64,000 nt of DNA from Candidatus Poribacteria bacterium. GTDB taxonomy: Bacteria; Poribacteria; WGA-4E; WGA-3G. The position numbers were made by a program, and so were the translations under genes. Location: the NCBI GenBank assembly GCA_965197475.1, contig CBDANF010000003.1, forward strand, positions 3,520,001 through 3,584,000, written 5' to 3'. Of the stretch, positions 1 to 64,000 are shown one piece after another. The stretch's first letter is position 1. Each line of letters starts with the position of its first letter. The notes below the pieces were generated by a model. The model was not told the DNA's origin. It ran no database searches and saw only the letters and a program-made list of their open reading frames with translations.

Positions 1-1
1 G

Positions 2-2071
2 CATACGGCTGAGGTCTATGCTGTGGCGTTCAGTCCGGATGGCAGAATAGTCGTAAGTGGGGGTTGGGACAACACAATCCGTTTGTGGGATGTCGTTACT
101 GCTGAAAACATCCACACACTCAAAGGGCATACAGCTGCGATTTCTTCCTTAGCGTTTAGTCCTGATGGGAAGATACTCGCAAGCGGAAGTTATGACCGGA
201 CTATCCGACTGTGGGATGTAGCTATTACTACAAACATTGCGACACTCACTGGGCATAAGGGTAGGGTCTTAACTGTGGCATTTAGTCCGGATGGCAAAAT
301 GGTTGCAAGTGGGAGTTGGGACGACACCGTCCGTTTTTGGGATGTAGCCACTGCTGAGAACATCAACACAATCACAGAGCATCCGGGTGATGTCTGGAGT
401 TTAGCGTTTAGCCCTGATGGCAAAACAATCGCAACTGGGGGTGAGACCCGCTATATCTATTTGTGGGATGTCGCCACTGCCGAAAAAATCAATACATTCA
501 CCCAGAGTAACCAGGGTGCCCTTAGCGTGGCATTCAGTCCTGATGGAAAAACAATCGCAAGCGGGGTTTATCCCAGGGGCATCCAACTGTGGGAAATAGC
601 CACTGCAAGAAGGATCGGTAGTTTTAGTGATACGTATCAAAAAATGAGTACGGTCGATAGTGTCGCATTCAGTCCAGACGGTAAAACAATCGCAACTGGG
701 AGTTGGGACCCTACCGTCCGTCTATGGACTATCACCAGATGTTTTAAAATCACGCCCTATCCCATAGTATCTCCCGCAATCGGTGAGAGGTTTACTATCA
801 ACATTGAAGCTGATATGGGACCAAAAGTACAGGAAGCCTATTTTAACTTATACTTTAATTCACGTGCCATTCGTTATGTTGAAACTACTGGCGGGGATTT
901 AATATATCTTTCAAGTACTTTTGAGTCGGACTTTACCTATACAACCAGCCTAGGTTTCGTAAGGTTTGAATCACGTTTTGGTCCAGGCAAAGGCACATTG
1001 GCAAAAATAACCTTTGAGGTGATTGATGTAAGAGAATCTAATATCAGATTTCAAGGCATAGGTTATATAAACACGCCCTATCTCATTTATGAAGGAAAGA
1101 TTATACCACCCGAGTTCTCCTCTCCTGCTGTTGTCAGCATTACCCCATCCGAAGTGCTGTCTCCTGCTATCGGTGAGCAACTTGTTTTTAACGTTAATAT
1201 TGCCGACGGTCAAAATGTTGCACGTTCTGAGTTAACACTGGACTATGATCAGTCCGCTCTTAAAGAGATATCGCGCAGTGAGGGAAATTATCTGTCTGGT
1301 GAGATTGGCAACGGTGACGGCACACTTGAGACGATAACATTTGAAGTTCTTGATGTCAAAGCCTCAACTGTAAGTGTCTCTGGGTATCTGGTTGCTCCAA
1401 ATGGATATCGTTATGTTCCTACCTTTCAAAGTGCAGAGGTGATTGAACCGCTTCTGGGAGATGTTAACAGAGATGGAGTCGTGAGCATCTTGGACGTGGT
1501 CCAGGTTGCATCAAGTTTGGGACAGGTTTCAGCAGGCGGAAACCCCGCAGATGTCAATGAGGATGGTGTTGTCAATATTGTAGATATGATTACAGTCGCT
1601 GGGGCGATCAATGACGCAGCTGCTGCGCCTGCAGTGTGGAATCGCTACCAAGGGGTTGCTTTTACAAGTGACCGAGTGCAAAAGTGGCTATCCCAAGCAC
1701 AACAACTGGATTTGACAGATGCAATTGCACAAAAGGGCATTCTCTTTTTAGAAAATCTCTTAGCATTGTTGACACCGAAAGAGACAGCACTTCTACCGAA
1801 TTATCCAAATCCGTTCAACCCTGAAACGTGGATACCTTATCAATTAGCAGAACCCGCAGATGTAACGATTTCCATTTACGCAGTAGATGGAACAGTGATA
1901 CGTACCCTCAACCTTGGACATAAAACTGCGGGAATCTATCATGATCAAACCCGTGCGGCATATTGGGATGGTAAAAATGAAGTCGGTGAGGCGGTTGCAA
2001 GTGGTGTCTATTTCTATACTTTAACAGCAGGCAGCTTCAACTCTACGCGGAAGATGCTGATATGGAAATAG
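2..2071 (+). CDS. WD40-repeat protein with cohesin-like, dockerin and C-terminal FlgD-Ig/T9SS-like sorting domain (5' partial)
   Basis: Six visible AFSPDG...W WD40 repeats; dockerin GDVNRDGVVSILD/ADVNEDGVVNIVD; C-terminal LLPNYPNPFNPETWIPY...GVYFYTL. Frame is open from the window start. Confidence 0.85.
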   Translation, partial: HTAEVYAVAFSPDGRIVVSGGWDNTIRLWDVVTAENIHTLKGHTAAISSLAFSPDGKILASGSYDRTIRLWDVAITTNIATLTGHKGRVLTVAFSPDGKMVASGSWDDTVRFWDVATAENINTITEHPGDVWSLAFSPDGKTIATGGETRYIYLWDVATAEKINTFTQSNQGALSVAFSPDGKTIASGVYPRGIQLWEIATARRIGSFSDTYQKMSTVDSVAFSPDGKTIATGSWDPTVRLWTITRCFKITPYPIVSPAIGERFTINIEADMGPKVQEAYFNLYFNSRAIRYVETTGGDLIYLSSTFESDFTYTTSLGFVRFESRFGPGKGTLAKITFEVIDVRESNIRFQGIGYINTPYLIYEGKIIPPEFSSPAVVSITPSEVLSPAIGEQLVFNVNIADGQNVARSELTLDYDQSALKEISRSEGNYLSGEIGNGDGTLETITFEVLDVKASTVSVSGYLVAPNGYRYVPTFQSAEVIEPLLGDVNRDGVVSILDVVQVASSLGQVSAGGNPADVNEDGVVNIVDMITVAGAINDAAAAPAVWNRYQGVAFTSDRVQKWLSQAQQLDLTDAIAQKGILFLENLLALLTPKETALLPNYPNPFNPETWIPYQLAEPADVTISIYAVDGTVIRTLNLGHKTAGIYHDQTRAAYWDGKNEVGEAVASGVYFYTLTAGSFNSTRKMLIWK

Positions 2072-2196
2072 TATCAAATGACCATAGGATATCTGGAAGG
2101 TTGATGTTTATTGGCTTCCCAGCGATCATTAATGAGTGGGTTGCGTTGGGATCGCGAGCATCCTCTTTGAGAAATGATGCGTTTAGCGATAAACGT
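2071..2196 (-). ncRNA. Candidate structured RNA (~125 nt) at the element end
   Basis: Downstream of the promoter: consecutive hairpins CGTTTA-tcgc-TAAACG, GCATC..CTCaaaGAG-GATGC and TCCCAaCG...CGcTGGGA. Expression is inferred, not shown. Confidence 0.35.
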
Positions 2197-2202
2197 GTCT
2201 AA

Positions 2203-2231
2203 AGTATAGCAAAACCAGTAGCGGTTGTCAA
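2203..2231 (-). promoter_or_regulatory. Near-consensus sigma70 promoter pointing out of the element's downstream end
   Basis: Minus strand reads TTGACA-N17-TATACT with an extended -10 TG. Confidence 0.7.
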
Positions 2232-2298
2232 CCATATTTTCAAGGCACCTGCCCCGGTTTTGCGAAGTAAAGTTCGTCGGGAACATAGGATTAGGGTC

Positions 2299-3183
2299 TC
2301 ATTGGGCTTCTCCTTGGTGAGTGGCTTCATCGTTTGAGTCTGAATTGGCAAGGTCTGCATCTATGGCTTGGAGTTGGTGCTGCGGTATGAGGTCGAGATA
2401 TTGAGAGATGACGCGTTTAGAAAGTCGTGTAATCTGTGAGATTTTATCAATATCTGCGGTTGCTTTCCGAACGACTTTGACGCTCTCATAATCGCGAATG
2501 TATCTATCAACTGCCTCCTTAGAGTGTTTGGTCTTTGCGGCAATCCTGGGGGTGAGATGTCCTTGAAGATAGAGGGTTATGATCTCTTTCTTATGGGTAA
2601 TAGCCCCCGATAAGTCATGGATATTGCCACGGGTGGGCAAGAGTTCTCCAGTGGTTTTTTGCCATTCATTAACATAATCACAGACAACGGCATCGCAGAC
2701 ATTGAGCAAAACTGCCAAGTCGAGTTGTGTCAATAATGCCCCTTGGTCATAAGCTTGATGACACCAGCGGACCAAGCGATTGATCCGCAATTGCCGGGAG
2801 GTGAAACCGTTGCGAAAGGATTCAATATCCTCTGCGGCGAGGTAAGTCAGGATGACGGGTTTCATGCGGGTTTTGACGATGGACTTTCCTCTTTCTGGAT
2901 GCTCTTCAATAGGGACGGCCATCCAAACGAGTTGTCCATAACTCAAGAAACGCTCATCCGGGAGTTGATCGCCGGTGGCGAGTTTCTCCAAAGGAAGGGT
3001 AATCACGAAATAGTCTTCAACGGTCTTAAGAATATCATCAACAATGGCGGTGGCAGTGACTTCGCCTTTGTCATAACCATAGTCATTGAGAAAGCGGTGA
3101 ATGAGCAACTGTCGTAGGGACTTATCGTTGATGCGTCTGAATTTCTTCTCGTTGATTTGCGTGCGGGTTAGAGGTTTGCTCAT
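2299..3183 (-). CDS. DUF1670-like protein (paralog B)
   Basis: AYDQGALLTQLDLAVLL, TRGNIHD, THKKEII and HSKEAVDRY motifs; start overlaps the stop of paralog A (ATGA). Confidence 0.75.
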   Translation of the reverse strand: MSKPLTRTQINEKKFRRINDKSLRQLLIHRFLNDYGYDKGEVTATAIVDDILKTVEDYFVITLPLEKLATGDQLPDERFLSYGQLVWMAVPIEEHPERGKSIVKTRMKPVILTYLAAEDIESFRNGFTSRQLRINRLVRWCHQAYDQGALLTQLDLAVLLNVCDAVVCDYVNEWQKTTGELLPTRGNIHDLSGAITHKKEIITLYLQGHLTPRIAAKTKHSKEAVDRYIRDYESVKVVRKATADIDKISQITRLSKRVISQYLDLIPQHQLQAIDADLANSDSNDEATHQGEAQ

Positions 3184-3980
3184 GAGAGGTCCCCCTTTTT
3201 TGTGTCCTCAGGTTCTGGGTGAAGGAGTTGGGTCATGCGATCTGTGTGTTGGTATTCCTCATAGAGTGAGAGATACTCGCGGATCAACCGGTCAGATAGA
3301 TGGGTGATCAGGCGTATCTGTGCGTTAGGAAAGCCTTGATGATGGAGCGTAGCGACTTGTGTAAAGTCTTTCAAGTAGCGGTAGACAGCTCGTTCGCTGT
3401 GGTTCGTCTTTTTCTCGATTTCGGTGAAGGTATAGGCTTTGAAATATAACTCCAGGACCTGGGTTTTATGAGAAGTGCCGGGGCCCATGTCGTGTTTCGT
3501 CCCGCGCGTCATAACGAAATACCCATCCTGCTTCAAGTGTCGAATGTCGCGTTTGACTGTAGCAGGACTGGTGGTTAATAATACAGCTAAATCCTCGTAG
3601 CTCAGTAAGGCATCTTGGTCATAAGCTTCTTGGGTCAATCGGAGGATCCGATGCCGTCTGAGTCCTGCGAGACCATAATTCGCTAAGACTTCAAGATCGG
3701 CGTTTGTGTCATTGAGAGTTAGCCGACAGGAAACTTTTTTCGCTAAAGCGATATGTTTACCTGCGGGTTCCTCTGCGGCGACTGCCTCGTAGCAGATTTG
3801 CCCTGATGTCAGGTGCACATCGGCGTGTTGTTCAAAGTAGGTGGAAATCTGTTTATAGTAGGCTTCAGCAACGAGAGGCATTAGATTAAAGTCTGCTGAA
3901 ATCTTCTGAATAATCGCGGCTCTGGCATTCTTGGATTCGAGCCGAGTGATACCGTAAGCGGTATCCTTCTTGCGGTTCAT
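3180..3980 (-). CDS. DUF1670-like protein (paralog A)
   Basis: AYDQDALLSYEDLAVLL, TRGTKHD, SHKTQV and HSERAVYRY motifs; GGAGG RBS before ATG at 3980. Confidence 0.75.
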   Translation of the reverse strand: MNRKKDTAYGITRLESKNARAAIIQKISADFNLMPLVAEAYYKQISTYFEQHADVHLTSGQICYEAVAAEEPAGKHIALAKKVSCRLTLNDTNADLEVLANYGLAGLRRHRILRLTQEAYDQDALLSYEDLAVLLTTSPATVKRDIRHLKQDGYFVMTRGTKHDMGPGTSHKTQVLELYFKAYTFTEIEKKTNHSERAVYRYLKDFTQVATLHHQGFPNAQIRLITHLSDRLIREYLSLYEEYQHTDRMTQLLHPEPEDTKKGDLS

Positions 3981-4120
3981 ATCGACCTCCATGAATAGAT
4001 TATCGGGGATCCGAGGACATCTACTCGTTAGTTTAACGAATACTAATAGTATAACTCATGGGGTCATTTGATACAAACTATAAGTAAACTCCACTCATTA
4101 AACAAGCAGGAGAAACATTA

Positions 4121-4708
4121 ATGGACATCTTGCATAGCGTTCGTAATGCGCTGTTAGATGCACAGGACGTGCTTAATCGGTTTATCCAAAACCCTGACAA
4201 TATCGCAATCATTGCCGAAACAGCAGCCCTGATGCGAGACGTTTTTGAACAGCAGGGAAGAATCTTTACGTGTGGCAATGGTGGCAGTTTGTGCGATGCC
4301 ATCCACTTTGCAGAAGAGTGCACCGGAAAGTTTCGGGATAATCGGAAACCTCTTCCTGTTATTGCGCTAAGCGATGCAGGGCATATCACCTGCACAGCAA
4401 ACGATTTCGGGTTTGCGGAGGTGTTCGCTCGTCCACTGCTGGCACTTGGACACCCCGGTGATCTGTTAGTGGCACTCTCAACAAGTGGTAATTCGGAAAA
4501 TGTTGTTCGTGCGGCTGAAGCAGCAAAATCACGACAGATGCACGTGTTCGGGTTGATCGGTAGAGATGGCGGAAGGCTCAAACACCATTGTAATACTTAC
4601 CTAATTGCGCCTGGTGATACCGCAGATCGGATACAGGAAATCCATATTAAGGTATTACATATTTTGATTGAGCATATTGAACGACTAATGTTTCCTGAGA
4701 ATTATTGA
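4121..4708 (+). CDS. gmhA: D-sedoheptulose-7-phosphate isomerase
   Basis: SIS motifs CGNGGS, ANDFG, STSGNSENV, RIQEIH. Confidence 0.9.
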   Translation: MDILHSVRNALLDAQDVLNRFIQNPDNIAIIAETAALMRDVFEQQGRIFTCGNGGSLCDAIHFAEECTGKFRDNRKPLPVIALSDAGHITCTANDFGFAEVFARPLLALGHPGDLLVALSTSGNSENVVRAAEAAKSRQMHVFGLIGRDGGRLKHHCNTYLIAPGDTADRIQEIHIKVLHILIEHIERLMFPENY

Positions 4709-4733
4709 CAAAATTACAGTATTATGATACTAT
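4705..4733 (+). promoter_or_regulatory. sigma70-like promoter for the symporter operon
   Basis: TTGACA-N17-TACTAT upstream of the GGAGG RBS at ~4778. Confidence 0.55.
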
Positions 4734-4792
4734 TCAGTATAGGTAAGAATATCACCTTTAAGATTTGCAGTTAAGCGGAGGAGAATAATTTT

Positions 4793-5068
4793 TTGGCAAC
4801 TTCAAATAAACACCGGGCATATTGGCGGAAAAATCTACAATATCTCGCTATTCTACTCGGAATTTGGTTTATTACATCGTATCTATGCTCAATTGTTTTT
4901 GTCGAACAACTTGACAAAATTCAATTCGGTGGGTTGCGCCTCGGCTTCTATTTTGCACAGCAAGCATCTATATGGATTTTTGTTGTACTGATTTTTGTCT
5001 ACGCATGGTTGATGAACCGTTTAGATAAAAAATATCAGGCTGATCGTGATGCGGAGGATTCTGAATAA
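4793..5068 (+). CDS. Sodium:solute symporter small subunit (DUF4212/DUF485-like)
   Basis: YWRKNL...GFYFAQQ...MNRLDKKY; two TM helices; adjacent to an SSS gene. Confidence 0.8.
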
Positions 5069-5070
5069 AC

Positions 5071-6760
5071 ATGAGTGTACAAGCCTGGACTTTCGTAATG
5101 GTTGGCCTCACCTTTGCATTGTATATCGGACTTGCGGTCTGGTCCAGAGCACGTTCAACAGGGGACTTCTATGTTGCTGGCAGCAACGTGCATCCGGTTG
5201 TGAACGGATGGCAACAGCGGCGGATTGGATGAGTGCTGCATCCTTCATCTCAATGGCAGGACTCATTTCGTTTATGGGACGCGACGGATCCGTCTACCTG
5301 CTTGGATGGACCGGCGGATATGTGTTACTTGCACTGCTATTGGCACCCTACCTCCGTAAATTCGGTAAGTATACCGTGCCCGATTTTGTCGGTGATCGGT
5401 ATTATTCACAGTTGGCACGGGTTGTTGCTGTTGTGTGCGCTGTGTTTGTCTCATTTACCTACGTCGCAGGACAGATGCGCGGTGTCGGTATTGTCTTTTC
5501 CCGGTTTCTGAATGTCAATATTACAATAGGTGTACTGATAGGCATGGGGATTGTGTTCTTTTATGCTGTCCTCGGAGGGATGAAAGGCATTACCTACACG
5601 CAGGTTGCACAATATTGTGTCCTCATGTTTGCTTACCTCGTGCCTGCTATTTTCATCTCAATCTTAATTACCGGCAACCCTATTCCCAGTTGGGATTGGG
5701 CGCAGCAGATAATACAGGCGTGTACCTCTTAGACCGCCTCAACGGACTGCACGAAGCACTCGGTTTTGATCGGTACACTGATGGAAGCAAATCTACGATT
5801 GATGTCTTTTTCATTACGGCTGCCCTAATGTTAGGAACAGCCGGACTTCCGCACGTGATTATCCGTTTCTACACAGTCCGAAAAGCTTCAGAAGCAAGGA
5901 TTTCTGCAGGATGGGCATTACTATTTATTGCACTGCTCTATACAACTGCCCCCGCAGTAGCAATCTTTGCACGAACTAATCTCCTCAATACTGTAACTTC
6001 TGAACAGGATGGCGAATTAATAGATGTCAAATATCAGGACGTGCCAGAGTGGTTTAAGAATTGGGAAGCGATTAAACTTATTACGTTTAACGATTTAAAC
6101 GGTGATGGTGCAATTCAGTACCGTGGACCAAAATCCGATGTAGAGAATGAACTCGAAATTGACAGGGACATCATGGTGTTGGCGAATCCGGAAATCGCGA
6201 AACTTCCGAATTGGATTGTAGGATTAGTTGCAGCGGGTGGCTTGGCAGCCGCTTTGTTTACAGCGGCCGGACTTCTTTTAGTTATCTCAACTGCTATTGC
6301 CCATGACTTACTTAAAGGTTGTATTGTCCGAGATTTATCAGAGAAAAACGAATTGACCGCAGCACGAATCGCAGCCGGTTTTGCGGTCTGCATCACAGGC
6401 TATTTTGGTATCAACCCACCCGGATTTGTAGGACAAGTCGTCGCATTTGCTTTTGGACTCGCTGCAAGTTCATTTTTCCCCGCAATCGTCATGGGAATTT
6501 TCTCTAAGCGGATGAACAAAGCTGGCGCAGTAACAGGAATGATTGTCGGTATCACTTTTACAGCAGCGTATATCATCTTTTTCAAATTTATAGAACCCGA
6601 TCTTAACAAGCCAGAGCATTGGCTATGGGGCATATCCCCTGAAGGAATCGGTACTCTCGGCATGGTGTTAAATTTTATTGTTGCTACTACCGTATCTGCT
6701 TTCACGCCGCCTCCACCTGAAGAGGTGCAAGCAATGGTTGAAGAAATTCGAGTTCCCTAA
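5071..6760 (+). CDS. actP: Cation/acetate symporter ActP-like (SSS family), two apparent frameshifts (~5207, ~5688)
   Basis: MSVQAWT...FYVAG / [13 protein letters not shown] / [15 protein letters not shown] lie in three successive frames. Confidence 0.75.
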
Positions 6761-6775
6761 AATGGAGGTGTTCTG

Positions 6776-8461
6776 ATGAAATTCAAAACCTTAGTTCAAG
6801 ATCACAGTTCATCACTGCCTTGGATTAACATACTTAAATTAATCATTTTCACACTTTTAATAGTTGGTATTCCTGTTTCCGCACACGCAGCAAAGGTGAC
6901 TAACTTTATTCCCGCAGAAAGTTTCGTATACGTCCAACTTAAAGATATTGATGAAGTTTACAGTGAAATTGAGATTTCGGAAAATTGGGAGAAAACCCGC
7001 GATCTACTCATAGACAAAGCAGATTGGCAGCAAATGCAACAGGGTTTGTTGATGGCACAAGGGATCGTTCGCACTGATGTGTTCGGTTTAATTGACACTG
7101 TAGGATACCAAACAGGGTTCGCATTGTGGAAATCAGAGACAGATACCGTTCAGGGTGGATTTGTTGTGCATTCAGGTGGAAATCTTGCAGAACTGCAACG
7201 ATTGACCAAAATTTTGACCGGTTTTATTGGTTTGTCTGAAGGCACGTTAAAACTTAATGCAGGGGAATATAGGGGGGTTAAATACAATACACTCCAGTTA
7301 CAGGAAGTCCTTTTCACTTATGGATTTGTAAGTGATTTTCTTGTTGTAGGCATTGAGGAGAATAGTTTTGAAAAGTTAATTGACACCTACCGCAAGAGAG
7401 TACCATCTATTCAAAAAAGCATATCGTATTCAAAAGCTTCTAAAAAGTTCGGGGAAGGACAATTGAGCGTTTCGATTAATGTATCAGAGGTATTGCCTTT
7501 GGTCGAAGATATGGATGCTAATGTGAGAGTACAACTGGAGACTTTTAAAAATGTTTATGCTAAACTCAACTTGCTTGATACAAAGCCGCTTCTTCAGATT
7601 TATACCGAATTCGATCCCACCCTCCTAGAAAGCAAAATTGGGCCTTTTCTGCAAGAGGGGGGCGAAATGGAAATACTTAAAAGCTTGCCTGGGGAGGAAG
7701 ACCTGTTTATTGCTGTTGCGCCAAGCTGCTTAGAAAATGTGTGGCAGCTTGCTCAAATTGCAATTGAAAATGCAGAATCGGATGAGGCTTATGCTTTCAT
7801 TACGTTTCTTGAAGGGATTTTGAATCTCAACTTTGAGGAAGATGTCATCGCTGGTTTGACTGGCGAAATCGCCTTGTCTGTTGATGATTTAACGCTGTTT
7901 GATCCGAATGCTTTGGAAAGCCTTGAACTTGAAATAGATAACAACTTTGAGATTGATGCAGCAAACGTAGATACACTCGGAAGCTTAATTTTCTTTCCCA
8001 GTAACCGCCTCAAATGGGATCAAATAAGTAACAGTCTTTCTAACCTGCAGAATACTTCTGTATCCCACACTAACTATAAAGGCACAAAAGTTGCGATGTT
8101 TGCTTCGAATATCTACTATGCTGAAAGGGATGGGCTCGCTCTTTTAAGTTTTTCTGAAGACCAGATGTATTCAATCGTAGATGAACTTCAGGCAAAAAAG
8201 AAGCCATCCTACTTAAAGCGTTTACCTAAAAACCCACTGGTAGTTGTAAAACTAAACATTGCGAAGTTGTTAGAGTTGATTAATGGTGCTATGCAGATAG
8301 AAAATGATGTTGTACCAGCAGATGAAATATTTCCGATCCTTGCTTGGATAACAGTCAAAGAAAATGAGGCAGTGTTAGAAGTGACACTTTCAGAGAAAGA
8401 ATCGCCGCTTGAGATATTGATAAAATTCGCACCTTTTATCGCTTCCCACCTGAAGAATTAG
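6776..8461 (+). CDS. Exported hypothetical protein (DUF3352-like)
   Basis: 561-aa ORF with signal peptide (…SAHA) and GGAGG RBS. Confidence 0.55.
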   Translation: MKFKTLVQDHSSSLPWINILKLIIFTLLIVGIPVSAHAAKVTNFIPAESFVYVQLKDIDEVYSEIEISENWEKTRDLLIDKADWQQMQQGLLMAQGIVRTDVFGLIDTVGYQTGFALWKSETDTVQGGFVVHSGGNLAELQRLTKILTGFIGLSEGTLKLNAGEYRGVKYNTLQLQEVLFTYGFVSDFLVVGIEENSFEKLIDTYRKRVPSIQKSISYSKASKKFGEGQLSVSINVSEVLPLVEDMDANVRVQLETFKNVYAKLNLLDTKPLLQIYTEFDPTLLESKIGPFLQEGGEMEILKSLPGEEDLFIAVAPSCLENVWQLAQIAIENAESDEAYAFITFLEGILNLNFEEDVIAGLTGEIALSVDDLTLFDPNALESLELEIDNNFEIDAANVDTLGSLIFFPSNRLKWDQISNSLSNLQNTSVSHTNYKGTKVAMFASNIYYAERDGLALLSFSEDQMYSIVDELQAKKKPSYLKRLPKNPLVVVKLNIAKLLELINGAMQIENDVVPADEIFPILAWITVKENEAVLEVTLSEKESPLEILIKFAPFIASHLKN

Positions 8462-8476
8462 GAGGATAGCAAAGTA

Positions 8477-8749
8477 ATGTTTGCTCGGATTAGAACACTC
8501 AATCAAAAAACAAAATGGATGAAGTGGCCAAGTATTGTTCTTTGCTTGCTCATTGGAATATATAATTTTGTTGATGGTTATACATTTCTGCAAGATGAAC
8601 CAGGCCACCGATCAGGGATACTACTCATTATCTCTGGTTCGTTTTTCCTCTTAAGTGGTGTCTTTCAATGCTTATCACGTTATCTCACTGCTAATGTTGT
8701 TGGCGCAATCTCAGCTGTTGTAGCAGTGGTTATATTTTTCATCGCGTAA
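8477..8749 (+). CDS. Small membrane protein
   Basis: AGGAGG RBS; three hydrophobic segments. Confidence 0.5.
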   Translation: MFARIRTLNQKTKWMKWPSIVLCLLIGIYNFVDGYTFLQDEPGHRSGILLIISGSFFLLSGVFQCLSRYLTANVVGAISAVVAVVIFFIA

Positions 8750-8891
8750 TCTCATTCTTGGATAAGACCGTAATTTAGTGTGTTGGTAAATTTAGAAAGG
8801 AGCCTGCATTTTCCCAGATATATGCTGTTGAGGTGTGAAAAGTTCCATTTTGTGACGTGTCCCTCAACTAAAGTAGATAACATGAGAGAAC

Positions 8892-9719
8892 TTGCAGGAT
8901 TTTGAAATGATAGATGTCTGTTTTTTTGCTGATGAAGTTTCCAGAGAAGATTTTGAGGAAGCTATAAAACTCGGTGTGGAAGCCGGTGCCACTGCTGCGG
9001 AAGTGCGTGGTGGCGTTTGGGGCAAACACGTTACCGAAATTGATGATGACGACGTAAAGCGCGCGCAGGATGTACTAAGTTCTTATGATGTCAAGGTTGT
9101 CAGTATCGGTTCACCTTTCGGGAAATGCCCAATAGACAATCCACAGGAGTATGAACGGCACCTACGACACTTCGATCGAATGGTTGAACTTGCACATGCA
9201 TTTGAAACACAGATAATTCGAGGATTTGCATTTTGGAATCCAAATCGTAGGCTTAAAGAGACATCCCGCCCGGATATTAACGATTATTTGGAACGAATTG
9301 CTGAAAAACTTGCCCCTGTCGTTCCAATTGCTGAGAGCGCAAACGTTATCCTCGCTTTTGAAAATGAAGATGCCACACTTGTGGGCACCTGTGAAGAGAC
9401 ACGTGCAGTTATTGATGCGCTTGGTAATAGTCCGGCACTCGCTTCATGTTGGGATGTTAATAACGGTTTACACTGTGGTGAACTCCCTTTACCGGATGGA
9501 TATTCACATATTAAGGGACTTGTGCGGCATGTGCATGTCAAACCGAATCGAGAGAAAAATCTGGATCCGATTCGAGACACAGACTTAAAATATGAACAGT
9601 TGTTAAGAACACTTGTCAATGATGGGTTTACCGGCGCAGCAAGCATTGAACATTGGGGAAACCCGCAACAGATGTTAGATGGTATTCGTCAACTTCGCGC
9701 TGTTGTTGAGGCAATGTAA
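8892..9719 (+). CDS. Sugar phosphate isomerase/epimerase (xylose isomerase-like TIM barrel)
   Basis: FADE, IGSPFGK, AFENE, WDVNN, HVHVK and SIEH metal ligands; start may be 8907. Confidence 0.8.
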   Translation: MQDFEMIDVCFFADEVSREDFEEAIKLGVEAGATAAEVRGGVWGKHVTEIDDDDVKRAQDVLSSYDVKVVSIGSPFGKCPIDNPQEYERHLRHFDRMVELAHAFETQIIRGFAFWNPNRRLKETSRPDINDYLERIAEKLAPVVPIAESANVILAFENEDATLVGTCEETRAVIDALGNSPALASCWDVNNGLHCGELPLPDGYSHIKGLVRHVHVKPNREKNLDPIRDTDLKYEQLLRTLVNDGFTGAASIEHWGNPQQMLDGIRQLRAVVEAM

Positions 9720-9754
9720 CCTCTACACCAAAAACGTAAGGAAAATTTTTTATT

Positions 9755-10819
9755 ATGCAATTGAAACCTGATGCCCCACATCTGAATTGGCAAGGCGTTG
9801 TGTCTCTTGAGAAAACAGATGACTCACTTATGCCGTGGCGAACTCCTCACCAGATGCACGTGCTATTTCCAGAACCGTTATTAGAACGCTCAGCGATGCC
9901 CGCAGGGGTTCGTGTCAGCTTTCGGAGTAACACCACCCGCGTTTCGGGCAGTATCGTTGAGCAGCGCGAATCCGGTATGCTTGACCTCTGTTGTAATGGA
10001 GAATTCATTGAATCGTTTGATCTGAAGGGAAAAAACAGCTTCGTCTTTGAGAATCTGTCGGGTCAGGACAAATTAATTGAATTATGGTTGCCACAATTCG
10101 GAAGGTTTCAACTTCGTAATTTAAACATAGATGATGGCGCGACATTAGAACCGTTCATTGATAAACGTCCACGGTGGATCACTTATGGAAGCTCTATCAC
10201 CCAGTGCCGCTCAGCGGCATCACCAACGCAGACATGGCCAGGGGTTGTGGCACGCGATCAAGGGTTCAACTTAACTTGTCTCGGTTATGGTGGGCAGTGT
10301 CACCTTGATTCTATGATAGCGCGGATGATCCGTGACCTACCAGCTAACTATATCTCAATGTGTCTCGGCATCAACATCCAAGGGGCATCTAGTTTGGGAC
10401 CTCGTGCGTTTCGTCCGGCAATTGTCGGCGCAGTACAGATTATTCGTGAAAAACATACGGACATACCTATCGTCCTGATGTCACCTATCTACTGTCCGAA
10501 CAGAGAAGAAAACCCAAACGCTGTTGGTTTCAATCTGCAGAAAATGCGTGAAGAGGTGCAAGCAGCTGCCGAAGCACTGCAAACTTATGGTGACGATAAT
10601 ATTCATTACGTCAGCGGTTTAGACGTATTCGGTCCTGACTTTGTTGACCTGCTCCCGGATAACTTGCATCCCGATGCAGAGGGATATAGAGTGATGGGAA
10701 AGAATTTTATAACTGCGGTAGCTAAGAAATTTTTTCTGATTCCGTATAAACCTAAAGTGCACGAAGTATTGAATTCCGTGACAAATACAAAAACCTTTTA
10801 CAAAGAAATCCAACGCTAA
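9755..10819 (+). CDS. SGNH/GDSL hydrolase
   Basis: YGSSITQ, LGIN and DNLHP motifs. Confidence 0.8.
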   Translation: MQLKPDAPHLNWQGVVSLEKTDDSLMPWRTPHQMHVLFPEPLLERSAMPAGVRVSFRSNTTRVSGSIVEQRESGMLDLCCNGEFIESFDLKGKNSFVFENLSGQDKLIELWLPQFGRFQLRNLNIDDGATLEPFIDKRPRWITYGSSITQCRSAASPTQTWPGVVARDQGFNLTCLGYGGQCHLDSMIARMIRDLPANYISMCLGINIQGASSLGPRAFRPAIVGAVQIIREKHTDIPIVLMSPIYCPNREENPNAVGFNLQKMREEVQAAAEALQTYGDDNIHYVSGLDVFGPDFVDLLPDNLHPDAEGYRVMGKNFITAVAKKFFLIPYKPKVHEVLNSVTNTKTFYKEIQR

Positions 10820-10957
10820 AACAACCAAGACTCAAGTAGCACTGAGCGTTGTTGCATAGTTATGGAAGGGTTTTCGCACAACTACCGCGAAATCATTTTG
10901 ACAAAAGCCTCCTAATTCTATTCGCAATGCCTCTGCTGCTATAAGGAGGTATTTCCG

Positions 10958-11673
10958 ATGAGACGTATAATGTACTGTTTGCTTGGGGTGGTAGTCATGT
11001 TAAATGCGCCTGCGGCTTTTGCAATCCATAACGAGGAGAAGGGACCGGAAAAATTCGGACGCTACGAATTCAAAGAACAGGATATTGATGCAGCAACTAA
11101 AGCTTGTGATGCTGACGGTAAACCGGGACCCGAATTTGTGCCAACGGTTCGGGATAAACAACCGAATTTGGCTTTATTGAAAGATGCTAAAGCGGAGGCT
11201 TCTTCCCTATTAGCAGGGTGGTGTCCCCACCGGCACTGCACGGAATATCTTAATGATGGCTTCTACAACAACTGCCGTAGTTGGATCATTGATACGATCC
11301 CCGGCTGGGCAGAGATCGACATCGGTGCTGTCGCTAATGTGAACCGCATCTTTTTTGCAAGTGATCATTCGCAAGGCTTCATTGACCGCACAGCTGCCGA
11401 TTTTGACATCCTCGTCGCAACAACCAAGGCAGATGCAAACTCTATGCAGATACATGGAAAAAAGTCTACACCCACGAGGGGGCACCAATTAGCAAAACTA
11501 CTGAGTTTACATTTGAAGATGTAGAAGCACGTTGGCTGCGCATCCACATTCGTGCCAATAATGGCGCGCGTATTGATGAAATTGAGATTTATGGAGGCAA
11601 TGATCCGATGGCAGTTGAACCAACTGCTAAACTAACGACAATCTGGGCACAAGTTAAAACTGATAAATTCTAA
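10958..11673 (+). CDS. Secreted discoidin/F5-8-like protein with C-terminal VEPxxKLTTxWA tail; frameshift at ~11443
   Basis: Signal peptide; WAEIDIG; continues in another frame as RWLRIHI...IDEIEIYG...AVEPTAKLTTIWAQVK, stop at 11673. Confidence 0.65.
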
Positions 11674-11682
11674 CAATATGTA

Positions 11683-12126
11683 ATACCATATCTAATTGAC
11701 ATAATATCATAATAGCTTGTTTTATACCATACACCTTTCGCACCGCTGGTGCTTAGTTTCTTGTGGTATACTTTTCTATACACCTTCCGCACCGCTGGTG
11801 CTGATACGATTGACTATAGCCTCGGAGAGGCAGCATGCGCGTATGGCATGCTGCATGAGGTATATAGCAGCTGATGTCTGTGTTTACCAAGCTCCAGAGG
11901 GGCGACAGGTGTATATTTTCCACCGCATAACACTAAAATCGACGCATAAGGGTATCGCAAGCTCTACCCGACGGACGAAATAATGCAATACAATCTATTA
12001 GAAATGGTATAATACCATTTCTAATAAATTATCTTTCATTAGGGATTTGTCCGTGGAAGAAACCCCCTTATCAGGGGGACTTTTAAAGAATAGTCGTTAT
12101 GTAAGTTTTTCAAATAGAAATGGTAT
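11683..12126. repeat. Two tandem MITE-like cassettes with ATACCAT(T/A)TCTA inverted ends enclosing REP-like palindromes
   Basis: Inverted ends at ~11683/12010 and 12012/12126; internal ATACACCTT(T/C)CGCACCGCTGGTGCT at 11729 and 11778, an inverted copy at 11890-11915, and AACCCCCTTATCAGGGGGACTTT at 12061-12083. Confidence 0.7.
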
Positions 12127-12145
12127 AAGGTAACTTGAAGCGTAA

Positions 12146-13183
12146 ATGATGCAGCAAAAAACCGCCTTGAGTACAGATCGCGGCATTGATCCCTTAACCA
12201 TCGGCATTATTGGTGCTGGCAGGATGGGAAGACATCATCATAGTGCAATAACCGGCTACGGCGCGCGTGTAGTTGCTGTTCACGATGTTCGGCTTGAGGT
12301 AGCACAAGAACTTGCAACGCTTGCCGATACTGAACTTGCTACCGATGTATTGGGTGATTTTTTTGATATAGAAATGAACGGGGTGGTGATTACAACGCCA
12401 CCTCCTGTTCGTTTAGAGCCTATCCAGATGGCGTGCGAACGCGGTATCGCATTGATGGTTGAGAAACCGCCCGCACTGAATATTGCTGAAGGACAAAAAT
12501 GTCTTGAATGTATTGAAAAAGCAGATGTGATCGCAGCGGTCGGATTTCAACTCCGGTACCATCCTCTCTACGAACGACTGAAGGCATTAATCACTTCAGA
12601 GACTGTCCATCTGGTGCGAACAGTCTGCACAATCAATTACTACCTCAATTTTCAAATGCCTACCTGGTTTCTACAGTCTGAGATAAGCGGTGGTCCCTTA
12701 GCAGAACAAGCGGTGCATGTGCTTGATTGTGCAAGGTTTGTTTTAGGAAATCCGAAACCTATGCAAGCACACGCATTGGCTGTAAAAAATATGGCGTTAG
12801 ACCGAACCGAATTTGACGCTGAAAATGCTATCCAGATGACTTACGAATTGGACAATGGCGTTTTCGGAACACACATGAATCACTGTGGTACCGAAGGGTT
12901 TTGCTTTGAAGTTGAGGTTGTAGGACCGCATTTACGCTTGCAAGCAAATATGGCGGATAACGCAATTCGCGGCTATTTTAATGGTGATACAATAAATGAA
13001 TCTGCTGTTTCGCAAAACAGTTTAGGTTTAGACAAAACTGAAGCGTGGCTACGTGCTATTGAAACGGCGGATAGAACACTGATCCGTTCCACTTTCGCTG
13101 ACGCACTTCACACGCTTGAATTGATTGACGCGGCAATTAAAAGTCGCAATACAGGCAAATTTATTAAAGTGGAGGAATTGTAA
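12146..13183 (+). CDS. Gfo/Idh/MocA family oxidoreductase
   Basis: GIIGAGRMG, VEKPPA, GFQLRY and EQAVHVLD motifs. Confidence 0.85.
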   Translation: MMQQKTALSTDRGIDPLTIGIIGAGRMGRHHHSAITGYGARVVAVHDVRLEVAQELATLADTELATDVLGDFFDIEMNGVVITTPPPVRLEPIQMACERGIALMVEKPPALNIAEGQKCLECIEKADVIAAVGFQLRYHPLYERLKALITSETVHLVRTVCTINYYLNFQMPTWFLQSEISGGPLAEQAVHVLDCARFVLGNPKPMQAHALAVKNMALDRTEFDAENAIQMTYELDNGVFGTHMNHCGTEGFCFEVEVVGPHLRLQANMADNAIRGYFNGDTINESAVSQNSLGLDKTEAWLRAIETADRTLIRSTFADALHTLELIDAAIKSRNTGKFIKVEEL

Positions 13184-13527
13184 TGATAGACTGGATCTAT
13201 TTTCGGAATAGCTGAAACTCATGCAAAAAAGTGCAAGAGGTTCTTGACACACACAACTTACAAGCAGAAAACCGATCTGATGCGCGAAAAGAAAAACTGG
13301 AAGCAGACGCTGTATGGGATTTAATGGTAAATGCTGATCGGATAGTTGTCGCGAAGGGTAAGAGCGTGGAAACCTTTGTCCCAAATGATGATGACCGTGA
13401 ATCAATTCTGAAAGCAGTTTTGGGACGCAGTGGTAGTTTGCGTGCCCCAACGGTCAAGACAGGGAATACCTTTTTTGTTGGCTACAACGATGCACTCTAT
13501 AGTGATGTGCTGTTCGCAAACGGGTAG
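13183..13527 (+). CDS. ArsC/Spx-like thioredoxin-fold selenoprotein (UxxC)
   Basis: GGAGG then ATG at 13183: MIDWIYFRNS-TGA(13213)-NSCKK, in frame with the 13231 ORF ending LGRSGSLRAPT; hairpin 16-35 nt after the TGA. Confidence 0.75.
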
Positions 13528-13537
13528 CTAAAAACAG

Positions 13538-14302
13538 ATGGTTATTGAAAAGATTCTGATTACCGGTGCTTCTGGCTATCTTGCCCAATTCATCATTGAG
13601 CGGTTGCACACCGAATATCAACTGACACTGACTGATATTGTTGAACCGAAGCGCGAGTTTGATGGAACAACATTTATCAAAGCAGATGTAACAAATGCAT
13701 CTGAAATTGAAGATGCGTGTGCAGAGCAAGATGCTGTCGTTCACCTCGTCGCGCTGGTAAGGGAACGACACGGTAAACCTAACCCTTTATTTGCAGATGT
13801 AATGGTAAAGGGAACATGGAATGTCGCTGAGGCATGTGTGCGGCAGGGCGTGCAAAAATTGGTTAACATCTCAAGTATTGCTGCATGCCCACCTGCGCCA
13901 GGGGTCCAATTGCCTTATCAGGTTGGCGATGCGTTTCAGTTTGGTAGAGGCGACCTTTATTATGCGTTAGCAAAACACCTCGGTGAGCAGATCGGCTTAG
14001 CCTACCATCAAGCACACGGATTGAAAGTAATTCATGTCCGTCCAGGTGTCATAGCAGGAGATGGGCAAAATCCCGGTCCTTCAGCACCTGAAGTCGTAAC
14101 CGATCCTTGGTTTGTTTACGTTGATCCGAGGGATGTTGCACAGTGTGTGGAACGTGCTATTGAAACGGAACACGTAAATTACGGCGCATATAACGCAGTC
14201 GCTGGTCGGGCAGACTCGCGTTACGACTGGAAGCAAGCAAAAAAGGAATTAGGGTATTCACCCGAACACAATTGGGAAGATATACCGGATAGTGATCAGT
14301 GA
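13538..14302 (+). CDS. NAD-dependent epimerase/dehydratase
   Basis: ITGASGYLA and YALAK (YxxxK) motifs. Confidence 0.85.
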   Translation: MVIEKILITGASGYLAQFIIERLHTEYQLTLTDIVEPKREFDGTTFIKADVTNASEIEDACAEQDAVVHLVALVRERHGKPNPLFADVMVKGTWNVAEACVRQGVQKLVNISSIAACPPAPGVQLPYQVGDAFQFGRGDLYYALAKHLGEQIGLAYHQAHGLKVIHVRPGVIAGDGQNPGPSAPEVVTDPWFVYVDPRDVAQCVERAIETEHVNYGAYNAVAGRADSRYDWKQAKKELGYSPEHNWEDIPDSDQ

Positions 14303-14309
14303 GGTACTT

Positions 14310-15740
14310 ATGACTTCTCAAAAAGACGAAATCCAATCACAAACCTCTGAGCTGCTTAACGAAATCACTGCACTTGATGTTGAACTCACTGAGGATTTCA
14401 AATCACAATTATCAATCGCTCCATTTTTATCTCGGAAAATTGTGAGTTTTCAAGGAAACAAAGATAAACCAGCATATAGTTGGTATAAATACAAAGAAGC
14501 GTTTTCGGCGGGACTTGTTGCCTATTTTCTGGGCGGTTATGAAGGTGGAATGCGGGGAACAGTGCTTGACCCATTCGCAGGTATAGGCACAACACTCTTT
14601 GCCGCAAGTGAGCAAGATATTCACGCTGACGGGATTGAATTGCTGCCTATTGGACAGGAAATTATCCAAACACGACTTTTATTGCAAAAAGGCTTGACCT
14701 CTAATGAAATTGCTACGTTTGAGTGCTGGATAGTCTCTCAACCATGGAGGGAATTTCCGGAGAAAGTGCCATTTAGCACGTTCCGGATTACAAATGGTGC
14801 CTATCCTTCAGAAACATTAGAAGCAATTGAACGTTACAGGGGTGCACTACAGCAGGAGAGTGAGAAGATTCAGGCAATTCTTCGTCTTGCATTGTTGTGC
14901 GTTTTAGAATCGATTAGTTATACCCGAAAAGATGGACAATATCTGCGTTGGGATGCGCGCTCGGGCAAAATACGACCAGGCACAAAGCCGTTCAATAAAG
15001 GGGCAATTCTTTCATTTGAGGCTGCAATAACTGCAAAACTAAAAGAGATTTTATCAGATGTAACTTCTGCTGAAACACCCACAACTCTCTTTCCTGTAAC
15101 ACAAACATCAAGTGATATTCGGTTGTTTAAAGACTCGTGTCTTGAAATTTTACCCTCCTTAGAAACATCAACTTATGATGCAATCATGACTTCGCCCCCT
15201 TATTGCAACCGTTACGATTATACTCGGACCTACGCTCTTGAGTTGGCGATGTTGGGTTTGACCCATGAAGAAGTTTGTGATTTACGGCAGGAAATGCTCA
15301 GTTGTACGGTAGAAAACAGAGAGAAGGATTTATTGAAAATTTGTCCGAAGTGGTCTCCATTTATAGAAGCAGTCAACAATCAGAAATTGCTTAAAACAAT
15401 AAACACCTATCTTGAGCACGAAAAGGCGGCTGGTACATTAAACAACAACAGCATTCCGAGAATGGTCCGCGGTTATTTTTCTGAAATGGCGTGCGTCATT
15501 GGTGAATGTTTCCGCTTGCTAAGACCGAATGCGCGTCTCTTTATGGTCAATGATAATGTGCGCTACGCAGGTGTTAGCATTTCTGTAGACCTGATTTTAT
15601 CCGATATAGCACGAACGTTGGGGTTTGAAGTTGAAAAAATACTCGTAGTACCAGGAAAAAAGGGAAATAGCAGTCAGCAAATGGGCACTTATGGTCGCAT
15701 ACCTCTTCGTAAATGTGTATATGTCTGGAGAAAAAGATAG
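14310..15740 (+). CDS. Type II DNA methyltransferase (N4-cytosine, M.AvaI/M.BsoBI-like)
   Basis: LDPFAGIGTT and TSPPYCNRYDY motifs; adjacent to a BsoBI-type REase. Confidence 0.85.
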   Translation: MTSQKDEIQSQTSELLNEITALDVELTEDFKSQLSIAPFLSRKIVSFQGNKDKPAYSWYKYKEAFSAGLVAYFLGGYEGGMRGTVLDPFAGIGTTLFAASEQDIHADGIELLPIGQEIIQTRLLLQKGLTSNEIATFECWIVSQPWREFPEKVPFSTFRITNGAYPSETLEAIERYRGALQQESEKIQAILRLALLCVLESISYTRKDGQYLRWDARSGKIRPGTKPFNKGAILSFEAAITAKLKEILSDVTSAETPTTLFPVTQTSSDIRLFKDSCLEILPSLETSTYDAIMTSPPYCNRYDYTRTYALELAMLGLTHEEVCDLRQEMLSCTVENREKDLLKICPKWSPFIEAVNNQKLLKTINTYLEHEKAAGTLNNNSIPRMVRGYFSEMACVIGECFRLLRPNARLFMVNDNVRYAGVSISVDLILSDIARTLGFEVEKILVVPGKKGNSSQQMGTYGRIPLRKCVYVWRKR

Positions 15741-16687
15741 TGTTGTATATTCAACATTTAACTGGTAGTACGGACCTAATTACTCCTCCAGAGGAAATCC
15801 GCGCCGGTTTTGTTACTCTTGCATTGGAAAGGAATCGACAGGCTACTCCTTTTGTAGAACAAGCAAGAGCATTGAAAGTTTTAGCACAGCAAGCTAAATA
15901 CCCTATTGACTTACTTAAAATTGATGGGATTAAAACCGCGTTACTGACAGCTGCAGGATTTTCAGATAAGGCAGTTAGACACACAGATGAAATCAACCAA
16001 ACAAGAGCAATAGAACAATTAATAGAGAATTTTTTAGAACCAGTTGGCACAGAGTTTGTTGAGGAATTAGTTTATCGATTTCTCTTGACACGTGGGGATT
16101 CGTTAGGTGGTGCGATGCGGAATATTGCAGGCAAGTTAGCAGAAAGGAAACTAACCCGTGCAATTATTTCTGCACTGACACTAACTGAGACGACTTACCA
16201 GTGGTATAACACTGTTAGTAACACATGGATCACAGGAAAAAATGGTGAAGCAGATATAGAATTGAGTGTAAAAGGGCTTAGTTGGGAAAGGAATGGTGAA
16301 ACGCGAACACTAATTTACAATAAAACTATTCCATTAGTTAAGAAAAATATAGATATGTGCCTTCTCTGCTGTACCACAGACGAGATAAAGCCTGCAATTT
16401 TCAGAGTTCCTGAACAGTTTATCGCCTTTGGTGAATTGAAAGGAGGAATTGATCCTGCTGGTGCAGATGAACATTGGAAAACCGCACAAACGGCATTAAC
16501 ACGGATCAGAACATCTTTTGCAACTGAAAACTTGTCACCAGACATCTTTTTTATCGGAGCTGTTATTGTTGACAGTATGGCACAGGAAATTTGGAGACAT
16601 CTTGAGGAAGGAACACTGAAGAACGCAGCTAACTTGACAAAAGCTGACCAAGTTGCATCATTATCCAATTGGCTTGTTAGTTTGTAA
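15740..16687 (+). CDS. Type II restriction endonuclease, AvaI/BsoBI family
   Basis: RFLLTRGDSLGGAMRN and GELKGGIDPAGADEHWKTA motifs; GTG start coupled to the MTase stop. Confidence 0.85.
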   Translation: MLYIQHLTGSTDLITPPEEIRAGFVTLALERNRQATPFVEQARALKVLAQQAKYPIDLLKIDGIKTALLTAAGFSDKAVRHTDEINQTRAIEQLIENFLEPVGTEFVEELVYRFLLTRGDSLGGAMRNIAGKLAERKLTRAIISALTLTETTYQWYNTVSNTWITGKNGEADIELSVKGLSWERNGETRTLIYNKTIPLVKKNIDMCLLCCTTDEIKPAIFRVPEQFIAFGELKGGIDPAGADEHWKTAQTALTRIRTSFATENLSPDIFFIGAVIVDSMAQEIWRHLEEGTLKNAANLTKADQVASLSNWLVSL

Positions 16688-16710
16688 ATTAGGAAACACT
16701 ACTCAGAGCC

Positions 16711-18324
16711 TTACAACGGCACGAGTCCTGCATATTTTATACCTGTCAAATATGCGATTTCGCGTTTCCAAGTGGTTAGGTCATCTGGGTTAAATTGGTT
16801 CAAATGCTTATGTCCACATGCTCGTGCTAAAACCTGCATTAATTCAACAGAGGCAGATAAAAACCTATTCAACCTTTGCGCTGCAGCATGAACCTTCAAT
16901 CGTGCACGCAAATGCTCCTTTTGCGTGGCAATTCCGACAGGACAATTGTTAGTATGACACGCCCGCATCCCGATACACCCGATCGCTTGCATTGCTGAAT
17001 TCGCGATCGCAACGCCATCTGCACCGAGTGCCAATGCTTTGGCAAAATCTGCCGATGTTCTCAAACCACCAGTGATGATAAGCGTTACATCGCTATTCCC
17101 AGTATCATCAAGATACTTACGTGCACGTGCTAACGCAGGCATTGTCGGCACTGAAATGTTGTCCCGGAACAGAAGTGGCGCAGCACCAGTGCCACCACCA
17201 CGACCATCCAAAATAATGTAATCCACGCCGATGTGGAGTGCCGCTTCAATATCCTTTTCAATATGTTGTGCGGAGAGCTTAAACCCAATCGGAATGCCAC
17301 CGGTTTCTTTCCGAACTAATTCCGCGAATTTGGCGAAACCGTCTAACGTTTCCCAATCGGGAAACCGCGCAGGTGAGATTGCCGGTTGTCCTGCGGACAA
17401 CCCGCGAACAGATGCTATTTCTTCGGTTACCTTGCTACCGGGCAGATGTCCACCGGTTCCTGTTTTTGCCCCTTGTCCGCCTTTGAAGTGAAACGCTTGC
17501 GCAGGATCTAATTTTTCAAAAGAGAAACCAAATCTTGCAGATGCTAACTCATAAAAATAACGACTGTTTGCCTCAGCCTCTGCTTGTAGCATGCCGCCTT
17601 CACCAGAGCAGATACCTGTGCCTGCCATTTCCGCGCCCTTTGCCAATGCTATTTTCGCTTCAGCCGATAATGCCCCGAAACTCATATCGGAAACAAAGAT
17701 GGGAATCTCTAACCGCAGCGGTTTCTTAGCCCGTGGACCGATAACTAATTCAGTACCAACCAATGTTTCATCAAGATGTGGAGTTTTGTGTAGTTGTGCC
17801 ACCACAAACTGTAGATCATCCCAATTCGGCAGATCATTTCGAAGCACACCCATTGCTGCAGTCTGACCATGATGACCAACTTTACTAAGTCCATTGCTTG
17901 CTAATTCCTGAATTTCAGCAACAAAAGGTTCTTCTGTTGTCCCATGGATGTCCTGATAGGTTCCCTGATATTGATCACGATGATAGGGTTGTGGGTTCTC
18001 TTTTTCCCACTCACGAATTTCATCTTCGTCAACATATACCCCGTCATCTTCTAACCACGCGGAAAACTTAGCAAGACATTCAGAATTCAGGTACTCGCTT
18101 ATACCCGTATCGTAGCGATAATCCCAAAAGTGAACGCCACAAATCAGGTTCTCACCATCAATATAACCGTCTGCAAGCAGCGCGCCGCGATGATGGCATC
18201 TTCCGTATAACACAGAAATCTGGTTATCATATCGGATAATGACTAAATCTACATTCGCAACAAGGGCGTAAGCAGGTACACGGTCTTCGAGTTCGCTAAA
18301 ATTAGCGACTTTTGTTTTCGTCAT
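16711..18324 (-). CDS. Rieske-domain plus FMN-binding glutamate synthase-like protein
   Basis: CHH...CGVH Rieske motif; SDMSFGALS, GQGAKTGTGG, CIGMRACHTNNCPVG. Confidence 0.85.
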   Translation of the reverse strand: MTKTKVANFSELEDRVPAYALVANVDLVIIRYDNQISVLYGRCHHRGALLADGYIDGENLICGVHFWDYRYDTGISEYLNSECLAKFSAWLEDDGVYVDEDEIREWEKENPQPYHRDQYQGTYQDIHGTTEEPFVAEIQELASNGLSKVGHHGQTAAMGVLRNDLPNWDDLQFVVAQLHKTPHLDETLVGTELVIGPRAKKPLRLEIPIFVSDMSFGALSAEAKIALAKGAEMAGTGICSGEGGMLQAEAEANSRYFYELASARFGFSFEKLDPAQAFHFKGGQGAKTGTGGHLPGSKVTEEIASVRGLSAGQPAISPARFPDWETLDGFAKFAELVRKETGGIPIGFKLSAQHIEKDIEAALHIGVDYIILDGRGGGTGAAPLLFRDNISVPTMPALARARKYLDDTGNSDVTLIITGGLRTSADFAKALALGADGVAIANSAMQAIGCIGMRACHTNNCPVGIATQKEHLRARLKVHAAAQRLNRFLSASVELMQVLARACGHKHLNQFNPDDLTTWKREIAYLTGIKYAGLVPL

Positions 18325-18370
18325 GTTTTCTGAGATGTTCTTTCTGCGGATTAGATGCGTATGTCCGACC

Positions 18371-18754
18371 TTACTGTTGCGGTGCGTTATGAGAATCAAT
18401 TCCAGATTCTTCCTCACCACCAGATGTCTCTTGTTCCAATTGTGCGAGACGTTGATCTAACGCTTGCTGCTGTTTTCCCAATCGCAACAAGTAGAGCATA
18501 AAAACCAACCAGATTATCAGATAAGCGGATACAAGGTATTTAAGGCGCGTGCGTTGTGCCGATTCCAGTTTTTCTATTGAAAGTGTGACTGCTTGTTTTA
18601 CAATGTCTTCATCCTCTGCAGTAACTTGAGATTCCGAGATTGCCTCCTTGATAACCACTTCAACCTTTTCACGGTCCAAAGTTGGCACCTGAATTGTCAA
18701 GAACAGCAAACTGAATACGATCAAAAAACTTAATAAGATTACAATTCGCATCAA
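18371..18754 (-). CDS. CcmD-like membrane protein
   Basis: YLVSAYLIIW...YLLRL motif downstream of ccmC. Confidence 0.5.
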   Translation of the reverse strand: MMRIVILLSFLIVFSLLFLTIQVPTLDREKVEVVIKEAISESQVTAEDEDIVKQAVTLSIEKLESAQRTRLKYLVSAYLIIWLVFMLYLLRLGKQQQALDQRLAQLEQETSGGEEESGIDSHNAPQQ

Positions 18755-19425
18755 GATATCTCCTCTAAATGTTTCCGGCGGATCACTTCATAGCGTGACT
18801 CTGTCTTTTTAATCTGGGACTGTAGGATTAATAAAAGTGTAAAAAGTATAATGAATGCTACTAACACCACAATCCATGTATGCAGTATTGATGGAACAAC
18901 ATTAAATTTTGATCCACGCCCTGGATGTGTTTTTTCTTCCCACAATTTTGTGGCAAAATGGACAATCGGCACATTGAGGAAGGCGATAATTCCAAGCACC
19001 GCCGAATAGAGTCTGCGTTTGTCTTCAGCTAAAGCAGAACGAAGAATGAAATACCCAACGTACATTAGCCAAAGAACGAGTGTACTCGTAAGTCGTGCTT
19101 CCCAGTTCCACCAGGTATTCCAAGCATATTTTGCCCAAATGGGACCAGAAAGCAGCACAATAGTACAAAAAATAAGACCTATTTCTGCTGCTGAAGCTGC
19201 CAGCAGATCGTCGTCCGGTTTGCGTTTAATCAAATACTTGATGCTAAATATAAAGTTTACACCGAACGCCAGATATACAGTCATCGCAGCTGAAACGTGG
19301 AAGAAAAAAATCTTCTGAACCTCTAACATTGACTTTTCAATCTGGGCATAGGAGAAGATAAGATAGAGGGCGATGAAGATCAGGATTGCGCTGACGAAGG
19401 TAAGAATTTTTACTGATTTTCCCAT
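18751..19425 (-). CDS. ccmC: Cytochrome c biogenesis heme exporter CcmC
   Basis: FFFHV and GPIWAKYAWNTWWNWEARLT tryptophan-rich motif. Confidence 0.85.
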   Translation of the reverse strand: MGKSVKILTFVSAILIFIALYLIFSYAQIEKSMLEVQKIFFFHVSAAMTVYLAFGVNFIFSIKYLIKRKPDDDLLAASAAEIGLIFCTIVLLSGPIWAKYAWNTWWNWEARLTSTLVLWLMYVGYFILRSALAEDKRRLYSAVLGIIAFLNVPIVHFATKLWEEKTHPGRGSKFNVVPSILHTWIVVLVAFIILFTLLLILQSQIKKTESRYEVIRRKHLEEIS

Positions 19426-20198
19426 ATTGGACTCCCAGTTAGAATTTCGGGGCCATCCGATAGAACAGCCACTGTATGCTCAAAAAGGGCAGATAAGCTT
19501 CCATCTGATGTCGCAATTGTCCACCCATCTCCTAAGGCATCTACGCTTGGGTGTCCAGCGTTTACCATTGCTTCAATGGCGAGCACCATTCCTGGTCTTA
19601 GACGGACCCCACGCCCCGGCGTTCCGGTAGTAGGCACTTGCGGTTCTTCATGCAGATGCCGACCGATACCGTGCCCAGAAAAATTCTGAATTACGGAAAA
19701 TCCGGCTTTTTCAGCAACATTTTGCAGTTGGAAAGAGACATCACCTATACGGTTTCCCGGTTTTGCTGCTGATATGGCAGCATACAGCGAAGCTTTTGTT
19801 ACATCAAGTAATTTCTGTGCTTCGACTGAGATTTTTCCTACTGGAAAAGTAAAGGCGTTATCGCCGTGAAAACCGTCTATGTTCACAGCAGTGTCCACAC
19901 CGATAATGTCGCCCTCCAGGAGTTCTTCCGACTTATCAGGGATACCGTGAATGACTTTGTTGTTGACAGAGACACAGATTGTGGCGGGGTAAGGACTGTG
20001 CTGTGGAATTTGATACCCAAGAAATGATGAGGTGGCATTCAGGTTAGCAATCGTTTTGCGGGAGACCATCTCTAATTCATAAGTAGTAATCCCAGGCTGA
20101 ATTGCATCTGAAATTGCCTGCAGAACTTGAGCCGCTGCTTGACCGCTGTGCTTCATTTTCTCAATTTCGGCTCTGTTTTTGATTCTTATTTTTTGCAT
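19410..20198 (-). CDS. map: Methionine aminopeptidase type I
   Basis: HGIP, GFHGDNA, GHGIGRHLHEEP and FEHT motifs. Confidence 0.92.
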   Translation of the reverse strand: MQKIRIKNRAEIEKMKHSGQAAAQVLQAISDAIQPGITTYELEMVSRKTIANLNATSSFLGYQIPQHSPYPATICVSVNNKVIHGIPDKSEELLEGDIIGVDTAVNIDGFHGDNAFTFPVGKISVEAQKLLDVTKASLYAAISAAKPGNRIGDVSFQLQNVAEKAGFSVIQNFSGHGIGRHLHEEPQVPTTGTPGRGVRLRPGMVLAIEAMVNAGHPSVDALGDGWTIATSDGSLSALFEHTVAVLSDGPEILTGSPIWENQ

Positions 20199-20274
20199 AT
20201 TTTAAAAAGTGGTTTTCAGTTAAAAAATGCCCAAGGCAAAATAACTTCACAGAAAACCTATACTGTTAACGTTG

Positions 20275-21672
20275 TTATCCGACAATTTCTCCAATCAACG
20301 TATGTGCCGTAGCAGAATGGATTTGGACATTTACTATATCACCGACCTGAGTGTTTTCCTTCGGAAAAACTGTCGTCTTGAACGTATCTGTTTTACCTTG
20401 ATACTGCTCCGCATCACGTCGACTTTTTCCTTCAACTAAAACAGGAACAGTTGATCCTAATGTCTCATGATTGATGTCCATAGAGATTTGCTCTTGCAGC
20501 GAAATAATCTCATTCAAACGTCTCCCTTTTTCAACTTCAGGTACATCGTCGAATAATGTTTTATCCGCTAACGTCCCTTCCCGTTCAGAGTACTTGAACA
20601 TAAACGCAGAATCGAATCGGATGTCTGCCATCAGTTGGTAGGTTTGCAGAAAATCTTCTTCGGTTTCTCCACAAAAGCCCACAATCACATCAGTTGAAAG
20701 CGCGATCTGTGGAATCCGTTCCCTGAGTTTTGAAACCAGTTCACGATATTCCTCTGCTGTGTAGGTACGCCGCATGCGTTCTAATACCGTTGTTGAACCG
20801 GATTGCAACGGAAGATGAAGTTGTTTACACACCTGTGGACAATTTTCTATTGCATCAATCATGCTGTCAGTTGCATCTGCTGGGTGAGGAGATGTAAATC
20901 GTACCCGTTCCACACCGTCAACTTCAGCAATAGACCATAGAAGTTTTCCAAAATCATGACGACCATCGTGATAAGAATTTACGGTTTGTCCGAGTAGAAC
21001 AATCTCTTTAAACCCTTCATCAACAAGTCGCTTGACATCATCTATGAGGAGTTTTAGTGGTATGCTTCGTTCTCTACCCCTTACAAACGGAACGATACAG
21101 AAGGTACACATCTTATCGCATCCGCGCTGAATAGTGAGCCATGCCCGAATGCCTTCTTTTCGAATAGGAGCAATGTCTGCATAGTCCTCGCTCTTATCCA
21201 ACTGTAAATTAAGGAAGGGGTCACCATTGGCTACAGCATTGAGTGCCATCGGTAGATTACGATACGCATCGGGTCCCATTACAAGGTCTACATACGGTGC
21301 AGCTTCCAGAAGTTTGTCTCGAAGATGTTGTGCCATACATCCGCAAACCCCGATAATTAGATTACCTTCTCGCCGCTTCTGATGATTCAAATGCTTAAGC
21401 CGATTGATGACTTTAGTTTCAGCGTTCTCTCGAATGGCACAAGTATTGAGTAAGATGACATCGGCATCAACAATGTCGGAAACGGTCCGGTGTCCTGCTT
21501 GCGTCAAGATGCCTGCCATTAGTTCACTATCACTGACGTTCATCTGACATCCATAAGTTTCAATATAGACATTGCGCGCTGGTGCCTGGCTGCGGAGTGA
21601 TGAGGGTATCTGCAAATCCAGTTTTGGAACGTTTTTATAGATAGGTAAGTTGTTTGTTGTATTTATTGTCAC
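20275..21672 (-). CDS. miaB: tRNA methylthiotransferase MiaB
   Basis: TYGCQMN, NTCAIRENAE, GCDKMCTFC radical-SAM motif, TRAM domain. Confidence 0.92.
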   Translation of the reverse strand: MTINTTNNLPIYKNVPKLDLQIPSSLRSQAPARNVYIETYGCQMNVSDSELMAGILTQAGHRTVSDIVDADVILLNTCAIRENAETKVINRLKHLNHQKRREGNLIIGVCGCMAQHLRDKLLEAAPYVDLVMGPDAYRNLPMALNAVANGDPFLNLQLDKSEDYADIAPIRKEGIRAWLTIQRGCDKMCTFCIVPFVRGRERSIPLKLLIDDVKRLVDEGFKEIVLLGQTVNSYHDGRHDFGKLLWSIAEVDGVERVRFTSPHPADATDSMIDAIENCPQVCKQLHLPLQSGSTTVLERMRRTYTAEEYRELVSKLRERIPQIALSTDVIVGFCGETEEDFLQTYQLMADIRFDSAFMFKYSEREGTLADKTLFDDVPEVEKGRRLNEIISLQEQISMDINHETLGSTVPVLVEGKSRRDAEQYQGKTDTFKTTVFPKENTQVGDIVNVQIHSATAHTLIGEIVG

Positions 21673-21883
21673 TGGTTTTTCCGCACCTATTTATCTTAGT
21701 AAATTTTACTCCTATGCCCTCAAAAAACTCACGGAACTCATCTTCAAGCACATCTTTAGTGGCATTTTCGGCGAGCAGAGCGGTGAGACGTGCACGGGAG
21801 GCAAAGAACGCGCTATTCACAATTGACTCCAGCCATGCACAAAATTGTGCATGAGTTAATTCGGTAAGATCGGGTGTCACCAC
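21635..21883 (-). CDS. Hypothetical protein
   Basis: Fills the gap in a minus-strand operon; AGGA RBS. Confidence 0.35.
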   Translation of the reverse strand: MVTPDLTELTHAQFCAWLESIVNSAFFASRARLTALLAENATKDVLEDEFREFFEGIGVKFTKINRCGKTSDNKYNKQLTYL

Positions 21884-21898
21884 TTTTCCTAATTGTGC

Positions 21899-22711
21899 CT
21901 ACAAACTTACATTGTTTGAAGGCAGGTAGTTTTGATAATAATCCGATATGTCAATCGTAAACAGATCTCCAATATAGATTACCACACGATATTTTAACGT
22001 CCGAGTTGCGTTGGCATCTAAAATAAACCGTGGGGTTTGTGTGAACAGAAAACCAAGGTACGCATCCTCAGCGAGGAAGCGCGTTTTACCATTTTCAGGG
22101 TGTGAAAGGATTGCCACGCCAATAGCTGTATTAGCAGTGATTCCACACAACGTTCCCCACTCCGATTCTTGTCCGTTTACTTCCGATTCGCCAATTCTCC
22201 CGTTTGAATCTGCCGCCTTCCGATATTCCATCTCTACCGCGTAGTACCCCAGTCCGAAGTCGTCTATAAATTCAACAGGGTTAGAAGGTGTGTGCAGAAC
22301 TACCTTCAAGTCCAGAATCCGCACATCATTTTGGAGCGGGTGAACTGTCGCTTTAAATGTCTCTATCAGGACAGGATTAGAATCTTCCCAAGTTGTCTCA
22401 CAAACGAATTTGGCTAATTCTTCAGTTGCAGAGGATTTAGATGTTTCTCTATCGAGTTTCGGAACACTCCGATGCAGTGGAATAGGATTCCCGTTTTCGT
22501 CTTTCACTGTTCCAAATGAGAAACATATCCCTGGTAAATGTCTTTGTTCAGTTTCCCCTATTCCCTCCGTCACTACTTGTCCATTCGGAGCATAGATCGG
22601 ATGAAAATATGAACGCGATACCGACTCACCATAGCAATAGGTGAGTACCAACTCGCCTTCCTCTGTGATGGATATCTCTTTTCCAGCAACTTCGTCCAAC
22701 ATAAATGCCAT
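21899..22711 (-). CDS. PmoA-like/DUF6807 family protein
   Basis: SYFHPIYAPNGQVVT...H.PG and ILSHPEN motifs. Confidence 0.55.
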   Translation of the reverse strand: MAFMLDEVAGKEISITEEGELVLTYCYGESVSRSYFHPIYAPNGQVVTEGIGETEQRHLPGICFSFGTVKDENGNPIPLHRSVPKLDRETSKSSATEELAKFVCETTWEDSNPVLIETFKATVHPLQNDVRILDLKVVLHTPSNPVEFIDDFGLGYYAVEMEYRKAADSNGRIGESEVNGQESEWGTLCGITANTAIGVAILSHPENGKTRFLAEDAYLGFLFTQTPRFILDANATRTLKYRVVIYIGDLFTIDISDYYQNYLPSNNVSL

Positions 22712-22856
22712 GTGCTAATTATATCATGCATACTCTAGTTAATGCAAACGTAATTCGGATTGGATTGTTTTCTGTTGCCATAATAAGGTATACTTTAAAA
22801 CCTAATTCCTGATTTTCGAGATCCTCCAAAAAACAATTATACGAAGGGAATAAGAC

Positions 22857-23555
22857 ATGGCACCTATTATTGGTATTCCTGCGGTAGATTCTGCAGCAAA
22901 GTATAAGTTTGAGAACTATAAAAACGTAATTGAGCAGCACGGAGGAGTCGTTCGCTTTTTGGTCCGAGACGAACAATCTATTGAAGAATTTGCCGCAGGT
23001 ATTGATGGGCTTTTACTACCGGGGGGTGGTGACCTTGATCCAAAAAATTTCAATCAAGAATGGCATCCTACACTAAAATATGTTAACGAGGATCGTGATG
23101 AATTAGAGTTGTCAATATTCAAGCAGGCGATTGAAAAGGATACCCCTACTATAGGGATTTGTTTTGGTATCCAGATCATGAATGTTGCAATGGGCGGGGA
23201 CATATATCAAGATATAGAGTCTGAATATCCACAAGAAACTCTCACACATCCTCAGGTAGGTGGTGAGGATTCCCTGCATGAAATTGAGATTGAACCTAGC
23301 AGTCTGTTAAGCAAACTTGTAGGCAAAAGTAAAGACTTCGTCAATTCAGCACATCATCAAGCAGTAGACAAGGTTGGTGAAGGGTTTGTTGTAACAGCTC
23401 GTTCAAATGATGGTATCGTTGAGGCTATTGAAAATCCATCAAAGCGGTTTGTCGTAGGTGTGCAATACCATCCAGAGCGGATGCTCGCCACCGAGGAATT
23501 CCGTGAACACAGACACAAACTATTTGAGGCATTTATTAAGGCTGCTTCTGAATAA
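22857..23555 (+). CDS. Peptidase C26 / gamma-glutamyl-GABA hydrolase family
   Basis: LPGGGD, GICFG, NSAHHQ and VQYHPE motifs. Confidence 0.88.
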   Translation: MAPIIGIPAVDSAAKYKFENYKNVIEQHGGVVRFLVRDEQSIEEFAAGIDGLLLPGGGDLDPKNFNQEWHPTLKYVNEDRDELELSIFKQAIEKDTPTIGICFGIQIMNVAMGGDIYQDIESEYPQETLTHPQVGGEDSLHEIEIEPSSLLSKLVGKSKDFVNSAHHQAVDKVGEGFVVTARSNDGIVEAIENPSKRFVVGVQYHPERMLATEEFREHRHKLFEAFIKAASE

Positions 23556-23577
23556 CACTATCCGAAAAACGGTGTTG

Positions 23578-24510
23578 TTAAAAATTCGCAATCAAAGAAA
23601 ATCGGTGTGCCAGTCCCAAGTCACCGAAAGATATAAGGGCGTAATCAATCTGGAACCGTCGAAGCGTCAAGCCAAAACCCCCTCTCAGTCCTGAAATCGC
23701 GCCTAAATCGTTTCCACCGAATTTGTATTTATAGCCTGTCCGAAGTTGCAATACGTTGCCTATCGTATAGCCTATTCCTGTCCCAACAGCGTTATCATTG
23801 TCGGTAGGGCGGATGATGTCCATCGTTAAGATAACAGCCTCGTTCCAAAGTTTATACGCGCCCCCAAATCTGAAAGTAAAAGGGAGTTCAAACGTATCCT
23901 CTATAAATTTCACTCGTGGTCCCACGTGCTGGGCATTGAAGCCGAATGAAAGCGGAATGTCCGAAAAAGTGTATAATCCACCGAAATCGAATGCTATCCC
24001 GCTACCGCTTTCGTCAACGATCTGTTCCCGCAATAATTTTGCGTTTACACCCAAAGCTAACGTCTTACCGAAACCACGTGCGTACGAGAGAATCATTGCA
24101 AGATCGTAAGGACGGAATATCGTTGTCTCATTCCCGTCTTGATCGCGTCCATCCAGTTCACCGTAGGATAAGAAATTCGCACTTACGCCAACTGTGTTTT
24201 TTTTCCCAATCGGAAGCGCAAACCCAACGAACTCGTGATTGATTTCTGCGAACCATTCATTATGCATGAGTGCAAGTTGCGGCTTTTGAAGTTTCGCGAG
24301 ACCGGCGGGATTCCAATACGACGCGTAAAGATCATCGGTCACAGCGACTTGAGACTCTCCCATCCCTATCGCCTTCGCACCGACACCTATTTTGAGGAAT
24401 GTCATCGCGCGAGTGCCAGCATTTTCGTGGATGTCTGTGTTATCCGCTACCACAGGAACGCACGTGAGAATGAAAGTGATGATGAGGACGCAAGCAAAGA
24501 TTTGGTTCAT
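23578..24510 (-). CDS. PorV/PorQ (UPF0164) family outer-membrane beta-barrel
   Basis: FLKIGVGAKAIGMGE, YWNPAGLA, LRTGY, C-terminal Phe. Confidence 0.75.
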   Translation of the reverse strand: MNQIFACVLIITFILTCVPVVADNTDIHENAGTRAMTFLKIGVGAKAIGMGESQVAVTDDLYASYWNPAGLAKLQKPQLALMHNEWFAEINHEFVGFALPIGKKNTVGVSANFLSYGELDGRDQDGNETTIFRPYDLAMILSYARGFGKTLALGVNAKLLREQIVDESGSGIAFDFGGLYTFSDIPLSFGFNAQHVGPRVKFIEDTFELPFTFRFGGAYKLWNEAVILTMDIIRPTDNDNAVGTGIGYTIGNVLQLRTGYKYKFGGNDLGAISGLRGGFGLTLRRFQIDYALISFGDLGLAHRFSLIANF

Positions 24511-24782
24511 AAAGTTTTTCGTATAACCTATTGAAAGTAGATCCGTCAATTCAATTGCTGAAATCTATTTGGGTTAGTGTAGATACCTTCGGTTTTATTC
24601 ATTTTTATTGATAGAATTATTGTATCACATCGTCGAATGGGAGTCAACCTACAATTCGGTTGAATCCTCAAAAAAGCATTATAACTATTAAAATTTTTTA
24701 TTGTCTTTTTGCATGTAATTATGGTACAATATCATTACACATGATAAAATTGGGAGTAGTTTATTAAAAAGGGAAAATTCAC

Positions 24783-25124
24783 ATGCCAATAGAATCTGCC
24801 ACATTGCCACCTGGTCACTATATGATCGCTGACCCAAATTATTTTAAGGACTATGAACCTTATACCTTCTTTTGGACTTATAGTGACGGTGCATTCTATG
24901 ATAACTTAGATAATTGTTACTATGTAGATTCAGCACGGATCGCTGTTTTCCAGATAGAAAAGAAACCTAACAAAATTCCAAAAGGGACACACTACTTCTT
25001 TTTCAAAAGTCCTTGGAAAATTGATTTTGATATGAATCACCTCTTGGAGCAGATTAAGATTACAGCTCTCTCATTCGAGGATATTAGTCCAAATTTTTTC
25101 GATCCTATTCTCTTTGATAATTGA
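24783..25124 (+). CDS. Hypothetical protein at the start of the defence island
   Basis: 113-aa AT-rich ORF with IADPNY, YSDG and VDSARI motifs. Confidence 0.5.
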   Translation: MPIESATLPPGHYMIADPNYFKDYEPYTFFWTYSDGAFYDNLDNCYYVDSARIAVFQIEKKPNKIPKGTHYFFFKSPWKIDFDMNHLLEQIKITALSFEDISPNFFDPILFDN

Positions 25125-25214
25125 GATGCCTTCGTTGAGTATTTTGTGTGTCTCCACTTGTAAATGAAACTTTGTATTGTTACGTTACGTAATTTCTTTG
25201 GAAGGAGCGGAATT

Positions 25215-26618
25215 ATGGCAGAAACTTCTTATAGTATCTTTGATTCACGCACTCCTGATGATATCCACCGCGAAATTCAAGAAGTTTATCTTAAAAAAGC
25301 GCGTCCTTGGGTTATAGGATATAGTGGCGGAAAAGATTCTTCTGCTGCACTTCAACTCGTGTGGTATGCCCTTGCAGATTTGCCACCAGAAGATCGAAAG
25401 TATCCAGTTTATGTCATCTCATCCGATACCCTCGTTGAAACGCCAGTGATTGTGGGTTATATTACGGGTACTCTTGAACGTCTCGAAAAGGTTGCACGCA
25501 AAGAAAAAATGCCATTTCAGACAGATATTGTCCGTCCAAAAATAGAAGATACGTTTTGGGTTAATCTTATTGGTAAGGGTTACCCTGCACCTTACAGTAA
25601 ATTTAGGTGGTGCACTGACCGCATGAAAATTAAACCTGCCAACCGTTTTATCTTGGACAAAGTTGCCGAATATGGTGAAGTTATCATGGTACTTGGTGTT
25701 CGTAAGGGCGAGAGTGCTACGCGTGATCAAGTTTTAAGTTTGCACAGTATACAAAATTCTCCGCTTCTGCGGCATAGCACGTTACCGAATGCTTTTGTCT
25801 ACGCACCTATTATTGACTTCAGCTTGAACGATGTTTGGTTTTATTTGTTGAATGTCCCTTCACCATGGAATAACGATAATAAGGAACTTGTCACTCTTTA
25901 CCGAAACTCGAATGCTCAAGGTGAATGCCCACTTGTTGTTGATGAAACGACTCCATCTTGTGGAAACAGTCGCTTTGGATGCTGGACCTGTACCGTAGTT
26001 ACAAAAGATAAAGCGATAGAAGGGCTTATTGATAGTGAAGAAGATTGGATGTTACCTCTTCTTGAGTTCCGCGACTTTCTCGCTGAAACGCAAGAACCCG
26101 AAAATAAACCTGGAATCCGTGAACACAGGCGAAGTAACGGTCAAGTTACAATCCTCAATAATAAACTTATTCACGGCCCCTATACGCTGAGATTCTGTCA
26201 GCAGCTCTTGGAGAAACTTCTCAACGTCCAAGAACAGGTGCGCAAAGAAGGTCCCGACCCCGAAATCAAACTTATCACTGACGACGAACTTGAGGAAATC
26301 CGAAAAATTTGGAGAACCCAACGCCAAGATTGGGAAGATGCAGTGCCACAGATTTATTCTGATGTAGTTGGTGAGCGCGAGTGGATTGTTGACGATACAA
26401 CTGCTTTTACTGCATCAGATAAGGAACTGTTATCTAAAATCTGTAGTGAAAATGGAGTCCCTGTTACACTTGTGGCAAAATTGTTAGATATCGAGCGACA
26501 GATGGATGGGATGAGTAGGCGTGCAGGAATACAATCCCAAATTGATACTATTTTCCATGAGGATTGGCGTTCGGAAGAAAAAGTACGCGACAGCGTAGAT
26601 AGTAGTGGGCAACAATGA
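25215..26618 (+). CDS. dndC: DNA phosphorothioation sulfurtransferase DndC
   Basis: PWVIGYSGGKDS, DTLVETP, RWCTDRMKI, GECPLV, SCGNSRFGCWTCTVV. Confidence 0.92.
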   Translation: MAETSYSIFDSRTPDDIHREIQEVYLKKARPWVIGYSGGKDSSAALQLVWYALADLPPEDRKYPVYVISSDTLVETPVIVGYITGTLERLEKVARKEKMPFQTDIVRPKIEDTFWVNLIGKGYPAPYSKFRWCTDRMKIKPANRFILDKVAEYGEVIMVLGVRKGESATRDQVLSLHSIQNSPLLRHSTLPNAFVYAPIIDFSLNDVWFYLLNVPSPWNNDNKELVTLYRNSNAQGECPLVVDETTPSCGNSRFGCWTCTVVTKDKAIEGLIDSEEDWMLPLLEFRDFLAETQEPENKPGIREHRRSNGQVTILNNKLIHGPYTLRFCQQLLEKLLNVQEQVRKEGPDPEIKLITDDELEEIRKIWRTQRQDWEDAVPQIYSDVVGEREWIVDDTTAFTASDKELLSKICSENGVPVTLVAKLLDIERQMDGMSRRAGIQSQIDTIFHEDWRSEEKVRDSVDSSGQQ

Positions 26619-28622
26619 TTCTCCACAAACTTACCCTTAATAACTTCGGTTTGTTCCACGGAACCCAGTCCGTACAACTGACACCTAATGGTACGGGACC
26701 TATAATCTTAATTGGTGGAATGAATGGTTCCGGTAAAACGATGCTGCTTGATGCAGTTCGCCTCTGTCTCTACGGCAAACGTTCGCTGGGGCCCGTGTTA
26801 GCGATAATGAATATTATGAGTACCTTTCCACAATGATCCACCGCACCCCATCCGCAACATTACCATTAAATCAGGCTTCTGTATCACTTGAATTTGAATA
26901 TGCACGCAGTGGTGAAAAAAAATTGTACCGTGTAGAACGTTCTTGGCGGCAGCAAGGTAAAACCCACCGCTCTATAAATGAAGGTTTGACCTTTTCCGAA
27001 AATAACAATTTAAACGTAAACATTGAAGCATCACACTGGCAAGAATATATCAATGAACTCGTTCCAGTTGGAGTATCACAGTTTTTCTTTTTTGACGGTG
27101 AAGATATCCAGAAATTGGTTGATGACTCAAGTCACGATCAGTTTCTTGCAGAATCAACTAAAGCATTGCTCGGTCTAAATTTAGTGGAAAGGTTACAATC
27201 GGATTTGCGAATCTATGCAAACCGTCTGGTCAAGCGCGACAGTCCAGAACCCATTAAAGAAGAAATAGAAGCGATAGAATCAGAAATCTCTACTCTTGAA
27301 ACTTTGTTTGTAGATGCCGAAATACACAAAGAAACACTACAGGATAAAATTGAGAAATTAGAGACGCAGATTGCACGCCAAGAAGCACGTATTGCTGCCG
27401 AAGGCGGCGGTTATGCAGAGAAAAGGGAAAATCTAAATTTACAACAAGGAAAACTCCTTGCTGATATTGAGGCGTTAGAAAATGACATTCGTGACCTTTG
27501 TGAAGAACTATTTCCGTTCTCATTAGTTCCTGAACTACTTGAAAAGTTAAGAGATAGACTTCTTAAAGAGATAGAATTAGACGAGTGGGAAGCGGAAAAG
27601 CGTGCCTTGAAAACCCAAAATAAGCAGCTTCTTGAAACCATCACGTCCGCCACATTTTGGGATGATGCGTCTTTATCTGAAACTGAAATAAAAGCAGTCC
27701 ATACTAAACTTACCCCACTATTGAAAAAGCGACGTAGACGCCCAAAAGAATTGGGAGGATTCAAAATAATCCGTGACCGTTCCCCTTCCGAGTACGGAAA
27801 TCTATTTGACTGGATTGATGCCTGTCTCAACGATGTCCCTCAGGAATTTGTCGAATTGAACAATTCGCTAAAGGAGGCACAATCAGAATTGAAAAAAGTT
27901 GAAGAAGATCTCCAAAGAGTGCCAGCAGAAGAGGTTTTGAAACCGATGATTGAGAAACTGTCGGTATTAAACCAGAAACTTGGACAGTTACGCAAGCAAG
28001 CGCAAGATGCAAACGAATCTATCCACTCCTTGACTTACCAACTTGAGATAGCGGAGCGAAAACGTGAAAAATTACGTTATAATCAGCAGCTTGGACAAGC
28101 ACACATTCGACGCCAAGAACAAGTACACGATGTACATTCAGTCCTTTCGGAGTATACGAAACAATTGACGCAAGCCAAAATTTCTACGTTGAGCAATGCA
28201 ATTGTTGATAGTTTCAATCAACTTTCACACAAAACAAATCGAATTAAACACGTTGAAATAGACCCTCAGAGCTTTGTTGTGACGCTTTACGATACAAACA
28301 ATCACACGCTCTCAAAAGAAGAATTGTCAGCAGGTGAAAAGCAGATATACACAACTGCCGTTTTGTGGGGATTAGCAAAAACCTCCGGCAAGCCACTTCC
28401 GATGATTCTGGCACACCCCTTGGTCGCTTGGACACCAGTCACCGAGAACTTCTTGTTGAACGCTATTTTCCGTACGTTAGTCATCAAGTCATCCTGCTCT
28501 CTACTGACACTGAAATTGATGAACATTCACACTCACTCTTAGAACCTTATATTTCACACATGTTCCATTTAGTATATAAAAAGTCAGACGAAAATACCAC
28601 AATTGAGGAAGGTTATTTTTAG
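26615..28622 (+). CDS. dndD: DNA sulfur modification ATPase DndD, frameshifted at ~26790 and ~28410
   Basis: GGMNGSGKT, FFFFDGE, LSAGEKQI and TPLGRLD..HR...VILLSTDTEI across three frames. Confidence 0.85.
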
Positions 28623-28658
28623 AACTATTCCGAAAATTGAATTTCTTGAAGGATCAAA

Positions 28659-29540
28659 ATGGGATTAGCAAATTGGTTTAACACGTTTTGTAGAAATCTC
28701 CAAGTTCAGGATGGGGGGACAATTTCCACTCGTTACAAAGCGATAACTCGTAGACTAAACACAGATTTCTGGAACACAACATCTGATACTTCACATAGCC
28801 TATATGTAGGTTCGTATGGTCGAAATACTGCCATTCAAGGGTTCAGTGATCTTGATATGATTTTTCGACTTCCCTATTCAATTTACAAACAGTACGATCA
28901 ATATGAGGGTAATGGTCAGTCAGCTCTACTACAAGCGGTAAAAAATTCCATTGCAAAGACTTATTCAACTACAACTATTGGAGCAGATGGACAAGTAATT
29001 GAAATTACCTTTACTGATGGTATAACATTTGAAATTGTACCCGCCTTTATCAATACTAATGACAGTTACACTTATCCTGATTCAAATGATGGAGGATGCT
29101 GGCGCGTAACGAACCCGAAGCCGGAAATTGAAGCCATTCGAACTAGGAACAACGATTGCAACAATAACTTAGTGCCATTGTGCAGGATGATGCGGGCATG
29201 GAAATCAAAATGGACTGTGCCGATTGGAGGACTTTTAGTTGATACCCTTACTTACCAGTTCATCGCCAGCTGGAAATATAGGTATAAATCCTTTTTGTAC
29301 TACGGTTATATGTGTAGAGATTTCTTTCTCTTTATGGCAAACCAAGACGCAGATCAGGAATATTGGCTTGCACCAGGTAGTGGACAGTATGTTTATGGGA
29401 AAGGGCTCTTTCAATGGAAAGCTAAGAGGTGTTACAACATCTCTCTTGAAGCAATAGCACATGAAAACGCTAATCCAAAACGTGAATGGTCAGCAAAGCA
29501 AAAATGGAGAGAAATCTTTGGAAACTCGTTCCCATCTTAA
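28659..29540 (+). CDS. cGAS/DncV-like nucleotidyltransferase (CD-NTase/SMODS)
   Basis: GSYGRNTAI..SDLD, EIVPAF, TNP and WREIFG motifs. Confidence 0.85.
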   Translation: MGLANWFNTFCRNLQVQDGGTISTRYKAITRRLNTDFWNTTSDTSHSLYVGSYGRNTAIQGFSDLDMIFRLPYSIYKQYDQYEGNGQSALLQAVKNSIAKTYSTTTIGADGQVIEITFTDGITFEIVPAFINTNDSYTYPDSNDGGCWRVTNPKPEIEAIRTRNNDCNNNLVPLCRMMRAWKSKWTVPIGGLLVDTLTYQFIASWKYRYKSFLYYGYMCRDFFLFMANQDADQEYWLAPGSGQYVYGKGLFQWKAKRCYNISLEAIAHENANPKREWSAKQKWREIFGNSFPS

Positions 29541-30135
29541 TGACTTGTCTGAACCGTGTCAGGTACTTGAAGGGCAGCTGCGTGAGTGTTTTGGCAGAGT
29601 TGTTTATTCACACAAAACCCATGAAAAATGTGCGGATATTCTTTTGAAACGCCTTTCAAGAATGAAATCTTGCGTAATTGTTCTATCTGCGATAACGACA
29701 GTTGGTTGTATTTCGCAGCTTTTCAGTTTAGAAAGAATAGGTGCAATCATTGCAAGTTTTATTTCTGCCATACTTCTCGGCTTCACTCTATACACGAAGG
29801 ATTATAATTTAGCTGAGCTTGCACAAAAGCATAAACAAGCAGCAAATAATATTTGGCTTATTCGAGAAAAATATCAATCGTTAATCACGGATCTAATAAT
29901 TGGAGAAAAACCGATAGAAACTATACAACATGAAAGGGATATCTTGATGGAAGACCTTCATTTAGCTTATTCCAGTGCACCAAGTACCACTTCTAAAGCT
30001 TATAAGAAAGCACAACAAGCATTGAAGTACAATGAGGATATGACATTTTCAGATGAGGAAATTGATGTGTTTTTACCTAAAGAACTGAGGCGAAATCAGA
30101 CTGCTGTTTCACAATCAAATGACCAATATTCATAA
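29518..30135 (+). CDS. SLATT two-TM CBASS effector
   Basis: ECFGRVVYSHKTHEK; two TM helices; HKQAANNIWLIREKY; TFSDEEIDVFLP; TTG start overlapping the CD-NTase end. Confidence 0.8.
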   Translation: METRSHLNDLSEPCQVLEGQLRECFGRVVYSHKTHEKCADILLKRLSRMKSCVIVLSAITTVGCISQLFSLERIGAIIASFISAILLGFTLYTKDYNLAELAQKHKQAANNIWLIREKYQSLITDLIIGEKPIETIQHERDILMEDLHLAYSSAPSTTSKAYKKAQQALKYNEDMTFSDEEIDVFLPKELRRNQTAVSQSNDQYS

Positions 30136-30218
30136 TTCTGTTTTATTCTTCTTACCCTTAAAGATTACGTTCAAGTCTCCTAAATTCCTCCATGAATAGT
30201 ATTAGGCAACCCACTAAG

Positions 30219-31172
30219 TTATATTCTCAGCACTTTCTCACGATGCCAACTCAAAGCCTCTTGATCCGGAAAAAGTTCCTTTTGTTCAGGCAGCAAAATT
30301 GACTTATCCCGCAGTGTACTTAGTAACCACTCCGTTGGTCCCCGCTCCGACATCAACTCTGAAACAATCACTGTATAGGTATCGCTAAAAGAAATAAGAC
30401 CTTCATCAAATGCCCAATGGTGTAATTGGCAAAGAGAAATCCCATTCCGCACATCGTCGTTGTTCGAAATTGTAAACGGTATTATGTGTGCTGCCTCAGT
30501 CACACTTTGTCCATCTAATGTAAGAATATGAAGTTGACAAACAACACAAGTGTATTCGTAAATTCGCATAATTGCCCGGCGGAACGCGGGTTTGCGAACT
30601 GGATTTTCTGCTTCGATTGGTGCTGTCTGTTGTAACGCAATAAATTCGTGTTCCACTTGTTCAAGTATTTTCTGACTATATTCACCAATTTGCCTTTCTT
30701 CAGCAATGAGATTTTGGATTTCTTCCTTGAAGTCAGACAAATAGGTACTGATAATTGTTTGACGAATGATCTCTCGTGTTTCAGGTTCAACAAGTAAAGC
30801 AAAGAGCTCATCGTCAAAACTACCGAAAGCCACAATTTCACGAAGACGAGAAACTGTCTTTATCTGAGTGACTACTCTTAACGCCGTTTCATATCCAGGA
30901 TTCGCGTAAAGATGCCAAAATAGGCGTTTATCCAAGTGGAAAAATGGTAATGCAAGATTAGGCTTTCGATCAGTGATTTTTGTCCAATACTTCACGAATG
31001 CCTCCATTAAACCGGGAGAAAGAGTGACTTTGTTTTCTTCAATCTGTCCCTGCTCAATCAGCTCAATAATTGCCAACAAGAGCACTGGTTGGTGAGGGGC
31101 ATTGCCGTGTGCCCTGTCTATTCGCAAGTTTTTAATCTCATGGAGATATTTTTGTAGGGTATTGCTAAACAT
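30219..31172 (-). CDS. SBD-HNH phosphorothioate-dependent restriction endonuclease-like protein
   Basis: APHQPVLLL and PFFHL sulfur-binding-domain motifs; CxxC...AAHIIP...NGISLCQLHHWAFD HNH. Confidence 0.75.
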   Translation of the reverse strand: MFSNTLQKYLHEIKNLRIDRAHGNAPHQPVLLLAIIELIEQGQIEENKVTLSPGLMEAFVKYWTKITDRKPNLALPFFHLDKRLFWHLYANPGYETALRVVTQIKTVSRLREIVAFGSFDDELFALLVEPETREIIRQTIISTYLSDFKEEIQNLIAEERQIGEYSQKILEQVEHEFIALQQTAPIEAENPVRKPAFRRAIMRIYEYTCVVCQLHILTLDGQSVTEAAHIIPFTISNNDDVRNGISLCQLHHWAFDEGLISFSDTYTVIVSELMSERGPTEWLLSTLRDKSILLPEQKELFPDQEALSWHREKVLRI

Positions 31173-31275
31173 TTTCCTTATAATGTATCTCAACATTACG
31201 CAAAATCGAAAATGAGCACACTCTACCGTCTATGACGGTTCTGATGATGTTTGTCTTTTTATTCAGTCACTGTTC

Positions 31276-32085
31276 TTAAGGTGATAATCTACTTTTTTCA
31301 ATTAACAGTGCAGCTGCCTCATCTATGGTGACCTCTTCATCTTTTGCAAAGCGTCCCAATGCTCTATGAATTTGATGTCCAAGTGTAACAGAAATTTGTG
31401 TAACCTTTTCACCACTCTTTGCACGTTCAATCACTTCATCTACAGATGCAAAAGGATTCTCTGCAAATTGATTTTGAATATTCTTCTGTTGTGCCCCACT
31501 CATGCTCGTCATTTCTTTCGCAAGTTTTACGAATTCCTGCGGATCTGGTTCGCCTTCTGTAGCGAGTGCATCCTGAGCACGAAGGGCAGCCTTCAAGTCA
31601 GCTTCTCCAGTGTCGACAGCCTCTTGAAGATCGGGGATTAACCTATCATATTTGACATACTGCCCAACTTTTGTAGTGGAAAGTCCTGTTTCCTTTGCCA
31701 CTGCTTTTACTGATGCATAATGCTTATAAAGGTGAGTACAAACGTCAATAAGGTCTTTCCTGTTAAGGTCGCTACGAACAATGTTTTCCGTTACCGACAA
31801 CACTTTTGCGTCAATTTCATCCAAACGTTCGTCAAGTATCCCAGCCATAATTGTTTTTTCGTTCAGTTCGTGATGTGCTAAAAAACGTCTTTGGCCGAGT
31901 ATAATTTCATATTTATCACTGGATTCCAATGGAGCAACGAGTATAGGTTCTAAAAGTCCTTTTTTTTGAATGCTGTTTTTCAAATCATCGAGATCTTTTT
32001 TCGCATCATTGCTTGAGCGAGCTTGACTCGCCCCAATTACCAGGTCCTCCAAAGGAATTTCTTTGAATTCTACAATTTTTGCCAT
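31276..32085 (-). CDS. ParB/Srx-like N-domain protein with HTH and possible C-terminal RHH
   Basis: LKNSIQKKGLLEPILV...IILGQRRFLA...ENIVRSDL; GGAGG RBS. Confidence 0.75.
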   Translation of the reverse strand: MAKIVEFKEIPLEDLVIGASQARSSNDAKKDLDDLKNSIQKKGLLEPILVAPLESSDKYEIILGQRRFLAHHELNEKTIMAGILDERLDEIDAKVLSVTENIVRSDLNRKDLIDVCTHLYKHYASVKAVAKETGLSTTKVGQYVKYDRLIPDLQEAVDTGEADLKAALRAQDALATEGEPDPQEFVKLAKEMTSMSGAQQKNIQNQFAENPFASVDEVIERAKSGEKVTQISVTLGHQIHRALGRFAKDEEVTIDEAAALLIEKSRLSP

Positions 32086-32127
32086 CTCAATTTCCTCCTA
32101 TTTTCTAATACAAAACTGAATAAGATT

Positions 32128-32214
32128 AATATAGCATAATCTCAAAAAAATGTCAAGTTTTTTCAAAGCCTAACAAATAAATATTTGACAGAAAAGGGTA
32201 AATTATGGTATCAT
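32128..32214. promoter_or_regulatory. Divergent sigma70 promoter pair
   Basis: Minus strand: TTGACA(32156)-N17-TATATT. Plus strand: TTGACA(32185)-N18-TATCAT. Confidence 0.55.
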
Positions 32215-32311
32215 AATAAGATAAAACATAGTGTTACCGCGTAATAATTCTGACCAACACAGACTAACTTCAACTGTCCGAGTTTACACTTCGAAAAATC
32301 TGGCGAAAAAC

Positions 32312-33442
32312 ATGGAACAGTTCCACTTCAACTACAAGGATATTACCCAAACTAACCGGTATGGATTCAGTGGTAGAAGGATAGGGATTCATCTGGTGGG
32401 GATACTTCTCGGCTACCTGATTTATGAAATTTTGATCTATCTCAGCCTCTTCATTGCGGGAGGCTCAGAAGTGAAGACGTTTTGGAGTTCCTACGGTTTT
32501 TTGCCGGTTACGCCATTTGCCGCTGCCGAATTCAACATGCTCACGACCGTAGCAATGTGGTTAGGTATATTTGCCTTTGCAGCTATCTTTTTCCTTGTCA
32601 GTACAATAGCCTCCAAAATTACCATTGAACAGTTACGTGGCGATGTTTTCTTTTCAGTTGGAAGTGCTTTAAGTTTTTTAAGGCAGCATTGGAAAGCTAT
32701 CTTCGGATCATTTTTCGGATTAGTTTTTATTGGACTTTTTCTACTCTTAATACCGGTTAGCGTTGCGCTGCTGGGAAAAATCCCTTTTCTTGGTAAACCC
32801 ATTCTCGGATTAGCGTCCCTTTTTACACCTATCGCCTTTTTGCTCGGACTACTTCTTGCATTTATTATCACTGTTTTTATTTCAAGCCTGTTTTTTGTGC
32901 CAGCTATTGTTGCCACCACAGGTGCAGATACGTTTGAAACCATATACCAACTTTTTGCGGTAGTATGGAATCAACCTTGGCGACTCATAGCCTATGGGGT
33001 GCTCTTGTTCGTTCTAAAACTCATCCTTGTGCCAATTTGGGCAATCTTCTGTTTTGCTGGGTTTTTGATAGTCCTACTGCCAACGTATTTTTTACATAAA
33101 ACATATATACAAGAATCGATGGCATTTGCCAATAAATGGTTGGGAGGTCCACTTCAGAAATTTGTGGGTCTTTTTTCTCAGGACAACACTATTATTTTGG
33201 GTGTCAATACATCCCAACTTCCTGTCGCGACTATCTCAACGATAATATGTGCTATTTTGATAACGTTAACGTTAATATGTATTGCAGGTGGTATTATGGC
33301 ATATCTCTTTTCTCTCGCGTCAGTTGGCACAACACTAATATATACGATAATTCGAAAACACATTGACGGACAAAATATTATAGAAACCATCGGAACAGTT
33401 GCGTCAGTGGAACCGCCACCACTGCTAATAGGAGATGAATGA
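32312..33442 (+). CDS. Multi-pass membrane protein
   Basis: Several long hydrophobic helices; lies upstream of secA. Confidence 0.6.
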   Translation: MEQFHFNYKDITQTNRYGFSGRRIGIHLVGILLGYLIYEILIYLSLFIAGGSEVKTFWSSYGFLPVTPFAAAEFNMLTTVAMWLGIFAFAAIFFLVSTIASKITIEQLRGDVFFSVGSALSFLRQHWKAIFGSFFGLVFIGLFLLLIPVSVALLGKIPFLGKPILGLASLFTPIAFLLGLLLAFIITVFISSLFFVPAIVATTGADTFETIYQLFAVVWNQPWRLIAYGVLLFVLKLILVPIWAIFCFAGFLIVLLPTYFLHKTYIQESMAFANKWLGGPLQKFVGLFSQDNTIILGVNTSQLPVATISTIICAILITLTLICIAGGIMAYLFSLASVGTTLIYTIIRKHIDGQNIIETIGTVASVEPPPLLIGDE

Positions 33443-33478
33443 TATTGAACAGACGTTTGATAAAGTTCATAGAAGAAT

Positions 33479-36190
33479 ATGTTTGAAAAAATAATGACAA
33501 AAGTTTTCGGTAGCAAGGAAGACCGTGATGTAAAACGTTTTAGTGATGTCGCTGAAGCGGTCAACCAACGTGAACCGGAAATGAAAAAATTAACGGATGC
33601 ACAACTCCAAGCAAAAACCCCGTACTTTCGTCGACAATTAGATGCAGGCGCACCCCTTGATGACTTATTGCCAGAGGCATTTGCCGTTGTTCGAGAAACA
33701 GCGGTGCGGACATTGAAACAGCGGCATTACGATGTTCAGATAATCGGTGGTGCAGCACTACATCAGGGTGCTATCGCTGAAATGAGAACGGGTGAAGGTA
33801 AAACCCTAACTTCAACTCTTGCAATCTATTTGAACGCGCTTACTGGGAATGGTGTTCACCTCGCCACTGTCAATGACTATCTTGCCCGTCGTGATGCTGA
33901 GTGGATGGGAACAATATACAACTTTCTTGGATTGTCCGTTGGATTAACATTGAACCAGATGCCTTATGAACAGAAAAAACTTGCGTATAAAGCGGATATC
34001 ACCTACGGCGTTCACAGCCAATTCGGATTTGATTACCTGAATGATAACAGAGCGCAAACAGCAGAGACAAAAGTACAACGTGGTCATCGCTACGCCATCC
34101 TTGACGAAGTAGATAGTATCCTCATTGATGAAGCACGCACGCCTCTCATTATCTCTGATTCATCTGATAAACCCGCTGAGCTTTATAGGAGAATTAATAG
34201 TGTCGTTGCGCGCCTTCAAAATGAAGAGCATTATGAAATTGACGAGAAGGGAAAGTCTCGCGGGAATGTAACCCTGACAGACGAAGGAATTGAAGAAGTA
34301 GAACGTCTTCTTGGGGTAGGCAATATGTATGATCCTGACAACGTCATGCTTGTGCACCATGTAAAACAAGCCTTAAACGCACATCATCTCTACAAACGCG
34401 ATATTGACTATCTCGTTGAGAATGGTGAAGTCCTGCTTATTGATGAATTCACCGGAAGAAAGTTAGTCGGTCGTCGGCTTAATGAAGGGTTGCATCAAGC
34501 CATTGAGGCAAAGGAACGCGTAAAAATCGCGCAGGAAAGCGAAACTTTTGCGACCATCACTTATCAAAACTATTTTCGGTTGTACGACAAACTCGCAGGG
34601 ATGACCGGTACAGCCGCAACCGAGGCGAACGAATTCGCACACATCTATGAGTTAGATGTCTTTGTTGTTCCTACCAATGAACCGATGATTCGGATTGATC
34701 ACCCAGACCAAATCTACCTAATCGAGGAAGCAAAATATAACGCTGTTCTGGAAGATATCCATGAACAGCATGAAAAAGGACGTCCTATCCTGGTCGGAAC
34801 TATTTCCATAGAAAATTCTGAGAAATTAAGTAAACTTCTCAGAGCGAGACATCGAAACATTAAGCACCAAGTGTTGAATGCTAAAGAGCATACTCGTGAA
34901 GCTGACATCATTGCCCAAGCTGGAATGCCAGGCGCAGTAACAATCGCTACCAATATGGCGGGTAGGGGTGTTGATATCTTGCTCGGTGGTAATCCTGAAG
35001 GCTTGGCTAAAGATACCTTGCGAAAGAAAAAAGTTGACCCTAATTTTCTTGAATCGGAGGAGGGGCAGGCAGCTTTAAGAGAAGCTGAAGCGATTTGCGA
35101 ACAGAATAAAGAACAGGTGCTAAAAGCCGGTGGGCTACACATTATCGGGACAGAAAGACATGATTCCCGTAGGATTGATAACCAATTGCGTGGTCGCGCG
35201 GGAAGACAGGGAGACCCAGGTTCATCAAGATTTTACCTCTCACTTGAAGACGATCTCATGAAAAAGTTTGGTTCCGAGCGTGTGCAAGGGTTTGTGAGCA
35301 GTGTCGGAATGAGAGCCGGAATGGAAGAAAACATTCCACTTGAACACCCATGGATGACGAAATCTATTGAAAAAGCACAGACTCGTGTTGAAGAAATGAA
35401 TTTTGAGATTCGTAAGAATATTCTCAAATTTGACGATGTAATGGATGCCCAACGTGAGACTATCTATTCGTTAAGGGATTCAATCCTATCTGATGAAAAT
35501 CCAAAAGAAACCGTTTGGGAAATGATTGAAAACGTGGTCGCTGATCAGATTGAGGAAATTATCCCTGAAAAAGGACCCCGTGACACAGAAGTGCTTGACC
35601 AATTTTCGAAATGGTTGACAACGACTTTCACGATTAATCCTACCTTCAAAACCCCACTGATCGAAATATCCCCTGATGATCTTTACGCAGAAATCATTGC
35701 AGAACTCAAAATCGCTTATGAACGACGTGAGACTGAAATGGGGTCTGAGACAATGCGACTCCTTGAACGTCTTCTGCTCTTAGATAGAATTGACAACCAT
35801 TGGAAAGACCATCTTTACAATATTGACTTTATTCAGCACGGGATTAGATTTGAAGGTTATGGAGGCAAAGACCCAATTGTCGTTTTCAAAAGTGAGGCAC
35901 TCGGTATCTTTGAATCCATGTATCAAAATATCGAAAGCCAAGTCAGCGAATTTATATTTAAAATGGTAGTTAGTACGCAAACACCCCGCCGCGTGCCGAA
36001 TAGACAACCAAGGAGGTCGCCGCAAAGGACACCTCCCCGCAGGGATACTAATTATGATACTAATTATGATAGTAAATCTGAAGCAGAATTTGCTTCACAG
36101 CAGGCAATGGGGACGACGCGAAAAGTCGGACGAAACGAGCAATGTCCATGCGGTAGTGGAAAAAAATATAAGAAATGCCACGGACAGTAA
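33479..36190 (+). CDS. secA: Preprotein translocase ATPase SecA
   Basis: EMRTGEGKT, DEVDSILIDEARTPLIIS, ATNMAGRG, C-terminal CPCGSGKKYKKCH. Confidence 0.97.
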   Translation: MFEKIMTKVFGSKEDRDVKRFSDVAEAVNQREPEMKKLTDAQLQAKTPYFRRQLDAGAPLDDLLPEAFAVVRETAVRTLKQRHYDVQIIGGAALHQGAIAEMRTGEGKTLTSTLAIYLNALTGNGVHLATVNDYLARRDAEWMGTIYNFLGLSVGLTLNQMPYEQKKLAYKADITYGVHSQFGFDYLNDNRAQTAETKVQRGHRYAILDEVDSILIDEARTPLIISDSSDKPAELYRRINSVVARLQNEEHYEIDEKGKSRGNVTLTDEGIEEVERLLGVGNMYDPDNVMLVHHVKQALNAHHLYKRDIDYLVENGEVLLIDEFTGRKLVGRRLNEGLHQAIEAKERVKIAQESETFATITYQNYFRLYDKLAGMTGTAATEANEFAHIYELDVFVVPTNEPMIRIDHPDQIYLIEEAKYNAVLEDIHEQHEKGRPILVGTISIENSEKLSKLLRARHRNIKHQVLNAKEHTREADIIAQAGMPGAVTIATNMAGRGVDILLGGNPEGLAKDTLRKKKVDPNFLESEEGQAALREAEAICEQNKEQVLKAGGLHIIGTERHDSRRIDNQLRGRAGRQGDPGSSRFYLSLEDDLMKKFGSERVQGFVSSVGMRAGMEENIPLEHPWMTKSIEKAQTRVEEMNFEIRKNILKFDDVMDAQRETIYSLRDSILSDENPKETVWEMIENVVADQIEEIIPEKGPRDTEVLDQFSKWLTTTFTINPTFKTPLIEISPDDLYAEIIAELKIAYERRETEMGSETMRLLERLLLLDRIDNHWKDHLYNIDFIQHGIRFEGYGGKDPIVVFKSEALGIFESMYQNIESQVSEFIFKMVVSTQTPRRVPNRQPRRSPQRTPPRRDTNYDTNYDSKSEAEFASQQAMGTTRKVGRNEQCPCGSGKKYKKCHGQ

Positions 36191-36252
36191 GAGTATTAAA
36201 GAAATTGAGACAACATGATCTTTCAATCTGTTAACATTTATGGAGAACTGTT

Positions 36253-36447
36253 TTGAATTCTGAAAAGTCTTATACATTATCGCAAACGTTGCTTGATATT
36301 CTCGCGTGCCCCGCATGTAAAGGCAAAATTGAACACGTGGAGGATGATCAAAAACTGGTATGTCGTGGGGAATGTCAACGCCGCTACCCGATTCGCGATG
36401 GGATTCCCGTCATGCTGATTGATGAAGCAGAATTACCTTCTACGTAA
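36253..36447 (+). CDS. Trm112/YcaR family protein
   Basis: LLDILACPACKG...YPIRDGIPVML. Confidence 0.85.
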   Translation: MNSEKSYTLSQTLLDILACPACKGKIEHVEDDQKLVCRGECQRRYPIRDGIPVMLIDEAELPST

Positions 36448-36488
36448 CATTTACCTGAACCACTGTTTGATATTGGTCATAACAGAAA

Positions 36489-37724
36489 ATGCGAATCTTA
36501 TTTTTGAGTCTGCGGTGTCCCTATCCTCCACAGCGAGGGGACCGCATCCGATCATACCATTTTATCAAACAACTTTCGAAACGGCACGATGTTACCCTGG
36601 TATTCTTTACTGAATCTGATGCTGACATTGAAGCGACTAAGCATCTTCAACCTTTCTGTGAGCGAGTGGAGTGGGTTCGGTTTCGCCCTTCCTTTGCGTC
36701 GATTAATACAGCGATACATTGCTTTTCTCGGATTCCTATGCAGGTACACTATTGGTATTCACCACAAATGCAGCGTAAAATTAACCAACTTCTTGCAGAG
36801 GAAGATTTTGAACTAATCCATGCTCAACTCTTTCGTATGGGGCAATATGTAATAAAAGCTAAAGGCACAGCAAAGGTTTTGGATTTGTGTGATTCGTTAG
36901 CACTGAATTTGAGTCGTCGAGCAGAATTAGATTGCACGCCAAAACGTTTTTTGGTAAAATTGGAGGAAAAGCGAGTTCGACGTTATGAAGTAGAGATTAT
37001 GAAAGCGTTTGATCGCGGAACCGTTGTAGCCGAATTTGATCGGGATTACCTGCTCAATCAAGATGGCAGTCTGAATTTATCCGTTGTTCCTATGGGGGTT
37101 GATCTCAAATATTTTCATCCAAACCCAGCTAACGGAAAAGATACTGCTGAAATGGACAACTTGGATTCAAATGTTCAAACTGATTTGGCAAACGATAAGG
37201 CAAAAAACCTGCTTTTTACCGGAACTATGAACTATTTTCCGAACTCAGATGCAGTCATCTACTTCTGCGAAAACATTTTTCCTTTGATACAGAAACGGCA
37301 CCAGGATGCCACTTTTTTTATTGTTGGCAATCATCCAACAGAACAAGTGCAGCGGCTTGCTGCTCAGAAAGGAGTCATAGTCACAGGTTATGTGCCTGAC
37401 ATTCGTCCCTATTTTGAAAAGGCATCTGTTTTTGTTGCACCTTTACGTGCCGGTTCAGGTATTCAAACAAAGAACTTAGAGGCAATGGCAATGGGAACCC
37501 CCGTTGTTACCACTTCAATTGGGGCTATGGGTTTAGAGGCAGAGGTTGACAAAGAACTGCTGATCGCGGATACCCCTGAAATCTTTGCCGAACGGGTCAT
37601 TCACCTAATTGAAAATCCTGATATTAGAGAAAACCTTGCCAACGCCGGCAGAAAGCGAGTTGAAGCAAGTTACGATTGGCCCGTACTCGTTGAATGCCTG
37701 GAGCAAGTTTACGTCCAAATCTAA
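36489..37724 (+). CDS. GT4 glycosyltransferase
   Basis: PYPPQRGDRIR, FTGTMNYFPN and GIQTKNLEAMAMG motifs. Confidence 0.85.
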   Translation: MRILFLSLRCPYPPQRGDRIRSYHFIKQLSKRHDVTLVFFTESDADIEATKHLQPFCERVEWVRFRPSFASINTAIHCFSRIPMQVHYWYSPQMQRKINQLLAEEDFELIHAQLFRMGQYVIKAKGTAKVLDLCDSLALNLSRRAELDCTPKRFLVKLEEKRVRRYEVEIMKAFDRGTVVAEFDRDYLLNQDGSLNLSVVPMGVDLKYFHPNPANGKDTAEMDNLDSNVQTDLANDKAKNLLFTGTMNYFPNSDAVIYFCENIFPLIQKRHQDATFFIVGNHPTEQVQRLAAQKGVIVTGYVPDIRPYFEKASVFVAPLRAGSGIQTKNLEAMAMGTPVVTTSIGAMGLEAEVDKELLIADTPEIFAERVIHLIENPDIRENLANAGRKRVEASYDWPVLVECLEQVYVQI

Positions 37725-37774
37725 TTTTCGGAACTGAAATTTATTCGTCAAAAGGTATTAGACATTATAATGAA

Positions 37775-38823
37775 TTAAATAGAAGGAGTTTCATAACGCC
37801 AGGGTCTGAAGTTTAGGCGAAAATTGTGTAAACCACAACAGGTTTCCATAACTAAATCACAAAACCCTTTCTTCCAATTCCTGAGTTTATCTTTGACAAT
37901 GCGGCATCTTTTGACACCACTAATCGCATGTTCAACGCGTATGCGTATAGACGCTATCTTTCTATTGTTTTCTTTTTCTTCATTCGTCCGTTCTCTACCT
38001 CTCGGTTTTTTCTTCGGTTGAATGATGTTTATATCCGGGAGAACGAAACCCTGAAAACCGGTATCTTGGGACAATGTGCTACCCTGTGGCACACAATAGC
38101 CCACCATATCGGCTATGTGTTTGTCATGGTGTCTTCCTTCAAAAGAGGGTGTCAATAGGACAACTTTGCAGGTCTCATTGATAATCAGATTATTTTTCAC
38201 TGTATGACATTTCTTTTTACCACTATAATAACCCTTCGCTCATGTATAAAGTGTGTGCTGTTGTTTTCAATAAACGCAGTGGCCACGCGGGTTTAACTTT
38301 TTCATTAGCACTCATTCTTTACATGAGCCTAACCCTTTTGAGTTTGTGGGTCTTTGGGGCGTCGTATCGGGCGTTCGGTGCTATCATGAAAAAAATGTTC
38401 TCCTTCTTGATTTTGAGTTGATACTTTTGATGGAGCACATATAGGTGCGGGGTCTGTTTCCCGAGATGGCAACTCTCCAAGTTCTGCTAATGCTTTGTTC
38501 AATATCGATAAAAGCAAGTGAATCCATCTATTAGCAAGAGGTTGAGACATGCCAAAGAGCGCACCGAATAGCACTTGTTTCGGTGCTTCACGAAGGTAAA
38601 TCAGTATAAATAGCAACATATCTTCAGGTGTATCAAAACGACTATTTTTATACGGTTTATATCTCCGTTTTTTGCGCGGTTTTCCTGCAAGGGTATGTGT
38701 TTGAACATACTCTAAAAAACATTTAGTAAAATAAGGTGATAGTTCAGTCCAATCTTCTAAAGTATATCCGGTGAGGGACAGGAGCGTATCAGGTTTGTCC
38801 TTTAGTTCTTGAAAACTTATCAT
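37775..38823 (-). pseudogene. IS5-family transposase split by a 93-bp insertion
   Basis: Removing 38237-38329 and one TSD copy restores ...QKGYYSGKKKCHTVKNN in frame. Confidence 0.8.
38237..38329. mobile_element. 93-bp MITE related to IS1595
   Basis: Ends CGCTCATGTA.../...TACATGAGCC; 8-bp TSD TAACCCTT (38229-38236, 38330-38337). Confidence 0.85.
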
Positions 38824-38960
38824 GAGTTAGCCTCCTATTGTCCGATTGTAATAAGTATAATAGAGACTAACCAAACGGACAACTAATTAGTTATAATGTC
38901 TATTATACATTTATATTTTACGCTGGTTACTAACGAATTCACCCAAGTAGAGGAGGTAAT

Positions 38961-40934
38961 ATGGAAAAATCCAGAATAAAATGGAGTTCTTCAATTGTTG
39001 TTGACATACTGCTTATTAATCTTGCATTTCTTTTAACTTATTTTACTTGTAGGCAACTCAACTTTGATGTCCTAACACGGTTCGAGCAGATATCAGTTCT
39101 ATCTGATATTTCGCCTTACCAACTTTTATTTGGTATTGCTGCTGTTATAACATTAGTACGCATCATTACCTTCTTATGTTTTCGAATTTATAAACCGATT
39201 TGGCAGTATGCTGGAGCTAAAGAATTTCGCTCTTTAGCAACCGCTATTGGCATATCTGGCTTAATACTTATTAGTCTATCGGCATTTCTGAAGTGGTTTG
39301 ATACTTGGAGTTTCTTTTTAATTGATGTATTCTATAACGTTTTCTTAATCGGTTTCGCAAAATTTTCCCATAGTCTTTTTCGAGAAGGTAGACTAAAAGA
39401 GGTTGCCTCACCACGAACCAAAGTTCTAATTGTTGGTGCGAGGGCTGCTGGCATTGGGGTCTTAAGGGAATTGCGCAGCCACCCTGAGAAAGGATACCTA
39501 CCTGTTGGGTTTATTGACGATAACTTGCAGAAAGTGGGCAAGACTATTGCTGGTCTTGAAGTACTCGGCACTACGCGTGACCTTACCTACATTGCAAGGA
39601 AACGTGAAATTGAAGAAGTTATCATCGCTATACCATCAGCACCAGGTGGGAAAATTCGCGATATTATCCGACAGTGCAAATATCGACGATGCCAATTCAA
39701 AATAGTACCAAATATACACGCTATAGTTGAAGGTCGGGTCAGTATCAACCACATCCGTGAGGTAAAATTGGAAGAGTTACTCAACCGCTCTACTGCACCA
39801 GTTAACTTAGCCGAGATTTCAAAATATCTCTCTGGAAAACGGGTGATGGTAACTGGTGCAGGTGGTTCTATCGGTTCCGAACTCTGCCGACAAGTCGCAA
39901 AATTGGATCCTGAACTGCTACTCCTCTTCGGGCGCGGTGAAAATAGTTTGTATCATATTGATATGGAATTGCGTGAATCCGATCCCCCGCTTAATCGTGA
40001 ACTAATCATTGGCGATATTCGAGATAACTCCAAAGTTTTTCAAATCATCAAGCGTTACCGCCCACATATCATCTTCCACGCAGCTGCCCATAAACATGTC
40101 AAATTCATGGAAATTCATCCGGATGAGGCAGTGAAAAATAACATTCTTGGCACGAAAAATCTGATTGATGCCGCAATTAAACATCATGTTGAAGCGTTCA
40201 TCCTTGTATCCTCGGATAAATCTGTCAATCCAACGAGTGTCTACGGTGCCTCAAAACGGGTAACCGAAAAACTTATCCAATGCAAAGCGAATCGAAACGG
40301 CACGAAATTTATCGCTGTTCGATTCGGCAATGTCATCGGTAGCCGTGCAAGCGTCCTGCCAAACTTCAAACGACAAATAGCCAAAGGCGGTCCAGTCACA
40401 GTCACACACCGTGAAGCAACTCGCTACTTTATGACGATCCCAGAAGCGGTACAACTCTTAATCCAAGCAGGAGCTATGGGAAATGGTGGAGAAATCCTGA
40501 TGTTGGATATGGGTGAACCTATTAAAATTCTTGACCTCGCCCGTGACCTGATTCGACTTTCCGGTTTAGAACTTGATAAAGACATTAAGATTGACTTTAT
40601 TGGTTTGGATCCGGGTGAAAAACTCTATGAAGAGCTTCTTACTCCCCAGGAAGGTGTGACAGCGACTAAACATCAACGTATTTTTGTCGCACAAATGGAA
40701 AATATAGAGGAAGAACAGCTACTATCTCAAATTGGAGAACTTTCACAATTGGCTGAAGAACTTGATACTGATGGAATTATAGCAAAATTCCAAGAATTAG
40801 TGCCTACTTACGAACCAAATCGCGCATTCATAACAAGTAGTGATACGAATCAATCTGATATTAGAAGGCATCTTATCAGTTCCAGCCAAGATACTGAGAT
40901 AGTTAAACCTGTGCCTACAGACAGAGGTCTATAA
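38961..40934 (+). CDS. CapD/PglF-like UDP-GlcNAc 4,6-dehydratase
   Basis: TGAGGSIGSEL, HAAAHKHV, SSDKSVNP and RFGNVIGS motifs. Confidence 0.9.
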   Translation: MEKSRIKWSSSIVVDILLINLAFLLTYFTCRQLNFDVLTRFEQISVLSDISPYQLLFGIAAVITLVRIITFLCFRIYKPIWQYAGAKEFRSLATAIGISGLILISLSAFLKWFDTWSFFLIDVFYNVFLIGFAKFSHSLFREGRLKEVASPRTKVLIVGARAAGIGVLRELRSHPEKGYLPVGFIDDNLQKVGKTIAGLEVLGTTRDLTYIARKREIEEVIIAIPSAPGGKIRDIIRQCKYRRCQFKIVPNIHAIVEGRVSINHIREVKLEELLNRSTAPVNLAEISKYLSGKRVMVTGAGGSIGSELCRQVAKLDPELLLLFGRGENSLYHIDMELRESDPPLNRELIIGDIRDNSKVFQIIKRYRPHIIFHAAAHKHVKFMEIHPDEAVKNNILGTKNLIDAAIKHHVEAFILVSSDKSVNPTSVYGASKRVTEKLIQCKANRNGTKFIAVRFGNVIGSRASVLPNFKRQIAKGGPVTVTHREATRYFMTIPEAVQLLIQAGAMGNGGEILMLDMGEPIKILDLARDLIRLSGLELDKDIKIDFIGLDPGEKLYEELLTPQEGVTATKHQRIFVAQMENIEEEQLLSQIGELSQLAEELDTDGIIAKFQELVPTYEPNRAFITSSDTNQSDIRRHLISSSQDTEIVKPVPTDRGL

Positions 40935-41650
40935 TGTTTCCCAAAAATTCTTCTCGTACCTCAAATGACGTAGCGGTATTGAATACTTCCTCTGTCAGTG
41001 GAGGTATCCGTATACGATCAAATTGGCTGAAACGCGGTATTGACACTCTTTTGTCAACAATTGCCTTATTGGTCTTTTCGCCCTTTTTCTTACTCGGATG
41101 TTTACTCGCCAAAATACAATCCACCGGACCTGTGTTTTACAAGGCTAAACGCGTAGGCAGAGGCGGAATAGTTTTTGAAATGTATAAGTTCAGGACAATG
41201 GTTGTTAATGCTGATCAAATTGGAATCGGTCTCACGACACATAGGGATCCACGTGTAACACCCATTGGTCGTTTTTTACGGATAACAAAATTGGACGAGC
41301 TTCCGAATCTTATCAATGTTATCAAAGGCGAGATGAGTTTAATTGGACCGCGCCCTGAAGCCTCAAATTACGTCAAATACTATACCGAAGCACAAAAGCA
41401 GGTGCTGCAAGTGAAACCCGGTATTACAGGTCCTTCACAGATAGCGAATCGAAACGAAGAGAAGAAGTTAAAAGCACAGGCGGATCCAGAGCATTATTAC
41501 ATAACAGAATTGATGCCGCAGAAGTTAGCACTTGACCTTCACTACGTTGCAACACAGTGCTTCATTTCCGATATAAGATGGTTGTTCAAAACCTTTTGGG
41601 TGCTCGTTTTTCCACTAAAGGAAAAAGAGCATACCCAGCGAATCGGCTAA
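40934..41650 (+). CDS. Priming sugar transferase (WcaJ/PglC-like)
   Basis: KFRTM, KLDELP, MSLIGPRPE and KPGITG motifs. Confidence 0.88.
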   Translation: MFPKNSSRTSNDVAVLNTSSVSGGIRIRSNWLKRGIDTLLSTIALLVFSPFFLLGCLLAKIQSTGPVFYKAKRVGRGGIVFEMYKFRTMVVNADQIGIGLTTHRDPRVTPIGRFLRITKLDELPNLINVIKGEMSLIGPRPEASNYVKYYTEAQKQVLQVKPGITGPSQIANRNEEKKLKAQADPEHYYITELMPQKLALDLHYVATQCFISDIRWLFKTFWVLVFPLKEKEHTQRIG

Positions 41651-41707
41651 ACCTACCCAACATTTAGGACCACTTTAAAGATGGCTATCATATCTAAGCA
41701 ATAAAAA

Positions 41708-42574
41708 ATGAAACAGAAACGTGTATTGATTATCATATCGGTTATTGTCGTTCTCTTTTTCTTCACTGTAATTCTGCGTTTGATGGTTGGGACAGTGTCT
41801 ATTGGTGAAAAAGTCGCTGTGCTTGATATTACGGGTATCATATCCAAATCTGATGTTCCGATTAAACTCATTCATGCTTATCGAGATGATTCAAACGTGA
41901 AGGCACTTGTACTCCGCATTAATACACCGGGCGGGAGTGTGGCACCTGTTCAAGAGATTTTTCGAGAATTGGCGAAGTTGGAAAAACCTATTGTGGCATC
42001 AATGGGAGGGACGGCTGCTTCTGGCGGTTATTACATTGCTTGTGCAGCGAACACCATTGTCGCCAACCCAGGAACCTTGACAGGTAGCATCGGTGTAATC
42101 ATGCAGTTTACTAAGATGAAAGGTTTATACGAGAAAATCGGTTTAGAGCAACAGGTCATTAAAAGCGGTCAGTTCAAAGATACAGGATCAGCTTTCCGTG
42201 ACCTAACCGAAGACGAAAAAGCCATTCTTCAAGGAACTGTTGATGATGTTTACAATCAGTTCGTTGATGCGATCTTTAAATCGCGTGGAGATCACCTCAC
42301 TCGAGACGAAATCGTCCAACTCGCGGATGGACGCATCTTTTCTGGGAACCAGGCTCTCACGCATAAATTGGTTGATAGGTTAGGAAACCTACAAGATGCA
42401 ATTCAAATTGCTGGCGTGCTGGGTAACATTGAAGGTACTCCCAAAGTCATCCGCAAGCAGCGAAAGTCGTCCCTGCTTGAACAACTCCTTGGCATAAAAA
42501 ACAATTCTCATCTCAACGACCTCCTTAGCTTTCCCAGTGTTACATTCCGATATGAACTTAGCCTTGGAAATTAG
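41708..42574 (+). CDS. sppA: Signal peptide peptidase SppA (S49)
   Basis: INTPGGS, AASGGYY and TGSIGV motifs. Confidence 0.88.
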   Translation: MKQKRVLIIISVIVVLFFFTVILRLMVGTVSIGEKVAVLDITGIISKSDVPIKLIHAYRDDSNVKALVLRINTPGGSVAPVQEIFRELAKLEKPIVASMGGTAASGGYYIACAANTIVANPGTLTGSIGVIMQFTKMKGLYEKIGLEQQVIKSGQFKDTGSAFRDLTEDEKAILQGTVDDVYNQFVDAIFKSRGDHLTRDEIVQLADGRIFSGNQALTHKLVDRLGNLQDAIQIAGVLGNIEGTPKVIRKQRKSSLLEQLLGIKNNSHLNDLLSFPSVTFRYELSLGN

Positions 42575-42586
42575 AAGTTACCCGTT

Positions 42587-43744
42587 ATGAATCGCAGGTA
42601 CCACATAAATCCAGATTGGAAACGGCTTGCAGATCAAATTGTGATGTCAAACCAACGTGTGCTTGTTCTTGGCGCATCAGATGCAGGAAAATCAACATTC
42701 TGTCAATATCTAATTGATTCTGCTTGTGCTGCGTTGTTGAAAGCCGCGCTTGTTGATGCTGATGTAGGACAATCTCAAATCGGTCCCCCTACGACTATCG
42801 GCATGAAACTTTTTGAGTCCTTGTCAGAGGGAGCAGAGTCGCATTTGCCTTTTGGTAGTTACGAAAATGAGATGAACGTTAGGCAAGAAAACCTTGATAT
42901 AGAATCCGAACGGATTGAGGGTACTAAGAAAACCGTAGGTCAAGACTTAAACCACAAAGCAGATGCGCTCTACTTTGTGGGGGCATTATCACCACAACGC
43001 AACTTGCTTTCGATTTTGACTGGAACCCGATTGATGGTAGATGCTGCACATAAAGCAGGCGCGAATTTCACTGTCATTGATACAACCGGATATGTTTATG
43101 ACGGTGCCGCTATAATGCTGAAACAGCAAAAAATTGATCTCATTCGTCCACATCATTTAGTTTGCATTGGCCGTTCCAAAGATTTGGAAAGGATTGTTGC
43201 GTGCTACAGCGATTTAAATTGGCTAACCATTCACCACTTACTGCCCCATAAGTTGACGCGCACTAAAAGCAGTGAAGCACGAAAGAGAAATCGAAAAGCA
43301 AGGTTTAAGGCATATTTTGCAGATAGTCAACTTCAAGGCATTTCATTTGAACAAATTCGGGGGGCACACACCCCATTTTTTAACGGAAGAATAGCGAATC
43401 AGAAAGAGATAGAGATACTCACGCGCCTTACAGAAGAAGGGATAATTTATGCTGAGTGGGGGCATCGCTCTTTAAGTCTAATCGCACGAAGAAATCTTTC
43501 GCAAAATACAACTAAAAAACTAAAAGATTATCTGAGTTTATCATTTATTTCAGATCAAATACCCGCTTATTTCAAACAACGTTTTGTTGGAATGGTTGAC
43601 GAGGCAGGTGATACTTTAGCCATCGGTATAATTGAATCTGTTGACTTTCAAAACCGAGTGCTTAGTATCCGTTGCGAATCGGGAATTGCTTCTAAAATTA
43701 AGGTTCTGCAGTTTGGGGATTATCAGTTTGCAGGGAAACAGTAA
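42587..43744 (+). CDS. Clp1/NOL9/GRC3-like polynucleotide 5'-hydroxyl kinase
   Basis: GASDAGKST, DADVGQSQIGPP, IDTTG and RKRNRKARFKAYF motifs. Confidence 0.75.
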   Translation: MNRRYHINPDWKRLADQIVMSNQRVLVLGASDAGKSTFCQYLIDSACAALLKAALVDADVGQSQIGPPTTIGMKLFESLSEGAESHLPFGSYENEMNVRQENLDIESERIEGTKKTVGQDLNHKADALYFVGALSPQRNLLSILTGTRLMVDAAHKAGANFTVIDTTGYVYDGAAIMLKQQKIDLIRPHHLVCIGRSKDLERIVACYSDLNWLTIHHLLPHKLTRTKSSEARKRNRKARFKAYFADSQLQGISFEQIRGAHTPFFNGRIANQKEIEILTRLTEEGIIYAEWGHRSLSLIARRNLSQNTTKKLKDYLSLSFISDQIPAYFKQRFVGMVDEAGDTLAIGIIESVDFQNRVLSIRCESGIASKIKVLQFGDYQFAGKQ

Positions 43745-43783
43745 TACAATATTCTATAGTTGTTTTGAGTACTTAATATAGGC

Positions 43784-45643
43784 ATGAAGGTTGATTCTTC
43801 ATGTCAAGGCGATGATTCTTTGCAAAAAAAGAATGTGCTTTTCAGATTTCTGCGTTATCTCACTCCCTACAAAGGCTCTATTATATTGGCGATGGGTTGT
43901 GCTTTGGTCGCCTCTATTTGTTATCTTGGACCAATTCAGATTTTAGCAGATACGCTTGATTCGCTAAAAGAATTAGAGGGTTTCAGTCAATTTACTCAAC
44001 CTGTTCCTATCCGTATTTTTTTCATAGAAAATATATATAAAGGTTTCCAAATTACATTGGCAGATGTGGAGGACGCTCTTCGCTTTTTCTTTTGGCTTTT
44101 AGCAGGATTTCTCAGTCTGGTTTTTGTAAAAGGATTTTTTGTTTACGGCAGCGATTTTCTGATGGAACGTGTAGGAAACAAATTGAGTTTTCGCGTTCGA
44201 AATGACCTATATGAAAAAATCATTTCAGCCCCACTGGGTACCCTCTCAGAACATCACAGTGGCGACGTAATGACACGGGTCACCGATGATGTGCGAGTGT
44301 TGCAGCAGGCAGTTGCCGCTACCGCATCAATAATGCGTGCAATTATCCAGGTCACCGTTTTTGGTACAGTGTTGCTCTATAAAAACGCCCAAATGACGAT
44401 CTTCTCCATGTTAGTGCTTCCAATGATTGCGTATTCCATCTCACGCATAGGAACACGTGTCCGCAAAGCAAGCACGGAGATTCAAGAACGTAGTTCGGAC
44501 ATCTACTCACAACTCAAGGAGACTCTTGCCGGAATCAACATAATAAAGAGTTTTACCACTGAAAAAACTGAGATGGAAAGATTTCAATCAACCACATCCG
44601 GCCAATATAACTCAGCAATCCGCCGCGCACGATTTGCTTCACTCCTCCCACCACTTATTGAATGGATGGCGGCTATCGGAATCGCAACTGTTTTAGGACT
44701 TGGGTGTTGGAACGTCATAGAAGGCAAGCTGACTATTGGTTGGTTTGCAGGTTATATTGCAATAGTCGCACTGATGTTCAAACCGATCAAGACCATAGGT
44801 AGTGTCAATAATGTCTTACAAATAAGTCTTGCTTCTGCCGAACGTATTTTTCCGTTGCTTGATTTAGAAAGAGAACCCGGTAGTGTATCAAATGGAAAGC
44901 GTGAACTTCCCAACGTACGGGGAACTGTCCAATTTCAAAACGTATCGTTCGCGTATCAACAACGTCCCGTTATTAAAAATGTTAGTTTTACCGCAGAACC
45001 AGGGGAGGTAATTGCACTTGTCGGTCCAAGCGGCAGCGGGAAAACAACGCTTCTCAATCTTCTTCAACGCTTCTATACGGTAGATTCCGGAGCAATTCAT
45101 ATTGATAATTTACCGATTGAAGAAATCTCATTGAAATCGTTAAGGCAAAATATCGCTCTGGTACCACAAGATACATTTCTTTTTGATGGCACAGTTTTAG
45201 AAAATATTGAATACGGTTCTCCCGGTTCAAGCAGACAATTAATCATTGACGCGGCAAAAAAGGCGAACGCACACGATTTTATCACTAAAATGCCTAAAGG
45301 CTACGACACGCCAATCGGCGAAGCCGGTGGCAACCTATCTGGCGGGGAACAGCAACGTATCTCTATCGCACGCGCTATTCTGAAAGATGCACCGATTCTC
45401 GTACTTGATGAAGCAACTTCTGCACTTGATACCCAATCTGAAGTTGTTATACAAAAATCGTTAGCGAATTTGATGGAAGGTAGAACAAGTTTTATTATTG
45501 CGCATCGCCTTTCAACGGTAATGCGTGCTGATAACATTTTAGTTATCAACGAAGGTGAAATAGTGGAAAGCGGGAACCACACAAAGTTATTAGAAAAGGG
45601 CGGGCTCTACCGAAAGTTGTGTGAACAACAAATTTTCGGATAA
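43784..45643 (+). CDS. MsbA-like ABC exporter
   Basis: TMD plus GPSGSGKT, LSGGEQQR and LDEATSALD. Confidence 0.88.
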   Translation: MKVDSSCQGDDSLQKKNVLFRFLRYLTPYKGSIILAMGCALVASICYLGPIQILADTLDSLKELEGFSQFTQPVPIRIFFIENIYKGFQITLADVEDALRFFFWLLAGFLSLVFVKGFFVYGSDFLMERVGNKLSFRVRNDLYEKIISAPLGTLSEHHSGDVMTRVTDDVRVLQQAVAATASIMRAIIQVTVFGTVLLYKNAQMTIFSMLVLPMIAYSISRIGTRVRKASTEIQERSSDIYSQLKETLAGINIIKSFTTEKTEMERFQSTTSGQYNSAIRRARFASLLPPLIEWMAAIGIATVLGLGCWNVIEGKLTIGWFAGYIAIVALMFKPIKTIGSVNNVLQISLASAERIFPLLDLEREPGSVSNGKRELPNVRGTVQFQNVSFAYQQRPVIKNVSFTAEPGEVIALVGPSGSGKTTLLNLLQRFYTVDSGAIHIDNLPIEEISLKSLRQNIALVPQDTFLFDGTVLENIEYGSPGSSRQLIIDAAKKANAHDFITKMPKGYDTPIGEAGGNLSGGEQQRISIARAILKDAPILVLDEATSALDTQSEVVIQKSLANLMEGRTSFIIAHRLSTVMRADNILVINEGEIVESGNHTKLLEKGGLYRKLCEQQIFG

Positions 45644-45913
45644 CTTTGTGATAGCAGTTAAATGTATTATAAGACAGGAACGATTGCTGCGGTTCTACCG
45701 AATATAGAAAAATAAAGAAAAAATTGTAGATTTGTAAACTATTTGGATTTAAAAACGTCTCAATATAATGCAAGCACAATTAACGTTTCAACAATATTTA
45801 GATTTTATTCTTTGAAGAGAATTACCATACTTAGAAATCCACACAAAGCCCCAACGTTTGGTTGAGTCAGGGCTGTTGTGCACGGCTTAGATCGTGTTAT
45901 GTCTTTATTAAGG

Positions 45914-46489
45914 TTAGTTTCGTCCTTGTTTAGTGATAGCACCCTCAAGATCGGCTTCGCGATAGATGGCTTCGGATAAATCAACCTCGTAAAGATACGC
46001 ACCTTTGAAATTTGCCCCGAGTAACACGATACTGTCTAATTTGATTTCACCAAAAATTGCCTCTTCCAGGTTGGCATTCTCAAAAGTAGTAAGATTACCA
46101 AAAGGAGCAGTGGGAACACATGTAGGACAACCAAGCGTAGCGCGACGTAAATCTGCACCGCGAAAATTAGTGCCGGATAGAAGACTTCCACTCAAAAACG
46201 CTCCAAATAGATTCGCGTTCTCCAATGTTGCTTCTGTAAGATTTGCTCCTACTAAATAGGTTCGTAATAGAACGGCACCGGACAGGTCAGCTCCAGTCAG
46301 GTTTGCATCATTTAGATTTGCGTCCGTTAAATCAGCATTTTTAAGGTTAGCACCACTTAAATTTGCTGTAGAAAAATCTGCACCGACAAGTGATTGGTCG
46401 GCTAAATCTATTTTTTCTAAGTTTTCGTTCGCGAACGATTCACCTGCTAATAAACGTTGAACAACATCTTCTTGTGGTTTTTCTTGCAT
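45914..46489 (-). CDS. Pentapeptide repeat protein
   Basis: A(N/D)L(S/T)x repeats; GGAGG RBS before 46489. Confidence 0.85.
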   Translation of the reverse strand: MQEKPQEDVVQRLLAGESFANENLEKIDLADQSLVGADFSTANLSGANLKNADLTDANLNDANLTGADLSGAVLLRTYLVGANLTEATLENANLFGAFLSGSLLSGTNFRGADLRRATLGCPTCVPTAPFGNLTTFENANLEEAIFGEIKLDSIVLLGANFKGAYLYEVDLSEAIYREADLEGAITKQGRN

Positions 46490-46747
46490 AAATTGCCTCC
46501 ATTTTTTGTATGATTTCAATAAGCTTCTCTGGCATTGACAAAAGTTAATAGATACCGAAGTGCCTTTTGTAACAAACATTAACGTTAGACGTTTTTTAAC
46601 GTAAGTTGAAAATTTTCAATATATTTTACGGAATAGAGCGACAAATATTTTCATCAGTTATCCCGCGGAAATGATTGAGACACAAGCATCCAATTGGTGG
46701 ATATGCGATTAAACAAAATCTTGCATAGACATAAGGAAAATACTAAA

Positions 46748-48424
46748 ATGAAAAACTTTTACCCAACCGATTCAGTTGAGTTTGACTTGCTTCCTTCTGA
46801 GGAGAAAAAAGAGGAAAATACTGCTCCTATAAAGGATGAAACATTCGCTTACCTGCAGACTATTGCTAAAACACCGTTGTTGCAACCCGAACAAGAGAAA
46901 GCACTCTTTGAAGATTACCAAGAGGGCGTACAGAGTTTTACGGCAAACTTCAAACTGCTTCCGAATTGGATTATAAATACGTTAGATTTTGGTACAAAAA
47001 GCCGCCGCATTCCGGAACAAAAATTAAAACCTGCTCAAAAAGATCATGGACTAATTATAGATCAAATTTCCGCACATGTACAGTCTATTGAAAACTTGTT
47101 GCAAAAACTCGACAGAAAACGAAAAAAATCAGAGAAAGTAAAGTCGAAAATCCTTATGGGAAATTTGCACCTCCTGAAAAAATATGTAAATGATCCTGAA
47201 TATGCAACAGTAATGTGTCCTGAATTACTGCAAGCAGGTTATCTTGGTCTTATTAAAGCAATTGAAAATTGGATACCTGAACACGGACAGAAGTTTAGAG
47301 TTTATGCGCGAGCTTCAATTCGTGTAAGCATTGAAGCAGCCCGCCAAAATCCTGAAAAATTTGGGTTGTCAATTACAGAACAAAGGTTGAACCAATTTTC
47401 ACATAGTTTAGAACGCGACTCCCTTATCAATGCAATGCCGCTTGATGAGGAAGAAGAAGCACGTTTGCTTGAAACTTTTACATTGACAATATATGAGGTA
47501 GCACAACTTCTGAATAAACTATCCTCCGATTTTTTAGACGAAATTGCTTATGGAAAAGTTGGGAAAACCTCAGAAATCCAGTGGAGCACAAGCACACTAA
47601 ATCCACTTTTGGAAATGCTTCATACGGAATTGCTGCGTCTCAAAACTTTGCTGGTGAAACTTACAGAAGCGGACAAACTCGCCCACGGCACAAAAATGAA
47701 AATCGTTGAGGCAAACCTGCGATTAGTCGCGAGTATTGCAAAGCAACACCATTTCAATAAAACTGCTTTAACCTTTCTTGACCTTATGCAGGAAGGGAGC
47801 ATCGGTCTCATGAAAGCGGTTGAGAAATTCGACCACACGCTCCGGTATCGTTTCAGCACTTACGCCACTTGGTGGGTAATGCAATCCATAAAAAGGGCAA
47901 TAGACCAACAGGGACAGATCATCCGTGTTCCATGTTATATCGGTGAGACGCGTAGGTTGATCAAACAGGTGCAGTCCAATCTCACGATAAAACTTGGTCG
48001 TGAACCTACAACTAAAGAGATTGCACAAGAGGTTAAACTTTCCGAAAAAAAGATTGATGAAATTTTGCAAGCAACGAGAGACCCTATTTCGTTAGATGCA
48101 CCGATTAATGAAACTGCTCCAGAAGTACCAATTCGCGATATAATTCCGGATGATGCTCAGATAACACCGGAAACAGAATTGGTTAACTTCTCCAAAATTG
48201 AAGCGTTAGAAGAAGTCCTTAATAGGACGCTAACCCCGCGCGAAACCCACGTCATTGTCCTTCGCTACGGATTAATTGATGGAACAGAATACACACTTGC
48301 TGATATCGGCACAAAACTCAAAATCAGCCGTGAACGGGTTAGACAGATCGAAGTTGAGGCACTCAATAAACTCAGACGGCATGAACCGAAAGAACTGTTG
48401 ATGGAGTTGTTTCAAAAATATTAG
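46748..48424 (+). CDS. RpoD-like sigma70 factor with an extra degenerate region 1.2/2 module
   Basis: EANLRLV, DLMQEGSIGLMKAVEKFD, FSTYATWW and SRERVRQIE; upstream second copy GNLHLL...ELLQAGYLGLIKAIE. Confidence 0.85.
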   Translation: MKNFYPTDSVEFDLLPSEEKKEENTAPIKDETFAYLQTIAKTPLLQPEQEKALFEDYQEGVQSFTANFKLLPNWIINTLDFGTKSRRIPEQKLKPAQKDHGLIIDQISAHVQSIENLLQKLDRKRKKSEKVKSKILMGNLHLLKKYVNDPEYATVMCPELLQAGYLGLIKAIENWIPEHGQKFRVYARASIRVSIEAARQNPEKFGLSITEQRLNQFSHSLERDSLINAMPLDEEEEARLLETFTLTIYEVAQLLNKLSSDFLDEIAYGKVGKTSEIQWSTSTLNPLLEMLHTELLRLKTLLVKLTEADKLAHGTKMKIVEANLRLVASIAKQHHFNKTALTFLDLMQEGSIGLMKAVEKFDHTLRYRFSTYATWWVMQSIKRAIDQQGQIIRVPCYIGETRRLIKQVQSNLTIKLGREPTTKEIAQEVKLSEKKIDEILQATRDPISLDAPINETAPEVPIRDIIPDDAQITPETELVNFSKIEALEEVLNRTLTPRETHVIVLRYGLIDGTEYTLADIGTKLKISRERVRQIEVEALNKLRRHEPKELLMELFQKY

Positions 48425-48427
48425 ATT

Positions 48428-48483
48428 TTTTCTCATCATCGGCATGTGAGGTGCTAAATTAGCAATTGCCGATGATGAGAAAA
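48428..48483. terminator. 17-bp perfect inverted repeat (terminator or MITE remnant)
   Basis: TTTTCTCATCATCGGCA ... TGCCGATGATGAGAAAA directly after the sigma gene stop. Confidence 0.5.
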
Positions 48484-48546
48484 CTTCTGCAACAACGATA
48501 AGGATGTCATTTCAATTCCGACTGCGCAACCAGAGGAATCTCCCAA

Positions 48547-49818
48547 TTGAAAATCGCATATTTTGATTGCTTCTCCGGTATTAGCGGTGACATGGTCCTC
48601 GGTGCTGTTGTTGATGCGGGAGTTGACCCTGAGGTACTAACAACCGAATTAGCAAAACTAAAAATTGATGATGAATTTAGCCTCCATTTTCAGAAAACAA
48701 CGAAACACGGTATTTCCGGAACGCAAGCAATAGTTGAGACCGCCTACGATTCACAAGAAGACCATCACCACAATCATTTCCACGCCCCCAGTAGACACCT
48801 CTCTGACATTTTTAGCCTGCTTGATGCAAGTGAACTTAAAACGAATGTTCACGACACAGCAAAACAGATTTTTGACAGACTTGCTGAAGCTGAGGCGAAA
48901 GTACACGATTCTCACAAAACCAAGGTACACCTCCACGAAGTCAGCGGAATTGATTCCATAGTAGACATTGTTGGTGCTGTAATCGGTTTGGCTGAACTCG
49001 GTATTAAAGAAATTTACGCTTCTCCGCTTTCACTTGGACGTGGTTTTGTCCGATGTGCCCACGGTATGATGCCCGTGCCTGTACCGGGTACGCTGGAACT
49101 CTTACATGGTGTTCCGATTCGTCAGACCGACATCTCCAAAGAATTAGTTACACCTACAGGTGCAGCCATCATCACCACGTTCGCAAAACACTTTGGGGTG
49201 ATGCCCGATATGAGCATTGACCAGATCGGTTACGGTGCAGGCACCAGAGACCTGGAGATGCAGCCAAATCTCCTTCGTATCTGTATCGGTGAAAAATTAT
49301 CTTTGAACAACATTAAGCATAGACATGACCAATTAATATCTTCAACTGGTGACTCACCACCTGCCGAACAGAATACTGTCCTTGGTTTTAACGACTCTAT
49401 AGAAATCATTGAAACGAATGTAGATGACCTGTCCCCCGAAATTTGCGGTTATGTGATGGACAAGCTTTTTGAACACGGTGCTTTAGATGTATTTTTTATG
49501 CCTATTCTTATGAAGAAAGGCAGACCCGCGATACAAATAAACATACTCTGTCCATCCAGCATACGAGAACTATTGATAAAAGTTCTTCTAACAGAAACAA
49601 CAACCTTTGGTGTTCGATTTTATACTGCTGACCGTATAATCCTCAATCGTGATTATGTTGAAATCAATACCCAATGGGGTCCTGTTCGAGCCAAACGCGG
49701 TTACTTAAACGGTGTCCTAATCAAAACAGTTCCAGAGTATGAAGATTGTAGATGTCTTGCAGAGGAAAAAGGTGTACCGCTCCAGTCTGTTTTTCAAGAC
49801 GCACTCCGCAAAATATAA
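48547..49818 (+). CDS. larC: Nickel pincer cofactor biosynthesis protein LarC
   Basis: FDCFSGISGDM, His-rich loop, HEVSGIDSIVD, TPTGAA, MKKGRP, PEYEDC. Confidence 0.9.
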   Translation: MKIAYFDCFSGISGDMVLGAVVDAGVDPEVLTTELAKLKIDDEFSLHFQKTTKHGISGTQAIVETAYDSQEDHHHNHFHAPSRHLSDIFSLLDASELKTNVHDTAKQIFDRLAEAEAKVHDSHKTKVHLHEVSGIDSIVDIVGAVIGLAELGIKEIYASPLSLGRGFVRCAHGMMPVPVPGTLELLHGVPIRQTDISKELVTPTGAAIITTFAKHFGVMPDMSIDQIGYGAGTRDLEMQPNLLRICIGEKLSLNNIKHRHDQLISSTGDSPPAEQNTVLGFNDSIEIIETNVDDLSPEICGYVMDKLFEHGALDVFFMPILMKKGRPAIQINILCPSSIRELLIKVLLTETTTFGVRFYTADRIILNRDYVEINTQWGPVRAKRGYLNGVLIKTVPEYEDCRCLAEEKGVPLQSVFQDALRKI

Positions 49819-49897
49819 TTCCCTTCAGCCAATTTGAATAATCCGATTATCAGTTGCAAGAAAAAGCAATATCCCACGCAAGTTTATATTACGGTGT

Positions 49898-51658
49898 TTA
49901 GGAACACCTATCGCAAGTCCCACACCGATAATTCTCTGGTACTTCCTCTCCGAAATAGTCACGAATGACTTTCATCCTGCACCCTTCAGATGCTGCGTAG
50001 TACACCATCTTGTCAATTCGGCTGCGTCTGTATTTAACATAGTCCCCGAGTCCCATCTGTTCTTCAGAAAGAGAGGAAAAGAGTTCACTATCCTGTAGTA
50101 ATTCAATCAGCATTAGGTCATCCTTACCCCAATACTGAAGGTGACCCTCGTTTTGAAGTTCGGCAAGTTGTTCCATAACCCACCTTGGACTTAGTTCAAA
50201 GTCTTGGCAAAAACTTAAAATATCTGTTACTCGCCGCTGGCGCAGTTGGGCATAAAGTTTAGACTGTTCTGATGTCTCGTCTGTAGGTTGCGTTCTCAAC
50301 CGGACGGAGACTCGAGACGGGACATTATGCCATCTTTTCACAAAACCAAGTTTTTCCAAATAGGTCAACCCAACCTGTATTTTTGCTTCCTTAAAACCAA
50401 CTTTCCACACCAATTCATCCATCACCATCAACCGATATTCTTCTGATCCTTTGAAGTTTTCAAGTACTTCCAACAGTTTTAGGAGCGAAGGTTTGTCTGG
50501 AGCACTCTCTTTGATAAACCATTCATGCAACTCGCGGTCTTTATGAAAATAGAATAAAAGGCACTGCGAATCTTTCTCATCTCTACCTGCCCGGCCAACT
50601 TCTTGACAGTATTCCTCTAAGGTGCCGGTCATTGTCCAATGAATGATATACCGGATATTCGCTTTATCAATCCCCATTCCAAAAGCATTCGTAGCAGCAA
50701 CGATGTCTAATCCATTTCGGCTGTCATCAAAAAATGCTTCTTGTATCTGTTTACGTTCGTGCGGTTCACGACCCGCATGGTAATAATCTGCACGGAACCC
50801 TTGTTTTTGGAGAAACTCGGCAATTTCTTCTGTGTCGCTTCGCCGCCCCGCATAGATAATACCATTTCCTTTAAGCAACCCCATGTTTTTTTCAAGTAAT
50901 GTATATTTCTGCTCTTTTTCTTCGCATTCGTGAACTGATAATTTCAAATTAGGTCGTTCAATACCTCGCACAAGTACTCTCGGTTCTGGGATATTGAGTA
51001 TATTCAGGATATCTTCTTGGATATCTGGAGGAGCGGTTGCTGTGAATAACGCAATAGCTTTGGGAAAAAGGGTGTCAATTGCCTCACAGATCGAAAGATA
51101 AGCAGGTCGGAAATCACGCCCCCATTGTGAAATACAGTGTGCCTCATCAATCACAAATACAGAGATAACAATAGAATTTAGTAAATCTAAAAACCGCCTA
51201 CTTCGTAAACGTTCTGGAGAAATATAAAGGAGTTTTATTTTTCCCTGTCTTAATAGATTGAGTTCACGCCGATACTCTTCCCATGTCTGTGTGCTATTTA
51301 TAAGTGATACAGACTCTATTCCTTGTGCCTTTAAAGCGTCTACTTGGTCTTTCATTAAAGAGAGCAAGGGTGAAACAACAACAGTTATTCCAGGTAGCAT
51401 CAATGCCGGAAGTTGATAACATAATGATTTTCCGTGACCAGTAGGAAAAACGGCAAAAACATTTTCACCGTCTAAAATCGCTTCAATAATTTCCCGTTGT
51501 CCACCTCGAAAAGTTTCATAGCCGAAGTTTTGCCGTAATGCGTTTAGAAGTTGATCATCCTGTTTTTCAGGTTGCGCTAAAGGGGTTTGTGTCTTGACTA
51601 TATCAGACGAATTAAGGATATCGTCAACCTCTTTTAGTAAATTCTGCAAATGTCCCAT
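49898..51658 (-). CDS. RecQ-family DNA helicase
   Basis: PTGHGKSLCYQ, DEAHCISQWG, ATNAFGMGID, QEVGRAGRD and C-terminal Zn-binding Cys. Confidence 0.9.
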   Translation of the reverse strand: MGHLQNLLKEVDDILNSSDIVKTQTPLAQPEKQDDQLLNALRQNFGYETFRGGQREIIEAILDGENVFAVFPTGHGKSLCYQLPALMLPGITVVVSPLLSLMKDQVDALKAQGIESVSLINSTQTWEEYRRELNLLRQGKIKLLYISPERLRSRRFLDLLNSIVISVFVIDEAHCISQWGRDFRPAYLSICEAIDTLFPKAIALFTATAPPDIQEDILNILNIPEPRVLVRGIERPNLKLSVHECEEKEQKYTLLEKNMGLLKGNGIIYAGRRSDTEEIAEFLQKQGFRADYYHAGREPHERKQIQEAFFDDSRNGLDIVAATNAFGMGIDKANIRYIIHWTMTGTLEEYCQEVGRAGRDEKDSQCLLFYFHKDRELHEWFIKESAPDKPSLLKLLEVLENFKGSEEYRLMVMDELVWKVGFKEAKIQVGLTYLEKLGFVKRWHNVPSRVSVRLRTQPTDETSEQSKLYAQLRQRRVTDILSFCQDFELSPRWVMEQLAELQNEGHLQYWGKDDLMLIELLQDSELFSSLSEEQMGLGDYVKYRRSRIDKMVYYAASEGCRMKVIRDYFGEEVPENYRCGTCDRCS

Positions 51659-51714
51659 AGACTCTCAACCTTTTAGCACGGTGTGTTAATTGATGCTCCT
51701 TGTATATGGTGGAT

Positions 51715-52413
51715 TTAGGAAAAAAAACGGAACCTGAAAATATGAAATATCGCTGCAATACCATCTTTCCAACTCACAGTCTTTCCTTGATGATAGTCTC
51801 TACCGCGATAACTTATTGGAATATCAACGATTTTGCACTTGCGTTTCGCGAGTTTCGCAGTAATCTCCGGTTCAAAACCAAATCTGTCTGAACGTAGCGA
51901 TATATCCTTCAGAATATCAGTTTTCATAACCTTGTAACAGGTTTCCATGTCTGTCAATTTCGTGCCGTTTAGTAAATTTGACAGGGATGTTAGAAATCGG
52001 TTCGCAAGGTAACTACGTAACAATCCTTCTTGACGACCTTGCATAAATCGAGAGCCATAGACGACATCAGCAATGTTTGTTAAAATGGGTTCAAGTAATT
52101 CCGGGTAGTCTTGCGGATCATATTCCAAATCCGCGTCTTGTATGAGTGTGATATCGCCCGTAATATGTTCAAAACCGGTTCGAAGGGTCGCACCTTTACC
52201 GCGGTTTATCTCATGATAGAAAATTTTTGCCGTATTGTCAGCTGAATTTTGGAGGCTTTCTAATATTTCGCGTGTGCCATCTGTTGAACAATCATCAACC
52301 AGAATAAGTTCTTTTTCCATCCCGATTTCAACCGCGTTTATTTGTCGTAGAATTTCCTCTAAATGCTCAGCCTCATTGTAAATCGGGATCACAACGGATA
52401 GTTTCTGCGCCAT
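51715..52413 (-). CDS. GT2 glycosyltransferase (DPM-synthase-like)
   Basis: IPIYNE, DDCSTDGT, QDADLEYDP and TDMETCYK motifs. Confidence 0.88.
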   Translation of the reverse strand: MAQKLSVVIPIYNEAEHLEEILRQINAVEIGMEKELILVDDCSTDGTREILESLQNSADNTAKIFYHEINRGKGATLRTGFEHITGDITLIQDADLEYDPQDYPELLEPILTNIADVVYGSRFMQGRQEGLLRSYLANRFLTSLSNLLNGTKLTDMETCYKVMKTDILKDISLRSDRFGFEPEITAKLAKRKCKIVDIPISYRGRDYHQGKTVSWKDGIAAIFHIFRFRFFS

Positions 52414-52737
52414 CCAGATTCCTCCAGTTTGTCAAAGGTTCTGATTAATCCTATTATCTCTTTGAGGATGTGGCAAGACACAACCAGCTTTAAATAAGGA
52501 TACCTTATTATGAAATTTTATGCAAGTTTTTTTAAGTATCATAACCACTCAATCCTTATGTAGTTCAATCTTCTACTGAAAGGCACTTCGCTGCGTTCTA
52601 CATAAGACATAATTTCGTTGTAATTTTCGGATATTTTTGATATACTATATGCATCCAATCTTCGGTAGCACTGTAAAGCATATCTGCCACCCTCCCACCG
52701 TAGCAGGGATAAACGAACTAACGTTGAGGAATCCAGG

Positions 52738-53689
52738 ATGAATAAAAGAGACATTTGACTTTGCAAAACGTCAGGTTACGATTTCAGATACCTATGACAC
52801 AAATTCTGACGTAGTCCTCTTTGATGGAGATTGTAGCGAGTTACTAAAGGCCATTCCGTCAAGCTCGGTGGATTTGGTGATCACCTCTCCGCCATACAAC
52901 ATTGGTAAGAAATACGAGAAGAAAATGTCTTTACAGGCATATCTAAAAAATCACGAACCTGTAATTGTGGAATTGGTTCGGGTACTTTCTGAAACTGGAA
53001 ATCTCTGTTGGCAAGTAGGAAATTACGTTGAGAAGGGAGAGGTCTTTCCGCTTGATATTTACTTTTATGAGATTTTCAAACGTTTCGGCTTAAAATTACG
53101 AAATCGGATCATCTGGCGGTTTAATCACGGTTTACACTGCACAAAACGTTTTTCGGGTCGCTACGAAGTCATCTTATGGTTTTCCAAAAGTGACGACTAC
53201 ATTTTCAATCTCGATCCAGTGCGTGTTCCTGCAAAATACCCAGGTAAACGACATTTCAAAGGACCAAAACGCGGTCTACTTTCAGGGAACCCGCTTGGCA
53301 AGAACCCTTCTGATGTTTGGGATGTGGTGACACAAGACTGGGAAAATGAAATTTGGGATATTCCAAATGTAAAGGCAAATCATCCTGAAAAAACCGAACA
53401 TCCGTGTCAATTTCCTGTGGAATTGGTTCAACGGTGTGTGTTGGCACTTACACAACCTGACAGAATTGTTTTTGACCCGTATTGTGGTGTCGGATCAACG
53501 ATCATCGCTGCCTTGCAGCACAACCGAAAAGCGATTGCTGCTGAACTTGATTTGAGTTATGTTGCGATTGCCCGTGAACGGATACAGAAGTTCGCCGATG
53601 GAGAATTGCCACTCCGTCCGATCGGTAAACCTATCCACGAACCGACAGGAAAAGAAAGTGTGGCGCAGCTGCCTTTAGAATGGAAATAG
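52738..53689 (+). CDS. Amino-methyltransferase (M.BglII-like); apparent frameshift in an A-run near the start
   Basis: TSPPYN, HPCQFP and DPYCGVGST motifs; upstream in-frame LFDGDC. Confidence 0.8.
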
Positions 53690-54329
53690 ATGCTCATGAT
53701 TATTACTGCCGAGTATTCCTTCAATGGTGGAAATGCTATTCAAAAGGAATACGCTCACCTGTTAAAAGAGGTGGAGGAGATTATCGCTGTTGTTGATGCC
53801 TCACAGTGCAAAACTAAAACAAGCGAGGAGATCACAATGCCGGGAAAAATACTGTATAGTCCAAAAGCACTTAATCGCGCTTTTCCCAAGGCTTCCAATC
53901 CAAAGGTTGGCAGAAGGAACGTGTAAAATGTGATTATCCAACAAACTACTACCGCCAAGGATATTCACCGAAACCAATGCGCCAAACCGCATTTCGAGAA
54001 ATGGATTTTTGAAAGAGAGGATTGGAGTAGAAGTTCAGTTTGGAAAATACGCATTTATGGTCTACAACGTCTGTGCGAAAATGACTATTTTTAACAACTT
54101 GGGCTACATTGATGTTGGAATTGAGATTGTGCCTGTGAAGGCTTTTGCTGACGAAATGTCTACCGGAGTCTCATATTTTGAGCAGTTCGTGTGGGATTTA
54201 GATGCTTGAGGCGTTGCGGACATTGATATTCCTGTCCTCATTTTTGGTGTTGATGTGGGAGGCAACAGCGGCTATAATTATTCAGTCGATGACAAACAGC
54301 TCTTACTTGAATTAGGCGACAGGAACTAA
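53690..54329 (+). pseudogene. BglII/BstYI-family restriction endonuclease, fragmented
   Basis: KTSEE..MPG, FREMDF, GVEVQFGKYAFMVY and GVADIDIPV in different frames; in-frame TGA at 54207. Confidence 0.75.
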
Positions 54330-54374
54330 TCGTTAGCAAAAGAATACGATTACGAGAGAGGAAGTATGTCAAGG

Positions 54375-54407
54375 CGTTGGGTTTCACGTTGTTCAATTCA
54401 ACCTACG
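54375..54407 (-). repeat. GTAG-type REP-like palindrome
   Basis: Minus strand CGTAGGTTGAATTGAACAACGTGAAACCCAACG. Confidence 0.55.
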
Positions 54408-54466
54408 CGTTTAAGTTGAACTCATGTAAACCTTAACCTGAATATAGAAGATATTAGGATAATCAG

Positions 54467-55675
54467 ATGCAAAATTGGATGAAAATTTTAGTCATACTTT
54501 GTCTATGCTTGCCACTTTCTGAACTCATTGCACAAAAAAATGATCATGCTGCATACGTACAGCATGTAGAAGAAGGGTTTATTTTTCTGTTCCAAGGCGA
54601 AGACCAGAAAGCAATAGACGCATTTAATTCAGCACTCGCTATTGAACCTAATCACTATGAGATTCTGCATTATTTAGGGATGGCGTATGCCCAAGACGAG
54701 TCTTGGAACAAAGCAGTTGAAGTTTACCAACGCTCTTTGGAACTGAAACCAGATAATATTGAGGTACTCTATTCCTTAGGCGTTGTCTATTTCAAACTTA
54801 ATCAGTGGGCAGAGGCGTTAGGACCATTGCAACAAGTCATCGCACTATCACCACAACATGCGCGCGGACATGAAGTACTCGGCAAAGCACACGTCAAACT
54901 TCGTCAATATTCGGAAGCAGTTGAGATTTTAACCAAAGCCATTAAATTGAAGCCTAATACTGCCGGGAATTATAATGAGCTCGGCACAGCATACCTCAAT
55001 TTAAAGGATTCTCCGGATGCTGTTGAGAAAGCAATAGAGAACTTTACAAAAGCGGTAAAATTTGGACCATCGGACTACGCAGAACCTCATTACGGCCTCG
55101 GCACAGCATATCTCCGTTCAGGTAAAAGAGAGAAAAGTAGAGAAGAAATGCGGATATATCAGCGTTTACAAAAGGAATACGTTGATTATGAACGTTTTAC
55201 ACGTCTAACACGTGTGGATCCGAATAACCTTGAAGGATGGACAGGGTTGGCAAAAGTGTTAATGCGTCAAAAAAAATATACTAAGGTGCTTCCGGTGTTA
55301 CAAAAATGTATTGAAATTGGAAACTCACAAAACGCACCTGCAAGCACAATTGCAGGTTTTTATCATGGGCTTAGCCAGGCATTTATAAATCTAAAATATC
55401 CGAAGTTGGCAGTGGAAAACGCTGGCAAAGCGATTCAACTCATGCCAAACCAAGCCGTATTTTATAACACGCTTGGTAGTGCTTACGCGATGCTTGGAAA
55501 TATTCAAAAAGCAATCGTTGTGTTTCAAAAAGCAATTGAATTAGATGAAGAACAACCCTATTACCATCTGAACCTTTCAAAACTCTATCGAAGTCTCGGA
55601 AACAACAAACTTGCCAAAGAACATTATCAAGCGTATGAGCATTTTTTGTCAAAACAGAAAAAAGCACAAAAATAA
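54467..55675 (+). CDS. Exported tetratricopeptide repeat protein
   Basis: Signal peptide; multiple LG.AY...A...P TPR units. Confidence 0.85.
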   Translation: MQNWMKILVILCLCLPLSELIAQKNDHAAYVQHVEEGFIFLFQGEDQKAIDAFNSALAIEPNHYEILHYLGMAYAQDESWNKAVEVYQRSLELKPDNIEVLYSLGVVYFKLNQWAEALGPLQQVIALSPQHARGHEVLGKAHVKLRQYSEAVEILTKAIKLKPNTAGNYNELGTAYLNLKDSPDAVEKAIENFTKAVKFGPSDYAEPHYGLGTAYLRSGKREKSREEMRIYQRLQKEYVDYERFTRLTRVDPNNLEGWTGLAKVLMRQKKYTKVLPVLQKCIEIGNSQNAPASTIAGFYHGLSQAFINLKYPKLAVENAGKAIQLMPNQAVFYNTLGSAYAMLGNIQKAIVVFQKAIELDEEQPYYHLNLSKLYRSLGNNKLAKEHYQAYEHFLSKQKKAQK

Positions 55676-55704
55676 TTATATCAATACTAAAACCGGGGAC
55701 AGAT

Positions 55705-56541
55705 GTGTTGAATAATAGACAATTCTCTATAACATTACTTATTTTTCTATTAAATGTGGGTGTTGCTATCAGTGTTTCCGCCGATGAAAAAGAAAATCAG
55801 ATGATATTAGTTCCTGCTGGCACTTTTACAATGGGAAGTGCCAAACGTGCTACAGATGAAAAACCGGCACATAAAGTCTACCTTGATTCTTACTATATCA
55901 GTAAATACGAGGTGACAAACGCAGAATATTATGAATTTTGGCGTAGTTTGCAAGAAAACGATTCTGAAACAACACAGAAAGCAACGCAACACACACCTGA
56001 AAACTTCACCTATCTTCCCCATATCGGTGCCTGGCCTGAACGGGCAACAAAATTTCCTGATTACCCTATTGTCGGTGTATCGTGGCATGATGCAAAGGCT
56101 TATGCTGAATGGAAAAGCATGCGACTTCCAACAGAAGCAGAATGGGAAAAGGCTGCCCGTGGTTATACGGACAGAATATGGCCGTGGGGTAATGCCATAA
56201 CGCCTCTTGCCAATACCTCTGACAAAAATGATGGCTACGAGAACCGTATCGCGCCTGTTGGTAGTTTCCCAAAAGGCAAGAGCTTTTACGGTGCTATGGA
56301 TATGGCTGGTAATGTATGGGAATGGACTGCAGATTGGTACAGTGATGTCTACTATTTTCACAGTCCAAAGCAGAACCCAACGGGACCAACCACCGGCAGT
56401 TGGCGTATTGTCAGAGGCGGTTCATGGATAGATAAACTCACACGATGCAGTACGACCTTCCGATTTTATCTCTATCCTACGCTAAAAACATCCTTTGTCG
56501 GTTTCCGCTTGGCGAAAACAGCAGAGAAAGTAAAAAAATAG
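55705..56541 (+). CDS. FGE-sulfatase (SUMF1) domain protein
   Basis: FTMGS, RLPTEAEWEKAARG, DMAGNVWEW, RGGSW and GFR motifs. Confidence 0.88.
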   Translation: MLNNRQFSITLLIFLLNVGVAISVSADEKENQMILVPAGTFTMGSAKRATDEKPAHKVYLDSYYISKYEVTNAEYYEFWRSLQENDSETTQKATQHTPENFTYLPHIGAWPERATKFPDYPIVGVSWHDAKAYAEWKSMRLPTEAEWEKAARGYTDRIWPWGNAITPLANTSDKNDGYENRIAPVGSFPKGKSFYGAMDMAGNVWEWTADWYSDVYYFHSPKQNPTGPTTGSWRIVRGGSWIDKLTRCSTTFRFYLYPTLKTSFVGFRLAKTAEKVKK

Positions 56542-56567
56542 TACTCCCACCCTCAGTGAGTTCCCTA

Positions 56568-58232
56568 ATGTCAAAATACATTTTAATTTACCTGACGTTA
56601 TTCATTATATTTGCAATTTGTAGTTTTGCTGAACAACTACCTGTCTTCGTGGATGTCACCGAAGAAGCAGGCATAAACTTCAAACATAACAAAGGTAAAA
56701 CCGAACATAAACACATTATTGAGACAATGGGTTCAGGCGGTGTCTTTTTTGATTATGACGCGGATGGCAACGTTGACCTTTATTTGGTTAACAGCGGGCT
56801 GGTGCCTGTAGAAGGTATGTCTGACAATGCTATTCAAGAGACTGCCGCAAACGTTCTCTACCGTAATGAAGGGGATGGACGTTTTACAGATGTTACAGCT
56901 GTTTCGGGTTGTGGTGATATTGGCTACGGCATGGCTGCATCCGCCGGAGACATTGATAACGATGGTGATGCTGACCTATATGTCTGCAACTTTAAACAAG
57001 ATACCCTCTATCGAAACAATGGGGATGGCACCTTTACGAATATAACGAAAGTTGCGGGGATTGATAATTCCCTATGGAGTATCGCAGCAATTTTTCTCGA
57101 TTATGATTTGGACGGTGATTTGGATATTTTTGTTGTGAACTATCTCATTTATCAATTGTCAATGCCTGTAACAACATACAAAGGGATTATCGGTTATGGG
57201 CATCCTCGGAGTTATGAGGGGACAGCAGATGTCCTTTATAGAAACAACGGTGATGGCACCTTTACTAACGTTGCACAAACCGCGGGATTGGTAAATCCGG
57301 GTGAAGGTCGAGGCATGGCAGCTGTTGCCTGTGATTACGATAACGATCGATTTCCAGATATTTATGTCGCTAACGATACCGGACGCAATTTTTTATATCA
57401 TAACAATGGCGATGGTACCTTTACTGACGAAGGTCTGTTCCTTGGCGTAGGATATGATGAAAATGGGGTGGCAGAAGGGTCTATGGGAGTAGACTGCGGG
57501 GATTATAATCGGGACGGTTGGTTTGACTTTATTGTTGCAAATTCCGAAAAAGCAACACTCTATAAATTACAAAATCTTGGGGACGATGAGTTCTTCTTTT
57601 TTGATGCTACAGCGGAGAGTAGGTTACAACAACCAACGTTGCCTTTTGTCGGCTTTAGTCCGCTTTTTTTAGATTACGATAACGATGGATACCTTGATAT
57701 TTTTTGTGCAAACGGCCATCCACAAGGCGTAATTGAGGTATTGACCGACTACGAAACTTATGCGCAACGGGATCAACTTTTTCATAACAACGGAGACGGC
57801 ACCTATACAGAGGTTTCGCAGACTTCTGGTGCTTATTTCTCGGAGGAACTTGTTGGAAGGGCAGCCGCGTATGCCGACTACGACAACGATGGTGATGTTG
57901 ATATAATCGTAATGAATTCCGATCAACGCGCAGTCCTGCTCAGAAACGATGGTGGAAATCGGAAAAACTGGCTTAGCATAAAACTCGTAGGAACCCGAAG
58001 CAACCGAGACGGTATTGGGGCAAAGGTCAAACTCATAACAGGCGATTTTACACAGATAGCAGAAGCAAAGAGCGGTTCAAGTTATGCTTCTGGAAGCGAT
58101 TTGAGGTTGCTGTTTGGTTTGGGTGGAGCTAAGGAGGTTGATAGTATTGTGATTGTGTGGCCAAGTGGAATTGAGCAAAAAATGGAGAGTGTGTCTATTA
58201 ATCAGATGTTAACGATTTCGGAATCGAAATAA
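56568..58232 (+). CDS. CRTAC1 family protein (FG-GAP + ASPIC/UnbV)
   Basis: Repeated DYDNDG..D and NNGDGTFT; SNRDGIGA...FGLG...WPSG. Confidence 0.88.
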   Translation: MSKYILIYLTLFIIFAICSFAEQLPVFVDVTEEAGINFKHNKGKTEHKHIIETMGSGGVFFDYDADGNVDLYLVNSGLVPVEGMSDNAIQETAANVLYRNEGDGRFTDVTAVSGCGDIGYGMAASAGDIDNDGDADLYVCNFKQDTLYRNNGDGTFTNITKVAGIDNSLWSIAAIFLDYDLDGDLDIFVVNYLIYQLSMPVTTYKGIIGYGHPRSYEGTADVLYRNNGDGTFTNVAQTAGLVNPGEGRGMAAVACDYDNDRFPDIYVANDTGRNFLYHNNGDGTFTDEGLFLGVGYDENGVAEGSMGVDCGDYNRDGWFDFIVANSEKATLYKLQNLGDDEFFFFDATAESRLQQPTLPFVGFSPLFLDYDNDGYLDIFCANGHPQGVIEVLTDYETYAQRDQLFHNNGDGTYTEVSQTSGAYFSEELVGRAAAYADYDNDGDVDIIVMNSDQRAVLLRNDGGNRKNWLSIKLVGTRSNRDGIGAKVKLITGDFTQIAEAKSGSSYASGSDLRLLFGLGGAKEVDSIVIVWPSGIEQKMESVSINQMLTISESK

Positions 58233-58322
58233 TACCAAATTAACTAAATCTCACTCGGTAGGCGCGCTTTGTCCGCGCGCCTAATATCCAGAAAAATAAG
58301 ATAGATCCGGTTAATTTGGTAT
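58232..58322. repeat. MITE-like cassette: 13-bp TIR enclosing a GTAG-REP hairpin
   Basis: ATACCAAATTAAC ... GTTAATTTGGTAT with internal GTAGGCGCGCTTTGTCCGCGCGCCTA. Confidence 0.7.
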
Positions 58323-58349
58323 AAACGCCTGTTTTGAAAATTTGGCATT

Positions 58350-58393
58350 AAACAAAAAAGCCTATATCCCAACGGATACAGGCTTTTTTGTTT
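58350..58393. terminator. Bidirectional rho-independent terminator
   Basis: AAACAAAAAAGCCT...AGGCTTTTTTGTTT between convergent genes. Confidence 0.7.
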
Positions 58394-58416
58394 ATAATAC
58401 TCGTCAATTATTTGGA

Positions 58417-59136
58417 TTATTTGCGTTTAATATCTGCCCACGTAGTTGTCAGTTTTCCTTTAGGTTCAACTGGTGTCAGAACATTAAGGAATTGCCCATC
58501 AAGTGTCGGGGCAATCTTGAGATCGGCATCGGATTCTTCAAAGCGGAGATTGACGTAATCTCCCCCGTCGCCTTCGCCACACCTGAAGTGCAGGAAGTTT
58601 TCACCTTCAAGGAGTTCAATATCAGTGGGTTGAGTAGCGTTAGTTACACCTTGTGTCCATGATGGGTTGTTGTACACCTTCTCACCATTGAGCCAAATTT
58701 GTGCATAGTTATCATGAGTTGGGTACATCGTCGTCGTACGGTCCTCAGGTGAAAGGATGAGGATAATACCTTGCCATGTGAAATTGTTGATTGGACCAAT
58801 ACCATGGCTCGTTGACATGTTGTTTGAATCCTCGGTATTAATATCCACAACACCCCAACCGAGAAGACCACCGTTGTCTGGAAGGTCAACACTCATACGT
58901 CCGGTGAGTCCAGCACCGTAGCGGGTGGAAACAATAACGTCATTTAATTCACCACCCGTTCCCTGATCAAGATAATCATGTGCTCCCGTAACATTGAAAT
59001 CTCCAGTATTAAGGATCAGATCAAGACCCCACCATTTTTCAATCCATTGGTCACCAGCCGGTTGCCAATTTTGAGCAAATGCCGTTGGTGCAATGGTTAT
59101 ACAAGCAATTGTGAGAAGAATTGCCAATTTTTTCAT
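58417..59136 (-). CDS. Secreted protein with C-terminal VEPKGKLTTTWADIK tail
   Basis: Signal peptide (AFA-Q); IWLNGEKVY beta-sandwich motif. Confidence 0.75.
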   Translation of the reverse strand: MKKLAILLTIACITIAPTAFAQNWQPAGDQWIEKWWGLDLILNTGDFNVTGAHDYLDQGTGGELNDVIVSTRYGAGLTGRMSVDLPDNGGLLGWGVVDINTEDSNNMSTSHGIGPINNFTWQGIILILSPEDRTTTMYPTHDNYAQIWLNGEKVYNNPSWTQGVTNATQPTDIELLEGENFLHFRCGEGDGGDYVNLRFEESDADLKIAPTLDGQFLNVLTPVEPKGKLTTTWADIKRK

Positions 59137-59646
59137 AGCTATGAGTCTCCTTATTCAGTATGCCCAAATTCAAATATTTTGAGTAAGAAGCGCGCTTCTC
59201 AAAATCGTCAAATCGAGCAACATAAAACTAATTTTATTTTTTCGGCTTGCTAGCTGTGCCGAAATTTAACTTTATTATGGTGATAGCAGTAATGCATGCA
59301 AATCACACATTCAAATGCTGACAACTATCCACGGGTAACAGATGTCCGGTTTTGCCAGCTTAAGATTTTTCGTGTCCTCCCCAGAATTTAACATATTCTG
59401 CAAGAGGTCAAATTAACTTGTTTGGAAAATTATAGCATTTTTTAATATAAAATGCAAGAAAAAAAGCAAATTGTAATGGACAAATTTTAGCACGCAGCAA
59501 AAAATTTGTCAAGTTTTAGACGAATGGATGCATAAAGTTTTGACAGTAAGTGAACCAAGTTGCGACCTAAAATCTCATTGTTTTATCGTATGTTCAGATT
59601 CATCTCGCTGTATTTAACCCCAGAGGGTGACAGGTTTAAAGCACTC

Positions 59647-60669
59647 CTACGCTGCTGCAACTTCCTCATTTGCCCGCTTCCCAAGCGCATTCATGTAGGC
59701 GATCGTATACGCTGTGCCAACACGGTGGTCGCCTGCCATGCTTGGGATGTGGTCTGGAATCATTACACCGTTGAAGTCAACTTCGCGAAGTGCTTTTGCC
59801 ACGTGATACATATCCTGATAGCCGTTATCAACGAATGTTTCAACGAAATGCGGCAACGGTTGATCAACATTACGGAAATGAACTTTGAAAATCTTGCCGC
59901 GTTCCCCGAAGTAACGGATAGACTCAAGAACATCTTTGCCCATCAAATCCCCGCCTTCAAGCCAACATCCAACACAGAAACACATCCCAACATTCGGACT
60001 GTCGGCAATTTCAAGCGCACGTTTGTAGCCTTCAAAACTACTGAAGATGCATCTTGGGATTCCAGCGAGGTGGACAGCGGGCGGATCATCGGGATGGATA
60101 CCAATCATAACTCCAGCTTCCTCAGCAACTGGGGCTGCCTGCTTGATGAAGTAGGTGTAGTTGCCCCAAATTTCCTCCTCACTATATTCGCGTCCATGCG
60201 AAAGCGGCATCTTATATTTATTACCGCCCCAATGTCCTTCTTCTGCAGTCTTGAGATTGAACGCACGGGCACTTGCACCACCGCGGGTAGTCTCGCGCTC
60301 GGTGCTCCAGATACCGTTACCCATGTGTGCGTACGTTGTATAGGGAATCCCTGCCCTACCGAGATCACGGATGTAATTTTTGTACTGTTCAATCTTAACA
60401 TCTCGGTTTTCTAAGTTAAGTACAATCCCATCCTGATTATGGACATCACTATTGCCAAACCCATATATCTTCAAGCCTGCGTTCTCAAAAATCTCACGAC
60501 GGCTCATAAAATAGTCGTAATTTGCATTTGCGCCGTTCGTCCAGAGAACAACATATTCAACATCCATCTGCTTAGCAAACTGTAAGTCAGCTTCGCTCGG
60601 TTCCGGGGACATCTGCGCCGTAACCTTCATCCCGGGTGCTATATTTTCCAATGGATTATTTTTTGCCAT
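59647..60669 (-). CDS. uxuA: Mannonate dehydratase-like protein
   Basis: IHPDDPP, VHFRNV, ETFVDNG and PDHIP motifs. Confidence 0.75.
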   Translation of the reverse strand: MAKNNPLENIAPGMKVTAQMSPEPSEADLQFAKQMDVEYVVLWTNGANANYDYFMSRREIFENAGLKIYGFGNSDVHNQDGIVLNLENRDVKIEQYKNYIRDLGRAGIPYTTYAHMGNGIWSTERETTRGGASARAFNLKTAEEGHWGGNKYKMPLSHGREYSEEEIWGNYTYFIKQAAPVAEEAGVMIGIHPDDPPAVHLAGIPRCIFSSFEGYKRALEIADSPNVGMCFCVGCWLEGGDLMGKDVLESIRYFGERGKIFKVHFRNVDQPLPHFVETFVDNGYQDMYHVAKALREVDFNGVMIPDHIPSMAGDHRVGTAYTIAYMNALGKRANEEVAAA

Positions 60670-60733
60670 TTTATGCCTCCATACGCTATTGAATGCGCAA
60701 GGTGCATGTCCAAACGCATCCGTCGTACTCGGT

Positions 60734-62131
60734 CTACTCGTCGTCCATTGCCTCTTCTTTGAGACGGTATAATTCTGCAGTCAATTCCTTAACAACATCA
60801 GCATATTCAGGATTGTCATAGACGCTGCACATTTCGTTCGGATCTTTTTCCAAATCAAAGAGTTCCCATTCCGGCTCTGTTGGCTCGTTAACTGAACCGC
60901 TTGTGCCGAGTGCCTCTCCGTAATAATAGATGAGTTTGTGTTGATGCGTTCGTATGCCGTAGTGGGCAGGAACATAGTGGTGTGAGAGGTGCATCCAGTA
61001 CCGGTAGTACATAGACGTTCGCCAATCATCCGGTGTTTCGCCTTCAAGTATAGGACGCATATTAGCACCTTGCATATCATCTGGTATTGGCAAGTTAGCA
61101 TAATCAAGCCATGTCTCAGCAAAATCGATATTCAGTGCCATCGCATCTGTTGAACTTCCAGCTTCAATAGCATGCGGATAGCGGACAATAAACGGCATGC
61201 GCAAAGATTCTTCATACATAAACCGTTTGTCGTACCAACCGTGATCGCCTAAGAAAAATCCCTGATCAGATGTATAAATCACCATTGTGTCATCAGCAAC
61301 ACCATCCGCATCGAGATAGTCAAGCAATCTTCCGACATTGTCATCAATTGATGCTACGCAGCGTAGGTATTCCTTAATGTAACGTTGGTACTGCCAGTTT
61401 GCCAACTCTTTCTCAGACAATCCCTCAGGGGGCGGACCAAATCTTTCTATTTTTAGATCTCTGTCGTTCATATGACCGAACACCCGCATCTTAGCGTCCC
61501 TTGCAGCGTTTGAACGATTTGCGTAATCGTCAAAGAAGTTATCTGGCATCGGAACATCTTCATCCTCATACATGTGGACATGCTTTTCATCTGAATCCCA
61601 CGGACGGTGCGGTGCCTTATGGTGACACATCAAGAAAAACGGATGATCTTTATCCCGATTCTGCAGCCATTCCAACGAGAAATCTGTAATGATATCGGTC
61701 GCATAGCCTTCGTGGTTTTTTCTTCCATCTTCTTCTATCATCACAGGGTCATAATAGCTGCCTTGTCCGGGAAGGACGTTCCAATAGTCAAATCCTGTAG
61801 GATCAGCATTGCCCCCGTGTCCGAGATGCCATTTGCCAACCATAGCAGTTTGATAACCGCTCGCCTGAAGCATCTTCGCAACGTTCGGTCGTCTACCATC
61901 AAGTGGGTCGCTTAATGTCTTGACACCATTGAGATGGCTATGCTTTCCAGTCAAGATGTTCGCACGACTGGGTGTGCAAATAGAGTTTACGCAGAAGCAA
62001 TTTTGGAAAATCATGCCGCCATCTGCGATTCGGTCGAGATGTGGGGTTTGGTTAATGCGACTCCCGTAGCAACTCATCGCATGAGATGCGTGATCGTCTG
62101 ACATTATAAAAAGTATATTCGGTCTGCTCAA
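60734..62131 (-). CDS. Sulfatase (formylglycine-dependent)
   Basis: PNILFIMSDDH, CTPSRA, GKWHLG, HKAPH and DKRFMYEES motifs. Confidence 0.92.
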   Translation of the reverse strand: MSRPNILFIMSDDHASHAMSCYGSRINQTPHLDRIADGGMIFQNCFCVNSICTPSRANILTGKHSHLNGVKTLSDPLDGRRPNVAKMLQASGYQTAMVGKWHLGHGGNADPTGFDYWNVLPGQGSYYDPVMIEEDGRKNHEGYATDIITDFSLEWLQNRDKDHPFFLMCHHKAPHRPWDSDEKHVHMYEDEDVPMPDNFFDDYANRSNAARDAKMRVFGHMNDRDLKIERFGPPPEGLSEKELANWQYQRYIKEYLRCVASIDDNVGRLLDYLDADGVADDTMVIYTSDQGFFLGDHGWYDKRFMYEESLRMPFIVRYPHAIEAGSSTDAMALNIDFAETWLDYANLPIPDDMQGANMRPILEGETPDDWRTSMYYRYWMHLSHHYVPAHYGIRTHQHKLIYYYGEALGTSGSVNEPTEPEWELFDLEKDPNEMCSVYDNPEYADVVKELTAELYRLKEEAMDDE

Positions 62132-62254
62132 TTGTTTCTCCTTTTTTCATGAATTATCGCCTCAGCTCCACGTTAAAACGTTCATATAATACCTATTTTC
62201 ACTTTAGGAGTCAATCTTTTTAGTCTTTAGCCCAGAACCATTCAATTATCGTGT

Positions 62255-62866
62255 AGTTTCCACTTTCTCTTTAAGGTATATCTTCTGTAGGAGCGACCTC
62301 TTGGTCACGACTTTTTAAAAATTCAGAGAAAACTTGAAAACTGAATGACTCTGACAGACAGAGACATTTGGTTTTCAAGTTCGCTAATAAGGTTAAACTA
62401 TACTTTGGACAATTTTTAGAGTTCTTGAGTGATAGTCAAGGTCAATAGAAACACCTTAGACATCAATATAAGATTTAATTGATACACATTTCGCCCCGCT
62501 GGGGCTAAGAGGGTTGTTCACCCGCTTTTCTATACACATTTCGCCCCGCTGGGGCTGCCTTTGCTGAAACTATAATAGTTTTTCTGTGGGTTACAACTTC
62601 GCACAAAACTCATAGAAAAATAGAAAGGACTTGAGAACACAACATGAAACAGACAGAAATTGTCCAACTTTAGTAAGGTTAACGTGAGTTTGATAATAAT
62701 ATTGGATGGACGCAGACCGTTCAAAGTCCCCCTGATAAGGGGGTTAAAAGTGCCTCAAATATTGCTTTTCGTGCCAAAAAATACCCTTTATTGCCAAATT
62801 TGCATCCGTCCTGCATATTATTAAAGTAAATTTGACTCAATGAATTCTTTTATCAAGCTCACGTTA
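62255..62866. repeat. Cluster of REP/MITE-like elements
   Basis: GTAG-REP at 62287-62311; doublet ATACACATTTCGCCCCGCTGGGGCT at 62482 and 62532; TAACGTGAGTTTGATAA (62680) / TTATCAAGCTCACGTTA (to 62866) shell enclosing AAAGTCCCCCTGATAAGGGGGTT (62723-62745). Confidence 0.7.
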
Positions 62867-62921
62867 GTTTAGGTTTACCCGACAATTTTCATACATTATG
62901 CAAATAATCACAAAAAAAGTC

Positions 62922-63907
62922 GGCTCATGTAAAAAGTAAGTGCTATTTTTTCAAAGTTATGTTAGAGTGTTACCTATGGACTTTCCAATACAATCTCTCA
63001 TGGATGAAGAAAAAACTCAAGCGTGGGTGTTGGATCATTTCCACCCTCAAGGGCTGTGTTGCCCAAAATGCCAAGCGAGCGTGGCGGAGGCACGCAAGTT
63101 CCGTCCGACTGAAACAAGTGGTCTACAAGTGTATCGCTGCAAACACTGTGAGAGCATCTACAACCTCTATACCGGGACGGTCTTTGCTGGCACGCAGTTT
63201 CGTCCCTCACAGGTCGTTCTGCTTTTGCGCGGTGTCTGTCAAGGTGTTTCAAGTGCACAACTCGGGTGTGAACTGGGTCTAAGTCGTCAAACCGTTCTTT
63301 CTATAAGACGTAAACTCCAAACTTCGGCAGAGCAGATACAACCCGAAGCTGCTTTACCTGATGCTGAAGTCGAAACAGATGAGATGTTTCAAAACGCCGG
63401 TGAAAAAGGCGATAAGCACGTTGATGCTTCGGATCCGCCGCGTCGGCGTGGCAATAAACGCAGGGGACATGGGACTTATGACAATGATCGTCCGCCTATT
63501 GTTGGGACGAAAGGTCGCGAAAGCGGTCTCCTGAGATTACGTGTTGTGCGGCACACCGATTCTGCGACGCTTTCAACACACGTTCATCAGTGGACGTTGC
63601 CGACTTCAACGGTGTATACGGATGGTTGGCGTGGCTATAACCGTATTCAGCGCGCCCGTGAGATTGTTCTCCATAAGGATGGCGAGTGGGCAAGAGACGC
63701 AGACGGTGATGGTCTTTACGAGATCCATACAAGGACGATTGAAGGTGCCTGGACGACGCTGCGAAACTTCCTTCGTCCCTTTCGTGGCGTTCATAAAAAG
63801 TTCCTCGCCGGTTACGTCGCAATCTGTGAGTTCGTCATGAATCTAAAAGCTGTCAGTGTTGATTTTATAGCAAAACTCGTCAAAAGCACTTACTCTTGAC
63901 ATGAGCG
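62922..63907 (+). mobile_element. IS1595-family insertion sequence
   Basis: TIRs GGCTCATGTAAAAAGTAAGTGCT / AGCACTTACTCTTGACATGAGCG; 8-bp TSD AAAAAGTC (62914-62921, 63908-63915). Confidence 0.9.
62976..63899 (+). CDS. IS1595-family transposase
   Basis: CPKC...CKHC Zn ribbon, VETDEMF, YTDGWRGY, TIEGAW and FRGVHKK. Confidence 0.9.
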   Translation: MDFPIQSLMDEEKTQAWVLDHFHPQGLCCPKCQASVAEARKFRPTETSGLQVYRCKHCESIYNLYTGTVFAGTQFRPSQVVLLLRGVCQGVSSAQLGCELGLSRQTVLSIRRKLQTSAEQIQPEAALPDAEVETDEMFQNAGEKGDKHVDASDPPRRRGNKRRGHGTYDNDRPPIVGTKGRESGLLRLRVVRHTDSATLSTHVHQWTLPTSTVYTDGWRGYNRIQRAREIVLHKDGEWARDADGDGLYEIHTRTIEGAWTTLRNFLRPFRGVHKKFLAGYVAICEFVMNLKAVSVDFIAKLVKSTYS

Positions 63908-64000
63908 AAAAAGTCAAGCATAAATTGAAGAAATAATGAAATTTCGGTAGAATTAGAGCAATTTTGAACAGTGTCTGTCTAATCTGTATAGTCTGTGCCA

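Follow-up and report, generated by a model that had tools for sequence, protein, structure and literature searches.

A conserved outward-facing promoter at the downstream end of a multicopy DUF1670 element from Poribacteria

What is a near-consensus promoter doing beyond the last gene of a small mobile element, pointing out of it? The question arises in a 64-kb stretch of Poribacteria DNA (64,000 nt, hereafter the window), in which positions 2068–2231 form the downstream noncoding end of an IS-like element of 2,014 bp (2068–4081), small and multicopy, with 20 insertions in this genome. A sequence-only reading had offered two explanations for this segment: an RNA cofactor encoded by the element or a promoter that reads across joined ends. 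Between the terminal inverted repeats lie two DUF1670 genes, both on the minus strand: ORF A (270 aa, 3992–3180; PF07900, E 4e-62) and ORF B (294 aa, 3183–2299; PF07900, E 1.2e-61). The stop codon of the former overlaps the start codon of the latter (ATGA), and this tandem PF07900 pair is present in many copies.

The 5′ terminal inverted repeat (GGTCATTTGATACAAACTAT, plus strand, 4062–4081) is identical between subfamilies at 20/20 nt, and its counterpart at the 3′ end (ATAGTATCAAATGACC, plus strand as written) occupies 2068–2083, with a perfect 13-nt inverted repeat pairing 2071–2083 with 4062–4074. The element had been thought to end at 2071; its termini, ATAG...CTAT flanked by AA on both sides, place the actual tip at 2068 (or 2066), with the AA at 2066–2067 representing the left copy of a putative 2-bp target duplication. 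An imperfect palindrome of about 40 nt (2088–2127; arms 2088–2100 and 2115–2127, loop 2101–2114) divides the 3′ terminal repeat in two and interrupts an inverted repeat that would otherwise be longer. The inner half, CTCAT (2132–2136, minus strand), matches CATGAG adjoining the 5′ repeat when the two ends are compared by eye, its columns are nearly invariant in alignments of homologous ends, and about 58 nt from the tip the terminal motif recurs as an inner copy (CTCAT..GAT). The promoter has been lost from deletion derivatives and from MITE-like ends, which retain the terminal 25–70 nt; it is therefore dispensable in cis for end recognition.

The host target gene (2–2071, plus strand) encodes WD40 repeats and a T9SS type A C-terminal sorting domain (TIGR04183, 34.7 bits with a cut-off of 23; PF13860, 35.2 with a cut-off of 27). 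Insertion occurs to the nucleotide at the Lys-stop of such secreted-protein genes, and the stop codon is rebuilt: here the AA at 2066–2067 and element bases 2068–2071 restore the Lys codon and a TAG stop, and the displaced original Lys-stop (AAG TAA) is found at 4082–4087 (plus strand), its first AA being the right copy of the duplication. An empty orthologous site (locus L094) reads ...CTG AAG TAA, and AAR plus a stop codon directly follows CTAT in 19 of the 20 insertions of this genome. Among 67 distinct 3′ flanks, 46 read antisense to the end of a sorting-domain gene, in constant orientation, so that the outward promoter always faces that gene. Another 11 belong to a palindromic repeat class, some related elements residing in the loop of a multicopy palindrome. 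The window genome has a single palindrome copy; all 20 of its element copies are elsewhere, most of them at a sorting-domain Lys-stop.

The promoter, here called Pout, reads TTGACA-N17-(TG)TATACT on the minus strand (2231–2203), just as first described, with the −35 hexamer TTGACA at 2226–2231 and the extended −10, TGcTATACT, at 2203–2211 (TG 2211–2210, TATACT 2208–2203). With 11 of 12 consensus positions matched, a 17-nt spacer, and the extended −10, it has the hallmarks of a sigma-70 promoter of the extended −10 type. The pattern TTGACA-N16-18-TATAMT is matched once in the 64-kb window, at Pout, against 0.06 matches expected, and 6 of 100 shuffles gave at least one. As claimed, Pout is downstream of both ORFs; it sits 134–138 nt from the element tip and points outward, toward the inverted repeat. 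In two diverged subfamilies it is the best promoter-like site of the coding strand and the sole one outside the ORFs scoring at least 9/12, and the coding-strand scan found no promoter-like site of at least 9/12 upstream of ORF A in either. A weak candidate inward promoter can be read from the sequence at 4048–4076 on the minus strand (TTGTAT at 4076–4071, 17 nt, TATACT at 4053–4048; 8/12), below the threshold of the scans and unreported by them, and in the second subfamily its −10 reads TAAACT. From Pout to the tip, the Pout strand contains no terminator-like site, and the plus strand of 2066–2300 holds no intrinsic terminator against incoming host transcription.

Conservation of this arrangement was assessed in homologous elements. 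Across 23 distinct homologous ends, a −35-like hexamer at a spacing of 17–18 nt is present in 20, the TG in all 23, and TATACT in 22. A 16-nt end pattern (at most one mismatch) occurs in 121 of 176 Poribacteria genomes, which together hold more than 500 ends; TATACT stands 112–128 nt before the terminal repeat in 39 of the 176, representing six genera, and the reversed control gave 0 matches. Pout is kept between homologous elements whose ORFs are about 76% identical and whose surrounding noncoding DNA is 41–59% identical. The distance from TG to tip is 146–147 nt in 11 of 11 full elements, unlike the other spacers of the element, which vary by 7–65 nt (5′ UTR 71 or 89 nt; ORF B stop to TG 80–145 nt in full elements). 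The sequence-only reading had named loss of promoter or structure in homologues as evidence against its proposal; the promoter is conserved and the structure, as described below, is not. Judged by its sequence, Pout is a genuine-looking, apparently functional sigma-70 promoter, evolutionarily conserved and firing out of the element.

We tentatively favor, at somewhat under an even chance, the reading that Pout is an element-level outward promoter that would drive both genes only when the element ends are joined. The earlier suggestion of a promoter reading across joined ends plausibly fits the anatomy. The downstream end comprises Pout, a fast-evolving leader of about 60 nt, and end-recognition DNA made up of the inner terminal-repeat half, the ~40-nt imperfect palindrome, and the outer terminal repeat. 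In an integrated copy, the DUF1670 genes would be served by no more than a weak promoter that overlaps the 5′ repeat, and Pout would transcribe outward, antisense to the host sorting-domain gene at its 3′ end. With the ends abutted, in a circle or a tandem, Pout would come to lie about 225 nt upstream of ORF A and could raise the level of both proteins. Such a scheme does not require a constant leader length, which hints at a further constraint, either on the architecture of the end DNA or on an RNA of defined size. Two observations also count against expression from joined ends: a leader crossing the junction would carry a 13-bp hairpin formed by the two terminal repeats, and classical junction promoters are hybrids, whereas Pout is complete and lies about 135 nt inside one end. 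No catalytic fold is recognized in the DUF1670 proteins, which leaves the circular intermediate an assumption.

Abutted termini (gap of 0–12 nt) were found in 0 of 176 genomes; transient circles are not expected in assemblies. Nor did the assembled contigs of four RNA libraries, drawn from three studies, contain end-to-end joints; contigs drop rare forms, which makes the missing joints weak evidence against joined-end expression. These RNA-library contigs cover 2063–2231, although as assembled contigs they carry no start, strand, or level. The ratio of element to flank depth, about 10–36-fold in the bin 2063–2135, is on the order of the copy number and is no demonstration of transcription. The simplest reading of the contig ends at 2066 and 2196 is that they mark repeat or variant boundaries of the assembly graph.

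Pout might instead serve mainly to make antisense transcripts into the flanking host gene, an explanation we consider unlikely, though the least so of the alternatives. It draws on the orientation of Pout toward a sorting-domain gene in 46/67 flanks, on the lack of a terminator before the tip, and on RNA-library contigs, strandless as they are, that continue from the tip into sorting-domain gene ends (loose ends at 2043–2066). Read-out of this kind could be a tolerated by-product, or it might conceivably protect the end of the element and its genes against incoming host transcription, as the insertion lies ahead of the host terminator and converges with the host gene. Against it, elements in the palindromic class (11/67) and at other sites carry the same promoter, and conservation of a promoter across lineages is rarely due to a benefit at the level of the host.

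By analogy with RNA-guided elements, a transcript of about 130 nt that ends at or near the tip might bind the DUF1670 proteins as a transposition scaffold or guide, which we regard as rather improbable. The predicted leader runs from a start at about 2196–2199, placed from the −10 position, to the tip (2068–2198, minus strand). A conserved promoter and a constant transcript length would suit such a role, as would proteins with no recognizable catalytic domain, insertion that is specific in orientation and site, and the location of the RNA in the right end of IS1111-group elements (PMC11208160). The leader also retains conserved blocks (ATTTCTYRAAG, CCAAC, and CTCAT) and a recurrent terminal hairpin, the palindrome being predicted as a hairpin (MFE or centroid) in 11 of 12 other leaders, with L064 the exception. 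In the window's genus, leaders fold with z-scores of −2.45 to −3.68 (4/4 tested), but those of other subfamilies behave like shuffles (−1.89 to +0.47, 8/8).

The structural evidence argues against this role. For the 132-nt RNA 2197–2066 the MFE is −24.2 kcal/mol (z −1.71), a stability reached by 12 of 200 shuffles. The complementary words of the three hairpins proposed from the single copy are present in this sequence, whose folding barely exceeds that of shuffles. The MFE fold uses GCAUC/GAUGC and CUC/GAG and omits TCCCA.CG/CG.TGGGA. On 13 homologues, pairing in the three hairpins amounts to 74.7%, compared with 68.3% for shuffles, and the third helix (TCCCA.CG/CG.TGGGA) is 64% paired and is broken in the second subfamily. 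Its inner palindrome, TCATTAATGA, is real in 7 of the 20 genome copies; the remaining 13 read TCGTTGATGA (plus strand) in its place, which is not a palindrome. RNAalifold, run on 13, 23, and 61 distinct homologues, gave no consensus structure (−0.92, −2.62, and −0.3 kcal/mol, respectively), and 61 leaders showed 7 double-change pairs against 6.9 in shuffles. Divergence of the leader is about that of third codon positions, near neutral. While the terminal palindrome is 76% paired on the homologue alignment, against 22–41% when slid, its double-change pairs number 2 against 2.5 in shuffles, and its arms are conserved in sequence. Rfam returned no match at E ≤ 1 for 1900–4300. Small ORFs in the leader (10–17 aa) were considered and rejected, as by eye they are unconserved between subfamilies.

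Targeting evidence likewise disfavors an internal guide. The original observation that loops do not match the target site was borne out: an ungapped scan of both strands with a profile of 46 target flanks yielded nothing significant in 23 of 23 leaders, and near-identical leaders occur in two unrelated target classes. A palindrome-loop mimic of the target noticed by eye (ATCAGCAT) was rejected, as 18–222 of 300 shuffles score equally in the profile scan. The segment is missing from MITE-like ends and from compact relatives: in the compact elements with DUF1670 genes known from other phyla, 35–75 nt separate ORF B from the terminal repeat, leaving no room for this segment. The leader neither represents a conserved structured RNA nor encodes the target, and the proposed RNA cofactor is unsupported. 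With neither a conserved fold nor a match to insertion sites, the segment has the look of a regulatory promoter, not of a guide RNA. The case also carries a caution: what appeared in a single copy as hairpins behind a strong promoter failed as a structured RNA across 61 homologues.

Equally improbable in our estimation is a purely DNA-level explanation, whereby the last 150 bp would present spaced sites for the two HTH proteins or for a host bending protein, and the promoter-like hexamers would be part of, or regulated by, the nucleoprotein complex, with transcription incidental. Such an architecture would account for the constant length, for the inner copy of the terminal motif, and for palindrome arms conserved in sequence without covariation. 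The proteins would also be suited to it, as both are DNA binders that combine a winged helix with an HTH. Both ORFs match only PF07900 and HTH families, and the AF2 model of ORF B (pLDDT 84) displays a winged helix and an HTH resembling sigma region 4. Searches for a catalytic fold found none: Foldseek against the PDB gave nothing at E ≤ 0.001, a wide VIA search gave a best Z of 6.2 to a winged helix only, and all fold matches are to winged helices and sigma-region-4-like domains. Atlas hits reached at best 0.81, to HTH clusters; by sequence, the PDB gave one weak match only, named "CAP repeat"; NCBIfam had nothing above cut-off for the proteins, and tblastn against plasmids had no match. The sigma-70 match, with its TG and 17–18-nt spacing, is however better than a binding site needs to be, and MITE-like ends keep only 25–70 nt.

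The boldest version of an RNA partner, in which the outward transcript runs past the tip and its antisense copy of the donor flank leads the complex to paralogous flanks (ends of further sorting-domain genes or further copies of the palindromic repeat), is very improbable, although if true it would explain orientation-specific targeting, the conserved part of the target always lying on the Pout side, and how near-identical elements could differ in target family from one genome to another without an internal guide.

The family extends beyond Poribacteria. DUF1670 elements were found in many bacterial and archaeal phyla, and most of 44 loci from other phyla display tandem DUF1670 pairs and related repeat cores. 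A mobile-element family with DUF1670 (PF07900, IPR012914) appears to be undescribed, no paper having been found under these names in the literature searched.

Outward promoters are known from other insertion sequences, including ISEcp1, ISAba1, and IS10 (pOUT), which resemble the present element in having a complete promoter near an end directed into flanking DNA. IS10 pOUT, however, overlaps the 5′ end of the transposase gene and makes an antisense regulator, whereas Pout lies beyond the gene 3′ ends and overlaps neither ORF. The subset of related elements in the loop of a multicopy palindrome resembles insertion sequences that target REP sequences, such as IS1397, ISPpu9, and ISPpu10, but the window copy and all 20 genome copies lie outside it. 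The omega RNA of IS200/IS605 elements overlaps the 3′ end of TnpB/IscB; here there is no such domain and no Rfam match. A noncoding end with a sigma-70 promoter is a feature shared with the bridge RNAs of IS110/IS1111 elements, and these elements likewise insert into repeated palindromic sequences (PMC11208160; PMC12288879), with the IS1111-group RNA in the right, or downstream, end (PMC11208160). The fold of bridge RNAs is conserved, and these RNAs covary with both target and donor, whereas the leader shows no consensus fold, covariation, or ungapped target match. IS110/IS1111 recombinases combine a DEDD (RuvC-like) domain with a Tnp-domain serine recombinase, in contrast to the DUF1670 HTH proteins found here.

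The preferred reading borrows the junction-promoter logic of IS2 and other IS3-type elements. In IS2, step I depends on a weak promoter at the end and step II on a strong one where the ends abut (PMC3219604). The Pjunc systems of IS2 and IS911 share with the present element an outward-reading promoter element downstream of the genes and, at the opposite end, a weak promoter, for which the present element has a candidate (PMC3219604). Pjunc is a hybrid with −35 and −10 in different ends, at the tips, whereas Pout is complete within one end, 134–138 nt inside it, and the proteins of IS2/IS911-type elements are DDE transposases, which those of this element are not. Outward IS promoters are known; this one keeps a constant distance from the tip within an apparently undescribed family whose proteins show only DNA-binding folds. 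The role of Pout, be it expression from a junction, antisense read-out, or production of an RNA partner, offers an entry to the mechanism of DUF1670 transposition.

The 2,014-bp element (2068-4081) carries two overlapping minus-strand genes, ORF A (3992-3180, 270 aa) and ORF B (3183-2299, 294 aa), which match PF07900/DUF1670 with E of about 1e-62 as well as several helix-turn-helix families, between perfect 13-nt inverted repeats at 2071-2083 and 4062-4074. With 2071-4074 as the BLAST query, 22 places in the window's own genome were retrieved, corresponding to 20 insertions: 18 are full length (92-100% identity), one is internally deleted, and one is MITE-like, retaining 151 nt at the promoter-side 3' end and 286 nt at the opposite end. 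The left flank ends in AAATA before GTATC in all 20, and in 19 the sequence beyond the right repeat runs AAACTAT, Lys codon, stop codon. Related elements in other genomes display the true termini, ATAG...CTAT, with AA (TT in element orientation) flanking each side. Divergence among the copies L002-L019 is mosaic, several differing at 77-98 of 809 ORF A positions versus 0-6 of 228 in the 3' noncoding end and one mostly in ORF B (54/885), a pattern suggesting that element lineages have recombined or undergone conversion.

Judged by an empty orthologous site (locus L094), which reads ...CTG AAG TAA and has the window's downstream gene after it, the element is inserted at the AA of the host gene's last Lys codon. 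Its own first bases restore Lys and TAG (2066-2071), pushing the original Lys-stop to 4082-4087, so that the host protein is unchanged; insertion is precise to the nucleotide at this last Lys codon in genes with a T9SS-type sorting-domain end (L001-L021), and a displaced AAR-stop is found on the far side in 19/20 copies. The host gene end encodes a T9SS type A sorting domain (TIGR04183, 34.7 bits versus a cutoff of 23), with FlgD_ig also matched, and this C-terminal sorting module is highly repeated within each genome of the genus. The orthologue of the target gene in another species (L086/L033, genome G002) has, at the corresponding end, a degraded remnant of the element's 3' part (about 83% identical). 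Elsewhere in the window, a solute-symporter-like gene (5046-6760) is seemingly split across three overlapping frames (5071-5232, 5046-5732, 5435-6760), which could reflect frameshifts or sequencing errors.

A sequence-only reading had placed a strong outward promoter at 2231-2203 on the minus strand, and a consensus scan recovered it: TTGACA-17-TATACT with TG before the -10 (Pout) scored 11/12, the top site within 1900-4300, and TTGACA-N16-18-TATAMT occurs only here in the 64-kb window (0.06 expected). No terminator-like site was detected on the minus strand across 1900-4300, leaving none before the tip, and no promoter comparable to Pout precedes ORF A. PF07900 genes are present in 11 of 41 related genomes. 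Full elements in four same-genus genomes have 88-92% identity to the window copy, and elements in three genomes of two other families have ORFs about 76% identical. Among 23 distinct end sequences from five genera, the TG of the extended -10 is retained in all 23, TATACT in 22, and a TTGACA-like -35 at 17-18 nt in 20; of the remaining three, one element has a -35 that is poor and two are deletion or degenerate derivatives. Measured from the tip, the -10 of these ends is 134-138 nt away, and the TG-to-tip distance is 146-147 nt in 11/11 full elements, whose other spacers are less constant (5' UTR, 71 or 89 nt; ORF B stop to TG, 80-145 nt). Across 176 Poribacteria genomes, a 16-nt end motif occurs with at most one mismatch in 121; 39 genomes, representing six genera, have TATACT 112-128 nt upstream of the motif in its exact form, with zero matches in the reversed control. 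In the diverged element L023, the best coding-strand site is again Pout (TTGGCA-17-TATACT with TG, 10/12), with no site of 9/12 or better upstream of ORF A and no terminator after Pout. The promoter is thus kept among homologues, and by these comparisons it is a conserved, correctly spaced sigma-70-type promoter aimed out of the element. In the MITE-like L160 (genome G134), the 5' end through its TATACT is fused directly to the TATACT of Pout, as if by deletion between two identical hexamers.

Pout would serve the element itself. As long as the element is integrated, Pout must transcribe into the host gene in antisense; a weak end promoter would act first, with strong expression of the element genes once the ends abut or stand in tandem. 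Such junction- or tandem-activated expression, drawn by analogy, is our tentatively favoured interpretation. That outward reading is itself the role of Pout, as read-out or shielding, we regard as unlikely.

Three hairpins had also been described in the leader, the predicted ~130-nt transcribed segment from Pout to the element tip. The window leader (132 nt) folds at -24.2 kcal/mol with a z of -1.71, a stability matched by 12 of 200 shuffles; the 12 other leaders range from -3.68 to +0.47, with -2.45 to -3.68 for the four from the window's genus and -1.89 to +0.47 for the eight from other lineages. In sequence-based (MAFFT) alignments, the RNAalifold consensus energy is -0.92 kcal/mol for 13 sequences, -2.62 kcal/mol for 23, and -0.3 kcal/mol for 61 distinct sequences. 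The three hairpins were not sustained on 13 homologues, where 74.7% of cells are paired versus 68.3% in shuffles. On 61 sequences, the window-derived fold plus terminal stem has 80.0% of cells paired versus 78.1% in shuffles, and there are 7 pairs changed on both sides versus 6.9, a value reached by 274 of 500 shuffles. Rfam returned no match at E ≤ 1. Identity between subfamilies is 47-59% in the leader and 49-55% at third codon positions, 82-91% at first and second positions, 62-66% in the promoter block, and 90-100% in the terminal repeats. As aligned, the leader is devoid of a conserved RNA fold, and a Pout transcript acting as an RNA partner seems improbable. The sole recurrent leader feature is an imperfect palindrome adjoining the terminal repeat (window arms 2088-2100 and 2115-2127), predicted in the MFE or centroid fold of 11/12 other leaders and, on 23 sequences, 76% paired versus 22-41% with the partner slid, with no covariation. 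Compared by eye, the 5' end reads repeat-CCATGAG and the 3' end CTCAT, palindrome, repeat, so the palindrome looks like an insertion splitting a longer terminal repeat. That the whole segment, conserved promoter included, is purely DNA-level end architecture is similarly doubtful. Of all the observations, the constant length of the leader is the one that junction-activated expression of the element genes accounts for least.

For the insertion targets, 67 distinct 3' flanks were gathered: 46 belong to class T1 (antisense of a sorting-domain gene end), 11 to class T2 (palindromic-repeat loop), and 10 to other sites, five of which are also gene ends by eye. The T2 repeat, with a 13-bp stem and TTCTTC-like loop, numbers 70, 42, 28, 23, and 1 copies across five genomes: the window's genome has one, and G035, G060, G062, and G065 have 23-70 each; related elements in other genera are inserted in T2 loops at L023, L034, L035, L042, and L044-L051. 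The 46-flank T1 profile gave no significant ungapped match to 23 leaders on either strand. Leaders differing at few positions occupy T1 or T2 by genome (G062 vs G026/G035; G040 vs G060). MITE-like ends in many genomes retain only the last 25-70 nt yet still lie in T1. By ungapped matching, the target is not encoded in the leader.

Scanning species-representative genomes with a degenerate motif located 44 loci spread over many phyla of bacteria and archaea, nearly all with DUF1670 genes in tandem pairs. Elements with ends found span 1.66-1.76 kb, and their repeat cores are related to those of the window element (CAAATGACC; TAGTATCAAATGA). Since these elements are compact, with the terminal repeat 35-75 nt past ORF B, the promoter-plus-leader module is, on this comparison, a lineage-specific addition outside the core machinery. 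Tandem pairs in compact ~1.7-kb elements (L100-L143) occur in Chloroflexota, Ignavibacteriota, Neomarinimicrobiota, Verrucomicrobiota, the archaeal ANME and Methanosarcinaceae, Thermoplasmatota, and others; their terminal repeats have the common core CAAATGACC, and many lie on contigs barely longer than one element. In two Chloroflexota loci, L139 (about 5365-5440) and L108 (about 1724-1800), the stretch from ORF B to the terminal repeat holds a strong 15-16-bp hairpin, whose differences between the two loci appear compensatory, and the flanks on both sides are also alike between genomes. Proteins with three DUF1670 stretches in 930-950 aa or two in about 520 aa (P0133, P0135, P0141, P0143) are, from their layout, fused forms of modules separate in the window element. 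The AF2 model of ORF B (pLDDT 84) had no Foldseek match at E ≤ 0.001, and VIA-align returned only winged-helix (126-192) and sigma-region-4/LuxR-like (195-274) similarities (Z about 5-6). A PTRGxxHDxGxxxTHK motif and H220/Y228 show little or no variation across 34 diverse homologues. In the literature collection searched, no paper on DUF1670, PF07900, or IPR012914 was found.

The passages of PMC11208160 on bridge RNAs describe a sigma-70 promoter in a noncoding end, which for the IS1111 group is the right one, and state that these RNAs came to light from structure models and from covariation with the target and donor. In the window element, the corresponding, simpler tests were negative and the proteins are unrelated, so the segment is, by these criteria, not a member of the bridge RNA system. 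For IS2, the relevant passages of PMC3219604 describe a weak end promoter used first and a strong promoter present only when the ends abut, a logic that the arrangement of Pout fits, with the difference that the window element holds a complete promoter within one end.
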